From the NCBI GenBank assembly GCA_041691135.1, contig JBEPVF010000002.1, positions 96,001 through 160,000 of the forward strand: a stretch of 64,000 nt of DNA, read 5' to 3'. Position numbers and translations under genes: made by a program. This document shows positions 1 through 64,000 of this stretch, one piece after another. The notes below the pieces were generated by a model that worked only from the letters and a program-made list of their open reading frames with translations, had not been told where the DNA came from and ran no database searches. The stretch's first letter is position 1. Every line of letters begins with the position of its first letter. The DNA comes from Candidatus Peribacteria bacterium. Lineage in GTDB: Bacteria > Patescibacteriota > Gracilibacteria > Peribacterales > Peribacteraceae.

Positions 1-1860
1 GAGGACACGTCCCTTACATTTAACAACCTAAAGAAAGACTTTGGGATTGAAGTGGCAAAGCTGGTGGAGGGCGTGACCAAAGTGGGAAAAGTGGAACAGA
101 CGCTCGGCAAGCACGAACGGAACATGCAGTCGATTCGTAAAATGTTCCGGGCGATGGGACATGATTTGCGCGTCATCTTCATCAAGCTGGCAGACCGTCT
201 GCACAACATGATGACCATCGATTATGTGCCGCTGGAAAAACAACAGCGCATTGCGCGCGAAACACAGGAGATATTTTGTCCGCTAGCCGACCTGCTTGGC
301 ATACGCATCTGGTACCAACAGTTGGATGATCTCGCGTTTCGTACTCTGGAACCGCAGCGCTATCAAACCATCAGACGGAAGCGCGATGTGGCAAATAGGG
401 AGCAACGAGAGGCACTGGATGCATGGATGAACGAAATGAAAGTCTTCTTTAAGGAACACGGCTTTGCGTCAGTCCGATTCTTACTGCAAAAAAAGCATCT
501 GCACAGCATTGTTCAGGAGATCCGTGATGAACAGGAAATGCTTAATCAGCTCGAAACGTATTATGTCGTACGCATTGTTGTTCCGGATAGTGATGCCTGT
601 TTCCTGGCATTGGGAACACTGCACGAATTCGCCACGGCTCTGCCGAATTCCATTCAAGACTTCATCACTCAGCCGAAGGCAAACGGCTATCAGGCGCTTC
701 ATACCACCGTATTCTCGGGGCCAGGGAATTCAATCCGGGCAGTGATTTTTACCGAGCAGATGGAAAAGATGGCTGAATTTGGAGCGGCACTGCCGTACCA
801 GCTCAAAGAAGAACACCGCTGGAGCACTCTCCCTTCCTGGATTGAGGCACTGGTGTCGCTGGACCATCAGCAAAAAGATTTGAATGATTTTCTGCAAGCG
901 GTGCAGCAGGAAATTTTCCGGGTGCGTCATCGTATTTATATCTCCGGCTACAAACAAAAATTTTTGGACCTGCCGGCCCGGGCAAGTCTGCTCGACGCGA
1001 GTCTGTACGCCGGAGAACCGTGGAACACCAAAGCGGAGAAAGCTTTTTTGAACGGCAAGGAAACATCTCTCAGGCAATCGGTCTACGACGGAGACATCGT
1101 GGATTTCATTATGTCGAACAAAGCGGTGGAGCGACGCGCCGAAGATCTCGTCTATGCACATACCACTTTCGGTCAACAGACGTTAATCGAACTGCTCAGC
1201 GCATTGCCGGCCACGAAAGCAGTATCGTACGGCAAGGAATATTTCGATTCGGTTTTCAGCGTGGCGATGGATCCGTTCTTTCCGGTTGCGTGGCAGAAAG
1301 AAGTCAGCGCCCAGGTCAGTCCTTCCCCGCGTCAGCTGGAAGATATAGGACATGGTGTGCTGAATCCATTTTCTTTATTGGAGGAGAAATGTTTGGCATC
1401 CCATTTCTTCCTGCTCAACCCGGCTTGTTTTCTACTTGCCAACCAACCGCAGAATCTTCACATGCGCTTCATCCTCCGGACAAGCCTGGAAAATCTCCGA
1501 AGTAGGCGGATCATCGGCGTGCAAGTACAACCCGATGTAGTGAATATTATGGACAGTGCCGATTACGGCAATAAACGCGAATACCGGGAAGAGCTCGTTT
1601 CCCTCAAGATAGCCAATCCTGAACTCCTGGCTCATCCGTTCGCGTTTGCGCTGATGTGGACATTTATGGCCCAAATTAATCCGCTCGAAACAATTGCAGG
1701 ATTGCAGGAATTGATTGATACTCCTATCAACCTGATTCAAGTCAGTGGCAACTCCATCACACTCGGCTTTCATACCGATAAACTCCATACAATACGCGCT
1801 GTATATGAGCATTTGAGAAGTCTCCCTCACATTCTAAACATTCTCCGCATTTCCCCTTAA
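1..1860 (+). CDS. RelA/SpoT homolog (RSH), 5'-partial; HD hydrolase motifs intact, synthetase domain degenerate
   Basis: Frame is open from base 1 (EDTSLT...). Motifs EDT, LVEGVTK, IKLADRLHNM, PKANGYQALHTT; TGS-like and ACT-like C-terminus. Confidence 0.9.
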   Translation, partial: EDTSLTFNNLKKDFGIEVAKLVEGVTKVGKVEQTLGKHERNMQSIRKMFRAMGHDLRVIFIKLADRLHNMMTIDYVPLEKQQRIARETQEIFCPLADLLGIRIWYQQLDDLAFRTLEPQRYQTIRRKRDVANREQREALDAWMNEMKVFFKEHGFASVRFLLQKKHLHSIVQEIRDEQEMLNQLETYYVVRIVVPDSDACFLALGTLHEFATALPNSIQDFITQPKANGYQALHTTVFSGPGNSIRAVIFTEQMEKMAEFGAALPYQLKEEHRWSTLPSWIEALVSLDHQQKDLNDFLQAVQQEIFRVRHRIYISGYKQKFLDLPARASLLDASLYAGEPWNTKAEKAFLNGKETSLRQSVYDGDIVDFIMSNKAVERRAEDLVYAHTTFGQQTLIELLSALPATKAVSYGKEYFDSVFSVAMDPFFPVAWQKEVSAQVSPSPRQLEDIGHGVLNPFSLLEEKCLASHFFLLNPACFLLANQPQNLHMRFILRTSLENLRSRRIIGVQVQPDVVNIMDSADYGNKREYREELVSLKIANPELLAHPFAFALMWTFMAQINPLETIAGLQELIDTPINLIQVSGNSITLGFHTDKLHTIRAVYEHLRSLPHILNILRISP

Positions 1861-1864
1861 CTCC

Positions 1865-2881
1865 GTGGCATCTCGACCTTCCATTCTGCTCCTCTATTCC
1901 GGAGGAACCATCGGTATGCGGCAGAACGCAAAGACATCCGCACTCGAACCATACTTCGATGTAGACGATTTGGTGCGATATACAAAAAGTCTGACGAAAG
2001 TCATCTCCATCGATACCCGAACAATCACGAATATCGACAGCACGAACATGCAGCCGCATCATTGGATGAATATCGCCCAGGTAGTGCAGCAAGAATACGA
2101 CAACTATGACGGATTCGTCGTGGCACATGGAACGGATACCATGGCTTACACGGCTTCGGCTCTCAGTTTTTCCCTGGGGAATCTCGGCAAGCCGATCGTT
2201 CTGACCGGCGCACAGGTCCCGCCCGACATTCTGGGCAGCGATTCGGGTTCGAATCTTATACATGCCTGTCAGGTGGCGACGATGGACTTTGCCGAAGTAG
2301 CCATCGTCTTCGGTACAAAGATTCTCCGCGGCAATCGAAGTCTCAAAGTGAGCGAGAGTGAGCGCAACGCATTCCTTTCGCCTATCTTCCCAGATCTCGG
2401 CTCCATTCGTCTACGTCCGGAACTGAATCCGATGAATGCGAAGCGACGTCACAACAGCCCGTTGGAAATGCACAACAACTTTGTCGGCAATGTCGCAGTG
2501 GTCAAATGCGTCCCCGGCATGTCGCCGAAAATCATCGAGTCCATCGTCGCGTCGGGCATTGACGGCCTCATTTTGGAATCGTTCGGACCAGGCAATGTTC
2601 CAAGCAAGGAAAATTCGCTGCTCCCGCCGATCAAAGCAACGCTCGAGAAAAATATTCCGGTACTCATCGCCACGCAATGCATCTACGGCGCAACGCGCAT
2701 GTACTTGTACGATGTCGGACAAAAAGCCATCAAGCTCGGCGTTATTCCGACCGGTGATATGACGCCCGAAGCGGCGTACGTTAAACTGAAGTGGGCACTG
2801 GCACAGAGCAAAAAAATAACCGATATTAGTGTCATTTTTTCCACGGATATCGCAGGCGAAATCACCATAGCCAATCCGTAA
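1865..2881 (+). CDS. ansA: Type I (cytoplasmic) L-asparaginase
   Basis: SGGTIGM, NIDSTNM, HGTDTMAYTASALSF and SFGPGN motifs; no signal peptide. Confidence 0.92.
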   Translation: MASRPSILLLYSGGTIGMRQNAKTSALEPYFDVDDLVRYTKSLTKVISIDTRTITNIDSTNMQPHHWMNIAQVVQQEYDNYDGFVVAHGTDTMAYTASALSFSLGNLGKPIVLTGAQVPPDILGSDSGSNLIHACQVATMDFAEVAIVFGTKILRGNRSLKVSESERNAFLSPIFPDLGSIRLRPELNPMNAKRRHNSPLEMHNNFVGNVAVVKCVPGMSPKIIESIVASGIDGLILESFGPGNVPSKENSLLPPIKATLEKNIPVLIATQCIYGATRMYLYDVGQKAIKLGVIPTGDMTPEAAYVKLKWALAQSKKITDISVIFSTDIAGEITIANP

Positions 2882-2930
2882 GACGGCAAATTTCCTCTGT
2901 CCGATGCACCCTTTCTGATACTCTTTGCCC

Positions 2931-5900
2931 ATGCCTTTCGACCCCGTCGACCCCAAACAGTCATTGCCCGATATGGAGCGCGGCATTCTGCGCTACTGGC
3001 AGGAGGAAGATACTTTCAAGCGGTCCATCCGCAGCAAGGTCGTCGAGGACGTAAACAAGAAGCGCGAGGACGATCAAAACACGCAGTACAGCTTCTACGA
3101 CGGACCGCCATTCGCCACAGGTTTGCCGCACTACGGACATCTGCTGGCCGGCACTATTAAGGATGTAATCCCGCGTTACCAGACAATGAAGGGCAAACAT
3201 GTGCAGCGCCGGTTCGGCTGGGATTGCCATGGTTTACCGGTCGAGTACGAGATCGAGAAAGCGAATAACCTGACCCGCATAGACATCGAAGAGATGGGTG
3301 TGAAAGCATTCAACGATCTGTGTCGCAGCGTAGTGCAGCGTTACACCAAAGAGTGGCGCGTGACGGTGGAACGCATGGGTCGCTGGGTGGATATGGATTG
3401 GGACTACCGCACGATGGATCCCGAATATATGGAGAGTATCTGGTGGGGGTTCAAGGAGCTGCACAAAAAAGGACTCGTGTACCAAGGCTTCCGTCCGATG
3501 CACATCTGTCCACGTTGCGTGACGCCGCTGAGCAACTTTGAGGTGACGCAGGGATATAAGGAGGTGACGGACTTGTCGGCGGTGGCGAAATTCCTTTTGA
3601 CGGAGGGGACCGATGGAACCGAAGAAACCGAGGAGAAAACATTTTTCTTGGCGTGGACGACGACGCCGTGGACGTTGCCGGGAAATTTATTCTTGGCGGT
3701 GAATCCTGAGGTTGAATACGTTAAATGGAATTGGAATGATGAATTTTTTATTTCTTCAAAAGAATTCTTTAAAGAATGGAAAGAAAAAGGAGCAGGGCAG
3801 TATGCACCAGTCGTAAAACCGGGTCATCATATACCGGAATCGCCTCGCGTCATGCAAGAATACAAAGGAACTGAACTGGTAGGAAAAAATTATGAACCAC
3901 TGTTCCCGTATTTCGCTGATCAATATCCGGATGCGTTCCGCGTAGTAGAAGGTGATTTCGTGACGACGGAGGACGGAACGGGAATCGTGCACATTGCTCC
4001 GGGCTTCGGGGAAGATGACTTCAAGACCGGCCAGCGCGAAAAAGTGAAGATGCTCCAGCATGTGACAATGGACGGAAAGTTCATCAAAGAAGTGACGGAT
4101 TTTTCCGGTATGGAAGTGAAGCCGAAGGACAAGCCGTCAAGCATGGATCAGAAGATCAATGAGTATTTGAAAACGCACGGAACGCTGTTCGAAGAGAAAC
4201 CGTTCCGGCACACGTACCCACACTGCTGGCGCTGCGACTCCCCTCTTCTGAACTACGCGACGTCATCGTGGTTTGTATCGGTCGAAAAGATCAAGGACAA
4301 GATGCTGAAGAACAACGCGAAAACGGAATGGGTGCCGGCGCACATTCGTGACGGGCGGTTCGGGAAGTGGCTCGAGAACGCACACGACTGGTCGGTGTCC
4401 CGCAACCGTTTCTGGGGCACGCCTCTGCCACTGTGGATAAATGACGAGACCGGCGAGATCGAAGCCATCGGCAGCCGCGATGAACTGATTGCCAAAGATC
4501 CGCAGCGCTTTACGAAGCTCACGGTGATCCGTCATGCCGAGAGCGAGGGGAATTTGATACCGATTTATCAGGGTACCGTACCGGGCACATCGCTCTCAAA
4601 AAACGGCATCTCTCAAGCGAAGGAGTTGGCCAAGCTGATGAAGAAAGAACCTGTGCATGTCATCTATACATCGCCGCTCGATCGGGCCAAACAAACGGCT
4701 GACATCGTCGGCAAAGCGGTGAAGACCGAGGTGACCGTCGATGATCGTCTACGCGAAGTATCGTTCGGCGAGTACGAAGGCAAGATGGTCGACTTCAGCG
4801 ACCTGAGTTTTGTAAAAGCCAAGCGTGCCAAGCAGCTGGAAGCCGATGCAGTGGAGAGCATTTACCATTTCCCGGGCATGGAAACGTGGGGCGAAGTGTC
4901 GTCGCGCGTGATGCCGTTCCTGCAGGAAATAATCGAGAAACATAAGGGCGAGCATGTCGTGATCGTGACGCATGCCGATCCCATCCAACACGTGCGACAA
5001 TTCTTCACCGATCAGGAACCTCGCAAACTGGTGAATCAGCCGTATCCGAGCTTTACTGAACCGTACACGTTCTACTGGGATCACCGGACAAACGCGCCGC
5101 TGGATCTGCACAAAGAAATCGTCGATGACATCACGTGGCAGGCCGGCAGCGACGAAAACGCAGTCACACTCACGGTCGTCAGGCACGGCCAGAGTGATTG
5201 GAATATCGACGAACGCATTGCCGGAGCGAGTGACCGACCGTTATCGGATAAAGGTCGCGAGCAGGCAGCCGCATTACGACAAAAATTGAACGCCAACGAC
5301 TACGATGTGATTCTCTCATCTGATTTGGAGCGCACGCTCGAAACGGGGCGCATCGCCACCAGCGGATGGGGCAAGGAAATCGTCGTGGAACCATTGTTCC
5401 GCGAACAGAATCTGGGTGACTGGGAAGGTAAATTGCTGGAAGAAGTACGCAAGGAACATCCGGAGTATTCCGAAAATTTTCTGAAGGACGTGGCAGAAGT
5501 TCCTGGCGGTGAGAATCGCCGCGAGTTCCTCAACCGCGTACGTGAAGCAATCAAGTACCTGCGAGAGAAACACAAAGGCAAGCGCGTGCTGCTCTTCACG
5601 CACCGTCGCTGGATCTCGGGCTTGCGGCACCTGAAACTGGCCGCACCGATCTGGGAACCGCTCGAGAACACGCATCACGAAACTCTCGTCCTGAAGCCAA
5701 CTTTCCGCCGGGTGGGCGATGTGTTCGACTGCTGGGTGGAAAGCGGATCGATGCCGTTCGCACAGAGTCATTATCCATTCGAGAGTGGCCACAAAAAAGA
5801 CGTACCTCCTGGTTTTCCAGCCAACTTCATCGCCGAAGGAATTGATCAGACGCGTGGATGGTTTTATACACTGACGGTATTGGCAACGGCGCTGTTCGAT

Positions 5901-7304
5901 AGTCCGGCATTCCATCATTGTATTGTGAACGGCACGGTGCTGGCGGAGGACGGCAAAAAGATGAGCAAGCGTTTGAAGAATTATCCTGAGCCACTTGTGG
6001 TAGTGGAGAAGCATGGCGCTGATGCGGTACGCTTTGCACTCATGAGTTCACCGGCCGTTCGCGGCGAAGACATGCGCTTTTCCGAAAAAACAGTCGAGGA
6101 GACGGTTCGCAATGTGCTGTTGCCGCTGTGGAATACCTATTCATTCTTCGTCACCTACGCGAACGCAGCCCAGTGGAAACCGAGCATGGAGAGACGTGAA
6201 TCGACGCATCCTTTGGACCGATGGATAAAAGCCGAAGTACAGGACCTGACTAATCGTATGACAGCCCAGCTCGATCGATACGACCTGTCGGCATCATGCG
6301 GCGAACTCGACGAGACGATCGATGCACTCACCAATTGGTATATCCGCCTCTCGCGCCGGCGGTTTGCCGGCAAGTCGGCATTGCAGGAACAGGGGCCTAT
6401 CGAAGGCGCAAAACCCGAGGAGCAAGCTGACGCGCTTGGCACGCTCTACGACGTTCTTGTCACGCTCACTCAGCTGTTAGCACCGTTCTGTCCGTTCATG
6501 ACCGAAGAGATCTACTTGAATTTGGCAGCCGATGACCACGGCTCGGTCCACCTCACGCGCTGGCCCACAACTCGGGCGCTGACGAAAGAAGAGAACGTGA
6601 TCATCGAAAAAAATCGTCTGCTCCGCCGCATCGTCTCACTCGGACTCTCCATTCGTTCGGAAAAGAAAGTGAAAGTACGACAGCCATTGCAACAAGCTCT
6701 CGTTGCCGTTCCGGCGACTCTCCGATCGATCGTGAACATCACATCCGAAGACGTGGCGCTTCTGCGTGACGAGATCAACGTGCGCGAAGTGGAATTCGTG
6801 GACGACCCCGGCAGTTTGGCACAAGCAATTGCGCTGGTGGATGCCAGAAAAGCAGGCCCGCGTTTCGGCGGTGCCGTTCAGGAACTGATTGCCGCCGGTA
6901 AGCGCGGTGAGTTCGAGCAGAAGGGCGACACGATCATCATTGCCGGCAAAGAATTGAGCAAGGAAGAAGCCACCATCGTCTATCGCGGCAAAGACGGGGA
7001 CACAGACAACGTTGCCGCTGATCACGGCGTCGTCGTGAGTCTCGATACGAACATCACTCCCGAACTGCAGCTCGAAGGTAACGCCCGCGATCTGATCCGC
7101 GCGATTCAAAAAGAACGCAAAGAATCGGCACTGCAAATGCAAGATCGAATCAGTCTGAAAATCGAAGGGGCGGATGATGTCGTCCAACTACATAAGAGCC
7201 TGATCGAACGCGAGACCAATGCCACCTTCGGCTCGGCCTCGGGAAGCGAATATGCGGTGGATGTGGAGGGAAAGAAGGTGATGTTTTGGTTTGAGAAGGT
7301 GTGA
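2931..7304 (+). CDS. ileS: Isoleucine--tRNA ligase (type 2) with two inserted histidine-phosphatase domains
   Basis: YDGPPFATGLPHYGH, GWDCHGLP, WTTTPWTLP, GTGIVH, SRNRFWGTPLP, EGIDQTRGWF, KMSKR; inserts carry RHAES and RHGQS motifs. Confidence 0.97.
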   Translation: MPFDPVDPKQSLPDMERGILRYWQEEDTFKRSIRSKVVEDVNKKREDDQNTQYSFYDGPPFATGLPHYGHLLAGTIKDVIPRYQTMKGKHVQRRFGWDCHGLPVEYEIEKANNLTRIDIEEMGVKAFNDLCRSVVQRYTKEWRVTVERMGRWVDMDWDYRTMDPEYMESIWWGFKELHKKGLVYQGFRPMHICPRCVTPLSNFEVTQGYKEVTDLSAVAKFLLTEGTDGTEETEEKTFFLAWTTTPWTLPGNLFLAVNPEVEYVKWNWNDEFFISSKEFFKEWKEKGAGQYAPVVKPGHHIPESPRVMQEYKGTELVGKNYEPLFPYFADQYPDAFRVVEGDFVTTEDGTGIVHIAPGFGEDDFKTGQREKVKMLQHVTMDGKFIKEVTDFSGMEVKPKDKPSSMDQKINEYLKTHGTLFEEKPFRHTYPHCWRCDSPLLNYATSSWFVSVEKIKDKMLKNNAKTEWVPAHIRDGRFGKWLENAHDWSVSRNRFWGTPLPLWINDETGEIEAIGSRDELIAKDPQRFTKLTVIRHAESEGNLIPIYQGTVPGTSLSKNGISQAKELAKLMKKEPVHVIYTSPLDRAKQTADIVGKAVKTEVTVDDRLREVSFGEYEGKMVDFSDLSFVKAKRAKQLEADAVESIYHFPGMETWGEVSSRVMPFLQEIIEKHKGEHVVIVTHADPIQHVRQFFTDQEPRKLVNQPYPSFTEPYTFYWDHRTNAPLDLHKEIVDDITWQAGSDENAVTLTVVRHGQSDWNIDERIAGASDRPLSDKGREQAAALRQKLNANDYDVILSSDLERTLETGRIATSGWGKEIVVEPLFREQNLGDWEGKLLEEVRKEHPEYSENFLKDVAEVPGGENRREFLNRVREAIKYLREKHKGKRVLLFTHRRWISGLRHLKLAAPIWEPLENTHHETLVLKPTFRRVGDVFDCWVESGSMPFAQSHYPFESGHKKDVPPGFPANFIAEGIDQTRGWFYTLTVLATALFDSPAFHHCIVNGTVLAEDGKKMSKRLKNYPEPLVVVEKHGADAVRFALMSSPAVRGEDMRFSEKTVEETVRNVLLPLWNTYSFFVTYANAAQWKPSMERRESTHPLDRWIKAEVQDLTNRMTAQLDRYDLSASCGELDETIDALTNWYIRLSRRRFAGKSALQEQGPIEGAKPEEQADALGTLYDVLVTLTQLLAPFCPFMTEEIYLNLAADDHGSVHLTRWPTTRALTKEENVIIEKNRLLRRIVSLGLSIRSEKKVKVRQPLQQALVAVPATLRSIVNITSEDVALLRDEINVREVEFVDDPGSLAQAIALVDARKAGPRFGGAVQELIAAGKRGEFEQKGDTIIIAGKELSKEEATIVYRGKDGDTDNVAADHGVVVSLDTNITPELQLEGNARDLIRAIQKERKESALQMQDRISLKIEGADDVVQLHKSLIERETNATFGSASGSEYAVDVEGKKVMFWFEKV
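3600..3635 (+). repeat. Degenerate 9-bp tandem repeat (ACCGAnGRA-like x4), in frame inside ileS (TEG-TDG-TEE-TEE)
   Basis: acggagggg accgatgga accgaagaa accgaggag; the same unit occurs at 7307-7342 and 40402-40434. Confidence 0.6.
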
Positions 7305-7306
7305 TG

Positions 7307-7342
7307 TGCGAGGAAACCGACGGAACCGAGGGAACCGAGGAT
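7307..7342 (+). repeat. 9-bp tandem microrepeat (ACCGAnGGA)
   Basis: tgcgaggaa accgacgga accgaggga accgaggat, directly after the ileS stop. Confidence 0.7.
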
Positions 7343-7360
7343 TTTGTTTTTCTGCATTCT

Positions 7361-7596
7361 CACTACTTCCAGGCGGCCCTACGCCGCCCAACCTCTTCGC
7401 CTGCTCGCTATTCCAGGCAAACACTCCTCCGACTATGTGGTGGGGATGAGTGGTTACGAGCCCTGCTGTCGCCAGCCCACAGGCGCGACAGCAGGGCGAG
7501 GTGGGTCATAGGCGGTGCGCTTTCTTTGGTCCTTTCTTTGTCGGGGAGACAAAGAAAGGACACCAGTGGTGATTGGAGAGGTTGGTGCTGGGGAAT
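7361..7596 (+). repeat. Structured intergenic repeat, copy 1 of 3 (~235 nt)
   Basis: Aligns by eye to 18511-18743 and 33813-34050; hairpins ccctgctgtcgc/gcgacagcaggg and gtcctttctttgtc/gacaaagaaaggac. Confidence 0.9.
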
Positions 7597-7751
7597 CATG
7601 AACATCCGCGGGTAGCAAACCCGCTCCCCTAGAGAAAATTGAAGCAAGGAATGATGAAGACATAGAACACAACCGCGCCAAGAGATAGCGCTCTGTAGTA
7701 GCAAAGATACGAGGATTGGAAAATCATCCTCTCTAAGATATCCTACGAACC

Positions 7752-8147
7752 ATGACTGACTCCCGAAACAGGTTATCCGCACCTGCGCGTTTATTCATTC
7801 GTGCGATACTGAATATATTGCTCGTCTGGGCAATGGCGACGTACTTATCTGAATACTTCCTGCTCACTGGCGGCCTTGGCGCTGTCATTATTGTCGGCGC
7901 ACTGCTCACGCTCATGAATGTCATCGTCCGGCCTCTGCTCAAACTTCTGACCCTGCCGCTGCGCCTATTCGCCATGGTCATTGCGCTCATACTGGTGAAC
8001 GGCGTTTTCATTTGGCTCATCTACCAGATTACACAACAAATGGATCCGACAGTCGTGAGACTGCAGATCATAGGCGCTGCCGGGTGGGTAATCGTCAGCG
8101 TCGTGTTCGGCATCGGCAACTGGCTGATAAAGGCTGCTCTCAAATAA
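7752..8147 (+). CDS. 4-TM phage-holin-like (YvlD/DUF360) membrane protein
   Basis: NVIVRPLLKLLTLPL...NG signature; four hydrophobic segments. Confidence 0.8.
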   Translation: MTDSRNRLSAPARLFIRAILNILLVWAMATYLSEYFLLTGGLGAVIIVGALLTLMNVIVRPLLKLLTLPLRLFAMVIALILVNGVFIWLIYQITQQMDPTVVRLQIIGAAGWVIVSVVFGIGNWLIKAALK

Positions 8148-8175
8148 CTCGTCCCGGTATCTCTCGGGTTTTACC

Positions 8176-9459
8176 ATGACTCCTCTTCATGCTCCCAAAG
8201 CCCGGCCGCTGATTCCGCTGTTCATCGCCGTGTTGGTAGACATGCTCGGCGTGGGCGTTTCGATTCCGGTACTCACGGTAGTAATACTGAGTTCACAACA
8301 GGGCATTCTGCCGCCGGACATGCCCTTCGCCCAGCGGTCGATTATTTTTGGGTTCCTCCTGGCCAGTTACCCATTGGCCCAGTTTTTTGGGGCCCCCATT
8401 CTAGGCTCATTGTCCGATCGCTATGGTCGCAAGCCGACGCTGCTGCTCACATTGGCGGGAACCGCAATGGGTTATCTTCTCTTCGCGTTGGGTATCGAAG
8501 CACGGGACCTCACACTCCTATTCGCCTCTCGCTTGCTCGATGGAGTGACAGGCGGGAATATTTCGATTGCCGTTTCGGCCACTGCTGATATCAGTTCAGC
8601 CCATACAAAAGCCAAAAACTTCGGTTTAATAGGAATGGCCTACGGCATGGGTCTCATCTTCGGTCCGTATCTGGGAGGCAAGCTAAGCGACCCTTCAATT
8701 CTGCCGTTCTTCCGCCTTTCGACTCCTTTTATCTTTGCTGCACTGCTGACCATCCTGAATATTGTCCTGTTCCTGCTCTTTTTTAGGGAAACACTGCAAA
8801 ATCGCTCAAGCGCTCGTATTCACTTGTTCACAGGATTCCACAATATCAGTCGGGCATTTCAGCTCAAAGATTTACGGACAATCCTCATCGTGGTGTTTCT
8901 GATCAACTTTGGCTTCAACTTCTTCGTACAGTTTTTCCAGGTCTTCTTGTACCAGAAATTCGCCTACACTCCGGGGCAGATCGGTGATCTGTTTGCCTTC
9001 ACAGGACTCTGGATTGCCGGCGTACAAGGATTTTTGGTCCATCCAGCGACCAAACGCTTTGCTCTGTCGCGCATCCTCGCAGTGTGCACGTTCTTTTTTG
9101 CCGGGACGCTTCTGCTCTTGCTTGTCCCCAATCGACCGGCATACCTCTTCGTCATCCTGCCATTCATGGCGGTGTTCTATGGATTGATGGATGCGACCTC
9201 TACAACCATTGTATCTAATTTGAGTGGAGCGCATGTGCAAGGCGAAATCATCGGTATTAAGCAATCGCTCCAATCATTGGCAACAGCCGTACCACCTATC
9301 CTTGCCGGCTTTGTTGCAACGATGGGTTTACACCTGCCCATTCTGGTCGCCAGTGTGTGTACATTTGCCGCAGGGTTGGTTTTCGTGGTTGGCTTCCGTC
9401 ATAAACATGATCTGACTGATATTGTTCCTACGGAACCGCCAGAGCTGCCCCCGCTATAA
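8176..9459 (+). CDS. MFS transporter, TetA/DHA1-like
   Basis: GSLSDRYGRKP (motif A), SRLLDGVTGGN, GLIFGPYLGG; about 12 TM segments. Confidence 0.9.
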   Translation: MTPLHAPKARPLIPLFIAVLVDMLGVGVSIPVLTVVILSSQQGILPPDMPFAQRSIIFGFLLASYPLAQFFGAPILGSLSDRYGRKPTLLLTLAGTAMGYLLFALGIEARDLTLLFASRLLDGVTGGNISIAVSATADISSAHTKAKNFGLIGMAYGMGLIFGPYLGGKLSDPSILPFFRLSTPFIFAALLTILNIVLFLLFFRETLQNRSSARIHLFTGFHNISRAFQLKDLRTILIVVFLINFGFNFFVQFFQVFLYQKFAYTPGQIGDLFAFTGLWIAGVQGFLVHPATKRFALSRILAVCTFFFAGTLLLLLVPNRPAYLFVILPFMAVFYGLMDATSTTIVSNLSGAHVQGEIIGIKQSLQSLATAVPPILAGFVATMGLHLPILVASVCTFAAGLVFVVGFRHKHDLTDIVPTEPPELPPL

Positions 9460-10288
9460 GAAAGCAACAGCCTCCAGTCAAAAGGAGCATGGATGCGCCA
9501 TTGGCTAGACCAGGCCGTCTGGCAGCGGATGCCACAATGATGAGAGAAGCTGAAAAACCGATCAAATCAACGGGATCAGCCACAAATAACAGCACCGTGA
9601 CGAGCACCAGAAGCAGAAAGGGTAGGACACGAGTATATGTCTGTACTGCCGATGGCAATATTTTGAACGAAAGCAGTGCACCGAGACCGGCCCCGAAGAA
9701 GAGGCATGCCGGGCTCACCGCCAACATCCAGCCGTGCATTTCTGTGGAAGAATCGGTCATCAATGCTCGTATGTGGCCCGCCAAGAGCAAGCCAACTATG
9801 AGCCCCATCACAGTGAGCGCGGGAAAAGGACGATAGCGAAAGACCAGCGACGAGAGAATGCGAAGCAGGAGGAGCATGGCAATCCATGTTCCCGCTTCCA
9901 TAAAGAGACGTATCGTAAAGTCGGGCACGTCCTCGAGCGGGGTGAGCGTGGAAGGTTTGGCATCATCGCGGCTTACCGTGACGATATAGGGCTGCCCAAT
10001 TTCCAAATTCTGCGACCAGCTGTCCGCATTAGCCGTCACTGTGATCAATTTTTGAAAGTACCCGCGCCATACATGCACCAGACGCAACTGTGCCTCTCCG
10101 GTCGGACTCACTGCCTGCAAGATCGCTACCCCCTCGCGTGACGCTGACGGAACACCCTTGGCAGCAGCCGTCTGCGACAAAAACAAAAGTGTGATAAGAA
10201 ATCCGATAGAGCCAGTGCGCCGCAAGAGTTGCATTGAAGGCAGTCTAGCTCCGACAGATTGGCTGGCAAATGAAAGATTATTAGCCAA
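9428..10288 (-). CDS. Hypothetical membrane protein (start uncertain)
   Basis: 286-aa ORF filling the gap between flanking genes; signal-like N-terminus and multiple TM segments. Confidence 0.55.
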   Translation of the reverse strand: MANNLSFASQSVGARLPSMQLLRRTGSIGFLITLLFLSQTAAAKGVPSASREGVAILQAVSPTGEAQLRLVHVWRGYFQKLITVTANADSWSQNLEIGQPYIVTVSRDDAKPSTLTPLEDVPDFTIRLFMEAGTWIAMLLLLRILSSLVFRYRPFPALTVMGLIVGLLLAGHIRALMTDSSTEMHGWMLAVSPACLFFGAGLGALLSFKILPSAVQTYTRVLPFLLLVLVTVLLFVADPVDLIGFSASLIIVASAARRPGLANGASMLLLTGGCCFLIAGAALAVP

Positions 10289-10377
10289 AATGCGTCTTCT
10301 GTTCTATGACACGCCTTGCCCCTGCGTTTACTTTTCCTCCACATTCCGCTATGATGAACTACTTTCATCCACTCATC

Positions 10378-11070
10378 ATGAAATATTTTCTGTCGCTGAT
10401 AGTGGGCATAAGTGCCTTTGCAACACTGAGCGGGCAGGCCGCAGCAGCCGCTCCGCTGACGCGCGCGGAATTTGTCGAAGCTGTCGTGCAGGAAGTATTC
10501 CCCAATGATACGTACGACTGTTTCCGTGATATCACGTCGCCACGATCGGCGTCATACACGCTGCTGTTTGCCGACGTGCGAAAAACCGATCCGCATGCCA
10601 TGGCACTCTGCATCGGCATACATAACGGCATCATAGACGGCGACCGTTCCGCGAACTTTCGTCCGAACGCATTGATCAACACAGCTGAAGCATCGAAGAT
10701 TCTGGCACTTGCATACGGCGTCGCGTTGCCGGACAGCGTTGCCATTCGCGTGCTGCCCTGGCACTGGCGGTACACCGAAGCATTCAAACGACTGGGCGTC
10801 TTGCCTCGCGGCTTCAATGCTTATGGACAACTTGTCACCCGCACAGACCTTAGTGACATGTTTACCAACCTCACGCGGATGAAACCTCGCGTCCTCTTCC
10901 GTCAACCGACCACAGCTCCAACGACAGTCGCGCCGGCTCAGCGCATTCGTATTGTGACACCAACGACTCCCCAAAGAGCCGCCACACGCAGCCGTACCGT
11001 TGGTAATTACCACATGCGTCTGATGAAGAGCTTTAACCAGCCACGAACGTCTCCCCGGCCAAGCACATAA
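10378..11070 (+). CDS. S-layer homology (SLH) domain secreted protein
   Basis: Signal peptide; LTRAEF, FADV, FRPNALINTAEA and VTR SLH motifs. Confidence 0.8.
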   Translation: MKYFLSLIVGISAFATLSGQAAAAAPLTRAEFVEAVVQEVFPNDTYDCFRDITSPRSASYTLLFADVRKTDPHAMALCIGIHNGIIDGDRSANFRPNALINTAEASKILALAYGVALPDSVAIRVLPWHWRYTEAFKRLGVLPRGFNAYGQLVTRTDLSDMFTNLTRMKPRVLFRQPTTAPTTVAPAQRIRIVTPTTPQRAATRSRTVGNYHMRLMKSFNQPRTSPRPST

Positions 11071-11154
11071 AGTGGCTAGGATTGGCCAAAATCGAGCAAA
11101 GAAAGACGTGCCTTATGGCACGTTTTTTGGTATAATAGAAGCAAATCAATTTCA

Positions 11155-12528
11155 ATGGTCAAAAGTCCCCTATCCCCCACTCGGCAACCGAGAACTTGGC
11201 GCACGCTTCGTTTTCGCACGCTCCTCGTCCTGTCGATGATTATTGTGGGCGCGAGTTTCTTTCTACAGGGCAAAATCCTGATCGAAGCACGCAACAAAAA
11301 TTCTCTCAAACGTGAAGTATTACTGTCGGCCCTCACACTGGACCGCAGCATCGTCAGCATCCTCGCCACACAGCAGCGCGACCCGGTGATCGAACAGACG
11401 ATTCAACCCCAACTCGACGCGCTCAACAAGACCACGCAGTCGACCGCAGTGATGATTATTGCCGAGGCTGCCGACAAAAATACGCTCGAGATCCGTTTGT
11501 CATCGGCTCCTCAACGGCGCGACGACACGATTACATTTCCGCCGGATATCATCGGATCACTGCGACAGCAACCGGATATGAGCGTGGTGATCGGATCAGG
11601 CGGCACACTGATGGCATTCATGCCGATCCGCGGCACACAGGGCGATGTCGTCGCCTTCCTCGGTATGGAGCGCGGCGAAAACGCATTCATCATCGCCGCA
11701 GAATCATTTGGTTTATCACTCATTCTGCTCTTCATCACCAGTGTTGTATTGTGGGCACTGATCCGCCGTTACACATCGCAAGGCAACGACGACGCCGTGC
11801 GTCAGTTCGATGCGAACCGCCTGGCGCTGATGGAACTCGCGACGCACCAGCTGGGAGCACCGCTGGCCAGCTTCAAGTGGTGGTTGGAACTGCTGCAGGA
11901 TCCCGACGGCAAAGAGCTGTGGGGTAACAAGGAAGTGACGATGCAGATCCAGGAAGGCGTCACGCGCATGGAGAGCATCATCAAAGCACTTACCGAAGCG
12001 AACGAAGTGGCGGCGCAGGGCGCCAATTACAAACTGGAAACACTCGCCTCACTCAAGGACATTCTCCGCCGCGGACTCAATGACGCAGCGTCCCATCTGC
12101 AACGCCGCAAGCAAGTACTGAAGATCTTCTTGGATCCGCAGCTCGATCCCGTTCAGCTCGATCCCAAACTGCTGTTCGGCGTGTTACAGGAAGTAATCGA
12201 GAATGCCATCGACTACTCGCCGGATAACACGACTCTCGAAATCCACGTGACCAAGGAAGGCCGCTTCGCACAAGTGGCAATCAAGGACCAGGGCTACGGC
12301 ATTCCGCCACAAGACCTGCCGCACATCTTCGAAAAGTTCACACGCGCTTCCAATGCCGCACAGTACAAGCCGGTCGGCAACGGCCTCGGCCTGTTCATCG
12401 CCAAAGGCATCATCCACAACCTGGGCGGTGACATGTGGATCGAAAGCAAGCTCGGTAAAGGAACCACGATTTTCTTTACGCTGCCGTTTGATCATCAGGG
12501 AGCGCAGGTATCGATGGCGAAAAAGTAA
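11155..12528 (+). CDS. Membrane sensor histidine kinase (no adjacent response regulator)
   Basis: Two TM helices; H-box ATHQLGAPL; ENAIDYS, DQGYGI and GNGLGL HATPase boxes. Confidence 0.9.
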   Translation: MVKSPLSPTRQPRTWRTLRFRTLLVLSMIIVGASFFLQGKILIEARNKNSLKREVLLSALTLDRSIVSILATQQRDPVIEQTIQPQLDALNKTTQSTAVMIIAEAADKNTLEIRLSSAPQRRDDTITFPPDIIGSLRQQPDMSVVIGSGGTLMAFMPIRGTQGDVVAFLGMERGENAFIIAAESFGLSLILLFITSVVLWALIRRYTSQGNDDAVRQFDANRLALMELATHQLGAPLASFKWWLELLQDPDGKELWGNKEVTMQIQEGVTRMESIIKALTEANEVAAQGANYKLETLASLKDILRRGLNDAASHLQRRKQVLKIFLDPQLDPVQLDPKLLFGVLQEVIENAIDYSPDNTTLEIHVTKEGRFAQVAIKDQGYGIPPQDLPHIFEKFTRASNAAQYKPVGNGLGLFIAKGIIHNLGGDMWIESKLGKGTTIFFTLPFDHQGAQVSMAKK

Positions 12529-12596
12529 GAGAACAGTGCACAGAAGTCAGTGATCAGTAGTAGATACTGCAACTGGCATTTTTGTTTTTGGTTTTT

Positions 12597-13400
12597 TTAT
12601 TTTCTAACCGCCATTCTCTTCCACCAGTAACCCGCGACGACGATGTATCCCACATACACCAACAGCTCAATCAACGATGGCTGATCGCTATAACCGAATA
12701 ACTGACGCAATGAGCCGCCCACAAAGCTTTCCTGCGAGAGGAATTGCGAGATGTTCCACACATGCTCAATCCCCTCGGACAGAAATCCGGCCTCTTGGAA
12801 TTCGTGTGCGCCGTGCATCAACAGACCGGCACTGAACAGAATCAGAAGAACATTCACGACTAGGAAAAAGTGCCGGAGCGAAATGCGCCGGATGCCGGCA
12901 AAAAGCAAAATGCTCAGTACGACCGCGATACCGATGCCGAGTAACGCGCCGACGAAGTGCCATCCCGAACCGGATTGCAGCAGCGCGGCCTGCAGAAAGA
13001 TCACCGTCTCGGTGCCCTCGCGCAAAGTGGTGAACAGGATGAGGAGAAACACGCCAAAGCGGTATTCGCTCTGCACGTGCGACGATACATGTTGCTCGAT
13101 CGAACGACGCATGGCGGAACCGTGCCGCATCATCCAGAAGATCATCCAACTCATCAATACAACGGCAAGAATCATGAGCGATCCTTCGAATATCTGTTCA
13201 CTCCGCCCGGAAAATTCGCCGAACAGACGGCTCAACAAAACACCGAGCAGGATACTGATCAGAACACCGGCCGCAACACCGAGCCACACCGACGAACGAA
13301 AAGATTTGTGTTCGGTACGATCGAGATAGGCCAGAACAATGCCAACCACGAGCGACGTTTCGAGCGTCTCGCGAAGCGTAATAAGAACGGCAGCGGTCAT
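12597..13400 (-). CDS. FTR1/EfeU-family iron permease
   Basis: Two RExxE motifs (RETLE, REGTE); about 7 TM segments. Confidence 0.9.
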   Translation of the reverse strand: MTAAVLITLRETLETSLVVGIVLAYLDRTEHKSFRSSVWLGVAAGVLISILLGVLLSRLFGEFSGRSEQIFEGSLMILAVVLMSWMIFWMMRHGSAMRRSIEQHVSSHVQSEYRFGVFLLILFTTLREGTETVIFLQAALLQSGSGWHFVGALLGIGIAVVLSILLFAGIRRISLRHFFLVVNVLLILFSAGLLMHGAHEFQEAGFLSEGIEHVWNISQFLSQESFVGGSLRQLFGYSDQPSLIELLVYVGYIVVAGYWWKRMAVRK

Positions 13401-13533
13401 AAGAAAAGGCAGAATGAGGAGCAATTGAACGGATGCTCACACCATGGGATGCGCGGACGATACCAAGAGATGATCGCAAAGTACAAATGATTTTTCGGTG
13501 CGAATAGAGCGTCTGATCCGACGATTTCTCCGT

Positions 13534-14238
13534 CTATCGCGGATCACGCACGCCCACCTGACGGCACATATCGCGGACGGGACACGTGGAACATTTCGGT
13601 CGCAGCCCCGTACACACATGTTTGCCGAACGGCACCAGCAAACGATTGATCTCCAGTGAGTATTTGACTGGCAATTTCTTCTGCAATTGTTCCAGTGTTT
13701 TTTCGGGTGTCGCCGCCTGCACATACCCCCATCGATTAGTGACGCGATGCACATGAATATCGACGCCGATGAACGGCTGCCCGCAGGCAATCCCGAGTAC
13801 CAGATTGGCGCATTTGGGACCGACACCCGGGAAGGAAATCAGCACATCATGTTTGCACGGAACTTCTCCTCCGAATTCGCGTACGACCCGCCCGGCGATT
13901 GTCTGGATATTCTGCGCCTTCGCTTGGTGGAATGTGCAGTTGGCAATGAGTCGATCGATGGTCTTGATCGACATCCGGACTACCTGAGCCGGCGAACGAG
14001 CTTGGGCAAATAACTTCTTCGCCGTCGGCACCGTCACTTCGTCGTAGGTTCGGACCGAGATCATGCACGCAATGAGAACCTCGAACGTCGACTTGTAGCC
14101 TTGATCGTACAATTCAAACAGCGCGGCCTTTCGATAGGGCCGTACCGTTTCTTCAATGCGCTGCATCGTTTCATCGATATCAAACGGCCGCTTGGTCTGC
14201 GGGTCGTGAATGACGACATACGGAGGAACGGAAGCCAT
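13534..14238 (-). CDS. nth: Endonuclease III (HhH-GPD, 4Fe-4S)
   Basis: PGVGPKCA HhH motif, VDIHVHRV, C-x6-C-x2-C-x5-C cluster motif. Confidence 0.92.
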   Translation of the reverse strand: MASVPPYVVIHDPQTKRPFDIDETMQRIEETVRPYRKAALFELYDQGYKSTFEVLIACMISVRTYDEVTVPTAKKLFAQARSPAQVVRMSIKTIDRLIANCTFHQAKAQNIQTIAGRVVREFGGEVPCKHDVLISFPGVGPKCANLVLGIACGQPFIGVDIHVHRVTNRWGYVQAATPEKTLEQLQKKLPVKYSLEINRLLVPFGKHVCTGLRPKCSTCPVRDMCRQVGVRDPR

Positions 14239-14295
14239 GGGGAGCGCAGGGCAATAAGTTTCTGACGCGCAGCGGCCATACTTCTTACGTTAGTA

Positions 14296-14958
14296 TCAGA
14301 GCGACTGCAGCTGATGGGAACAGCTCGTGTCCGTACCTGTTTGCTCCACATCCGAGACCGGCAGGAACTGCTGCGTGCCGGCATCGTACGAAAATACTTC
14401 ACCGGTCTGTAATTTGTACACCCAGGCGTGCAGCTGCAATTTGCCTTCGGCAACACGCGAGGCGATAAACGGCAATTTGAGCAGATGTTCCACCTGCACC
14501 AGTACGTTCTCCTGCACCGCGATATTGCAACGCTGTTCCAGGTCGGCATCCGGATAGTTTTTTTCCACGATTTGCTTCACCTCAGCCGCATGTTTCAACC
14601 AGGCCGTCACGGCCAAAAGCGATGCATCGGCGCCTTCGATCAACGCCTTGATCGCACCGCAGCCCAGATGTCCGCAGATGATGATGTCTTTGATATCCAG
14701 AACTTCGAGCGCGTATTCGATCGCCCCGTGCTCGCTGCTCACTTGGCCGGAAGCGGGAACAATGTTGCCGATGTTGCGGACGATAAACAGATCTCCAGGC
14801 TTGGTGCTGGTGAGCAGAGTCGGAACAATGCGCGAATCGGAACACGTGATGAATAAGGCTTGTGGATGCTGCCCTTTGGCCAGCTCCTGAAACAGATCTT
14901 TGTGTTGCTGGAATGTCTGTTCGTGAAACTGATGAATGCCTGGGATGAGGGATTTCAT
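14296..14958 (-). CDS. Beta-class carbonic anhydrase
   Basis: CSDSR, RNIGN and CGHLGCGA zinc ligands. Confidence 0.93.
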   Translation of the reverse strand: MKSLIPGIHQFHEQTFQQHKDLFQELAKGQHPQALFITCSDSRIVPTLLTSTKPGDLFIVRNIGNIVPASGQVSSEHGAIEYALEVLDIKDIIICGHLGCGAIKALIEGADASLLAVTAWLKHAAEVKQIVEKNYPDADLEQRCNIAVQENVLVQVEHLLKLPFIASRVAEGKLQLHAWVYKLQTGEVFSYDAGTQQFLPVSDVEQTGTDTSCSHQLQSL

Positions 14959-15008
14959 GGCACATTTATACACCTTCTATCGTGAATGTCACCACGTCGA
15001 ATGGTGGA

Positions 15009-16160
15009 TTACTTACCGATAATCATCACAATCACGCCGATATTGTCTTTCTTCGCTGGCTGCTGCCTCGGCGCTCCTGTCTTCCAGTCTTGCCCCTCAT
15101 CAAAAGTGACAGCGTCCTTGCTGCGTAGAAACGCCTGTTCCGCAAGAAACAGACAAATATTTTCAGCAGTAGGGACCATGCCCTCCTTGGCTATCTCATG
15201 CTCGATCATCTCGGCGATCTCTTTGGAGAGGAAATTATCCGTCACACCATCGGTGAGAAGAATAAGAATATCTCCTTTCTTTATTTTTTGCGGTAGTTCC
15301 TCCTGGATTTTCCCTTCACGTACCTTAATGCAATTGGTGAGGATGTGTTTCACAGCACTAGTCATATACTGTTCTTCTGAGATTTCACCGTAATTCAGCA
15401 ACGCTCGCACAAGACTCTGATCGACTGTTTCTGCAGCGACTTTTCTCGTTTGGCCATCAATGATGATGCGTCTTGTGTCACCTGCGCTTGCCGTACGTTC
15501 GTAGAGAATTCCATCTGTATCTTCTTCCAGAACGGTAACTGTCGCACACGCACCATTTTGAGGATCCAAGCCACTCGCTTGCATGCGCTGCTGCGCGCTT
15601 TTTACGGACATCTTAGGTTCATGCGGCTGCATGAGTAATTCTTCGGTCAGGATCTGTGCCGCAGCTTCTCCTTGATCACCGCCTCCCACTCCATCCGCTA
15701 TTGCAAGCACCACTACATCTCCTTGTGGATCATTCAAATTTTTTGGGAATATTCGCATACCAACTCTGTCTTCGTTCACAAATTTCGTTTTCGTATCATT
15801 GCTTCTCCTGATGCCTCTATCTGTCACCATGGCCACGACGCCGAAGGGCGTCTCTTGCACGAAGGGATGTTCGATCGAGCCTACTATCCCTTGGCCGTCG
15901 AGAACGGCTCTCTGCTCTTGGTCTACTTTGGGGCGGTACGGAATTCTCATTCGCTGCATGAGCTTATGACGCACACCGGCTTTGGTGAACCGGACACCAC
16001 CGCCATGTTCCTCGCGTAGTCTTCTTTTTATAATGCCCCTCACTTCGTCCAACTGAAATACATCCACACTGGACTGAGTCGTAAGACCGCTTACTTCGGA
16101 CGAGAGTACTTGATTGACCTCATCGAGAGACGGCAAGGTCCTTGGTCGTGATACGGACAT
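15009..16160 (-). CDS. PP2C-family Ser/Thr phosphatase with a long N-terminal extension
   Basis: NED, IADGVGG, AGDTR, LTDGVTD and KDN motifs. Confidence 0.85.
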   Translation of the reverse strand: MSVSRPRTLPSLDEVNQVLSSEVSGLTTQSSVDVFQLDEVRGIIKRRLREEHGGGVRFTKAGVRHKLMQRMRIPYRPKVDQEQRAVLDGQGIVGSIEHPFVQETPFGVVAMVTDRGIRRSNDTKTKFVNEDRVGMRIFPKNLNDPQGDVVVLAIADGVGGGDQGEAAAQILTEELLMQPHEPKMSVKSAQQRMQASGLDPQNGACATVTVLEEDTDGILYERTASAGDTRRIIIDGQTRKVAAETVDQSLVRALLNYGEISEEQYMTSAVKHILTNCIKVREGKIQEELPQKIKKGDILILLTDGVTDNFLSKEIAEMIEHEIAKEGMVPTAENICLFLAEQAFLRSKDAVTFDEGQDWKTGAPRQQPAKKDNIGVIVMIIGK

Positions 16161-16202
16161 ATTTATATATTACAATTTTATTTAATTTTGTCAAAATACT
16201 CC

Positions 16203-17039
16203 TCAGAGGTCCAAAAACGAGCAGCATTGGACTTTCTTCTCATCCAGCAGCTCGAGAATTGATGGATCAAGCAGCATTCTGAATTCGGTCTGTCGCTGCG
16301 GATCCAAATCGAACGGCATGCCGTACGTCGTCTGACTGCCGGGGTGGACCATGAGTTCCGTCGTTCCTTCTGGGAGACGACCGATGACGTGGCGAAGATT
16401 TTTGAGTGATGCGTTGCCGACGAGCGTGAGCCCGCGGAAGTGATCGGTGGAGACGAGTCCGTTCGCCGCATAGAGTTCACGCGCTGTTCTCGCCTGCTCA
16501 TTGATCTTCTGCGTTCGTTCCAATTGTTCGGGTGACACGTCGTACCCAAACGGCGGCAACGGCTCTTCGCACGGAATGCGGACGAAGCGAATGCCGTAGC
16601 GTTCGCAAGCCGGCAGTAGCGCATTCACGATCATCGGATGAATATGTATGTGATGATGACCGTCGATGTGCGTCGGCGCGCCGTACGTATCGAAACACCA
16701 TTCGATCTGCGCGCGGATCTCGCGTTCCAAATGTTCATGCTGTACTTCGCCGTTATCGAGCGCGGCCCGGAATTTTTCGCGGCTCATGAACGCGCCATTG
16801 CTCTCGGTCACACTGCTCACTTCGGCCTGCTTGCTGAGCGGATACTCCTCGGTGAAGTTCAGGTGCAGACCGGCCGGCACATTCCGCTCGCGCGCATGAC
16901 GCGCGGCATGGTCGCTATCGGATCCAGTGGCGAGGATCGTCGTGCTTGTCGCCACGCCGAACTCCATGCATTGAAAAATACCATGAGAGCGCTGGGCATT
17001 GATGCCCAGATCATCGGCATTGATGATGAGGCGACGCAT
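16203..17039 (-). CDS. YdjC/ChbG/HpnK-family carbohydrate deacetylase
   Basis: IINADDLG, GLHLN, THIDGHHHIH, ELMVHPG. Confidence 0.9.
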   Translation of the reverse strand: MRRLIINADDLGINAQRSHGIFQCMEFGVATSTTILATGSDSDHAARHARERNVPAGLHLNFTEEYPLSKQAEVSSVTESNGAFMSREKFRAALDNGEVQHEHLEREIRAQIEWCFDTYGAPTHIDGHHHIHIHPMIVNALLPACERYGIRFVRIPCEEPLPPFGYDVSPEQLERTQKINEQARTARELYAANGLVSTDHFRGLTLVGNASLKNLRHVIGRLPEGTTELMVHPGSQTTYGMPFDLDPQRQTEFRMLLDPSILELLDEKKVQCCSFLDL

Positions 17040-17065
17040 GCAGCCAGTGTAGAGCAAAAGACAGC

Positions 17066-18151
17066 CTACTTCTTGGTCGATTCGAACGTCTGAACCATCT
17101 GAAAGAGGGTGGAGAGGGCGACATTCAACGACCCCTTCGTCTCATTGTCCGCCTGTGGCACTCTGATCTCGAAACGGAATCTCGTATCGAGTGTGACGTA
17201 GTACGCATGCACCGTCTGACCTGATGGATAGATTTCGTCGCTTCCATATGCCGTATAGGTCTTCCCTTCGACCTGCAACTGGCGCTCGATGGTTGGTACA
17301 AGTTCAAGCGCGCCACCACTCTCGGGTAGAGCAATGATAGTGACTGATCCGTCCTTTGTCTGCATTGTCACAAATGATGAACCCGACGCCGTCACCGTTG
17401 CACTGGATGGGTAACGAATCTGATAACTGAAATCTGCATTCGTGTAGGTCTGCCAATCGGCATGCGCTTGGGCAGATGACGATGATGATGCAGGTGCAGA
17501 CGACACACTGGCTGACTGATCATTCAAATATTTCGCCCGTGCTTCCATCACCATCTTCACCGTCTCGGCGCGATTGACTGAATCGGTGGGACGAAAGCGG
17601 TTGAGGCTTTGGCCACTCATATCCATATCACCGGTGAGAATATCATCGCGACTGAGCGCTTCGACGGCAAAGGCATACGTGGTGGAAGCGGTGACATCGT
17701 CATACCGGTTGCCGACGGGCGTCTCCTGATCCACGCCAAACGCATCGGCAATCAACGACGCGACTTCGGCACGCGTGGCATCGCGCTGAAAATCAAGGCC
17801 CGACTGGCCTTTAGTCATCGCAAAATTATGATCGAACGCGTAATCCATATACGGCAACACCCAATACGCACCGCCCATCGAAGTGGCGGGCTTGTGATCC
17901 GATCCTCGGATCGCGATCTTAAGCGCCTCGGCAACAGTCACATGATCCGCCGGTCCGAATTTTCCGGTCAGGTTGCCGCGCGCATCCGTGTAACCGTTCA
18001 CGATCCCCTCGTTCGCCGCCATGTTCACATAGTCGGCATACCACGCGCCGGTTTCGACATCGGTAAAATTGGTACGAGCTGCCTGCGCATTCGCGATAAA
18101 AGGAAGCAGAAAGGCAATCGAAGCAAAACGTACAGTAAGTTTGGCATTCAT
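17066..18151 (-). CDS. SLH-domain secreted protein
   Basis: Signal peptide; FTDV...WY, TRAEVA, FRPTDSVNRAE; Ser-rich linker and a C-terminal beta-rich domain. Confidence 0.85.
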   Translation of the reverse strand: MNAKLTVRFASIAFLLPFIANAQAARTNFTDVETGAWYADYVNMAANEGIVNGYTDARGNLTGKFGPADHVTVAEALKIAIRGSDHKPATSMGGAYWVLPYMDYAFDHNFAMTKGQSGLDFQRDATRAEVASLIADAFGVDQETPVGNRYDDVTASTTYAFAVEALSRDDILTGDMDMSGQSLNRFRPTDSVNRAETVKMVMEARAKYLNDQSASVSSAPASSSSSAQAHADWQTYTNADFSYQIRYPSSATVTASGSSFVTMQTKDGSVTIIALPESGGALELVPTIERQLQVEGKTYTAYGSDEIYPSGQTVHAYYVTLDTRFRFEIRVPQADNETKGSLNVALSTLFQMVQTFESTKK

Positions 18152-18367
18152 AGAAGCATGCGGAAAGTAGGCGTGATTGTACCTCTCTTCCGAAGAGAAG
18201 AAAGGATGATGAGACGATTTTTTGAATAGTGGTCTTACAACGGAGAAAAGGAGTCAAGAGATTCAGTGGAAAAGATCGCTCCATGAGCATTCGGAAAATG
18301 TTCAGCATGGCGCTGCCGCTTTCTTCGCGGTTGGTCGAAGCTGGTTGATTCATCGTGAGCGCATGCA

Positions 18368-18776
18368 CCCTCACCCCGGCCCTCTCCCTCCTTCCCACGC
18401 CGCAAAGGGAGTGGTGATCGTCTGCTCGTCATGGAACATCAGAAACCTGCCGGGAGAGGGAGATGTATGTTGTGTGTGTGTTGTGCCTAACGAAGCTCTC
18501 TCAAATAGTTCTAGGCGGCCCTAAGCCGCCTAACTTCTTCGCCTGCTCACAATTCCAGACAATGACCCCTCCGCCTATGTGGTGGGGATGAGTGGGTACG
18601 AACTTCCTTGTCGCCGGCCCATAGGCGCGACAAGGAAGTGAGGTGGGTCATAGGCGGTGCGTTTTTCTTTGGTCCTTTCTTTTGTCGCGGGGAGACAAAA
18701 GAAAGGACACCACTGGTGACTGGAGAAGTTTGTGCTGGGGAATACCTCAGACACCGCAGCCGGGGACGGCTGCTAC
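18368..18776 (+). repeat. Structured repeat copy 2 (core 18511-18743) with REP-like flanking palindromes
   Basis: Core matches copies 1 and 3. The 5' CCCTCACCCCGGCCCTCTCCC...GGGAGAGGG and 3' gcagccggggacggctgctac segments are shared with copy 3. Confidence 0.88.
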
Positions 18777-18870
18777 TGCTGTGTTGAATGTTCGATTTCT
18801 GATTGTTACCTTCTGTCCGCTTGTTCGTAGTAGTGTATGTAGGATTCCTATCCCCTGATCTCTTTCTTTC

Positions 18871-19440
18871 ATGGCTTCATCCGAACACTCGCTCATTGCC
18901 TCGTGTCAGGCAGGGCATCTGGAGGACTTCGATCCGCTGTACACCACGCACGTTGAGGCGATCTACAAGTACTTGTCACGCCGCACGTTGTCGCGGGAGC
19001 TGAGCGAAGACCTGACCAGCATTACGTTTATCAAGGCACTCGAATCGATCCGGTCGTTCGATCCGGCACGCGGAGAATTTCGCGCCTGGCTGTACCGCAT
19101 CGCCCGTAACGCGCTCATCGATCACTACCGGAGCCCGGCGGCCCACACGACGGATATCGAAACGGTGTGGGACCTGGCCAGCGACGATGTGACGAGTTTG
19201 GCCGCCGAACGATCGATGGATGCGAGCAAGCTGCATGCCGCGTTGAAGACGCTCAAACCGCAACAGCGCGAAGTGGTGATGCTGCGCATCTGGGAAGGAC
19301 TGTCGTACCGCGAGATCGCGGCCATCACCGGCAAAACCGAGAACAATTGCAAAGTTCTCTTCTCACGCGCGGTGGCGCAGCTCCGTTCGGACATGCCTTC
19401 CACGCTCCTGCTTCTGCTTCTCTTCTCCATTGCATTATGA
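18871..19440 (+). CDS. ECF sigma-70 factor
   Basis: EDLTSITFIKA, FRAWLYRIARNALIDHYR (region 2); EGLSYREIA (region 4). Confidence 0.92.
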   Translation: MASSEHSLIASCQAGHLEDFDPLYTTHVEAIYKYLSRRTLSRELSEDLTSITFIKALESIRSFDPARGEFRAWLYRIARNALIDHYRSPAAHTTDIETVWDLASDDVTSLAAERSMDASKLHAALKTLKPQQREVVMLRIWEGLSYREIAAITGKTENNCKVLFSRAVAQLRSDMPSTLLLLLLFSIAL

Positions 19441-20942
19441 CCTCTTCACTCCAGACACTTCTGAGCGAACTCTACGAGATTGATCCAAGCCTCAAGGATC
19501 ACGAGAGCGAACTCATTCCCCTGCTCGAACAACTGCTGAAACATGATCCGGCACAGACGCCGGATGCGACGTTCGTCGCCACGTTGCGCCGACAGCTGCG
19601 GGAACGCGCAGCCGTGCTTTCATCTTCAACCGGAAAATCAACATGGCAGAAATGGGTGTACGCATTCGGCGGTGCCGTCACCGCTGCCGTCATCCTGCCG
19701 ATCGTCTATATTGCATGGCATCAGCCCAGTAATCCTGCAATGCAAATTCAATCGAACAGCAGTGCATCCGGGCTGTTCGCCTACCGCATTCAGCAGACCA
19801 ATGATCATGCGTTTGGATCGCTGAGCGACGTGGCAGGCGGCGGTGGCATAGTGAACGGTAGCCGGACCGGCGGAGGTGGAGGCGGACCGGAAACGACGGC
19901 GCCCATGGCAGCCAATCAGGCGCAGAGCGATGCCAAATTAATGGCACCCGTGCCGCCGTACGAGATGACTCAGTATGATTATATATTCGACGGAACGTTG
20001 CCTGAACTGTCTGGTGCAAAAGTACCGGTGTACAAGCATGACCCCTCAACGACGCGTCTGCCGCTGTCATCCATCGCCGATTCACTCAACCTCGGCACGC
20101 TCAACCTTGGATCGTTCCAAGGAATGAATGTCGACTCGATGACCTTCTCGCAGAACACACCACTGGGTTACCAGATGACAGTGAGTCTGCGTGACGCGTC
20201 GGTCAACATCAACGCACAGTGGGAAACCTGGCGGCAGTCATCCTGCACGACTGACGAATGCTTCCAGCGCGAGCGCACCAAGATCAGCGATATTCCGCCG
20301 GATGATGCACTCATCGGCATCGCCAAAACGTTCGCCGAAGAACATGGCATCGATCTGGCGCACTACGGCACGCCCGAAGTCGACACGCCCTGGAAGGCCG
20401 ACTACCAACGCACGTCTGACCAGGGCCAGGCCTACATTCCGGATTCGCTGCGCGTGATTTTCCCGCTACTGATAGATAATAAACCGGTGTACGACCAATC
20501 GGGCCTCAAGACCGGCATCAGCATGGGTGTGAATGTGAAAGAGAAAAAAGTAATGGATGTGTGGGGCATCGCCGATCGCACCTACGAAAAATCCGACTAC
20601 GACGGCGTGACGGATGCCGCGACGATCAAAGAATACCTATCGAAGATCGACCACTTCGATCCGGCGGCAACAATGCCGGAAGGTACAAAGGTGCACAAAG
20701 TACAAGTGACGCTGGGTACACCTGTCGTCTCGTACGCATTGTACTACCGCAACGACAAAGCACTGACGACTGAACTGCTCGTCCCCTCTCTCATCTTCCC
20801 GGTCCAACAGACACCGGGATCCACCGAACTGTTCTACCGAACGAGTATCGTGGTACCGCTGGCAACCGATATGCTGGAACAACAACAGCCGAGCGGCGTA
20901 ATGCCGTTGGAAAAGCCGGTGATGGAAGTGGCACCGCGATAA
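19437..20942 (+). CDS. Putative single-TM anti-sigma/sensor with a large extracytoplasmic domain
   Basis: ATGA overlap with the sigma-factor stop; short cytoplasmic N-terminus (PDATFVATLRRQL), one TM, Gly-rich linker. Confidence 0.6.
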   Translation: MTSSLQTLLSELYEIDPSLKDHESELIPLLEQLLKHDPAQTPDATFVATLRRQLRERAAVLSSSTGKSTWQKWVYAFGGAVTAAVILPIVYIAWHQPSNPAMQIQSNSSASGLFAYRIQQTNDHAFGSLSDVAGGGGIVNGSRTGGGGGGPETTAPMAANQAQSDAKLMAPVPPYEMTQYDYIFDGTLPELSGAKVPVYKHDPSTTRLPLSSIADSLNLGTLNLGSFQGMNVDSMTFSQNTPLGYQMTVSLRDASVNINAQWETWRQSSCTTDECFQRERTKISDIPPDDALIGIAKTFAEEHGIDLAHYGTPEVDTPWKADYQRTSDQGQAYIPDSLRVIFPLLIDNKPVYDQSGLKTGISMGVNVKEKKVMDVWGIADRTYEKSDYDGVTDAATIKEYLSKIDHFDPAATMPEGTKVHKVQVTLGTPVVSYALYYRNDKALTTELLVPSLIFPVQQTPGSTELFYRTSIVVPLATDMLEQQQPSGVMPLEKPVMEVAPR

Positions 20943-20958
20943 TCCAGTACCTACTCTT

Positions 20959-20990
20959 TCACCGCTCTCAGGCACGAGGGCGGTGATTTT
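20959..20990 (+). terminator. Hairpin terminator between convergent genes
   Basis: tcaccgctctc/gagggcggtga stem followed by tttt. Confidence 0.6.
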
Positions 20991-20997
20991 ATAATCA

Positions 20998-21903
20998 TTA
21001 GCGTACCTCCGTCGCCTCCACATCCGATGGCTCTTCAATTATAAATCCAATCGTCTTCCGCCGGCTCGCACGCACATCGGCATGCAATTCCAACAATTTT
21101 GTCTGGCCGCTCTGGAGCAAAAAAGGATCGCCGAAGGTGACACGCACCGCGCTACCATCCATGTGTGCGATCGTGCTCGAGACTTTTTCTCCGGCCGATG
21201 TCGCCAGATACAAGTTCTGCACATCAGTGTCAGCCGCTGAGCCGCCGTTCTTGAACGTGATTGCGGTGATCGAATGATCCCGTCGACCATCAGCTGTAAG
21301 AGCGATGCGCGAGACGATGCGATCGGCACCGAAGACAATATCGGTATACAGCGGACGATATCCAATGCTGATTTGTGACGACGCCGAGGCCGATGGCACA
21401 ACCTGTACCGTCTTCTGCTTCGCTATCTGCTGTAGCTTCACCGTCGCTTTCCCCGCATCGAGGTTCACGAGGGTGAATGCATGTTCGCCGCTGGCATCAG
21501 CCGTGCTGGCAATGTCGGCATACAACGTCAGGTCGAGTGATTTGCATGAGGGGACTGAGACTTTTCGGAAGGTGATATCACGATCGTCTTTTGAAATACT
21601 GACGCTGCGCGATACACGTTGCTTCCCGGCCATCACGTAGACGCGGGCGATGTCATCCGTCGATCCCAATCCGCTATGCCGCACCGTGAGCGACGACACA
21701 GGGATATTCGCACCGCATGATGCCTGCAGATGTACATTCAACATCGGCACACGTTGCGCGCCTTGCGGGATGGAGGAGTCAGTGGCGGGAGAAGTGACTT
21801 GAACAGTGAGTGTGGGAGGAGCCGTCTTCGTCGTTGCGGCATAGGCGGTCGTCGAAAAAGCGAGCGACAGCGTGAGCGATAGGAATCCTGTGAGTCGTGG
21901 CAT
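20998..21903 (-). CDS. Secreted beta-rich hypothetical protein with two internally similar halves
   Basis: Signal peptide; repeated pattern (SLTVRHSG..STDDI / AITFKNGG..DTDV; LYADI / LHADV). Confidence 0.7.
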   Translation of the reverse strand: MPRLTGFLSLTLSLAFSTTAYAATTKTAPPTLTVQVTSPATDSSIPQGAQRVPMLNVHLQASCGANIPVSSLTVRHSGLGSTDDIARVYVMAGKQRVSRSVSISKDDRDITFRKVSVPSCKSLDLTLYADIASTADASGEHAFTLVNLDAGKATVKLQQIAKQKTVQVVPSASASSQISIGYRPLYTDIVFGADRIVSRIALTADGRRDHSITAITFKNGGSAADTDVQNLYLATSAGEKVSSTIAHMDGSAVRVTFGDPFLLQSGQTKLLELHADVRASRRKTIGFIIEEPSDVEATEVR

Positions 21904-22161
21904 GGCTGCATTCTAAAGAAATAGAACCTCCGCGTCTGGAAAATCTCAACCTTTCGCGTATTCCTTTGTTTCTCTTAATTATTTTTAAAACACATTTATT
22001 ATTAACACGCATTAAGAGTAGCGTTTTCATTGTTCTCTTTTTGTATTCATACTGTCAAATTCATCCTTATTTGTTTATGAGTATTGAAAATCCAATCTTT
22101 GTCTTTGGTCTTTTCACCTGCAATTTTTGTGAAATGATATTTATGCTCCACTTGATGGAAA

Positions 22162-22659
22162 TTACAGCAGTCCGAACAACTCCTTCCACAATTGATGATT
22201 CTTTTTCTCATCGGTGATTCTCACCATGTCATTCTCATACACGGTTATTTGTGCAATGGTCATCTTTTTCGTAATCCTCCCCGCCTCCAGCAGAAATGTG
22301 TCGACAGATTGTACAAGGGCAACGATCATCTCAAACAGTATCGGACGACGATCCTCCGGAGTTTTGGTATTCTCAAACATTTGATGGGTAATTTTCAAAA
22401 AATCCACCATCAATGCCTGTTCCGTCCGTGCCGGAAGACGATTCTCTGACTTGATTCTGGCAAATTTCAGGACGACTAATTTTCCTTCCCTGACCATGTC
22501 GACTTGAACTGGTTCATTAAAAATCTTCATGTATGTTCCTGAAAATTCGTCTCGCATCTTTACTATTTCAGCAGGAGTTTCGGTGGAAGAGTCGAGAGTG
22601 ATCGAAACTTCTTTGCCCGCATGCATGGCAAGATACAGAGCTTGTACTTCATCCATCAT
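22162..22659 (-). CDS. Hypothetical protein
   Basis: 165-aa ORF with a TTGACA promoter immediately upstream. Confidence 0.6.
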   Translation of the reverse strand: MMDEVQALYLAMHAGKEVSITLDSSTETPAEIVKMRDEFSGTYMKIFNEPVQVDMVREGKLVVLKFARIKSENRLPARTEQALMVDFLKITHQMFENTKTPEDRRPILFEMIVALVQSVDTFLLEAGRITKKMTIAQITVYENDMVRITDEKKNHQLWKELFGLL

Positions 22660-22704
22660 ACATACATTAAATAACCAAAAATGTAATTTGTCAAAATATG
22701 CTCA

Positions 22705-23643
22705 TCAAACTTTCCGCGCCACCGTTACGACCGCGGAGGCCTGTTGAATTGGAGAGCGATCAGCGGGAAGCTCCAGATAAATTCCCATCGAATACTGTCG
22801 ATCGTTCTTACTCTCCTTATTTTTTCCCCCTGCCGTGACCCATTGATTCTCGAGCAGTTCCAGACCCGGCGTATTTTGAATGACAGCGCCAAGTCGCTGA
22901 CGAAATAATTCTACAACGTTAATTCTTTCACTCTGTCCTTTGTACGTCAGAACAGTATTAAGTCCGGCAGTCGGACCCTGCAGTTCCTGCGTCGCATACG
23001 GCTCTGGCGCGGCAAGTTCTTTCAATTGCCTGTGTACGACATCCAGACCTGGTCGCACATCCTGCACATGAAACAGGGATCCGCCGTCACGAAGTCCATC
23101 ACGAATTTGTTTAACTGCATGCGCAAGGTGCTGCGTCGCATCGAGCGACGATAAACCGGTGATCACCGGAAACATAGAACGCACGCCCTGCTTCTGAAGA
23201 CGATGATACGATCCTTGCATAACGGGAAGTGATGGATTTTTCTTCTTATTAATTTCCACTGCTTGTGGATTCAATTCCATCTGTAACCATTTCCCCTGCG
23301 CATCGAATGGAAACAATTTCGCAACCATGTACCCACTTGCTCCTGATCCGATATCCAAACCCGAATCCATCGGCAAAGAGTGACGTGCAAACGCATCACG
23401 CACAATGGCGCGCAGACAATCGACCACGCGCTCTCGCGGTCGTTCAAGCATCACCGAACCAATGAGAGGGTCAAGGGAACTGAGAATCGACTCCTCTTCT
23501 TCTATAGGCGCATCGCTGACATACGCCGGACGCGAGCCTGGGCGGAGATTGCCCGTTTTCGTTAAGATGTCCACAATCGACTGTGGATGGTCCTGACTGC
23601 CTTCATTCATCGTATAGTCGCCAAATTGATGCTCTTTGGACAT
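22705..23643 (-). CDS. Class I SAM-dependent methyltransferase-like protein
   Basis: GLDIGSGASG motif I, acidic residue ending strand 2 (QMELN), LRDGGSLF. Confidence 0.7.
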   Translation of the reverse strand: MSKEHQFGDYTMNEGSQDHPQSIVDILTKTGNLRPGSRPAYVSDAPIEEEESILSSLDPLIGSVMLERPRERVVDCLRAIVRDAFARHSLPMDSGLDIGSGASGYMVAKLFPFDAQGKWLQMELNPQAVEINKKKNPSLPVMQGSYHRLQKQGVRSMFPVITGLSSLDATQHLAHAVKQIRDGLRDGGSLFHVQDVRPGLDVVHRQLKELAAPEPYATQELQGPTAGLNTVLTYKGQSERINVVELFRQRLGAVIQNTPGLELLENQWVTAGGKNKESKNDRQYSMGIYLELPADRSPIQQASAVVTVARKV

Positions 23644-23713
23644 ATTCACACTATAAAACTTTTATTTAACTTGTCAATATTTTGAGGTGTCGTTTTTCCG
23701 TGTCACTTTTTGC

Positions 23714-23744
23714 TTGCACCTCACGTTACGTAAGGGTTTACAGT
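23714..23744 (+). promoter_or_regulatory. MerR-type promoter with 19-bp spacer and dyad operator
   Basis: TTGCAC-N19-TACAGT; imperfect dyad CCTCACGT-T-ACGTAAGG; ATG 6 nt after the -10 element. Confidence 0.8.
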
Positions 23745-23750
23745 GCCGGC

Positions 23751-24509
23751 ATGACTATCCCCTCCCCTCACAACAACGGCACTACCACACAGTGGAAAAT
23801 CGGTGAGCTTGCCGACAAGACCGGGCTCTCGGTGCGTACGCTCCATTATTACGAAGAGATCGGATTGCTGACTCCCAGCAGCCGCACCGATGCGGATCAT
23901 CGGCTCTACAACTCCGAAGACATCGCGCGCTTGCAGCAGATCGTGTCGCTGCGACAGATGGGATTCTCGCTCGACGAGATCAAGTCGTGTTTGAGTAAAC
24001 CGGACTTTTCACCAGAGCACGTGCTCGATATGCATCTGGATCGCATGGGCAAGGAATTGGAGAACTACCAGGACTTGCTCCAGAAGATGCGCGGCATGAA
24101 GCGCCTGATGGCCACCGCCAAGCCGGTGACGAGTGACGACTTCCTCCAGCTGATCGCGTTGATGAATAAGGTGGAAAGTTACTTCACACCCGAGCAGATG
24201 GCCGAGATCAAAAAACGCGGCGAGGAAATGGGTGAAGACAAAATCATCCAGGGCGAGAACGATTGGGCGACATTGATCGCGGCCGTGAAGGTCGAGATGG
24301 AAAAAGGAACTGATCCATCGGATCCCGCTGTCCAGAAGCTTGCCAAGAAATGGATGGATCTGGTGAATGCATTCACGGGTGGGAATCCAGAGATCGCCGC
24401 GAACCTGAAGAAGATGTACGAAGAGAATCCGAATGCATCCAAACAATTCGGCGGTCCGGACCCAGCGATGAGCGCGTACATTCAGAAAGCGATGAAGGAC
24501 AAGCATTGA
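23751..24509 (+). CDS. MerR-family regulator with TipAS-like C-terminal domain
   Basis: WKIGELA...SVRTLHYYEEIGLL, HRLY; C-terminal DPSDPAVQKLAKKW. Confidence 0.9.
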   Translation: MTIPSPHNNGTTTQWKIGELADKTGLSVRTLHYYEEIGLLTPSSRTDADHRLYNSEDIARLQQIVSLRQMGFSLDEIKSCLSKPDFSPEHVLDMHLDRMGKELENYQDLLQKMRGMKRLMATAKPVTSDDFLQLIALMNKVESYFTPEQMAEIKKRGEEMGEDKIIQGENDWATLIAAVKVEMEKGTDPSDPAVQKLAKKWMDLVNAFTGGNPEIAANLKKMYEENPNASKQFGGPDPAMSAYIQKAMKDKH

Positions 24510-24541
24510 ACTCGTAAATAATTATTTGTAGAATCGACAGC

Positions 24542-24955
24542 GTGAGATACCAAACTGCTCGTTATACTGCTGCCGTTCTTACCCTCATAGCAGGGATCAT
24601 TCACGGACTCTATATCCAAGAACATTTTGAAGAATGGTGGGGATATGGTTGGTTCTTCCTTATCTCCACTATTGCACAGCTAGTGTATGTTCCTTTGATC
24701 CTGATGCCACTCGGCAGATTCACTCGTACTGTGTATTGGATTGGCATCATCGGCAATGCAGCCATCGTTATCATGTATCTGGTCACGAGAACCTTGGGTA
24801 TTCCATTCTTTGGCCCCGGAGCCGGAGAAATCGAAGAAGCCAGTTTACTGGGTATTATTTCCGTCGTTGCGGAAATTCTTTTGATCATTGCCCTTGCGGT
24901 ACTAGATACAAAAAACCGCAAAAATCGCCTAAACCTTGCGGGGTTACATACCTAA
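24542..24955 (+). CDS. Small 4-TM membrane protein
   Basis: IH...HFEEWWGYGWFF motif; four hydrophobic segments. Confidence 0.7.
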   Translation: MRYQTARYTAAVLTLIAGIIHGLYIQEHFEEWWGYGWFFLISTIAQLVYVPLILMPLGRFTRTVYWIGIIGNAAIVIMYLVTRTLGIPFFGPGAGEIEEASLLGIISVVAEILLIIALAVLDTKNRKNRLNLAGLHT

Positions 24956-25022
24956 TACGAATCTTTTTGGCTTCACCAAGCGATGTTTTTGATTTATACT
25001 CTCTCTGCTCATTCAAAGCACT

Positions 25023-25434
25023 GGGGATGAAAGGCTTCGACAGCGTGACTCTAATTTGGTCCGCCTCGACTCGGGATGGCGACGGTTCCCGTTACCCACT
25101 TGTCGCAACCAATAGATGCCAAAACATCTGTTTCTGAGCGCCTGAAGACCGTTGGTCGTTTTGCACAATCTGTGCAGAATGCCTTCGCTGTCCCAGCGTT
25201 CGCTTAGTTTCCTCTTTTGGAAACACGTTTCGCCCTCGATTCTCGCTGAAGGGATGAAACGTCATCAGCGGGACGACGCGCTTGTCTGATGTCGCAAGCG
25301 TTCGTATTCCGACATCAACACTCACTCTCCCTCTTTGATTTTTTCTGAGGAGATGTGAGAATTGAAAAGATCATGGTCGTATGGGCAATCAGGTTACACG
25401 TTGGACCCGGGTTCAAGTCCCGGCATCTCCACCA
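25023..25434 (+). ncRNA. ssrA: tmRNA; predicted tag frame 25118-25207 (AKTSVSERLKTVGRFAQSVQNAFAVPAFA*)
   Basis: 5' GGGGATGAAAGGCTTCGAC; 3' T-arm CCGGGTTCAAGTCCCGG and acceptor CATCTCCACCA with a G3:U pair; internal frame ends AFA-stop. Confidence 0.92.
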
Positions 25435-25508
25435 TGATAAATTATTAGATCAAAAATTATTTAACAGATATATATATTATTCAATTGGATATCTGATATA
25501 TTTTATCG

Positions 25509-25898
25509 ATGGATATCTCAGAAAAGACAATCATAAAGCTGCTCCCATTTGAAAGCGCTGTATTGGATATGATTGTAAAGGACGAGACACTTTCAGCTGA
25601 AGATGGTGTCATTTTAAAACAACAGATGAAAGAGGCGATAATCATAAGCCGCAAAATGACGGGTGTTGGCTTTTTTACTGATTTTCAGATTAATGAGGGA
25701 TCTCCGCATTTCAATAAACAAACATTTACTATCGGCAATAAGGTTAGGGCAACAATACCTGGAATTGAATATGGCGTCGGCTTTGTACTTTTTATTGAAA
25801 AGGGAGTCGTAAAGACCCTTGAAGGTTTTACCAACGCGGATACATGGCCAGATCCGTGGCCTAATAATGAAGAGTACAAAGTGTTTGATGAACAGTAA
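25509..25898 (+). CDS. Hypothetical protein
   Basis: 129-aa AT-rich ORF with TGVGFFTDF, LEGFT and WP motifs. Confidence 0.65.
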   Translation: MDISEKTIIKLLPFESAVLDMIVKDETLSAEDGVILKQQMKEAIIISRKMTGVGFFTDFQINEGSPHFNKQTFTIGNKVRATIPGIEYGVGFVLFIEKGVVKTLEGFTNADTWPDPWPNNEEYKVFDEQ

Positions 25899-25979
25899 TC
25901 GGAAGTAGCAAAGTTTGACCCTCGAAACTTTAGCCATTTCTTCATTTGAAGAAAATATAATAATCTATAAAATACAATT

Positions 25980-26250
25980 ATGCTAACCATCAATACCTAC
26001 ATTAACTTCAACGGAAATGCCGAAGAAGCATTCACATTTTACAAATCAGTCTTTGGTGGAGAGTTCGGAAAGATTATTCGCTTTTAAAGACCTCCCAGGC
26101 CTTGGGTCTCACGTGTCAGAGAATGATGCGAATAAAATAATGCAGATTACGCTGCCTATTGGTCACAATGTTTTGATGGCCAATGACATTCCGGAAAGCA
26201 TGGGACGAGTAGCGGAAGTGGATATATTTGTATCCATAAGAGAATTATAA
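25980..26250 (+). pseudogene. Frameshifted, truncated PhnB/VOC-family gene
   Basis: MLTINTYINFNGNAEEAFTFYKSVFGGEF, then an extra T in cgcttttaaa; continues FKDLP...KIMQITLPIG..LMAND in another frame and ends early. Confidence 0.8.
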
Positions 26251-26358
26251 AAGGCGAAGCAGTTTGTACGACTCGAAAATGAGCTGGGCATCTTGTCCAT
26301 CTTTTACGAACCAATTCCACCATATTGACATTGAAAAATAAGGTTTTAAAATACAATC

Positions 26359-28110
26359 ATGGTAAAGGAAAGAGAGGCAACTGATTGGGAGAAAGAATGG
26401 ATAAGACAAGAGATTGAAAGTGCTGTTGCAAGAGAAGCAACTGCAGAGGAAATTGATGGTGTAAGGAGAGCATTGGTAGAACTCCTAGGCCTGTCGTATC
26501 CTCAAGTGAAGGCGATAGCTGCTTGGAAGATTAGACCAGATCAAGACAAACTTGTTTTAGAGTCAACAAAAGTTGTTAACAAACTTGCCGATGTCAAACA
26601 GGGTCAGCCAACAGAAAAAGATAATGCTAATCCTTCGATTATAAATCAAATTGCGGAGCCATTACCCGTAAATACACCTAGTGAGGATAATGCAATAGTA
26701 AATGATAGCAGAATATCTTTTCACCCTAAAAGTGGAGCTTGGATGGACTTCGAAAATAGCCCAATAAAAGATATTTGGAGGAAAGCAGAAGCACAATTTA
26801 TTGATGAGAATTTACCAAGAGATCCTAAGAAAAGAGCAAAGATGAGGGTTTTATGTACTCCCGGAATTAAATGCTATAAAGAAGTTGATCATTTGATTGG
26901 AATCGGAATTCGACCCGAAAATATTGTGGCAGTAGAAAGAGAAAAGGGCGCATGGAATGAGTTCGTAGCAAATTGTAAAGACAAAGGGATAAAGCCTATT
27001 TATGGAGATCTCAGTGATGTTCTCGAAGAAACAAATGAGCCTTTTGATATTGTTACATTAGATTTTCTAGGACAGCTTTGTGCACCAAGCATTGGTATAA
27101 TTCATAAGTTACCTTTAGCAGATAAGGCAGTATTAGCTGTCAACTTCTTAGCAAAAAGAGAGAGCGCGAAAATCCAAGATGACCTTACAAAGCTAAAAAG
27201 GGCATATGGCCCATTGAGTCGTTTAGTAGCTGAAAAAGTAAATGCCCTTATACAATCTGTTTTAGGCAATAATCCTGATTTGGAAGGAATGGGTCCAAAT
27301 GAAGTGTTAAAGTTAGGAAGAAAAGAGGCAAAAGCCGAAATTAATGACACTGAATACGAAGTGGATGAACTGAGGGAGATTAGTCTTTGGTCATTGATGA
27401 GACATGCAGGAACATCGCGAAAAGAAAACTGGATGTTCCGCGAAATGATTCAAACTTGTAACTTTCCAGAGGAATGGTTAAGAAAAAATAAAGGTAAGGA
27501 TCGTGATCAAATCTTGCTACACTTAATTGCTAATTCATTGGGCAATACGTTCGCAGCGGACGATCAAGAACTTTTAGCACACCTAGTGGGACATGGCATT
27601 TATCGAATGGATGGACATAAATATGGATTAGATGCACTAGCCCTAACAACGAATGCTGGTATAAGGCAGATGAGAAAATTGCAAAAATTTAAGTACAAAA
27701 GTCGAATAGGCAAAACTTCAAGTCCTTTTTATGCAAATATGGCTGTCCTTGAAAAAGGAGATTATAAAGAATTTAAAAATACGGCGAAGTTTGTGATGAA
27801 GCCCGTAGTCAATTGCATAGACGAAGGATCTCGAGGTCTGAATACAGATTTTCAATTCTATTTCTCAAAAAAGAGGAGGGAATCTCATGTGATACGGAGA
27901 GCTGATGATATTATTTGGATAAGGAAAGATCTTAACAGAAAATATGGAATTTTTAATCCACTTAAGGGATATAATGGAGATGAAATAGCTCGAATAAATG
28001 TAGGACGATTAGCAGATGAAGTTACTCAATTTAATAAATATATGACGTCTAATAGATTTAATGATCCTCAGTTTGCTGAAAGTATTCCTAGAGAATTACT
28101 TGAACTTTAG
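26359..28110 (+). CDS. Large hypothetical protein with a central Rossmann/methyltransferase-like segment
   Basis: RVLCTPG...IVAVERE...YGDL...FDIVTLDFLG pattern; AT-rich; has its own TTGACA promoter. Confidence 0.6.
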   Translation: MVKEREATDWEKEWIRQEIESAVAREATAEEIDGVRRALVELLGLSYPQVKAIAAWKIRPDQDKLVLESTKVVNKLADVKQGQPTEKDNANPSIINQIAEPLPVNTPSEDNAIVNDSRISFHPKSGAWMDFENSPIKDIWRKAEAQFIDENLPRDPKKRAKMRVLCTPGIKCYKEVDHLIGIGIRPENIVAVEREKGAWNEFVANCKDKGIKPIYGDLSDVLEETNEPFDIVTLDFLGQLCAPSIGIIHKLPLADKAVLAVNFLAKRESAKIQDDLTKLKRAYGPLSRLVAEKVNALIQSVLGNNPDLEGMGPNEVLKLGRKEAKAEINDTEYEVDELREISLWSLMRHAGTSRKENWMFREMIQTCNFPEEWLRKNKGKDRDQILLHLIANSLGNTFAADDQELLAHLVGHGIYRMDGHKYGLDALALTTNAGIRQMRKLQKFKYKSRIGKTSSPFYANMAVLEKGDYKEFKNTAKFVMKPVVNCIDEGSRGLNTDFQFYFSKKRRESHVIRRADDIIWIRKDLNRKYGIFNPLKGYNGDEIARINVGRLADEVTQFNKYMTSNRFNDPQFAESIPRELLEL

Positions 28111-28197
28111 ATTCACATTAATTGATAATTAAGCCACAAGATCACTTTATAATTTATTCTTTTGCTAATTAAGCCCATCTATAAAAGACCAAGCAAT

Positions 28198-28728
28198 ATG
28201 AAGCCAATCCGTTTTACAGCGAAGCCCTACACCATCGGCTCATGGACCATTTTGCGGGTGCCAAAGAGTGTGAGTGCAAAACTTCCATCGCGAGGCATGG
28301 CAATGGTGGAAGGGACTGCCAATGGTTTCAAATTTCAAATCCCACTCGAACCAGACGGGACGGGTGGCCATTGGTTCAAGGCGGATAAAACTATGCGCGA
28401 AGCCATGGGAGCAGATGCAGGCGACGATATAACATTCGCAATCGAGCCGCTCAAAGAATGGCCCAATCCTTCCATGCCAGCAGATTTGAAGGACGCTCTC
28501 GCGACTGTTCCGAAAGCCCAGAGCCTATGGAAGGACATCACGCCCATCGCACGTTGGGATTGGATCCGCTGGATCCGCTCAACCGCAGAACCAGAAACAC
28601 GAAAGCGACGAATCGAAGTGGCATGCTCAAAGCTCAAGTCTGGTGAGCGACGGCCATGTTGTTTTAACCGGAACATGTGCACAGAGCCTTCGGTGTGCAA
28701 GGGCGGAGTGCTCTTGGAACCGATGTAA
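28198..28728 (+). CDS. DUF1905 + YdeI/OmpD-associated domain protein
   Basis: LPSRG...LEPDG.GGHW; WIRWI.S...ETRKRRI; RRPCCF. Confidence 0.8.
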   Translation: MKPIRFTAKPYTIGSWTILRVPKSVSAKLPSRGMAMVEGTANGFKFQIPLEPDGTGGHWFKADKTMREAMGADAGDDITFAIEPLKEWPNPSMPADLKDALATVPKAQSLWKDITPIARWDWIRWIRSTAEPETRKRRIEVACSKLKSGERRPCCFNRNMCTEPSVCKGGVLLEPM

Positions 28729-28809
28729 ATGGGGCTTTGGACTATCAACTTCCGGTTTCACCCCCAAATCCTCTACACTGCTTTCACCCTGTCCCTCCCC
28801 CTTTCTCTT

Positions 28810-29196
28810 ATGTCCACTCGCGTCGGTTCTGTTATCGGCTGGATTTGCGCCAGTCTTGTCGCCCTGTTCACGCTCTTCAGTGCCGCTCTGGAATTCATGC
28901 CCGTCACCGATCCGGTCACGGCCGCCTTCGTCGAAAAGCTCGGCATTACCGGCATGGGCCTCCAACTCGGCATCACAAAAATTATTATCACCCTACTCTA
29001 TCTGTTCCCACGCACGTCGACTGTCGGATTTGTCCTGATCATCGGCTACTACGGCGGAGCTCTCGCCACGAACATCACGCATGGTTTTACATTTATGGAC
29101 ACACTGCCGATCTACGTCGTCTTTGCCCTGCTCACAATCAGCGCTTGGTTCCGCAATCCGGAACTGCTGGCAAGATTGAGAGGGAAGACTGTATAG
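28810..29196 (+). CDS. DoxX-family membrane protein
   Basis: LYLFPRTSTVG...GYYGGALAT. Confidence 0.8.
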   Translation: MSTRVGSVIGWICASLVALFTLFSAALEFMPVTDPVTAAFVEKLGITGMGLQLGITKIIITLLYLFPRTSTVGFVLIIGYYGGALATNITHGFTFMDTLPIYVVFALLTISAWFRNPELLARLRGKTV

Positions 29197-29460
29197 AAGC
29201 AGCATCTTTTCATTGCTTTCATTTACACTATTTTTCATAGCCAAAAGTTTTATAATTTGGCAGTGAGGAAAATTCTCAACGCCATCATGAGCGCCTTTAC
29301 TTTCCTCTTCACAGGAGGTAAATACGGTTCGTATGTGGAAGGCAAACTCTGTCCAAAATGTCATACCAATCGCATTAAATTACACAAGAAGTGCTGCGGT
29401 GCGTGCTACGACAAATACTTCAAATAGAGACACGACTGGGGTCGTCTACTTTCCTTCTGT

Positions 29461-30882
29461 TTACAGCGGCAACGTAAACGTCACCGTCGTCCCTTTGCCC
29501 ACCGTACTCTCGGCCCACATCTCGCCATCCACACGCATGATAATTTCGTGCGCCGTGTACAGACCGAGTCCGTTGCCGACCGGCTTGCTGGAGTACGCGT
29601 TCGACGCGCGCGAGAAACGTTCGAAGATGTGCGGCAGATCGTGCGGAGGAATGCCGCAACCGTGATCGCGGACCTCGACTTGAATCGCATTCTTGGTGCG
29701 GTACGCGCGGACGGCGATGGTGCTTCCTTCGGGCGAGTAGGTCATCGCATTGTCGAGCAGTTCGCGGAGCACGGCACTCAGCAGATTTACGTCCAGCTTC
29801 ACGACCGGCAGGTTCTCGGTGATCTCCATTTCCAAATGCTGCTTGCGCGCGGCGCGGACGGCACCCGTTTCGTTGGCCACGCGTTCGATCACTTCGCGGA
29901 CACGCGACGGTTGTGCAGGCGGCTGAACACGTCCGCTGCTGACATCGAGTGCTTCCTGCAGAGCAGTCATCATGGCTTCCATGCGGGCCACTCCTTCGCT
30001 GATCATCTGGATACTCAGATTGCCTTCGGGGGTTTTGCGCGTTTTTTCGGCTTCGCGAATGAAGTCGAGCGACCATTTAAAACTCGAGAGCGGCGCACCG
30101 AGCTGATGACTGATCAATTGCATCAATGCGGACCGCTGGCGATCGAGTTCGCTGATCAGCTCCACGCGGCGGGAAGCGATAAAGATGACGACATACGTCC
30201 CCATCAGCAAAGCCACGACGAGCATCAGCATCAGCACAATGGGCGAAATAATGCTGCGTGCCTGCTGAAAATATTCATCGGCGCTCATGTCGAGTCCGAT
30301 GATGGCGACGGTCGACCCGTCCTTGGCGCGGATCGGCGCGTATCCCGAAATCAAATTTCCCCACTGGTCACTACTCACCGCGTCATCAACCGACGGATCA
30401 TGAAACGCGGCGTCCATCGCCGGCGCATCGGTGATGTCGTACACGTCGCCCGGATACGACGCCATTTCATCCTTCTCCACGACGCCGTCGTGATTGCGAT
30501 CCAGCTGCTGCTCGGTTTTGAGCGCATCGGCATCAGCGACGAATTCCAAGCGTAGCGGATCAACCGTATGTCTGAGCAAATAGGCGAACCGGATGTGTGG
30601 CATGTTGGCTCGGATTGCATTCAGTTGATCGACGAGCGTGTAAAATGCCGGACTCTGTACGTCTTTGACATCGTGGATCCTTTCGATCAGCTGCGGATCG
30701 AACTGGAGCGCGGCCAATGCGGCATCGTCACGCAGACGATTCTTCAACTGTTCCTCCATCACGCGCTGTGCATTGATAAAGAAGAGCGCTCCCAACGTGG
30801 CGATGAGCAGCAGAACCGACACGCCCACCAGGAACGTGCGTGAACGAAGGAACGCCAACCAAGTTACAGTGGAATGTTTCAT
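29461..30882 (-). CDS. Membrane sensor histidine kinase with a Cache-like sensor, paralog of 11155-12528
   Basis: DQWGNLISGYAPI; H-box SHQLGAPL; DNAMTYS, DHGCGI, GNGLGL. Confidence 0.9.
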   Translation of the reverse strand: MKHSTVTWLAFLRSRTFLVGVSVLLLIATLGALFFINAQRVMEEQLKNRLRDDAALAALQFDPQLIERIHDVKDVQSPAFYTLVDQLNAIRANMPHIRFAYLLRHTVDPLRLEFVADADALKTEQQLDRNHDGVVEKDEMASYPGDVYDITDAPAMDAAFHDPSVDDAVSSDQWGNLISGYAPIRAKDGSTVAIIGLDMSADEYFQQARSIISPIVLMLMLVVALLMGTYVVIFIASRRVELISELDRQRSALMQLISHQLGAPLSSFKWSLDFIREAEKTRKTPEGNLSIQMISEGVARMEAMMTALQEALDVSSGRVQPPAQPSRVREVIERVANETGAVRAARKQHLEMEITENLPVVKLDVNLLSAVLRELLDNAMTYSPEGSTIAVRAYRTKNAIQVEVRDHGCGIPPHDLPHIFERFSRASNAYSSKPVGNGLGLYTAHEIIMRVDGEMWAESTVGKGTTVTFTLPL

Positions 30883-30965
30883 GTGTATTTTCCTTTATAG
30901 TATAGCAGAAAAACGCGCTTTTCACACGCCGATCTGACGGCTTCAAAACCTTCAAATGTCCGTTT

Positions 30966-31613
30966 CTATGGGCGAATAGTCGCTTCATCCGGATCCACCA
31001 CAATCAGAATGAATTGCGTGGACGGAGTCATGAGGTGCTGCGATGCATCGAGCCACGTGATGCCGTGCGTTTGTGCGAAAGCCTGCAGCGACGGGCCGAG
31101 TTCCGAATCGGCAAGTGCCGCGGGTGACGCCAGGAATTCGCCGGTGAACTGCTGATTATACGGAATGCTCTCATCTTTTGTTTCCTGACCATTGTAGATA
31201 TACAGATAAAACTTCTCCGATCCGTCGTCCGATTTTCGGTGAATGGTATTGGTCCAAGGAGCGGATGACTGGGAGCCAGTCGTACTTACGATCACCATCG
31301 TGCTCTGCTGGATATCGGTGCAATGCTGGAGCAATAATGTATAGACCGGTACGACACCTTTGTATCCGATCAGGTTTCCCAGTGTCATCGGTACGCACAG
31401 CTCGGGTGGCTGTGAAAAATTGGTACTGCTGAACCCCCCCTGAGACGAAATACCGGGAACAGTCATCTGCGAAGACATCGCATCCTGCGACGGCATTTGT
31501 GCATCCAATTCGGGCTGCCGCACGACCGATGCGACGGAGACGAGTGCCAGTGCAAACGTTGCCACCAAGGCGGAGTGGACGATTGTGCCGGGGGCAGGAC
31601 GGGAAAACTTCAT
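30966..31613 (-). CDS. Hypothetical exported/membrane-anchored protein
   Basis: N-terminal TM segment and low-complexity linker. Confidence 0.6.
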   Translation of the reverse strand: MKFSRPAPGTIVHSALVATFALALVSVASVVRQPELDAQMPSQDAMSSQMTVPGISSQGGFSSTNFSQPPELCVPMTLGNLIGYKGVVPVYTLLLQHCTDIQQSTMVIVSTTGSQSSAPWTNTIHRKSDDGSEKFYLYIYNGQETKDESIPYNQQFTGEFLASPAALADSELGPSLQAFAQTHGITWLDASQHLMTPSTQFILIVVDPDEATIRP

Positions 31614-31749
31614 GAAAACCACAAAGGGAAATCTACTTATTTTAGCATACTATTGTGGTTTTTACCATGTCTCTCCGCCTCTCTACGACACGTGAAAAGG
31701 GCAATTCCGGTCGTGACTCGCCGATCTGTATCCGTTACACTCAAACTCC

Positions 31750-33666
31750 ATGAAACCGCTCTCAACCGATCAAATTCGCAGCGCGTACCTCGATTTCTAC
31801 CGGTCCAAAGGACACGCAATCATTCCGAGCGCGCCGCTATTGCCCGAGAATGATCCAACCACTCTGTTTACCGGATCGGGTATGCAGCCGATGCTTCCAT
31901 ACTTGCTCGGCGAAAAACATCCGCTCGGCACGCGCATCGCCGACAGTCAGAAGAGTTTTCGGTCGGTCGATATAGAGGAGGTCGGCGACAATCGACACAC
32001 GACGTTCTTCGAAATGCTCGGCAACTGGAGTTTGGGAGATTATTTCAAAGCCGAACAAATCCCGTGGATGTTCGATTTTCTGACGACCTCGCTGGGACTC
32101 GATGCAAAACGTTTGTACGTGACAGTGTTCCGCGGCAACGATGCGATTCCGCGCGATCAGGAATCGGTGGAACTTTGGCAGAGCGAGTTCAGCAAAGCTG
32201 GCATCGATGCACAGGTCGTTGATTTTTCTGAGCGCGACGGCATGCAGAACGGACGCATCTTCTATTACGACGAGAAGAAGAACTGGTGGAGCCGCGCCGG
32301 TGAACCGTCGAAGATGCCAGTAGGTGAGCCGGGCGGGCCGGACTCCGAGATGTTCTGGGACTTCGGCGCGCAGCTGCAATTGCATGAACATTCCGAATGG
32401 AAGGATTCACCGTGCCATGTGAACTGCGACTGCGGACGGTTTTTGGAAATCGGGAACAATGTGTTCATGGAATATATGAAGACCGATACAGGTTTCGAAA
32501 AACTCAAGCAGCGGAACGTTGACTTCGGCGGAGGATTGGAACGCATAGCGGCGGCGCTCAACGATAACCCGGATGTGTTCACAACCGACCTGTTTGCAAA
32601 AATTCGCGGGGTGATTGAGAAATTGTCAGGCAAAACCTACGGCGAACAGGAAGAAGAGACGCGTGCGTTCCGCATCATCATGGATCATTTGCGCGGCGCC
32701 ACATTACTGATCGGCGACGGCGCACCGCCCAGCAACCGCGACCAAGGCTATTTCACTCGTCGCATGCTTCGCCGTGCTATCCGTTTTGCCACTACGCTAG
32801 GACTCCACGAAAACTTCTGCGTGACTGTCGCTGGCGCGGTGATCGACACATACATGCAATCCTACCCCGCTCTGTCCGCCCAGCGCGGCACGATTCTATC
32901 GCTGGTGGACGCCGAAGAGACACAGTTCAGACTGACGCTGCAGAAAGGCGAAAAAGAATTGATGGAATACTTGGCGACCAATACGTCGATCGACGGCGCC
33001 AAAGTATTCTACTTCTACGAAACGTACGGCTTTCCGCGCGAGCTCACCGAAGAGTTGCTGGCCGAGCGGCACATCACCATCGACAAACCTGAACTCTTCG
33101 GCACAGCCAAGGGACAGCATCAGGATCTCAGTCGTACAGCAGCGGCGGGAAAATTCTCCGGCGGCCTCGCCGATCATTCAGCTGAGACGACGAAGCTGCA
33201 CACGGCCACGCATCTTCTGAATGCCGCATTGCATCAGGTGCTCGGCAATCATATATCGCAAAAAGGATCGAACATCACTGCCGAACGCCTGCGTTTCGAT
33301 TTCAATCATCCGGACAAGATGATGCCCGAGCAAATAAAGGAGGTCGAGCGTCTGGTGAACGAAGCCATCGATGCCGATCTGCCGGTGTCGTATCACCTGA
33401 CGACACCCGACGGCGCCAAGAACGAAGGAGCCATCGGCGTGTTTGATGACCGTTACGGAGCGGAAGTGAAGGTGTATGTGATGGGCTCGGACGAAAAACC
33501 GTTCAGCAAAGAAATCTGCGGCGGTCCGCATGTGGCACGTACAAAAATGCTCGGCCACCTCACGATTCAAAAAGAAGAAAGTTCTTCATCAGGAGTACGA
33601 CGGATCAAAGCAGTTGTAAGCGGCGGTCCGGCAGAGATTGAGGTGGCGAGAGAGGCTGCGATCTAG
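31750..33666 (+). CDS. alaS: Alanine--tRNA ligase, short form lacking the C-Ala domain
   Basis: HTTFFEMLGNWS, GGLERI; editing motifs HTATHLL and CGGPHV; GVRRIKA. Confidence 0.96.
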   Translation: MKPLSTDQIRSAYLDFYRSKGHAIIPSAPLLPENDPTTLFTGSGMQPMLPYLLGEKHPLGTRIADSQKSFRSVDIEEVGDNRHTTFFEMLGNWSLGDYFKAEQIPWMFDFLTTSLGLDAKRLYVTVFRGNDAIPRDQESVELWQSEFSKAGIDAQVVDFSERDGMQNGRIFYYDEKKNWWSRAGEPSKMPVGEPGGPDSEMFWDFGAQLQLHEHSEWKDSPCHVNCDCGRFLEIGNNVFMEYMKTDTGFEKLKQRNVDFGGGLERIAAALNDNPDVFTTDLFAKIRGVIEKLSGKTYGEQEEETRAFRIIMDHLRGATLLIGDGAPPSNRDQGYFTRRMLRRAIRFATTLGLHENFCVTVAGAVIDTYMQSYPALSAQRGTILSLVDAEETQFRLTLQKGEKELMEYLATNTSIDGAKVFYFYETYGFPRELTEELLAERHITIDKPELFGTAKGQHQDLSRTAAAGKFSGGLADHSAETTKLHTATHLLNAALHQVLGNHISQKGSNITAERLRFDFNHPDKMMPEQIKEVERLVNEAIDADLPVSYHLTTPDGAKNEGAIGVFDDRYGAEVKVYVMGSDEKPFSKEICGGPHVARTKMLGHLTIQKEESSSSGVRRIKAVVSGGPAEIEVAREAAI

Positions 33667-33686
33667 TATTCCATCCGCCGGTGCTT

Positions 33687-34202
33687 CCCTCACCCCGGCC
33701 CTCTCCCTCCGCCCCCTGTCGCTAAGGAAGATTTGGTCATTCGTTCGTGACTGAACACCACAGACCTGCAGGGAGAGGGAGGTGTATATGTTTTGTTTAC
33801 GCGAAGCCCCTTCACTACACCCAGGCGGCTAGAGGCTGCCAAGCCTCTTCGCACGTTCGCTATTCCAGGTAATAGTCCCTCCGCCTATGTGGTGGGGATA
33901 GGTGGTTACGAGCACTCCTGTCGCATGCCCATAGGCGCGACAGCAGGGCGAGGTGGGTCATAGGCGGTGCGTTTTTCTTTGGTACTTTCTTTTGTCGCGG
34001 GGAGACAAAAGAAAGGACACCACTAGTGACTGGGAAGGTTCGTGCAGGCAAACATCTCAGCACCGCGCCGAGTTACGGCGCTCTGCGTGTGAAGGATGTG
34101 TTTGATCATCGCTCAGACACCGCAGCCGAGGACGGCTGCTGCTACGGGTGAGGGTGAAGGGTGAGCATACGCGGGTGTCCTTCGACTCCGCTCAGGATGA
34201 CA
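33687..34202 (+). repeat. Structured repeat copy 3 (core 33813-34050) within a mosaic of REP-like palindromes
   Basis: Core matches copies 1 and 2; extra hairpin/REP-like units at about 34065-34085, 34122-34145 and 34177-34202. Confidence 0.88.
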
Positions 34203-34327
34203 GACCCGCTCTCAAGGTGGAAGTGAAGGGTATAGAAAGGTGAAGACATGGCGCTTTAGTGGAGATGAAACTAAAGAAGTGGAGGGCCCTTTGCACTTCT
34301 CCCTTCCTCCTTCTATCCTACCCTCAC

Positions 34328-35488
34328 ATGTCCCGCGCCGGATTTCTATTTGTGAGCGGCTTCGCATTTTTGTTTCCTCTGCTGACTCATGCGGAGCAGG
34401 CGACCACGTGGGATTTTCGCAATGCGAATGTCGACGGCAAATGGACAGTGACACAAACGATGACCGCCACACCACAAGCTGACGGTTTGCATCTGCATGC
34501 GAATGACGCCGGGAACATGACGCGCGAAATCGACAGAAACTCCCACATCGATGCGGTGCGCTTCATCACCAAGGCGTCTCAATCGACCGATGCATCGTTT
34601 GTCTGGCATACCGACGCCGTGCTGGGTGGAAATTTATTGAACCTTCGGACCGAAATTCAGGCCAGTGATACAGAATTGACAACGGAAGTGGATCCCAATT
34701 ACTACGCCGAGTGGGATCATCCCGATACATTGGGTATCGGTCTGCCGGCGGGAGCGGATATCACGCTGGTAGCCATGCAAACCGTGCACTGGAGCCCGCT
34801 CGAAAAACTCAGTGAGGCATGGAAGACATTCTGGACGTTCGATGCATTCAAGGCCTACACCATCAATTTTTTATGGGGCCCGCTGATCACCTTCAACCCC
34901 ATCGCACGCCATCAGCTGTACTACAGCGAACCGCCGCATGCGCAGTCGGCCAACCGATACTTTTATTATTTCTTCGCTATCGTCGCAATCATCACCGCCA
35001 TCCACTGGTTCGTGCGCGGTCGTCCGCGTCCGGCACGGAAATATATGATGGCATTGGTCGGAACATTTGCCGCACTGTGGTTGTTTTACGATATGCGCAT
35101 GGGCTTGGAAATTCTGGACTATGCGCGCTACGACTACAAAACGCTGTACGCGACCGATCCCGCCAACCGCGAATTCCGCAATTACAAGAATTTCTACGTG
35201 ATGGTGGACGCCATTCTGCCGCGCCTGATGCAGGAAAAAACATACGCCATTCTTGTCCCCGACCAAACGTCACTGCACGGCATGCTGCGTTACATGACGA
35301 TGCCGGTACTGCCGTACGAATCGAGTGAGGATCCCAAAGACGCCAAAGTGTGGGTGGTGTTCAAAATGCCGAACGTGAAAGTGGATGATCAGGGACATCT
35401 GACGGAAGACGGCAAAGTGCTCACCGCTCCGGGCCACGTCATTCAACAAATCGACGATTCCAGTTTCCTCTTCGAAATCTCCCCATGA
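34328..35488 (+). CDS. Hypothetical membrane protein with an N-terminal exported domain
   Basis: Signal peptide, two central TM segments, ATGA overlap with the next gene. Confidence 0.7.
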   Translation: MSRAGFLFVSGFAFLFPLLTHAEQATTWDFRNANVDGKWTVTQTMTATPQADGLHLHANDAGNMTREIDRNSHIDAVRFITKASQSTDASFVWHTDAVLGGNLLNLRTEIQASDTELTTEVDPNYYAEWDHPDTLGIGLPAGADITLVAMQTVHWSPLEKLSEAWKTFWTFDAFKAYTINFLWGPLITFNPIARHQLYYSEPPHAQSANRYFYYFFAIVAIITAIHWFVRGRPRPARKYMMALVGTFAALWLFYDMRMGLEILDYARYDYKTLYATDPANREFRNYKNFYVMVDAILPRLMQEKTYAILVPDQTSLHGMLRYMTMPVLPYESSEDPKDAKVWVVFKMPNVKVDDQGHLTEDGKVLTAPGHVIQQIDDSSFLFEISP

Positions 35489-36888
35489 TCTTCCTCTATC
35501 TCCTACTAGGCATCGCACCGGCCACGCTCGCCGGGTGGCTGCTGGTGCGGCTCATCGAAGGCAATACGCTCGTCCTGCTGCGCGGTGAACGGTGGGTGCT
35601 CGGCTGTCTGCTCGGCATCACGCTAACGATGTTCGTATCGTTCATCGGCAGTGCCATGCTGGGCGTGCCGCTGTCGCGCGTGGGATTTTTGGCGATGCAG
35701 GCGGTGCTCCTCCTTATTCTGGGGACACTGTGGTGGTTCCTTCTCCGCAATAAAGAAGCACCGGTGCAACCGAAGCCGTCGCCATCCACGCTCCACGGCT
35801 GGAAGCTGTGGCTGATACTCGCATTGGCAACGTGGACGGTCGTCAAATTGTTTGCCAGTTTGTTTCTCCTCACCGCCACTCCCATCTATCTGGACGACAG
35901 CATCAATAACTGGAACTACCGCGGCAAGGCGTACTTCGTGAATCAGACATTCGTCCTCGACGTGCTGTCGCCGGGCGGTTCCTCGACAATGAAGTCACTG
36001 AGTTCGTACCCGCCGACCGTGCCGATGGCGAAAACATGGCTGGCGGATTTGATGGGTGAGTGGGACGAAGGCCTAATCAACAGCATCCACTTCGTGTGGT
36101 TTGCCTGCGCCGTGCTCCTCGTATTCTATGCCCTGCGCCGGCGGACGTCGCTCTTCTTATCACTGCTCGGCTGCTATGCACTCATCAGTCTGCCGCTGTA
36201 TTTGATTCAAGGATCGAACCCGTACGCCGATGTCTTTATGTCCGCCCATCTGATCGCCGCGGTCAGCCTGCTCGCATCGGCTCTGGCATCCGACACGCGA
36301 TTGGAAACGAAAACATTTCTGCGCCTGGGTGCACTGGCCTCCGGATTGCTGCTGTTCACCAAGAACGAAGCGTTGCTCCTCTACACGCCGCTTACATTGG
36401 GTCTGTTGGCACTGACACTCTTTGTTCAATCGCGCCGTCGCATTCTCCAAACGCAGGACATTATCGAAGCGGTCTGCGCCTATGCCATAGCACTGGTAGT
36501 GATCGGCGGACCGTGGATCGGCTACAAGTTCTTGCATGATCTGCCGTTCGGCAACGCCAAATCGGTTAGCGGTTTCGACGTGAAGTGGCAACCCTTCGTC
36601 TTCAGTGCGGTGATGGTCAACACCTTTTTTGAGGGCAACTGGCTCCTCTTCTTCCCGGGCATCATTCTACTGCTGCTCTGGCAATGGCGGGCGGCTTTCT
36701 CGCGGCGACTGCTGGTGCTCACCCTCTTCTTCCTGGGTGCCATCGGCGTGCAATACCTGCTGTTCCAGTTCACCTCGCTCTCCAACGAGGCGCTGTACCA
36801 AACCGGGTTAGCGCGAGGATTCACGCAGGTGCTGCCGATTGGAGTATTCTTGGCGATGATGTTGGTGCATGAATTTGAGGAAAAGTGA
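35485..36888 (+). CDS. Polytopic membrane protein, GT-C (PMT/ArnT-like) glycosyltransferase candidate
   Basis: DD..NW, SYPP, YADV and TKNEA motifs; about 12 TM segments. Confidence 0.65.
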   Translation: MIFLYLLLGIAPATLAGWLLVRLIEGNTLVLLRGERWVLGCLLGITLTMFVSFIGSAMLGVPLSRVGFLAMQAVLLLILGTLWWFLLRNKEAPVQPKPSPSTLHGWKLWLILALATWTVVKLFASLFLLTATPIYLDDSINNWNYRGKAYFVNQTFVLDVLSPGGSSTMKSLSSYPPTVPMAKTWLADLMGEWDEGLINSIHFVWFACAVLLVFYALRRRTSLFLSLLGCYALISLPLYLIQGSNPYADVFMSAHLIAAVSLLASALASDTRLETKTFLRLGALASGLLLFTKNEALLLYTPLTLGLLALTLFVQSRRRILQTQDIIEAVCAYAIALVVIGGPWIGYKFLHDLPFGNAKSVSGFDVKWQPFVFSAVMVNTFFEGNWLLFFPGIILLLLWQWRAAFSRRLLVLTLFFLGAIGVQYLLFQFTSLSNEALYQTGLARGFTQVLPIGVFLAMMLVHEFEEK

Positions 36889-36985
36889 CCGACGTGACCG
36901 GGGAAGTGGATGCAGAGAAAAATGAGAATCAGGTCCTGCTCTGCACATTGGCAACCCCCACCAACCCCGCTATCCTGTTCCGGTC

Positions 36986-38371
36986 ATGGCTTCGTACGCA
37001 GCATTCATCGGCCACCATCCCACCATCAGTTTGGCTGAGTTGAGTGCCGTCATTCCGGATTTTCAGATTCGCCGGCTGCTGGGGAAACAGGTCGTGGTGT
37101 TCGAGAGCTCGGCCGATCTGTCGCCGACTGATTTGAATTTATTGGGCGGGACGGTCGTCATTGCCCGCGGTCTCGATCCGCAACCAACCAACGCCGATGG
37201 CATTCCAAACGCACTGCTCGCCGCCGTGCAGGATGTAAAAGGGAAGATCGTCTTCGGCCTGCGCACGCAGGGACTGTCGCCGAAGAAAGTGAGCGAGCTG
37301 TATCGCAGCAGCAAAAAACTATTGAAGAAGTCCGGCCGGCCGGTGCGTTACGTGGGTTCCGAACTTTCGCCTGCCCCGTCCGTCGTACTGCACACCGAGG
37401 ATATGCTGTCGGGCAAACACGGCGCCGAAATCGTCGCGCTGACCGGCGAAGGTTTTTTCTGGATCGGCCGCACCATCGCCGCCCAGGACGTAGACGCCTA
37501 CACCAAGCGCGATATCAGCAAACCGGTGCGCGATACGACTGTAGGATTGCTGCCTCCCAAGCTCGCACAGATGCTGCTGAACCTTGGCCAGTGGGCCGCG
37601 CGCAGTGCCAATCCTGCATTGCCGGAAAAACTGACCGTGCTCGATCCGTTCTGCGGCACCGGCGTCATTCCACTGGAATGTCTGCTGCGCGGCTGGAGTG
37701 TTCTGGCTTCCGATTTGTCGCCCAAAGCAGTAGCCGGCAGCACCAAAAATATTGAATGGATCCGGAAGGAAGAAAAAATTCTGAAGAGCGAGGTACCGGC
37801 CACCGTATGGAAGCAAGACGCGCGCAAGCCGTTTGACTTCGCCAACGGCAAACCGTTCAAAGTGAAAGACCTGCCGCATATGGTCGTGACCGAAACGAGC
37901 CTCGGACCGCCGCTCACCAAACGGCCGCCGCTGAAAGATATTCAGCACCTGAAGTCCGAGAACGAACGACTGCAGATCGATTTTCTGACGAATATCGCCA
38001 GCAGTCTGCCCGGCGTACCGGTCGTCTGCACCTGGCCGGCGTGGTACTACAGCAAGGGGCCGATCTTCCTGGAGAAAGTGATCGCCGCCGCCGAAAAACT
38101 GGGTTTCGAACTCGTCCTGCCACCCGGCATCCAGAGTCCCGGTGACCGCCCGACTTTGCTGTACCGCCGTCCCGACCAGTTCGTCGGCCGCGAGATCGTC
38201 ATTCTTCGTCCGCGCGTCAAAGTTGCCAAGCCGGTAGCGCCGACGCCTGAGGTTCCTGCCAAAGTGGCAGTGAAACCGGTAAAGAATGCACCGGTTGCGG
38301 CAAAAAAGTCAGACAAGAAACCGGCAGCCAAACATCACAGTGCCTTTCATGCCAAGAAAAAGAGGAAATGA
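36986..38371 (+). CDS. Trm11/UPF0020-like RNA methyltransferase
   Basis: LPPKLAQMLLNL, VLDPFCGTGVI, ASDLS; Lys/Ala/Pro-rich tail. Confidence 0.82.
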   Translation: MASYAAFIGHHPTISLAELSAVIPDFQIRRLLGKQVVVFESSADLSPTDLNLLGGTVVIARGLDPQPTNADGIPNALLAAVQDVKGKIVFGLRTQGLSPKKVSELYRSSKKLLKKSGRPVRYVGSELSPAPSVVLHTEDMLSGKHGAEIVALTGEGFFWIGRTIAAQDVDAYTKRDISKPVRDTTVGLLPPKLAQMLLNLGQWAARSANPALPEKLTVLDPFCGTGVIPLECLLRGWSVLASDLSPKAVAGSTKNIEWIRKEEKILKSEVPATVWKQDARKPFDFANGKPFKVKDLPHMVVTETSLGPPLTKRPPLKDIQHLKSENERLQIDFLTNIASSLPGVPVVCTWPAWYYSKGPIFLEKVIAAAEKLGFELVLPPGIQSPGDRPTLLYRRPDQFVGREIVILRPRVKVAKPVAPTPEVPAKVAVKPVKNAPVAAKKSDKKPAAKHHSAFHAKKKRK

Positions 38372-38465
38372 AAAATTAAAGACCGAACACTGACTTTCGA
38401 TCGCTGGCCACTCTTTTTGTAATTCCCTCCTGCGCTCCGCGCCGCCATCATGCATACTGTTTGCC

Positions 38466-39077
38466 ATGACGGCACGACGTGCTCCACACACTGCACCCAA
38501 GCGAAACGCTCGCGCATCGTCGCGATTATTGTCAGGGAAAAAGCGCCTGCCGACGGTGGTTGGGCATACGATCATTATTCTGTTTTGCGTATGGCATATG
38601 GCAACCGTCGCGATCTACAGCATCCCCACCGATGGCAACGGTATCGCCCAAACCGTGCGATTCAAACTGCTACCGATCATCCGGCCCTATATCCTCACAC
38701 TGTCGCAGTGGCAACAGTGGAATCTGTTTTCCCCCAACCCGCTGCGTCGCGTGACGACCTTTCACCTCGACGTCCAACAGGGAACAACATGGGTGCCGCT
38801 GAAGAGCTTCGATCCGCGCCAGGAATCGGCATGGAACAAAGACACCTACATGCTGAAAGCGCTCATCACTTTCGACAGTAACGACGAACTCTACAACTCA
38901 TCGCTTCTGGCCCTCATGCGATCGTACTGTATCAGTGATCTGATTCCACAGGGCACCACTCTGCGTATGCGCCGCGATTACTACATCGTTCCGCACGACA
39001 AAGAACCGGTAAGCGAATGGCTCAAAGGTCCGCCAGCCAGCGAATCGAAACCCGATCTTCTGACCCGTTGTCCGTAA
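38466..39077 (+). CDS. SdpA/DUF5819-like membrane-anchored partner of an HTTM protein
   Basis: Single TM; QQWNLFSPNP motif; lies directly upstream of the HTTM gene. Confidence 0.6.
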   Translation: MTARRAPHTAPKRNARASSRLLSGKKRLPTVVGHTIIILFCVWHMATVAIYSIPTDGNGIAQTVRFKLLPIIRPYILTLSQWQQWNLFSPNPLRRVTTFHLDVQQGTTWVPLKSFDPRQESAWNKDTYMLKALITFDSNDELYNSSLLALMRSYCISDLIPQGTTLRMRRDYYIVPHDKEPVSEWLKGPPASESKPDLLTRCP

Positions 39078-39079
39078 AC

Positions 39080-40396
39080 ATGCGACTCTTCCGCGCCATC
39101 GACGGCTTCTTTTTTCGCTCCGACAGCGCCACGAGTTTCGGCCTGATGCGCGCAGTGTGGGCGGCGGCGGTGTTCTTCACCATGCTCTTGCGATCGAATA
39201 ACATCACGCGCTTCTACAGCGAAACAGGCATGTTGCCCGCCGCCGTGCAACCGCTCATCCTGCGACAGGACCATCTGTTCGGCATCCTCCAGTGGGTATC
39301 CGATCCGCAAGGTGTGTTGGCGATCTATGTCATCCTGCTCCTCAGTTGTATCGTGATGTTCTTCGGCATCTATGCACGCGCTTCGACCATCATCAGCGTG
39401 CTGCTGTTCTTCTCGTTCAACGAACGCAATCCGCTGATCCTCGGCGGCGGTGACACCGTCCTGCGCGTCGTGGGACTGCTGCTCATCATCGCGCCGAGCA
39501 TCCATGCTTTTTCGCTGCCGCGTCTGGGCAAGCAGTGGCGTCTGTGGTCGAAGAAGCGCACGTTATTGCCGCCGCTCACCATGCCGGCATGGCCGCGCAT
39601 TCTATTGCTCTGGCAACTCATCGTCCTCTACAGCACATCGCTATGGGACAAGATGTACGGCGACATGTGGTGGCAGGGCACAGCCGTCGCCGCCACGCTG
39701 CATCAAGGACAATTCTCGCGCCTGCCGTGGGACTGGGTCACGCCGTTCGTCGTCCTCTCGGCGCCGCTCACTTGGGGTACCACCCTGTTCGAAGCAATGT
39801 GGCTTCTACTCCTGATCCCACGTCCCGTCGCGCGTTTTCTGCCGTGGAAATCCCCCGCCGCACTCAAGCGGCTGCTCATCATCGGCGGCATCATCTTCCA
39901 CGGATCGATCTTCCTGTTCATGGAAGTCGGTTCCTTCTCGGGCGCCATGTTCACGGCGTACATCGGACTGATCACCCAAGAGGACATCGAAGCAATTCGC
40001 CGCTGGTGGAACAGTCCGAAGAAAAAGCGAGAGCACTCGATAGCGATTCTGTACGACGGCCACTGCGGACTATGCCAGCGCAGTGTGTTCGCCATGCAGC
40101 TCTTCGATGCATTCCATCGGATCACACCAGTGGATTATCATAATCTGGCACAGCGGCAAAAAGTCGCACCTCATCTGCGACTACAGGATCTGGATCGGGC
40201 CATGCACATCAAATTATCCGATGGTCGCATGTACCGCGGCTTCGATGCCATGCGGGTGCTGACATGGCACCTGCCAGTTTTCTGGCTGGTCGCACCTTTC
40301 CTGTATATACCTGGCATCCCCCAGCTGGGCCGCCTCTTTTACGCCCGCATCGCTGCACGCCGAATCTTGTGTAAACACGGCGATTGCCGTTTTTAA
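39080..40396 (+). CDS. HTTM-domain (SdpB/gamma-carboxylase-like) protein fused to a DCC1/DUF393 thiol-disulfide domain
   Basis: ERNP...GGD, Q...Y....K....W..G and FH HTTM motifs; C-terminal LYDGHCGLC...G.DA...Y..IA.RR. Confidence 0.82.
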   Translation: MRLFRAIDGFFFRSDSATSFGLMRAVWAAAVFFTMLLRSNNITRFYSETGMLPAAVQPLILRQDHLFGILQWVSDPQGVLAIYVILLLSCIVMFFGIYARASTIISVLLFFSFNERNPLILGGGDTVLRVVGLLLIIAPSIHAFSLPRLGKQWRLWSKKRTLLPPLTMPAWPRILLLWQLIVLYSTSLWDKMYGDMWWQGTAVAATLHQGQFSRLPWDWVTPFVVLSAPLTWGTTLFEAMWLLLLIPRPVARFLPWKSPAALKRLLIIGGIIFHGSIFLFMEVGSFSGAMFTAYIGLITQEDIEAIRRWWNSPKKKREHSIAILYDGHCGLCQRSVFAMQLFDAFHRITPVDYHNLAQRQKVAPHLRLQDLDRAMHIKLSDGRMYRGFDAMRVLTWHLPVFWLVAPFLYIPGIPQLGRLFYARIAARRILCKHGDCRF

Positions 40397-40401
40397 AGGT
40401 T

Positions 40402-40434
40402 TTCGTTGGTTCCTTCGGTTCCGTCGGTTTCCTT
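40402..40434 (-). repeat. 9-bp tandem microrepeat (ACCGAnGGA), reverse orientation
   Basis: Reverse complement reads aaggaa accgacgga accgaagga accaacgaa. Confidence 0.65.
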
Positions 40435-40484
40435 TTCAATAACCCTAGATCGACACTCCTTTTTCCGTATACTACCCCGGGCAT

Positions 40485-40559
40485 TCCCCTGTAGCTCAAT
40501 GGTAGAGCATCTCGCTGTTAACGAGAGGGTTACTGGTTCGAGTCCAGTCGGGGGAGCCA
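40485..40559 (+). tRNA. tRNA-Asn (GTT)
   Basis: Acceptor TCCCCTG/CGGGGGA, D-arm GCTC/GAGC, anticodon arm TCTCG-CTGTTAA-CGAGA, T-arm ACTGG-TTCGAGT-CCAGT, encoded CCA. Confidence 0.97.
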
Positions 40560-40615
40560 AACTTGATTTATATAAGATATATTGATTAATAACAATTTAA
40601 GACTATAGTACTGCT

Positions 40616-43600
40616 ATGGCAGACAGTTTATTGATGCTTTTGAAGCAAACTGAGGCAGCCGAAGATAATGCGCTTTTGCAGAAGGTGAGAGCCATGAACA
40701 AGTGTGCAAAGGCTGATGCCGCAGTCGCAGGAGAGATTGCTTCTTTGGCGGAAAGATTACGTGATGCAATTGATGGAGGAAAAACTAGAAGTATTCAAAC
40801 TGCAATTGCTGAAATTAGAAAAGCAACAGAACAGATTATTTTAGCAGAATCTGATACTGGAAATCGCGAACCCGCTCTACCAAAACCAACAGAACAACAT
40901 CGAAGAGAAGCAATGGGATTTCCCCCTTTACCCGAACCGCCAGATTTAACCCCTGAAATGGCTCGAGCTTTTATAAAAGCTTGTAACGGAAAGTTAAAAT
41001 CTCCTGACTCTGAGCCCCGCATTGTAAGTGTCGGAAAATTAAAGTACGAAACTACAAAAACAGGATTTCTTAGTCTCGTTGGCCGTCATACTTTTGGAAA
41101 AAGTGGCTATTGCACTGCTGCTGTTCGCTATATAGAAATTATTGCAGAAGGCAAAACACATGTAGAGGCTAAACAACTTGCCGAGAAAGAAACTATCTTA
41201 AAGCCTTCTAAACTACCGAATCCGCCACATCTTACATCCGCAATGGCTCAAGCTCTTATAGCAACTTGTGATGGTAAATTAAGTTCAAAAGATGCAAAGC
41301 CACGAACTATTGTTATAGGTGAAAAAACATTCGAAGATAAAACACGAGCAATCATTATGCGAATTGGCTATAACGTTTTTGATGATATCAAAGCGTTTGC
41401 TCTTTCAATTCGCTACATTGAACTTTTGGCATCAGGTAAAAGTCATGCCGAGGCAAAGGCTATGACGAAAAAGGAGGACAATGCCATATTTCCAGTTCTC
41501 CCTAATCCACCAGATCTTACAGCTGCAATGGCCAAAGCCATTATTACAGCTCACGATGGAAAATTGCGCTCCTATGGCAGAGAGCCAAAAGTTATTTCTG
41601 TAGATGGACAAAAATATGAAGATAACCAAATGGCTTTAATTGGCCGTGTCAGTTACCACTTATTTGGAAAAGGTGGCATCAAATGGGGCCCTTCAATTCA
41701 TTATATTGAATTACTAGCGGAGGATAAATCACATGAAGAAGCTCACGATATAGTAATGGCTGACTCTATATCAGAAGAGACTGATCATCCGTCTTTGCCT
41801 AACCCTCCTTTATTTACAACGCAAATTGCAAAAAGTCTACTCACTGCTTGTAAGCGAGAATTAAGTTCAAAGGATTCAAAAAATCGAATAATTACTATTG
41901 GCCGTCAAAAATATCAAGATTCTGTGCGTTCAATATTGAGACGTATTGGATTAAATGTTTTCAATAACTTAAATGCTTTTACTTTATCGATCAGATATAT
42001 AGAGCTTATTGCCGAGGAGAAAACACATTTTGAAGCAAAACTGCTTGCAGAGACTGGAAATGAAGCCGAAGAAGATTATGAATTTGAACAACTTTCAAAG
42101 CTCAATCTAGGAGAGGTCATTTCCTTCTTTCGCTCTCAGGAAGGTGGCGATGCAAAATTAAAAATCTATCTCATGTTTGCACGTGGCTACAACGAAACTC
42201 AGGCAAATAAAATTGTGACTACTACCTTTAAAGCTTTGTATGGCTCAGGCTTGTACCGCAAAGAAGATGAATATCTCACATGGCCCGTCGATATGCCTCA
42301 GCCAAAACTATCTGTTGCTATTCCTCTTCAAACAGAAGGAACAACTATTACTCTGGCAGGTATTGCTCCTGAGTCTGAATGCGTTTTTATAAGTGGTCCT
42401 ATTAACTGTCGGAAGAAAATAGAGCCCGATGGTACGTTTAGTCTTCCTGTACCCTTGGCCATTGGCGAAACAAATGAGATTCGCATTATGAGCATTGATC
42501 GAACAAATAAGAGACGAAGTATGCAGAAAACTTTTGTCATCACTCAAGAAGGAGAAGTGGATGATACGGAAGAGCTCATTCGCTTACTAAGTGAACTGGG
42601 CGGACAATTGACGAAGCAAATACGCGAAGATCCGGGTAGACAGGAGTTCTTAGCCGAATGCATGGAACGGTTGCTCATTAAGAAGTTCAGCAAATCCTTT
42701 GAGGATGGTAAGCGATATACCCAAGAGCAACTTACAAAGGTCAAGCATCCTGAGCTGAAAAACATTATTCGGCGCGTTCTCGAGAACTTCCGCTGGATTG
42801 AAGAAATGAGTTTCCCGAATGTTCAAGAAGGTGAACTCATGTTCTTTCAAAAGTACTGCGTATATCGATTGCGCAAAGCGATCGATGATCCGCGTATGGA
42901 AGGTATCAATCTATGTAACGATCCGGGCCTCGGTAAGACACGCACAATCCTTGCAGCTGTTGCAGATCAAGATGCATCAATCTTCACGCACAACGCAGTG
43001 GTGAGCACGTGGAAAGAGGAAGCAGAAAAAGTATTGATCGATCCGGATCTGCTAGTTCTGAGAGATGATCATAAAGACAGGAAGAGACAGCTACGCGGCA
43101 GCCTTCATGAACGACGAGTAACAAATGTAGAGTTTTTGCGCAAAGTCGAAGACAAAGAAAGATTCGGATTAATCAGTTCTGATCAAACTGTTGTAGTGCA
43201 TGACGAAGCGCATAGTCGTAAGAATGAACATAGCGAGCAAAGCAAAGGAGCAAAAATGTTGCCTCACCGCTTTGTCATCAATGTGACCGCAACTCTTGCC
43301 CGTAATCCAACAGAATTGCGGCGCATGTTGCACACTGTTGATCCTGAAAGAAAAGAATTCAAATCCGATGAAGCATTCCGCAGAGCATTCCCTATGAGAG
43401 ACGCGCGGGCTGCCAGACAGTTAAAGTTAATCTTAGATCAATACACGATTCGTTTCCGTAAGCATGAAGTGTTGGAGGAAATTGATCCGAAGTTACCTTT
43501 AGAAGATCAACTACATCGCCTTCCACGCAAAGAACATATTTCGCCAAAAGTAATTGGTAACTTTGAGATGACCGAAGAGCAGGCGGATTCCATTTATCAA

Positions 43601-44587
43601 ATGTTCGTCAATTGGCCAGCATGGACCAAAAAGTATGGCAAATATATTCCGAAAGATGACGTGCATCAGGAAGATGGACTGCGCACCAATAGTAGAGAAG
43701 GGTTTGCGAAAATTCATGCCTATAGGCAAGTCATCAATAATCCAGGTTTCGCGGGCGTGCAAACAAATGAGGATCCAAAGGCATGGCAGATGCAACGGAT
43801 TGTTCGCAAGTGCTTTGTAGAAAATAGGAAGGTTGTGATCTTCTGTAAATATCAGGCGCAAGCAGAAAAGTATGCAGAGCTTTTCCGAAAATATAAGCCT
43901 GCTTTATACACAGGCCAAACGTCGAAAAAAGGAACTATCAGAAATCAAAGAACAGGAAAGCCAGCATGCTTTTCCAATGAGTTTGATGAAAACGGCTATC
44001 CCATCGAAGATGCGGAAGGCGCAGAAATGAGCCATTTGGATTATGAAAGGCGGACGTTCCAAAATGCTAATGAGCGTAAAATAATTATTGCTACATATTC
44101 GGCTGGATCCGTCGGAACCACTTTCACGGCAGGTAAGGTTATTATTTACGATGATCTCCCAACTGATTGTAAAGAAGACATTCAAGCTGAAGATCGTATT
44201 CACCGTATTGATCCAAATCGTCAGACTCACGCCACGGTTCAGTATTATCAAATGCAAAGCCGCTACCCAAGAAGTTTTCTTGAACGAATGAAAACCAAGT
44301 GGGTTCGACGCAACCGTGTCACTGGTACATGGGATGAATATAAAGGGAAATCCAGACCGAAGGATGACGATCTTAACAATCCTTGGTTCACTGCTCATGA
44401 AGCTTTTTTTGAGCAAGGAACGTATGACAAAGTTCAAAGTAGAAATCTAAAGGGGCAACGCACTATGTTCCACCTAATTAATGACGGGATTGCCGATGAA
44501 TCAACTCTCAGTGAAAATGATATTCAATTTAGCCTCTTCGCTGATGAAATTGAGAGAACTGGAACGCTAACGCCAAAGAAGAAATAG
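40616..44587 (+). CDS. SNF2-family (SF2) ATPase with 4 N-terminal ~95-aa repeats and an Ig-like domain
   Basis: Motif I NDPGLGKT, II HDEAH, III TAT, IV KVVIFC, V AGSVGTTF, VI QAEDRIHRI; repeats start at about 40928, 41213, 41498 and 41795. Confidence 0.88.
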   Translation: MADSLLMLLKQTEAAEDNALLQKVRAMNKCAKADAAVAGEIASLAERLRDAIDGGKTRSIQTAIAEIRKATEQIILAESDTGNREPALPKPTEQHRREAMGFPPLPEPPDLTPEMARAFIKACNGKLKSPDSEPRIVSVGKLKYETTKTGFLSLVGRHTFGKSGYCTAAVRYIEIIAEGKTHVEAKQLAEKETILKPSKLPNPPHLTSAMAQALIATCDGKLSSKDAKPRTIVIGEKTFEDKTRAIIMRIGYNVFDDIKAFALSIRYIELLASGKSHAEAKAMTKKEDNAIFPVLPNPPDLTAAMAKAIITAHDGKLRSYGREPKVISVDGQKYEDNQMALIGRVSYHLFGKGGIKWGPSIHYIELLAEDKSHEEAHDIVMADSISEETDHPSLPNPPLFTTQIAKSLLTACKRELSSKDSKNRIITIGRQKYQDSVRSILRRIGLNVFNNLNAFTLSIRYIELIAEEKTHFEAKLLAETGNEAEEDYEFEQLSKLNLGEVISFFRSQEGGDAKLKIYLMFARGYNETQANKIVTTTFKALYGSGLYRKEDEYLTWPVDMPQPKLSVAIPLQTEGTTITLAGIAPESECVFISGPINCRKKIEPDGTFSLPVPLAIGETNEIRIMSIDRTNKRRSMQKTFVITQEGEVDDTEELIRLLSELGGQLTKQIREDPGRQEFLAECMERLLIKKFSKSFEDGKRYTQEQLTKVKHPELKNIIRRVLENFRWIEEMSFPNVQEGELMFFQKYCVYRLRKAIDDPRMEGINLCNDPGLGKTRTILAAVADQDASIFTHNAVVSTWKEEAEKVLIDPDLLVLRDDHKDRKRQLRGSLHERRVTNVEFLRKVEDKERFGLISSDQTVVVHDEAHSRKNEHSEQSKGAKMLPHRFVINVTATLARNPTELRRMLHTVDPERKEFKSDEAFRRAFPMRDARAARQLKLILDQYTIRFRKHEVLEEIDPKLPLEDQLHRLPRKEHISPKVIGNFEMTEEQADSIYQMFVNWPAWTKKYGKYIPKDDVHQEDGLRTNSREGFAKIHAYRQVINNPGFAGVQTNEDPKAWQMQRIVRKCFVENRKVVIFCKYQAQAEKYAELFRKYKPALYTGQTSKKGTIRNQRTGKPACFSNEFDENGYPIEDAEGAEMSHLDYERRTFQNANERKIIIATYSAGSVGTTFTAGKVIIYDDLPTDCKEDIQAEDRIHRIDPNRQTHATVQYYQMQSRYPRSFLERMKTKWVRRNRVTGTWDEYKGKSRPKDDDLNNPWFTAHEAFFEQGTYDKVQSRNLKGQRTMFHLINDGIADESTLSENDIQFSLFADEIERTGTLTPKKK

Positions 44588-44781
44588 ATACGACTTCACC
44601 ATGGCACTCGCATGTCATTTTTAACAAAACCGATCAATCTACAATCGCTTAAAACCCCTTCTGAAAGAGAGAAAACGCCAGCTCCATCCGCCTCCAAGTA
44701 TCAGTAATCTCGGTTCGTACTTCGTACAGAGATGAGAGCCACTTATTGACTTAATCAAAATTTAATTTAAAATATACAAAC

Positions 44782-47700
44782 ATGAAAAAAAATGTCCCTC
44801 CAGAAGGCAATTCAGAACCAATTCCTATTGAACAGGAATTACTTACTCCAGACTTTATCCATGCCATCGAAACGAGCACAGGGAAAAAAATTCAAGGAAT
44901 GACAACAGTTGATGCGACAAAATTTGAATTAATATTTGGAAGCGAGAAATTTGTGGATTCGGTTAGTAATTTTTTTCGTAGATTAGCTAGAAAACTTTTC
45001 TCTGATGGCAGCGCAGAAATGGCAAGAACATACTTAACACTTGTACGCGACGGTTTAGATCCAGCGATCGCTATTAAACAAATCCGTGAGCGACCTGAGA
45101 CGCATAGTACAAGAAAAGCAATTGAGAAAACCTTAAAAGGAAAAACAATACCTCCTGATCCTGCTTCATTTACGCCTAATGTCCTGCAGCAGGCCGAAGA
45201 TCAAATAGGCTTGTCCATAGCAGAAATAAGCGTAAGAGACAGCACTGAATTTACAGTCCAGATTGGCACTGCAATCTATACAGATAGGCCAAGTAGTCTC
45301 TTCCAAAGAATTGCAGGCGCTTTTTTTGAATCTCGCAAAGAATGTGCAAAAGCCAAGCACTATCTTGTTGAAAGAAAAAAAGGAAAGTCACATGAGGAAG
45401 CACTCGCCACAATTACAATTCAGGACCAGGAAAAGCCAAAGACCTTCCCAACAAATCCATCAGAAATAAGCGTGCCACTCATCATTGCTATCGAAGAAAG
45501 GTTGGGGAAGATTGAAAATATTAGAGTTGATGATACCACTGAGTTGGAAATTGTTTTAGAGGGACAAGTATATAAAGATAAATTTAATTTATTTTTGCAG
45601 AGGCTCTCGCGAAAGTTGTTTTCGACTCACCTTCAATTTGCTCGGACAAAACAATACTTGGTACTAATCAGAGATGGCCAAGCTCCAATAATAGAAACAG
45701 ATGCAAAGACAGGTCGTAGCGAAGCAGAACCGAAAAGAGGAATTCCTGTTGATAGCAAAGTATTTACTACACATTTTATTTCAGAACTTGAAATTGCAAT
45801 AGGTAAAACAATAGAAGATCTCGATGTAACAGATAACATAGATATTATTATCCGTATAGATGACGAACTGTGTACTGACAAAGTAAACAATTTCCTTTCG
45901 AGGATAAGCGCACAATTTTTTGGAGTGAGGACTCAAGGCCTAAAAGCCAAAAGATATTTGGTCCGCAGGAAAATGGGTGATTCTCATCAGGAAGCGTTGG
46001 AACAAGCTCAAACAGTCCTTCAACCTATTCCTATTACCCCAAACTTTATTTCAGTGGATCTTGTGCGCGCCATTGAAACAGTTTGTCAAAAATCTATTGA
46101 TGAAATGAGCAGTGAGGATAATGCCTATTTTATTGTCACCGTTGGAGCCCAAGAATACAAAGATACACCGATGAATATTTTTACTAGGATTGCCAGAAAG
46201 TTTTTCGGAAGTCAAGAAAGAGATAAAGGCAGAAAATATCTAAAATTTCGTAAAGAGGGCTTAGAGCACGATTTGGCCATTGAAGCTGCTACAAATAGCG
46301 ATGATGCCCACATAGAAATTGGACTTGAACGTTTAGAAAAATTGCAATTGGAGGATGCTATTGCCCTCTTTCAGAACGACCCTCTAAAACTGAGATTGTA
46401 CATTCAGTTCGCCCACCCAGAGCTTTCAGAAGAAGAAATAGATCGCCTCGTTATGCACTCGTTCCGGGGTCTTATCTGTGTAACCACCATAACAAAGGAA
46501 GAAGAATATCTGACCTATGATGTTAAATTACCAAAAATAAGAATTGAAGGGACTCCAGAAGAGACAATGGAAGAAGCTATCACTATTACAGGACGCGCAC
46601 CTAAGGCTGATGCCGTCTACATTGCAGGTGTGTGGAACAGGCGAGTGAAAGTTTCTGATGATGGAACTTTTAGCGTCCGTGTTCCTTTGAAAATCGGTCA
46701 AGAGAATGAAATTCGGATTATGGCCATTAATCGTGAAAAGAAAATTCGAAGTGATAGACATATTTTCATTGTTGAGCAGAAAGGAGAGCCGGATGATATA
46801 GAGGCTCTTATTCGCACACTTTGCGGACTCGGACGCGATACCCTCGCAGCAATCCGCCGCGACCCTGGACGACAAGAACTTCTCGTGGAATACACCGAGC
46901 AATTCCTTATCAAAAAATTCACTCACTCATTTAAGGAAGGAGTACGTTATGTAGAACAACTAATAAAACAGAATCCTACGCCAGCTATTCAATCTATCCT
47001 TCGAACAGTTCTTGCCAATTTTAGAAAAATTCAAACTGCCGAGTATCCCAACATCCGTCCAGAGAGCCCAATGTACTTCTTCCAAAAGTTCTGCGAGGCG
47101 CGGATACAGAAGGCGATCGACGCTGGAGAGCCAGGTATCATTCTCGCTAATGACCCTGGGCTTGGAAAAACCAGAAACGCATGGGCTGCCGTCGACCGCC
47201 ATAAGGCTCTTATTGTTGCACCTAATAGCGTTGTGAGTCCATGGGGCGAGGAAGCGGCTAAGTTTTTAAAGCGATCAGATATCCTCACGCTCCAGAACTT
47301 GCCCTATCCTGAACGAGAGGAACTATTGCGCACAAGCAATGCACGCCATCGGGTTACCAATATTGAATTCGTGCGAGACGTTGAGAATGATGAGCGCTTC
47401 AATCTCCTGTCAGATGAAGATACTGTTATTGTTCACGATGAAGCGCATAGTAGAACGAACCTCAAAAGCCAGCAGACAAGAGGCATGCGCAAGCTGCGAG
47501 GGAAGTTTCTATTACTTCTTACTGCAACACCCGCAAAGAACTCCAAGACATTCCGGCGCATGATGCACAGTGTAGAGCCGGATAATCCTGTTTATACAAA
47601 TGATGCCGCTTTTGAGCGAGCTTTCCCTACTCGAGATCCGCAAGCACTACGAACTCTTAGTCTCATTAAGAGGAAGAGAACCATTCGTTTCCGCAAGCAG

Positions 47701-48776
47701 GACGTGCTGGAAGAAATGGACGCCTCAAAGCCGCTTTCCGAACAACTCAACAGATTGCCAAGAAAAGAATTTGTACCGCCCCAAGAGCTAGGAGAGTTTA
47801 CGATGCATGAGCAACAAGCATGGGCAATTTATGAAATGTTCCTCAACTGGGACGAATGGTCAGAAAAATATAATAAGTACTCTTGCCGAAAGATGAAGTT
47901 GCCAGGGCGGATAAGCTACGCAAAGGCGATGGTTTTTCCAAGAAACATGCGCTTCGACAAATTGTAAATAATCCCGACTATATTGGTTTGCCAGAGTTAA
48001 AAGACAGGAAAGCAGCAGCAGCGAAGCGCGCAGTTAAAGAGTCGCTTAGCGAGAACAGGCCGGTTGTCATCTTTTGCAAATACAACGCACAGGCAAAAAA
48101 GTATGCTGAGATGTTCGCACAGTATAATCCTGCCATTTACACTGGTATGACAAGCGATGAAGGCGTGAAGCGCAATGAGCGCAGGAAACCTATTCGCTAT
48201 CGGAAGAATGAGGAGGGAGGTTGGGAATTTGATGAAAAAGGTTATCCAATTGAAGATCCAAAAGGTCAGCCGATGCTTGCGCTCGACTACGAACGTTTGA
48301 CCTTTCAGCATGCAGCAGATAGAAAAGTTATTATTGCAACCTACTCAGCTGGTGCAGTCGGCACCACGTTCACCAAAGGAAAAACCGTCATCGAAGATGA
48401 TCTAGCAGAAGATTGCATTGAGGAAATTCAGATGGAAGACAGAACGCACCGTATCGACCATGAGCATCAGACACATCACACTGTAAAGTATTATAAGATG
48501 ATAAGTAGGTATCCAAAAAAGTTTCTCGCAGAGATGGAAAGGCGATGGGTTCGCCGGACACCAAATGGTTGGTACGAAGAAGTATTTGATCGAGAGACTG
48601 CCGAAGAAGAAGGATTATCTACTGCTTTTGAAACATTTTTCGAACAGGGCACATACGACGAGGTGAAAATAAAAAACCTCCAAGTTCAAAGGCATATGTT
48701 TCACCTCGTGAATGATGGCATTGCCGATGATAATATTCTTAATGAGGGACAGCTGCCTTTCCAGGGAATTGACTAA
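44782..48776 (+). CDS. Paralogous repeat/Ig/SNF2 ATPase with 5 N-terminal repeats, split by a frameshift near 47881
   Basis: NDPGLGKT, HDEAH and TATP in ORF 44782-47967; VVIFC and QMEDRTHRI in ORF 47883-48776; the joined product is collinear with 40616-44587. Confidence 0.85.
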
Positions 48777-48778
48777 GT

Positions 48779-49727
48779 ATGGCAACAAGAAAGATCCACC
48801 AGCGGGAAAAACCAAACGCAGATGCGGCGTCACTCATTCATACTTGGCTATCACAATATAATCAGGAAAATACACGCAAAGCATACGAAGCGGATTTTGC
48901 ACAGCTTGCAATATTTACTGGATACGTTGGAGACATGATGAATGGGATCCTTCAGATCACACCAAGCGAGGTCATTGCCTGGATTGACCATCTTAAAGAA
49001 TGTAAAACTTCAGAAGCTTCTATTGCACGAAAGCTTTCCTGCGTACGGTCTTTTTTGATCATGTCGTGAGAGCGGAGTCCGCGAAGTGAACCCGGCCAGT
49101 AGCCATTTCATCGAATGCTCCTATTCAAAGAAAGTCATTAAGACACAGGCAATGACAGCAGAGATGTGCAGAAAACTCCTCGATGCACCAAGCCTAGAAA
49201 CACCTATTGGCATTCGTGATCGAGCCATTATAGGAATGTTTGCCTATACGGCATGCAAACTCTCTGAGCTCATTGGTATGAACGTGGGTGATTACAAAAA
49301 GAAAGAAGAGTCACAGATCGCGATCCGTCGCACAGTCAATACTGAGCGAGAACGGTTAGTTGGATTACATGAAGAAGCAACTGGCAGGCTAGAAGAATGG
49401 ATTGATGTAGCAGACATCGGCTCTGATAAAAATGGCCCCCTCTTCCGACCGAGTGAACATTTCCGCCACGTGCACAAGGGATTTATTCGAAAGAGAATGT
49501 CACGCGTGCCACTTCTTCTTATGCTCAAGAAGTACGGCGGTGAAACCGGGGTGCCAAATATTACATCGCAAATGTTCCGTGTCTCTGCTTTGCAGATGGC
49601 AATGAAGCAAAATATCGATCTTCTTACATTGCAAGAATTTGCTGGTCATGCGGATGTGGATTCTACAGAATCGTATGTAAAAGATTCAGCGAGGAGAGAA
49701 AGTCCATCGAAGAAAATCCAGTATTAA
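48779..49727 (+). pseudogene. XerC/D-like tyrosine recombinase, frameshifted, with altered catalytic motifs
   Basis: NTRKAY, SIARKLSCVRSF, NPA, RDRAI, GPLFR, AGHADVDSTESY; broken between about 49050 and 49085. Confidence 0.82.
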
Positions 49728-49884
49728 AGTGCATTAGGCAATCATAGATCCTCGTATGAACTCAGGTTACGTAAAACGTACATTTTTTACAGCCAAATAC
49801 ACTGTCCGCAGATCTAGAAGGAGCCAGGGCGGGGAGCCAAAATTTGCTTATTAAAGCCCTTTGAAATATTTACCTACTCGGCTT

Positions 49885-50592
49885 TCAGAGTTCCTGTCTG
49901 CTTGTGCGATGGTTCTGCAGGGTAAACCCCGCTGCAATGAGCCAGAGAAAACCCGGAAAGCGTGTGAGTGGAATCAGCAAGGACACCTGTGGGAGAACAA
50001 GGCTCAAGGTACTCAATTCACCGATGACCGCCAATACTAAACCACACACGCAAAGCCACTTGGGCAGAAGGCGGTAGAACAATGCGGGGACCGAGATTCC
50101 CGCAATCAGAAGTCCAAGCGCAACAGTGTAGCCGGGACCACCCGTCGCAAAGATGAGAGAATAGAGTGCTTGCACGAGCGGAACGTCCGCTGCGATACCG
50201 GACCGGGCCAGCGACCACTGCACGAGCGCGGATACCATGAGCAGGAAGGAAGCGGCGAACCCGCCAAAGAGTGCGATATCAATACCGGCCGCACGCACAC
50301 CCTGAAAACGAAGACGGCTCGTCATGGTGGCCGTATAGATGCCAAGGGGGATTGCCGAGCCGAATTGGAAGAACGCATTGAGCATCGCTTGCGTAGCATG
50401 TGTATTAAAGTACGCAGCCATTGCTTCCGGCGGCTGAAACGGTGTAGGGAAACCTCCGCCCCCAAGCGTCACAAACGCAAGTCCTGCGAGGAACAGGATG
50501 GTAAAGACCGTCGCAACAAGGCCGGGGTTTGGACCGGCATGACGGGGACCAATGACCAGAGTGCCGGATTCGGTAGTATTTGATGGAGTCAT
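49885..50592 (-). CDS. Multi-pass membrane protein (DUF4386-like)
   Basis: About 6 TM segments, LPKWL motif; divergent from the MarR gene. Confidence 0.65.
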   Translation of the reverse strand: MTPSNTTESGTLVIGPRHAGPNPGLVATVFTILFLAGLAFVTLGGGGFPTPFQPPEAMAAYFNTHATQAMLNAFFQFGSAIPLGIYTATMTSRLRFQGVRAAGIDIALFGGFAASFLLMVSALVQWSLARSGIAADVPLVQALYSLIFATGGPGYTVALGLLIAGISVPALFYRLLPKWLCVCGLVLAVIGELSTLSLVLPQVSLLIPLTRFPGFLWLIAAGFTLQNHRTSRQEL

Positions 50593-50632
50593 GTCTTTAC
50601 ATTAATTTTATTAATTGTTAATGTCAATAATA

Positions 50633-51127
50633 ATGAAGCACGAATCTACTAAATCCAATGTGGCTTTCCTTCTGGCACAAATCGGTGCACACGCAGCCGA
50701 ACGTTTTGCAAAACATCTCTCGCCGCTCGGTCTAACTCCTCCACTCGCTGGAATCCTGCGTATCCTTGGCCGCCAGCCTGGCATAACGCAGCAGGCGCTC
50801 GCAGACTTGCTTGGTATGTTCCCAAGTCGTCTCGTGCTGCTACTGGATGACTTGGAAAAGCGAGGATTGGTGGAACGTCATGCAAGACCGGACAATCGTC
50901 GTTCCTTCGCTTTGCGTCTTACAGCTGCAGGGATCAGCACGCTTGAAGCCATAGGTCGCGTCGCTCGACAGCACGAGCAGACGCTGTGTGCGGGTCTGAA
51001 TGAATCTGAGCGAGTTCAACTTCGGGAGTACCTTGAGAAAATTGCCGCCCATGAGAATATTCGTCCGGGTATTCACCCTGGTTATCGAAAGAATACTGAG
51101 AACCAAGCTCACAGGAAGCACTCATAG
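50633..51127 (+). CDS. MarR-family regulator
   Basis: ITQQALADLLG...LEKRGLVER...DNRR...LT..G. Confidence 0.9.
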   Translation: MKHESTKSNVAFLLAQIGAHAAERFAKHLSPLGLTPPLAGILRILGRQPGITQQALADLLGMFPSRLVLLLDDLEKRGLVERHARPDNRRSFALRLTAAGISTLEAIGRVARQHEQTLCAGLNESERVQLREYLEKIAAHENIRPGIHPGYRKNTENQAHRKHS

Positions 51128-51332
51128 GAACTGACGCTTCCCAACTAGTCGAACTAGATGTTCTACTTTTGACTGAAAAAAAGACGAAAAGTAATCACTG
51201 TCGAGCAGAACGTTTTTAATAGTGTCGGATTCGGGGAGCCAGAATAAACTTCTGCCACAAACAAGTCAGGATTATAATTACTTACTCCCAGAACCTGCGT
51301 AGCCGCAGCCAAAGCATGGGTCGAGGAGCCAT

Positions 51333-51764
51333 TCACTTCTTTTCGTACGCCCCAGCTGTTCCGGGGTTTTTCTCCGCAGCTTTGATTACTTTCTTCAATA
51401 TCGCCACATTCAGATCGCTAATTTTTTTGAAACGAATACAGCTCTTGCCCACACTGACCTTGCCGAGTTCTTTTTTATGCGTCTCTGCGATGTACTTGCC
51501 ATCTTGTACCGCACACACATGCAAACTGATGTAGTCCTTTTGATTGACCAGACCGAGTACCGGCCATTCGAGTATTTCCTTCTTGGCATTCTTATACTGA
51601 AAGCTGCCGTAGCCCAGCATATTGTAAGCAAGATGCGATTTGAGCGAGGGAGCGGTCGTTTGAATCAGCTTGTGTAGAAATTCGATGGCCTCCCGTCGAT
51701 CATCCGGCAGCGATGCTATGTACTCTTTCACAGACTTCGTCTTGAGGGGTTTGAACATGTTCAT
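51333..51764 (-). CDS. DUF1801 (YdhG-like) protein, copy 1
   Basis: MLGYG.F.YK, NQK.YISL, LGKVSVGKSCIRFKK. Confidence 0.85.
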   Translation of the reverse strand: MNMFKPLKTKSVKEYIASLPDDRREAIEFLHKLIQTTAPSLKSHLAYNMLGYGSFQYKNAKKEILEWPVLGLVNQKDYISLHVCAVQDGKYIAETHKKELGKVSVGKSCIRFKKISDLNVAILKKVIKAAEKNPGTAGAYEKK

Positions 51765-51878
51765 AGAACAAATTGTACCGGAGGGAAGTGTTCGAATACA
51801 TTCGAACTGCGATCGACAGTGCCATCGGGAATGCAGCTCGCAGTACTGTTGTGGAGAAGAATTAATCTCTATCAGAAT

Positions 51879-51905
51879 AAAAAAAGCCGCACGTGCGGCT
51901 TTTTT
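51879..51905. terminator. Bidirectional rho-independent terminator
   Basis: aaaaaaagccgc-acgt-gcggctttttt, downstream of the PepSY gene. Confidence 0.85.
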
Positions 51906-51921
51906 CCCTCTACTCAAATTG

Positions 51922-52476
51922 TTATTGAGCTGATGATGTTGCCGGTGCTGTCTGTATGGCGCCGGAAGTCGCAGCGTCATTGCCATCTTCCTTCTCGTTG
52001 GGATTGGCTTGGTCATTAACTTCGTTTGCATCGTCCTTGCCCTGCACTTCATTGGCATCGTTACCTTCATGTGGGCCACCTTGCCCGTCCTCCCAATTCT
52101 TGATCACTTTGCCGGTGACAGCATCAACAAGGACATCGTATTCCTTCCCTGTATTAGTGATCTCGATCTTGTAGGCGAGATTGCCATGCTCATTATTGAG
52201 CTTGTTCTCGTGAACCGTGCCCGGCTGTACCTGTATTGCTGCCTGTGCAGCTGCATCGGCAGAAATTTTGGCCTGCGACGGATCAACGGCTGCCTCCTGC
52301 GCATCAGGGACTTCTTTGTCCGGGCCGGTATTGTTGTCTTCAACTGTAGGTGCAGACTGCGTCGCGACGGATGTTGAAGATGTCGATGCGGCGCTCGACA
52401 TCTGGGCAAAGAACGGAACGGCCACGATAAGCGTGGATGCACCGGCTATTGCGCCAAGAAGGAATTTGTTCTTCAT
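51922..52476 (-). CDS. Secreted PepSY-domain protein with acidic low-complexity tail
   Basis: Signal peptide; KISADAA...YKIEI...DVLVDAVTGKVI. Confidence 0.85.
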   Translation of the reverse strand: MKNKFLLGAIAGASTLIVAVPFFAQMSSAASTSSTSVATQSAPTVEDNNTGPDKEVPDAQEAAVDPSQAKISADAAAQAAIQVQPGTVHENKLNNEHGNLAYKIEITNTGKEYDVLVDAVTGKVIKNWEDGQGGPHEGNDANEVQGKDDANEVNDQANPNEKEDGNDAATSGAIQTAPATSSAQ

Positions 52477-52523
52477 AGGTAGATGGATGAAAAGAAGTAA
52501 GGCCACAACCATACGACAGAATT

Positions 52524-52568
52524 CTTAAGAATCGGTTAAGATTGCCTTTATCTTCATAAAATCTTCAT
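52524..52568. promoter_or_regulatory. Two divergent OmpR-type direct-repeat boxes
   Basis: Minus strand TCTTAAC-N4-TCTTAAG (52524-52541); plus strand TCTTCAT-N4-TCTTCAT (52551-52568). Confidence 0.6.
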
Positions 52569-52590
52569 CTTCAGGAGTACACTGTCTTAT

Positions 52591-53265
52591 ATGCGGGTGT
52601 TGATCATCGAAGATCACCAGAAGATTGCGGAATCGATCCAGAGAGGCCTTAAGGCCGAAGGGTTTGCGGTCGACTTTATCTGTGATGGAGTAGAGGGACA
52701 GAAGCAAATCGAACAGAAGCAGCATGTCTATGATCTGGTCATTCTTGACCGCATGTTGCCGGGCAAAGACGGTCTCCAGATGTGCAAAGAATTAAGAGAG
52801 GAAGGAATCGCAATTCCCATCCTCATGCTCACGGCAAAAGATACGATTGAAGATCGCGTCGATGGCCTCAACGGCGGCGCGGACGATTATCTCGTCAAGC
52901 CCTTCGCGTTCGACGAGCTGGTGGCGCGCGTGCGGACATTGCTGCGACGGCCAAAGGCAACCTTGCCGACAACATTGCAGGTACGAGACCTTGTTCTCGA
53001 CGCTTCCCAAAAAAGCGTACAGCGTGGATTAAGGAAGATCAGCCTGACACTCAAAGAGTTCGCACTGCTTGAATATCTTATGCGCCATCCGAATCAAGTT
53101 CTTACGCGCGAGCAAATCGTTCATCATGTGTGGGATACTGCTTTCGATCCGCTCAGCAATGTCATCGACGTCCATGTGAAGAATCTGCGATCAAAAATTC
53201 ACTCCAGCCATGATGAACCCCTTCTCGAAACCATCCGCGGCGTCGGCTACCTCCTCCGAGGATAA
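52591..53265 (+). CDS. OmpR-family response regulator
   Basis: LIIED, ILDRMLP, GADDYLVKPF, ETIRGVGY. Confidence 0.95.
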   Translation: MRVLIIEDHQKIAESIQRGLKAEGFAVDFICDGVEGQKQIEQKQHVYDLVILDRMLPGKDGLQMCKELREEGIAIPILMLTAKDTIEDRVDGLNGGADDYLVKPFAFDELVARVRTLLRRPKATLPTTLQVRDLVLDASQKSVQRGLRKISLTLKEFALLEYLMRHPNQVLTREQIVHHVWDTAFDPLSNVIDVHVKNLRSKIHSSHDEPLLETIRGVGYLLRG

Positions 53266-54223
53266 GCTGTTTCTTTGGGCCAAATTAAAACTTTCAGCGC
53301 TCTACACGCTGTTCGTTATCCTGATCTTGGGAGCGCTGAGTACCCTTCTGTATTATGAGCTGGTTATCAACATCACCGATTCCTTCGGCGATCAGCTTTC
53401 GGTTGGATCTCCGCAAGAACACGCACTTCAGGAAACGCTCGAACGATTGCGCATGAGCATCGTTATGACGGATGTCGTCACCATTCTTATTGTTGTCTTC
53501 CTCAGTTATTTCTTTGCACGGTATACGCTGCGACCGATCAGAAAATCGTTGGAGGTGCAGAGGAGATTCGCAGCCGACGCCTCGCATGAACTTCGCACCC
53601 CTCTCACCGTCATGAAAACTGAACTGGAAGTGGCATTGCGCGATGCTTCTCTCAAGCCAAAAGAAATGCAGTCCGTATTCCGCAGTACATTAGAAGAAGT
53701 GGAACACATGTCCCAGCTGACGGAGCAGCTTCTCTTCCTTTCCCGCATCGATGCGCCATCTCATGCAGTTCTGACTTCGGTGAACCTCTCCATTCTTACG
53801 GAACGGATCGCATCGAAAATGAAAAAGATTGCGGATGAAAAAGGTTTGAAACTTACTTCCTCCATTGAACCAAACGTACATATTTGGGGTCACATGCATG
53901 ATCTGGAGCGCATGCTCTATAACCTCATCCAGAATGCCGTCGCCTATACCAAAAACGGCTCGATTCAAGTTCTGCTCAAGCGTTCCGGAGCTGACGTATT
54001 GCTCTCCATTCACGATACCGGTGTCGGCATTTCGGCTGAACATTTGCCTCACATCTTTGATCGTTTTTACAAAGTCGATGCCGCACGCGACACCCAGAAA
54101 GGAGGCGCGGGTTTGGGCTTGGCTATCACGAAAGAAATCGTAGAGCGGCACGGAGGACACATCGCGGTGAGAAGCGAACTGGCAAGGGGCACGCAATTCA
54201 CACTTCGCTTTACGGCTGCGTAG
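53210..54223 (+). CDS. Cognate sensor histidine kinase (start uncertain)
   Basis: ASHELRTPL, NLIQNA, DTGVGI, GAGLGL. Confidence 0.92.
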   Translation: MMNPFSKPSAASATSSEDKLFLWAKLKLSALYTLFVILILGALSTLLYYELVINITDSFGDQLSVGSPQEHALQETLERLRMSIVMTDVVTILIVVFLSYFFARYTLRPIRKSLEVQRRFAADASHELRTPLTVMKTELEVALRDASLKPKEMQSVFRSTLEEVEHMSQLTEQLLFLSRIDAPSHAVLTSVNLSILTERIASKMKKIADEKGLKLTSSIEPNVHIWGHMHDLERMLYNLIQNAVAYTKNGSIQVLLKRSGADVLLSIHDTGVGISAEHLPHIFDRFYKVDAARDTQKGGAGLGLAITKEIVERHGGHIAVRSELARGTQFTLRFTAA

Positions 54224-54232
54224 AAGAAATTT

Positions 54233-54250
54233 TCTTCATCGATTCTTCAT
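54233..54250 (+). promoter_or_regulatory. Third direct-repeat box TCTTCAT-N4-TCTTCAT
   Basis: Same heptamers and 11-bp period as 52551-52568. Confidence 0.6.
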
Positions 54251-54296
54251 GTTCGCCATGCATGATACGATACATAGTTCCCATCCAAGATTCCGT

Positions 54297-55508
54297 ATGC
54301 AACTTTCGATAAAAAACCGCGAGATGCTCAATAAAGTCCCTGAAGTTACCCTGTGGTTCTGGATCATCAAGATCCTCTGCACGACCGTGGGCGAGACGGC
54401 GGCGGATTTCCTCAACGTGAATTTGAATTTCGGTCTCACGGGTACTTCCATCGTTACGGGCATCCTGCTCGCGATTGCGTTCATCTTCCAATTCAGGGCA
54501 AAAAAGTACGTTCCGTGGATCTACTGGCTCGCCGTCGCCCTCGTGAGCATCTTCGGTACGCTTGTGACTGACAACCTGACGGATGCGATGGGTGTGCCGC
54601 TGGAGTTCAGCACCATCCTGTTCAGCGTCCTTCTCGCGATGACCTTCCTGATCTGGTACCTGAACGAGAAAACACTGGCGATCCATTCCATTTTCACGAC
54701 GCGCAGAGAGACGTTCTACTGGCTCACGATTCTCTTCACCTTTGCACTCGGTACGGCTTCCGGAGATCTCTATGCCGAAGGTCTTGGTCTCGGCTATCTC
54801 ATGACCGGTCTCATCGTTGCGACGTTCATTCTCATTTTTGCAATCGGCTGGAAATTGGGCCTTCACTCTGTGCTCTCGTTCTGGCTCATCTACATCCTCA
54901 CCCGTCCCCTTGGGGCTTCGATTGGCGACTTGCTTACACAACCGGGCAGTCATGGCGGACTGGGACTCGGGGCAACGACGACGAGCGTGATTTTCTGCGG
55001 CGGGATTTTCCTCATTGTGCTCTACCTTTCGATCACGAAGCGCGACGTCATCACCAACCCGGGGGAGTACAAAGCTGAACTGAAAGAACACGGCGGCTTG
55101 GGACAGACAGTGGTGGTGGTTGCGCTGATGGTCCTTGCAGGCGGCATCGGCTACCACGACCGCAAACTGGCATTGCAAATGCCTGTGCCACTAGCGACTG
55201 CATCCGGTACGGGAACGGCTCAGCAAGCTGCTGCTCCGGCGCTTAGCGATTTCTCAAGTTTCAAAACGATCACACAGGACACGCTTGATCTGCTGAATGC
55301 AGGAAAGCAATCAGAAGCGACCACGCGCATCGGCGATCTGGAATATGCCTGGGATCAAGGTGAAGCCAGATTAAAACCGAGAGACACGGCGACGTGGACG
55401 AAGATCGATGGCAAGATCGATACCGTACTGCGCTCTCTCCGGGCGGTGAATCCGGACTTGGCGAGTGAGAAGACTGCACTGCAGGCGTTGCTCGCTGTTC
55501 TCAAGTGA
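54297..55508 (+). CDS. COG4705/DUF347 membrane protein with an extra C-terminal helical domain
   Basis: KVPEVTLWFWIIK...TTVGET, TFALGTA.GD, LTRPLGAS. Confidence 0.85.
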   Translation: MQLSIKNREMLNKVPEVTLWFWIIKILCTTVGETAADFLNVNLNFGLTGTSIVTGILLAIAFIFQFRAKKYVPWIYWLAVALVSIFGTLVTDNLTDAMGVPLEFSTILFSVLLAMTFLIWYLNEKTLAIHSIFTTRRETFYWLTILFTFALGTASGDLYAEGLGLGYLMTGLIVATFILIFAIGWKLGLHSVLSFWLIYILTRPLGASIGDLLTQPGSHGGLGLGATTTSVIFCGGIFLIVLYLSITKRDVITNPGEYKAELKEHGGLGQTVVVVALMVLAGGIGYHDRKLALQMPVPLATASGTGTAQQAAAPALSDFSSFKTITQDTLDLLNAGKQSEATTRIGDLEYAWDQGEARLKPRDTATWTKIDGKIDTVLRSLRAVNPDLASEKTALQALLAVLK

Positions 55509-55519
55509 GAGAACGCCCT

Positions 55520-56284
55520 ATGAATGCACTTCATGCAGAGCGCAGGCTCGGACAGATGGCGGTGAAAGTGCCGGCAGTGACGGCGCTGTTCTGGATTATC
55601 AAAGTTCTGACAACAGGCATGGGCGAGACCACTTCCGATTATCTGGCCCACACGATCAACCCGCTTGTCGCTGTCGTCATCGGAGGTATTGCACTGCTGA
55701 TTGCATTAGCACTGCAGTTCTCCGTTCGTCGGTACATTCCATGGGTATACTGGCTTGCCGTGCTTATGGTAAGTGTCTTCGGCACGATGGCCGCCGATAT
55801 CTTGCATGTGGGCTTCGGCATTCCGTATATCATTTCCGCGCTCTTCTTCGCGATACTGCTCGGCTCGATTTTTATCGCATGGCACAGAAACGAGAAAACC
55901 CTCTCCATCCACAGCATCTACACCTTCCGCAGGGAGATATTCTATTGGGCGACCGTGCTCGTCACCTTTGCGCTCGGCACAGCAACAGGCGATCTGACCG
56001 CATCAACGCTGCACTTTGGTTACTTCGCATCCGGTCTGATCTTCGCTGTCATCATTGCCATTCCAGCAGTTGGCTATTATAAATTCGGAATGAACGAGAT
56101 TCTGACATTCTGGTTTGCCTACATCATCACGCGGCCGCTGGGAGCCTCATTCGCGGATTGGATGGGTGTGTCACTGCGGCGTGGCGGCCTTGGGCTTGGC
56201 ACTGGCTCTGTGAGCCTGAGTATCTTTGTCTTGATTCTCTTCTTCGTAACATACTTGAGCATGACAGAGAAAAAATCTTCCTGA
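55520..56284 (+). CDS. COG4705/DUF347 membrane protein (paralog)
   Basis: KVPAVT..FWIIK.LTT.MGET, TFALGTATGD, ITRPLGAS. Confidence 0.85.
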   Translation: MNALHAERRLGQMAVKVPAVTALFWIIKVLTTGMGETTSDYLAHTINPLVAVVIGGIALLIALALQFSVRRYIPWVYWLAVLMVSVFGTMAADILHVGFGIPYIISALFFAILLGSIFIAWHRNEKTLSIHSIYTFRREIFYWATVLVTFALGTATGDLTASTLHFGYFASGLIFAVIIAIPAVGYYKFGMNEILTFWFAYIITRPLGASFADWMGVSLRRGGLGLGTGSVSLSIFVLILFFVTYLSMTEKKSS

Positions 56285-56406
56285 AATTTTCTGCAGGATT
56301 ATTTCCAAATAAACGATCCATATTATGTTTCAACATCGCTTTTTTGGCAACTGAGTGTGTAGATTGATGCTTCTGGCATTCAATTGAGCCTGATAGGATT
56401 ACTATC

Positions 56407-59400
56407 ATGTTTCTTTCTGCCAAAAGAAAATTAAACGGACGGACACTGCTTTCAGCAGTTGCAACAATCTCATTGTTAGTCATTGCACCTGCGTATGCAG
56501 CAGCACCAAGCGCCGGTGGAAATACAACGGTCGTAAAACCTTCTGACGAAACTGCCGTGAGCGTAACTGAAGACGCTGTGCAGCCGGAATCCGCAAATAT
56601 TCGTCTCATCGTTTCTACATTGAGTGACTCGGATGGCGGAACACCCAGCAAAATCCGCATTCTTTCGGTAACAGGTGGAACGCTATGGGACAGTGGCGGT
56701 GGCACTATCACCCTTGGCGCGGCAGGCACGGAACTCAGTCTCTCAAGCGGCAAAGTGGATCTCCGATTCCGACCAACATCAAACCGCGATACCAATGCAA
56801 GTTTTCAGTACGTCGTCGTGGACGTGCAGGACGAGTCTATTAACTCCAGTGCCTCGACTGCAACCATTCCCATTACGGCAGTGAACGATGCGCCAATTAT
56901 GCAGACTGTTAGCGGCGACAACGGGACTGGTCTTGCTGCAACGTACTACATCAGTAGCTGGGATTTAACGGGTACGACGTACAACCGCATCGACTCGACG
57001 ATCAACTTCGGTAACAACTTCAATGTTCCCGGCTACAATGCCGATAACTTCAGCGCACGTTGGACGGGACAGGTGAAAGCGCCTATCACCGGCAATATCA
57101 CCTTCAGCACCGTGAGCGACGATGGCGTGCGTTTGTGGATCAATGACAACTTGGTCATCGATAACTGGACCGTGCACGGCGATACGACCGACACCGCTTC
57201 TCCTATTACGATGACAGGAGGAACAAAGTACAACGTGAAGATGGAATTCTACGAACGTGGTGGCGGTGAAACAGCCAGTTTGCGGTGGGCCTATACGGGT
57301 CAGAGCACAGTGGTCATTCCGCAGGCATCCCTCTTCCCTGCAACGAGCCGTCCCACGCTCACCTACGTGAACGGATCGGCCTCGGCGATCATTGATGACG
57401 CTATCACGATTTCCGATGTCGACAATACGACCGCTTCGAGCGGGTCAGTCGTTATCAGCAGCGGGTACACCAGCGGTGAGGATTCGCTGCTATTCACAAA
57501 TCAAAATGGCATCACAGGTTCGTACAGCGCAGGCACGTTAATCCTGACAGGTACGACCTCCATGGCCAACTATCAAACTGCCCTGCGCTCCGTGCGCTAC
57601 GCCAACAGCAATGCTTCTCCTGATACCACAACACGTACGATAAAATTCAAGATGAACGACGGACATGATGACAGCAACTTTACTTTTCGCAATATCGGCT
57701 TCACGGCTACGAATACGGCGCCGGTCATTACAGCAGGCACTAGTACTGGCGTGACCATGGATGAGAACTCGAGTCCGACTGCATTCTCGCTTACCCTCAG
57801 CGCCACCGACGCAGAAAATCAAAGTATCATATGGAGCATTTCGGGTGCGGCATCTCACGGAACAGCTTCTGCGAGCGGTGCGGGCGACAGTATGGCGATT
57901 AGCTACGCGCCGAATACAAATTACTTCGGCTCCGACAGTTTTATCGTGCAAGCTTCCGATGGTTCCTCAACTGATACGATCACGGTGAACGTGACGATTA
58001 CCGACCGCACTCCTCCTACTCTCAGTTCCATTGCAACGTCTTCTGTTACCGCTAGCGGAGCGACTATCACTTGGACCTCGAATGTGAATGCGTCGACCAA
58101 AGTGAATTACGGTCTGAATACATCATATGGAACAAACACCACAGAAACAGATACTTCTTCTCGCGTCACTTCACATACAAAATCACTGAGCGGACTGCTT
58201 GCATGCACCCAATACCACTACGCCGTTATTTCTACAGATAGTAGTTCGAATACTGCAACGTCGAGCGATAAGATTTTTACCACCGCAGGCTGTCGGGGTG
58301 ATGCGACAATTAAAGCAGGAACCGGCACGAGCATTATTTACAATGCGTTGGGCTCTACAGGAAGTATTATACTCTCCGGCACGGGAAGATCTCTAAGTCT
58401 TAGTGTGCCATCCGGTTACGTTGCTTCGAATGTAACCTGTCCTACGGGAGTGAACTTCCAGCTGAAAGAATTGGCAGCCAGCAACGTCGAAAGTGCATTA
58501 GGCAGTCCTTCGGGTCGCAACACGATCGTCAGTGCACATGATCTGTCTGCGTATTGTCCGGATTCCACACGCGTCACATCGTTCGATAAATCACTAACAG
58601 TCACCTTTACCTATGCCGATTCCGACATTTCGGGCTTGGTGGAATCATCGTTGAGTGTCTACCGCTATGGCTCGGACTCGACTGCATGGGACGAACTGAC
58701 GTGTTCGCAAGATATGTCAGCAAATACACTGACATGCAGTACGACACACTTCTCGTCTTTTGGTTTGTTCGGTACACCGACATCATCTTCGGATACGACC
58801 AGTACAACTTCAACAAGCAATAGAAGCGGAGGGTGTCGCGGTAGCGGCTGCGGAGATCTTCTCCTCACGAATCCACTGGCATATCGGCGAGCGAGCATGC
58901 CCTCCGTACAGACTACAACAGGCAACACTCCTCTCGCTGCTCCCTGTGCCACAGATACTGTACCCGGCAAGAAGGGACTCCTGTGGATGTCGGTCGGAAG
59001 TCACTCCGTTCTTTTTTCCGACGTTCCCCTGTCGGCATGGTTCGCTTGCCCGGTGCATCGGGTGATCGAGAAAGAAATTTTTTCGGGTTATATGGACGGG
59101 AATGGAAATCCAACCGGTCTCTATGGACCGGCGGACCCGATCTCCTTGGGACAACTGGCGAAAGTGGCAGTAAAACTGGCAGGGAAGCAAGTAGTGACTA
59201 CCCAAATGATCGGTCAGGAATGGGCGCTGCCTTATATGCAAGAAGCTGAGAAAATGGGACTCTCTGCATTCTTGAATAAAATAGATGAAGGTATGCCTGC
59301 CACTCGTGGAGCAGTAGTGCAGACAATCCTAGAAGCGCTCAAAATTCCCCTGCAAGATGCGGCTCTCCCCTACTCCGACGTTCCGACAGGTTCGATGTAT

Positions 59401-59538
59401 GCGAAGGCGATTGGTACAGCTACGAAGCTTGGGATTGTAAATGGTGATGCAGAACAAAATACTTTCCGTCCGAATGCGCCGATCAACCGGGCCGAAGTTG
59501 CAAAGATGATCGTATTGGCACTGGAGATCGAACGATAA
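56407..59538 (+). CDS. Large surface protein: cadherin/Ig-like repeats, PA14, FN3-like and C-terminal SLH domains
   Basis: Signal peptide; VNDAP; FSARWTG, SDDGVRLWI (PA14); ATITWTS...YG; TTHFSSF; SLH motifs FSDV, TRG, FRPNAPINRAE. Confidence 0.85.
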   Translation: MFLSAKRKLNGRTLLSAVATISLLVIAPAYAAAPSAGGNTTVVKPSDETAVSVTEDAVQPESANIRLIVSTLSDSDGGTPSKIRILSVTGGTLWDSGGGTITLGAAGTELSLSSGKVDLRFRPTSNRDTNASFQYVVVDVQDESINSSASTATIPITAVNDAPIMQTVSGDNGTGLAATYYISSWDLTGTTYNRIDSTINFGNNFNVPGYNADNFSARWTGQVKAPITGNITFSTVSDDGVRLWINDNLVIDNWTVHGDTTDTASPITMTGGTKYNVKMEFYERGGGETASLRWAYTGQSTVVIPQASLFPATSRPTLTYVNGSASAIIDDAITISDVDNTTASSGSVVISSGYTSGEDSLLFTNQNGITGSYSAGTLILTGTTSMANYQTALRSVRYANSNASPDTTTRTIKFKMNDGHDDSNFTFRNIGFTATNTAPVITAGTSTGVTMDENSSPTAFSLTLSATDAENQSIIWSISGAASHGTASASGAGDSMAISYAPNTNYFGSDSFIVQASDGSSTDTITVNVTITDRTPPTLSSIATSSVTASGATITWTSNVNASTKVNYGLNTSYGTNTTETDTSSRVTSHTKSLSGLLACTQYHYAVISTDSSSNTATSSDKIFTTAGCRGDATIKAGTGTSIIYNALGSTGSIILSGTGRSLSLSVPSGYVASNVTCPTGVNFQLKELAASNVESALGSPSGRNTIVSAHDLSAYCPDSTRVTSFDKSLTVTFTYADSDISGLVESSLSVYRYGSDSTAWDELTCSQDMSANTLTCSTTHFSSFGLFGTPTSSSDTTSTTSTSNRSGGCRGSGCGDLLLTNPLAYRRASMPSVQTTTGNTPLAAPCATDTVPGKKGLLWMSVGSHSVLFSDVPLSAWFACPVHRVIEKEIFSGYMDGNGNPTGLYGPADPISLGQLAKVAVKLAGKQVVTTQMIGQEWALPYMQEAEKMGLSAFLNKIDEGMPATRGAVVQTILEALKIPLQDAALPYSDVPTGSMYAKAIGTATKLGIVNGDAEQNTFRPNAPINRAEVAKMIVLALEIER

Positions 59539-59602
59539 TATTTCCATACACTCGAACCACCTGACCACGTCGAAGCAATCAGATGTAATTGGGTGTGTAA
59601 CT

Positions 59603-60166
59603 TTAAACTTTTAACGAACCGCGGAACCCCCGAGCGGCGTAATAAGAATCTGCACCGTTGTGATACATGAAGACAGTATCGTAGCGACGATCGCAAAACA
59701 CAGCGCCCCCGAGTTTCCTGATATCAGAAGGTGTCTTCACCCAGCTTGATGACTTTGTATCGAATTCTTCAAGTTCCTGTAGCGCTCGATACTCCTCTTC
59801 CGAAAGCAGATCGATACCCATGGCAGCTGCCACATCCAGAGCACTGTCTTTTGGTTTATGTTCTTTTCTCGCCTCCAGCGCTTGACGATCGTAACAAAGA
59901 CTCCTGCGTCCTTTCGGACTTTCTTCTGAACAATCAGTGAAAATGTATTCGCCCGTCTTTTTGTCGTGACCAATAACATCGGGCTCGCCGCCGGTTTCTT
60001 CCATTTGGCTGAGTGACCACAGTTTTTTCTTGTTAGCTTCCAACTTCATTTGCACTTTCGCCCACAAAAGACCCTTATGACGGTTCATGTGTTTCTCAAA
60101 ACGAGCTTTCAATGCTCTAAGTAATTCTTGGTGCTGCTTCGACGACAACTCCTTTTTAGTGCTCAT
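59603..60166 (-). CDS. DUF4256-family protein
   Basis: MEETGGEPD, ESPKGRRSLCYD, YHNGADSYYAARGFRG. Confidence 0.85.
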   Translation of the reverse strand: MSTKKELSSKQHQELLRALKARFEKHMNRHKGLLWAKVQMKLEANKKKLWSLSQMEETGGEPDVIGHDKKTGEYIFTDCSEESPKGRRSLCYDRQALEARKEHKPKDSALDVAAAMGIDLLSEEEYRALQELEEFDTKSSSWVKTPSDIRKLGGAVFCDRRYDTVFMYHNGADSYYAARGFRGSLKV

Positions 60167-60226
60167 ATTTTTATACTATCTCTGTTAAACAGCTGTGTTA
60201 AGCACAAAGTTAACAAGTATTTCTGC

Positions 60227-60334
60227 GGGAGAACAATTTTTTGCGATTGCCACTACGATACTGTTTTTTTGTATCACAACGGTGCGGATTCTTATTATGC
60301 CGCTCGGGGGTTCCGCGGTTTGCTGAGGGTCTGA
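60227..60334 (+). pseudogene. Inverted 3' fragment of a DUF4256 paralog
   Basis: Encodes FCDCHYDTVFLYHNGADSYYAARGFRGLLRV*; about 80% nt identity (hand count) to 59603-59710. Confidence 0.8.
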
Positions 60335-60389
60335 TTATCGCGGTGGCAGGTTCGTACTGTACCTTTAATTTCAGGAAAATCTTTAGTAG

Positions 60390-60755
60390 TGGGGCCGCCC
60401 ACTTCTCCCGAGGGAGAAGTATTGGGCAGCCCGGTTTCATTTCAGGCGATAACGGCATCAGCGCCGTTCTCGCCTTTCGTGTTCCTTAATGGCGGCGTAC
60501 ACGCCGCCGTTGCTGGCCCCATTAGCGGGGATGGTCCCGCTGGAGCCGTTTGGTCCGGCGAAGCGGACAGACCCATTTCCATCCTGCTGATATGTACGAC
60601 CGCTGCTGCTGTCGTACCACCAGCCCTGACGGCCGCCCTGACTTCCTCGGGTTTCCATGATCGAGACTCCGACGGTGAAAGTACATCCCCAGTACACTGG
60701 AGATGGCAACTGCGTGACCTGTCACGCAGCCAGGCCAAGCGTGGCCTAAATGCAT
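60390..60755 (-). other. Hairpin-dense GC-rich transcription unit (candidate ncRNA or structured mRNA)
   Basis: At least 7 stems, with G:U pairs favouring the minus strand; TTGACA promoter at 60783-60788 on the minus strand. Confidence 0.55.
60458..60658 (-). CDS. Small Gly/Ser-rich hypothetical protein (66 aa, METRGSQGG...KEHERRERR)
   Basis: GGAG 9 nt upstream of the ATG; protein-like composition; lies inside the structured unit. Confidence 0.45.
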   Translation of the reverse strand: METRGSQGGRQGWWYDSSSGRTYQQDGNGSVRFAGPNGSSGTIPANGASNGGVYAAIKEHERRERR

Positions 60756-60836
60756 GATTATTATTAATATAATTGTTTTTTATGTCAATACTTGGAGAAA
60801 TTTGACATTAATAACAAATTAATTTTTAATTCGCCC

Positions 60837-61910
60837 ATGCCTGAAGCCACTCCTCCACATACAACTCTTCTCTATTTTGAGGGTAATGCCACTGACATTC
60901 TTAACGATGCATTCCCCGACGAAGAAAATCGCACCCGAGCGTTTCGCGACCGGCTGATGTTTATTATCAACACGTATGCTTCACAGAATGATCAGGCTGG
61001 TCCTCAGTTGGCAGACCTCGTGGAATCACTTCCCTACAATAAAGAATTTGGCCACCAAGATGCACTGATCGCTCTGCAGATTTTACGAGAGACGAATGAA
61101 GCATTATATGAACTACTCGAGGATGATGAAGAATTTAAAGCCTCACTCCGAGGTTCGACAGATGATCCTGACGTAGACCGTGAAGTACGAGCTAGCGCAC
61201 GTGAGTTCAGTGACCATCATGATTTGTCGGGTAAGGATGCGATTGGTCGCGAGGCACGTGCGGCGGGAGATATGATCAATGATCGCGCAATCAGTGATAG
61301 TTTTTATGACGGCAAGTCCGCTAGAGGAGTGGAAGAGGATATTCATACATCTCATCGGGACGGCATTGGCGAATCAGTAACTGCTGACGTTCTTACCTAC
61401 GATGGAACATCGCCAGGTCCAGCATCAACCAACACTGCAGCAGAAAAATTAGGAGCAGATCAATCGCCTGTATCAACTTCAACACCGGAACCGCCGGATG
61501 CAGCCACGCGTCTCTTCGGAGAAAAGCCACGGCGAATCACTGTCGACACCCCTAAGTTCACGGGCAAGAACCCCGGTACTGTTTTTCGTGAAGCCATTGA
61601 TTGGCTTGCCAAAAATCTTATCGCCATTGCCAGCGGTACCTCTTCACAAGATAAGTTTCCCCGCATCGCTCCTATCATTGATGTAAAGTCAGGCGAAAAG
61701 TATTCCACTACCAGAGATGAATTGATGGATCTGGTGGAGGAAATACGATCTCGTTTCGGACGATTACGCTCTCCGTCGGGTGGCACGGATGTTCATGATC
61801 TCCTTATAAATTTCGATCCCAATAATCCAGCAGGTGCAATGGATATATTAAGAGGTCTGCTTGGAGGAGTAAAAAGAGAACACGATGGTGAGGGATGGAA
61901 GAATGCATGA
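60837..61910 (+). CDS. Acidic hypothetical protein
   Basis: 357-aa ORF with TTGACA-N17-TTTAAT ending 6 nt before the ATG. Confidence 0.7.
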   Translation: MPEATPPHTTLLYFEGNATDILNDAFPDEENRTRAFRDRLMFIINTYASQNDQAGPQLADLVESLPYNKEFGHQDALIALQILRETNEALYELLEDDEEFKASLRGSTDDPDVDREVRASAREFSDHHDLSGKDAIGREARAAGDMINDRAISDSFYDGKSARGVEEDIHTSHRDGIGESVTADVLTYDGTSPGPASTNTAAEKLGADQSPVSTSTPEPPDAATRLFGEKPRRITVDTPKFTGKNPGTVFREAIDWLAKNLIAIASGTSSQDKFPRIAPIIDVKSGEKYSTTRDELMDLVEEIRSRFGRLRSPSGGTDVHDLLINFDPNNPAGAMDILRGLLGGVKREHDGEGWKNA

Positions 61911-61912
61911 GC

Positions 61913-62347
61913 CTATTTTTTCCTTGCTGCCAGCCCATCCAATCCCGGCTTTTTCTCCGCAATTTTGAGGATTTTTTTGAGGATATCCAAATTCAGATCA
62001 TCCAATTTCTTAAAGCTGATGCAACTCTTGCCCACACTCACGTTCCCAAGCTCCTCCTTATACGTTTCCGCAAGGTACTGGCCATCCACAACGGCACAGA
62101 CATACAGACTGATGTAATTCTTTTGATTGGCGAGTCCGATTGTGTGCCATTGCAGTATCTCTTTCTTGTTGTTCTTGTACGGAAAAGAACCGTAGCCGAG
62201 CATGTTGGCCGCAAAGTGGGCCTTCAACGTGGGAGCTGCCTTCTGGATGAAGGCATGCAAAAATTCCAAGATTTCCCGACGCTCGGGCGTAGCAGCTTGC
62301 AGATACTCGTCCACTGTCTTCGCCTTTGTGGGCTTGAACATGTTCAT
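61913..62347 (-). CDS. DUF1801 (YdhG-like) protein, copy 2
   Basis: Close paralog of 51333-51764 (MNMFKP...MLGYGSF...VSVGKSCI). Confidence 0.85.
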   Translation of the reverse strand: MNMFKPTKAKTVDEYLQAATPERREILEFLHAFIQKAAPTLKAHFAANMLGYGSFPYKNNKKEILQWHTIGLANQKNYISLYVCAVVDGQYLAETYKEELGNVSVGKSCISFKKLDDLNLDILKKILKIAEKKPGLDGLAARKK

Positions 62348-62456
62348 AGACGTATTCTATCAGAACATCATTCTGGGTTGCATTCGAATAACTTGGATTA
62401 AGCCGAGCCATCCGTATTCATACGCAATACAACTATTCTTGTTATAGAATGCAGGT

Positions 62457-62732
62457 ATGAATCTTGACCAATGGAAATAGCAATTGGAACAGGACGGTTT
62501 TACCAATGTACACGTGTGTCCTATTCCACCGAATCAGGACTTGCCGGAACACACGCATGACAAGCACACAGTCCATATCATTCTCGATGGAGAATTGACC
62601 ATCATCGGTGCAGAGGGAACGTACACTGACAAGCTCGGCGATCGCGTGGAGTTTCCGGCTGGGACTGTGCACAAAGCGCGAGGTGCGACGGATACGGGAA
62701 CGACGATTATTGGGGTGAAGGGAGGGGCATAG
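62457..62732 (+). pseudogene. Cupin-domain gene with an in-frame TAG at codon 8
   Basis: MNLDQWK*QLEQDG...EHTH..HTVHIILDGEL...FPAGTVH. Confidence 0.65.
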
Positions 62733-62875
62733 ATTTAGCGACTACTTTAAACGCATGAAGCCAAATCGAGTCATTTTTCGTCACTACTCACGGTACTCAC
62801 ACCGTAACTAAGATAACCAAAGCCATTAAATTCGGTTATTGTTGACAAAATATTAAATGTTATTAAATTATAAAT

Positions 62876-64000
62876 ATGTTCAGCACTGAATATATCGCTT
62901 CCAACATCGGTTTTGCTGATTATCTTCTACGTCAACCCAAGATTAATGCCAGTGCTATAAAAAAGGCAGAGCAAGAAGCTGATCGTGGCAGGCATACAGC
63001 TGGTACCGCCGCTTTTTTTCGTCACTCAATGGCTCAGACAATAGATCAGTCACGTCCACGTTTTCGAAGTGCCTTCGATGCAGCAGTAAAAAATACACCT
63101 ATCGTGGTTGATGATAAAAATCGCTATACTCAGGAGATGGATACATTGAGCAACATTCTATTGGATGAGTTGTCTGTTGGTCGCAGGTTTTCAGCCATAC
63201 CCAATGAAGTTAATGAAATACATAACGTGACACACGAACTTGATCAAAATATTGAAGGGCATCTTCAGCAATCAGATGCCCTACAGGGTGACCGACCCGC
63301 AGAAATCGTACATCTTCTTTGGGATACGCAAATGACCCTTAGCATCCTATTAGGATTGGAAGCACGTGCTGCTGCCGGTGTTTCTATGAAAGGCAGAATG
63401 GTGGGTCTTCCCGTTCTTCTGTTGAACAATGTTTCGAAATCAATTGCCGCCCTCCAATTACGCCGTCTTCTGCGCAAGATCCCAAAGCTTGCTTTTGCAG
63501 TCGAGGATTTTGAAAAAAATCAGTACCGCGTACCTGGCATTCTTCCAGAAAAAGTGGACATTATGTTGGAGGAGGCAAAAAAAGCAAAAGGTCGTCTTAC
63601 AGTCGGAGCGGTTGATGCCAAATCCCATCTGCTCCTTGGGAAGGCATTGGAATTGACTGCAGGTACTTGTTGGGAAAACACAATCGGCGAACTACCCGAT
63701 GGAGAAATGGGCCTGATATCATCAAAGCCAATGGGAGATTTTGTTTACAGCTATCAGAGGTCAGATCAGCAGACGTTGAGAGAAATGGTAGAAATTGATA
63801 CGGATCATACTACTAAGTTATCGACGGATGATTCAGAACCATTTCCTATGTTCATAAGTAGCAAGGGTAACCTGTGCATTATAGAGAGTTGCCAGTTTGC
63901 GGGGCTCTCTCCTGAACTATTACCGGACAATTCAGTAAAGCAAATGAAAGATATCCTAGAAGGTTCGCGTTCAGGGATCATACGACTTATGCAAGCTCAA
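62876..64000 (+). CDS. Hypothetical protein, 3'-partial (absent from the ORF track because it has no stop in the window)
   Basis: ATG at 62876 after a TTGACA promoter; hand translation (MFSTEYIASNIGFADYLLRQ...) stays open for 375 codons to the window end. Confidence 0.75.
   Translation, partial: MFSTEYIASNIGFADYLLRQPKINASAIKKAEQEADRGRHTAGTAAFFRHSMAQTIDQSRPRFRSAFDAAVKNTPIVVDDKNRYTQEMDTLSNILLDELSVGRRFSAIPNEVNEIHNVTHELDQNIEGHLQQSDALQGDRPAEIVHLLWDTQMTLSILLGLEARAAAGVSMKGRMVGLPVLLLNNVSKSIAALQLRRLLRKIPKLAFAVEDFEKNQYRVPGILPEKVDIMLEEAKKAKGRLTVGAVDAKSHLLLGKALELTAGTCWENTIGELPDGEMGLISSKPMGDFVYSYQRSDQQTLREMVEIDTDHTTKLSTDDSEPFPMFISSKGNLCIIESCQFAGLSPELLPDNSVKQMKDILEGSRSGIIRLMQAQ

Follow-up and report, generated by a model that had tools for sequence, protein, structure and literature searches.

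The repeats that come closest in function to the element treated here are the REP/BIME/REPIN sequences and the repeats derived from IS200/IS605. REP/BIME and REPIN-RAYT sequences, known from E. coli and Pseudomonas, are intergenic and multi-copy, form hairpins with compensatory base changes and occur in mosaics with other modules. Their unit is a palindrome of 20–40 nt or an inverted doublet. The GTAG tag is given as a mark of the REP super-family in PMC3733652. IS200/IS605 elements and PATE repeats have a strand orientation that is related to replication, structure on one strand, and hairpins near both ends. For IS608 and ISDra2 the target is the lagging-strand template, according to PMC6006769.

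Other structured sequences invite comparison as well. Integron attC sites are folded sites on single-stranded DNA in which unpaired features are conserved and a paired region varies, and their orientation relative to replication is of consequence. The pneumococcal BOX, neisserial Correia and enterobacterial ERIC elements are often co-transcribed with their neighbours, and their mobiliser is either unknown or encoded in trans; we know of no report of strict replication polarity for them. Triple helices of the ENE/MALAT1 type protect the 3′ ends of RNAs.

The DNA analysed here, termed the window, is a stretch of 64,000 nt (contig C2, positions 96001–160000) from a Candidatus Peribacteria genome of 1.74 Mb in 35 contigs. 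It contains a non-coding repeat of about 235 nt, which is the local long form of a multi-copy non-coding element spread through one Peribacteria (CPR) family. The element shares with REP/BIME and REPIN-RAYT sequences the intergenic, multi-copy occurrence, the hairpins with compensatory changes and the mosaics with other modules, and its core adjoins GTAG-tagged REPs whose RAYT genes occur in the genome. It differs in that the core has 95–240 nt, four to six helices and conserved junctions, does not flank RAYT genes, and does not co-occur with Y1 genes over 151 genomes. Replication-related orientation, one-strand structure and hairpins near both ends of the core-plus-REP unit recall IS200/IS605 and PATE sequences, but TnpA(Y1) is missing from 46 of the 114 element-bearing genomes, TnpB is absent and no clear-cut ends are seen. 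In addition, the lagging-strand template would be expected to carry the antisense strand, whereas wobble pairs favour the sense strand. Thus, despite being the closest in function, these two groups differ from the element in unit type, in transposase flanking and in co-occurrence.

As in attC, there is a folded single strand with conserved unpaired features, variable pairing and an orientation relative to replication; attC sites, however, are found in cassette arrays beside intI, whereas the Peribacteria element is dispersed singly and no attC-like core motifs were seen in it. Like BOX, Correia and ERIC, it is modular, structured, dispersed and in the range of 100–250 nt, but those elements carry terminal inverted repeats or box modules, and the Peribacteria element has no Rfam match. 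A pyrimidine tract that would run parallel to the purine arm of a hairpin resembles H-DNA mirror repeats and ENE/MALAT1 caps. The difference is that it lies within a dispersed bacterial repeat and that the other strand would give a purine-motif triplex.

No description of the element was found in the literature searched. Term searches in PMC4736985 brought up short repeats near the origin and a single direct repeat but nothing else of this kind, and those in a 2026 preprint (10.64898/2026.09.22.753630) gave no mention of these taxa.

The preferred reading, to which a probability of about one half is assigned, is that of a non-autonomous repeat acting as single-stranded DNA. The element would act as DNA and probably be mobile: a folded single strand would be recognised during replication, new copies would land between genes, always turned the same way with respect to the moving fork, and the youngest copies would have moved, or been converted, as a core-plus-REP block. 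The single-stranded intermediate, the enzyme-driven mobility and the triple helix discussed below are what we infer; the family with its folds and covariation, the orientation linked to replication, the empty orthologous sites, the REP hairpins next to the core and the missing co-occurrence with Y1, RT, IS110 and TnpB genes are direct results. An initial annotation of the window had named a structured RNA and a mobile single-stranded element side by side; of the two, the non-autonomous single-stranded element is preferred here and the RNA is given lower weight.

Copies of the repeat and their flanking modules

Three copies were annotated in the window, all on the + strand, and all three are present with a mean column identity of 83%. 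Copy 1 is at 7361–7596 (236 nt), copy 2 at 18503–18743 (241 nt) and copy 3 at 33813–34053 (241 nt). The start originally given for copy 2, 18511, is 8 nt inside the element. The central stem of copy 3 has two mismatches and its 5′ hairpin one G:T pair. The description as a three-copy element did not hold, as 36 nhmmer matches in the whole genome merge into 35 loci on 13 contigs, and the family is found in 114 of 151 related genomes. Twenty-two of the 35 loci are near full length, with cores of 236–276 nt and several different helices, and several loci are truncated at contig ends. In one public DNA run of the assembled contigs, analysed over positions 5400–9400, depth is about 190 on the repeat vs about 18 on the flanks, i.e. 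about ten-fold; neither joints nor an empty-site allele were found in the same run and interval.

Copy 1 follows the gene of a 1459-aa class I synthetase and copy 3 that of AlaRS, which bears out the remark that two copies lie 3′ of aminoacyl-tRNA synthetase genes. This position is incidental, and the orientation of copies relative to flanking genes is mixed. A coding function of the repeat was considered and rejected, as open reading frames are not conserved across copies and indels are not multiples of three.

The sequence upstream of the core is either of two modules. Module B, a degenerate tandem repeat of about 9–10 nt, is found between the stop codon and copy 1 (7310–7341, + strand). Module A is 5′ of copy 2 (18367–18490, + strand), where it consists of a hairpin with arms CCCTCTCCC (18380–18388) and GGGAGAGGG (18452–18460) and a TG-rich tail. 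The module A hairpin 5′ of copy 3 is at 33699–33779 (+ strand), with arms at 33699–33707 and 33771–33779. A regular expression for module A gives 17 matches, 14 upstream of the core and three solo.

Nearly every copy has a small GC-rich hairpin on its 3′ side, classed as type C, D or E. These hairpins are short tagged palindromes of the REP kind; the core is not. Those next to the three copies of the window are on the + strand. Directly 3′ of copy 1 is a type C hairpin (7606–7624), and further on there is a second REP-type hairpin, of type E and followed by CTGTAG (7673–7698), which is of the kind flanking the RAYT gene on contig C5. Copy 2 is followed by a type D hairpin (18754–18773), the same sequence of which, inverted, flanks the RAYT gene on contig C1. 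Copy 3 is followed by a type E hairpin (34063–34081) and then by a second REP of type D with TGCTAC after it (34120–34145). By regular expression, all eight type C matches are 3′ of the core. Type D has 13 matches, with 11 directly 3′ of the core, two flanking a RAYT gene and none elsewhere, and type E has 11 non-genic matches, with six 3′ of the core, four flanking RAYT genes and one elsewhere.

The stretch 7360–7627, which comprises the core of copy 1 and its type C REP, is 96.6% identical to a copy on contig C9 and 91.6% identical to one on C1, although the upstream modules differ between copy 1 and these two copies. The youngest unit to be copied or converted is therefore the core plus the REP.

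The association with REPs raises the question of whether the element is a BIME/REPIN-like composite driven by RAYTs, in which a Y1 HUH protein would act on the GTAG-tagged REP and on a CTAC-tagged GGCGGC hairpin and move the two together as a single-stranded unit in the style of IS200/IS605. Three RAYT-like Y1 proteins with an HUH-type motif and a YIHxNP motif are encoded in the genome, and each gene is between inverted type D or E hairpins in the order GTAG-hairpin, gene, hairpin-CTAC. CTAC precedes the 5′ hairpin of the element in 19 of 22 copies (17 CACTAC and 2 AACTAC) and also follows many REPs. Such a composite would be in keeping with the near confinement of other REPs to the 3′ side of the core in one orientation, with the core-plus-REP block shared by the most recent copies, and with the lagging-strand template as a target of IS608 and ISDra2 (PMC6006769).

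Against it, the similarity between copies extends about 8–10 nt upstream of CTAC, into flanks that are themselves repeats, so that CTAC would not be the edge of the element. Three different kinds of REP are seen behind a single core type, and the core never flanks a RAYT gene, neither the three RAYT-like genes of this genome nor the two RAYT loci of a relative (G014). With the family-wide data described below, a RAYT-driven composite appears improbable. The IS200-like gene on contig C8 is bordered by hairpins of another kind, and blastn shows no similarity between it and the core.

Fold, covariation and the pyrimidine tract

In copy 1 (+ strand) the 5′ hairpin GGCGGC/GCCGCC is at 7372–7388, as annotated, and the counterpart in copy 3 with its G:T pair had also been recognised. 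A closing helix, P1, pairs 7429–7437 with 7507–7515 and encloses G-rich junction strands and the central hairpin P3 (7460–7497, arms 7460–7472 and 7485–7497). It is followed by a pyrimidine tract (7520–7527), a GG linker and the long hairpin P4, with arms at 7530–7542 and 7548–7560. The enclosing pair CCGCCTATG/CATAGGCGG is correct for copies 2 and 3, but copy 1 has CCGACTATG and hence one mismatch. Copy 1 lacks one base pair of the long hairpin, as had been seen. The inner stem was likewise read correctly in copies 1 and 2, where both arms have changed, but the 5′ arm of copy 3 has two mismatches to its 3′ arm.

Alignment of the 22 near full-length copies supports the view that selection preserves a single-stranded structure. 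Of the cells assigned to helices, 95.6% are paired vs 87.4% in shuffled alignments, and none of 500 shuffles is as high. Fifteen pairs are altered on both sides, which is also not equalled in 500 shuffles, and when partners are shifted by 1–3 columns, pairing drops to 43–57% of cells. Folding z-scores are −5.1 for the + strand as RNA and −6.0 for the − strand as DNA.

The compensatory changes are unevenly distributed. In P3 both sides have changed in 11 of 13 pairs, with 98.6% of cells paired, and in P4 in four of 15 pairs. None of the nine pairs of P1 has changed on both sides, and there are uncompensated changes; nor has any of the six pairs of the 5′ hairpin, whose stem is invariant while its loops vary. 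Compensation, claimed for the stems in general, is therefore a property of the central and long hairpins in this genome, as the closing helix covaries solely between genera and the 5′ hairpin never does. At least six versions of the central stem, unrelated to one another but each self-complementary, exist in this genome; the relative G004 adds a seventh. Variant blocks are shuffled among copies, and one copy at a contig end combines the arms of two stem versions. An internal deletion is seen in one copy and a 34-nt insertion in five.

End-to-end pairing of tccag with ctgga, and of gcacg with cgtgc in copy 3, was not borne out: a scan of all column pairs gave no long-range helix with compensatory change. 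Alternative pairings of the G-rich strands proposed by RNAalifold were set aside, as they rest on invariant columns.

The tract 3′ of the closing helix mirrors the loop-proximal 7–9 nt of the pyrimidine arm of the long hairpin. Placed parallel to the purine arm, it has T opposite A and C opposite G. It varies in step with the hairpin in at least six variants, among them TCTCTTT, TTCTCTTT, TTCTTTT(T), TTTCTTTT and TTTTCTTT. The match between tract and hairpin is 6.85 vs 6.30 ± 0.06 when tracts are permuted among sequences, and none of 2000 permutations is as high. Of 60 combinations of tract and arm, 20 have a mirror match that exceeds the direct match in length, 30 have matches of equal length, and in 10 the direct match is the longer one; these last 10 all have a symmetric TTTCTTT core plus a conserved C. 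Judged from sequence, these properties are compatible with a tract that could lie in the major groove of P4 as a triple helix, and the symmetry would allow a purine-motif triplex on the opposite strand. The element would then represent a natural hairpin-plus-mirror-repeat (triplex) design with three-way covariation.

A fold of this kind might also be that of an RNA. The element might be a multi-copy structured RNA gene or a component of an RNP, with each copy transcribed by itself and the variable hairpins drifting while staying paired; the closing helix, the G-rich junctions and a 3′ hairpin capped by a triplex would make the RNA stable. The triple helix would protect the RNA end in the manner of ENE/MALAT1-type elements. 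Four to five helices covary between genera while the junction strands are invariant. Wobbles also favour the sense strand: G:U exceeds C:A by 9 to 4 in the first alignment of this genome, and in 27 long forms from about 15 genera the P1–P4 cells comprise 958 Watson–Crick pairs, 11 G:T and 4 A:C, although the sequences are related and the counts small.

The same tally speaks for DNA in another respect. The helices are almost purely Watson–Crick, and a G:U content of about 1% of cells is low for RNA. The sense-strand excess of wobbles is nevertheless at odds with the single-stranded DNA reading, as the lagging-strand template would expose the antisense strand, with the same reservation as to small counts and related sequences. 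No promoter-like or terminator-like sites frame copies 1 and 2 in a promoter and terminator scan, which does not favour self-transcribed copies. Among RNA runs, none covers positions 6600–8400. A structured RNA is considered a possibility of secondary weight, clearly less probable than the single-stranded DNA element, which itself has to account for a multi-helix fold and purine-rich junctions kept in 60 or more genera. These resemble an RNA or RNP, and the ends of known single-stranded DNA transposons are typically simple hairpins.

Family-wide distribution, empty sites and candidate mobilisers

A covariance model of the 3′ module (R2, 76 positions) matches 114 of the family's 151 genomes, which belong to 61 of its 84 genera; a matching genome has from 1 to 31 or more matches, and often 15 to 31 or more. 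There is no R2 match in 37 of the 151 genomes. Outside the family, only weak matches were found, in nine of 135 genomes of a class sample. Full-length relatives of the 235-nt form are limited to this genome and G004 among the 41 genomes searched.

In the body shared by the family, a GC-rich closing helix with covariation between genera is combined with two G-rich junction strands, one to three hairpins of variable sequence (P2, P2a, P3), and the pyrimidine tract with the long hairpin. The junction strands in other genera read CGGGGGGTGAAGGGG(AAGG) and (CC)GGGNGGAG... Short forms of about 95 nt have nothing between these strands. Long forms of about 180–195 nt have helices P2, P2a and P3 there, where the junctions CGACGA and GAGGAG are conserved and a loop reads GAAnCCTTGnA; in the 27 long forms every helix has several pair types per position. 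A short form whose closing helix is CCTATG/CATAGG, as in the genome studied here, occurs in G149 and G020. In the genus studied here, the element has acquired a 5′ extension that carries the GGCGGC hairpin, and it is physically coupled to REP hairpins of the GTAG type that belong to three RAYT genes.

The element was annotated as unnamed, and comparison with Rfam gave no family. With Rfam 15 at the gathering threshold, the whole window yields tmRNA and one tRNA only, with nothing on the repeat; copy 1 at E ≤ 10 gives microRNA and sRNA matches at chance level only, and ten loci from other genera give nothing on the element at E ≤ 0.1.

Genomes of CPR bacteria are tiny and have little spare DNA. 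Most genera of this family nevertheless carry an elaborate replication-directed fold whose copies can number in the dozens, which is of interest under any of the explanations. If the element is mobile, its mobiliser could be a new single-strand DNA enzyme; as a host signal or an RNA, it would have a family-wide function so far undescribed.

Copy number varies more than 30-fold and a quarter of the family lacks the element, which favours the single-stranded DNA element; a range from 0 to 31 or more copies among sister genera would be unusual for a structured RNA gene. Empty sites point in the same direction. The loci of copies 1 and 3 are syntenic in G002, G003, G004 and G014, and all four relatives lack the core, as would be looked for if it had been gained or lost. 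Spacers at the copy 1 locus are about 20–236 nt in relatives vs 447 nt here, and at the copy 3 locus about 40–135 nt vs 592 nt. Flanking proteins of the compared loci are 50–75% identical, so exact junctions are unreadable. These empty orthologous sites, together with the near-identical blocks within the genome, argue for a mobile repeat, and the empty sites count against an RNA gene. In G004 the orthologous loci carry REP-like hairpins without the core, which goes against a RAYT composite of the two.

On the other side, insertion polymorphism between close strains, target duplication and clean ends could not be demonstrated. A metagenome scan with a 426-aa protein encoded between two copies on contig C7 found no close strain, the nearest relative having 57% identity. 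Across the 22 aligned copies with 60-nt flanks, no terminal inverted repeats or target-site duplication are visible at the edges. The copies of G149, which has a complete genome, are of two types, with P2a and P3 widely divergent and pairing kept. Divergent copies with a preserved structure are what a structured RNA would show, and they also fit a host function for which every copy is under purifying selection, both of which detract from the single-stranded DNA reading.

The window has no match to a Y1 transposase or an RT, as was stated at the outset, and all such matches of the genome are on contigs C1, C5, C8, C11 and C28. A linked HUH/RAYT gene had been proposed as something to look for; the genome does contain RAYT genes, but across the family their presence does not follow that of the element. 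Over 151 genomes, 68 have both the element and Y1_Tnp, 46 the element only, 28 Y1_Tnp only and nine neither (odds ratio 0.48, p = 0.11), i.e. there is no positive association. Fifteen of 31 high-copy genomes have no Y1 match. RAYT was thus rejected as the mobiliser of the whole family, as it does not co-occur with the element and many high-copy genomes are Y1-free, which also weighs against the RAYT composite. RT, IS110 and TnpB were rejected as well, as they are found in two, none and none, respectively, of five high-copy Y1-free genomes. No matches to Y1, RT, IS110 or TnpB were found in G149, G072 and G118, and TnpB is absent from the genome studied here.

That no transposase tracks the element favours a structured RNA, and the occurrence of the element in genomes without a recognisable transposase would suit a host signal. 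The single-stranded DNA reading is weakened by the mobiliser that was not found and by the odds ratio of 0.48. Perhaps the element is a replication-strand-specific fold, made up of a closing helix, G-rich junctions and a triplex-capped hairpin, that is copied or read by an enzyme outside Y1/RAYT, TnpB, IS110 and RT, and so belongs to a previously undescribed class; this is offered tentatively, with odds well below even. If true, bacteria with minimal genomes would have either a transposition chemistry of a new kind or a DNA signal linked to the replisome.

Orientation and replication polarity

All copies on a given contig share one orientation, and this applies to each of the 13 contigs. At 30 of the 35 loci, and on 12 of the 13 contigs, the sense strand of the element is the C-rich one. 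In the 1.25-Mb genome of G149, 12 of 12 sites agree, with two on the − strand in the half with positive skew and ten on the + strand in the half with negative skew, and third-codon GC skew agrees with site orientation. In G014, 11 of 13 sites agree and both exceptions are at |skew| < 0.01. Orientation is coherent by contig in G043 and G072 also.

In the genome studied here, tRNA genes are divided 22:22 and coding bases 51:49 between the strands. The genes flanking the 22 full copies are both opposite to the element in 11 cases and both in the same direction in six, with same/opposite in three, opposite/same in one and opposite/none in one. With no strand bias of tRNA genes or coding sequence and with mixed flanking genes, the orientation bias is not transcriptional; it tracks replication and not neighbouring genes. 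A strict replication polarity where tRNA and protein genes have none is a strong point in favour of the single-stranded DNA element. For an RNA gene a replication-fixed orientation is unexpected, and with the supported polarity every copy would be transcribed head-on to the fork.

The leading strand usually has an excess of G over C and of T over A. By this rule the sense strand of the element is likely the lagging strand. Clusters of DnaA boxes are found at the switches to which the elements point, in G149 at about 1,075.7 kb (a further box besides two perfect ones) and in G044 at about 1,160 kb (six boxes). The S10 operon is on the G-rich strand in three of three genomes and rpoC in two of two informative ones. 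The lagging-strand assignment rests on the skew rule, the DnaA boxes, the S10 operon and rpoC, while dnaA and 16S point the opposite way: dnaA is near the opposite skew switch in three of three genomes, and the single 16S gene is oriented like the elements in three of three. The partial conflict of these markers counts against the single-stranded DNA reading. ParB is absent as a polarity marker from two of three genomes, and tRNA orientation is uninformative.

A strict strand polarity in three genera, including one complete genome, might also be that of a host signal linked to replication. The element would then be a site where a protein of the replisome, of repair or of recombination recognises the folded single strand on one of the templates; it would be under selection in each copy and would not be selfish. 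The junction sequences conserved throughout the family and the mirror-plus-inverted repeat design fit such a role. It is harder to reconcile with the 37 of 151 family genomes that lack the element and with the more than 30-fold range of copy number. The sites are unevenly distributed, ten of the 12 in G149 being in one replichore, the near-identical blocks within the genome suggest recent copying, and no partner protein is known. A host signal is thus regarded as unlikely, and the non-autonomous single-stranded DNA element stays the preferred reading.

Whatever its function, the element marks replichores in fragmented Peribacteria assemblies and explains contig breaks there. In both G149 and G044, a copy is found about 1 kb downstream of the 16S gene and in the same orientation, a placement that a structured RNA would accommodate.

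Genes and repeats around the element copies

Upstream of copy 1 of the structured non-coding element lies a gene for a class I aminoacyl-tRNA synthetase of 1459 aa (window 2925–7304, + strand) with tRNA-synt_1, Anticodon_1 and DUF5915 domains; orthologues of 1465–1553 aa are present in four related genomes (G002, G003, G004 and G014). Two His_Phos_1 (histidine-phosphatase) stretches interrupt the middle of the 1459-aa protein. Rfam matches within the window are limited to a 412-nt tmRNA gene (25023–25434) and one tRNA gene (40485–40556).

In several genomes of this Peribacteria family, some stop codons are directly followed by degenerate short tandem repeats of 8–10 nt. The example in the window (7310–7341) has GAGGAAnCCGAnGG-like units, and others are found at loci L052 and L048 of G004 and L054 of G014. 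Units in other family genomes are GTCTTGAGT-like, CCCTATTCC-like or GTTTATTGG-like; all these units, including that in the window, are unrelated to one another.

Module A, which occurs in 17 copies, is a distinct hairpin repeat with arms CCCTCTCCC...GGGAGAGGG and a TG-rich tail; it is found in the window at 18367–18490 and 33699–33779. Three copies are solo, and each of these is followed by another repeat, module F (GTCCTTCC...GGGCGGATGG). Further sites of modules A and F in the genome of the window (G000) are at C2:258039, C3:103477 and C12:44037, and module F is also present, in inverted orientation, upstream of the element copy at C4:19852.

Y1 transposase genes

Three RAYT-like Y1 genes are found in G000 (C1:268316–268753, C11:30499–30903 and C5:61756–62229), with inverted GTAG-type REP hairpins on their flanks, together with one IS200-like Y1 gene that has its own hairpins (C8:12894–13331). 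Many other members of the family also carry RAYT-like genes; a Y1_Tnp match was present in 96 of the 151 genomes, with a maximum of 10 per genome.

Element surroundings and gene orientation in related genomes

In two genera one copy of the element is situated about 1 kb downstream of the 16S rRNA 3′ end and in the orientation of the 16S gene (G149 C1:1,022,351; G044 C1:1,091,339). The sequence between the two in G149 appears to be coding and is Lys/Glu-rich. At several loci of these genomes (G149 L231–L242; G044 L211, L223 and L228) an A/C-rich low-complexity tract of 30–70 nt (ACAAACAAC-like) lies upstream of the element, whereas the upstream tail of the G000 element is T/G-rich on the same strand.

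Two different element types are also seen as adjacent inverted pairs, 25–250 nt apart (L010 1400–1576 in G020; L065 and L068 in G014), and only at these pairs do opposite element orientations lie side by side.

On contig C1 of G149, G044 and G087, the DnaA-box cluster and the skew minimum are both distant from dnaA, which is near the opposite skew switch. In all three genomes the single 16S rRNA gene is 55–70 kb from the inferred origin and is oriented towards it (head-on), unlike the S10 operon and rpoC, which are co-directional. Gene orientation across the whole G000 genome shows essentially no replication-strand bias: of all coding bases, 51% are on the G-rich strand, as are 22 of the 44 tRNA genes.
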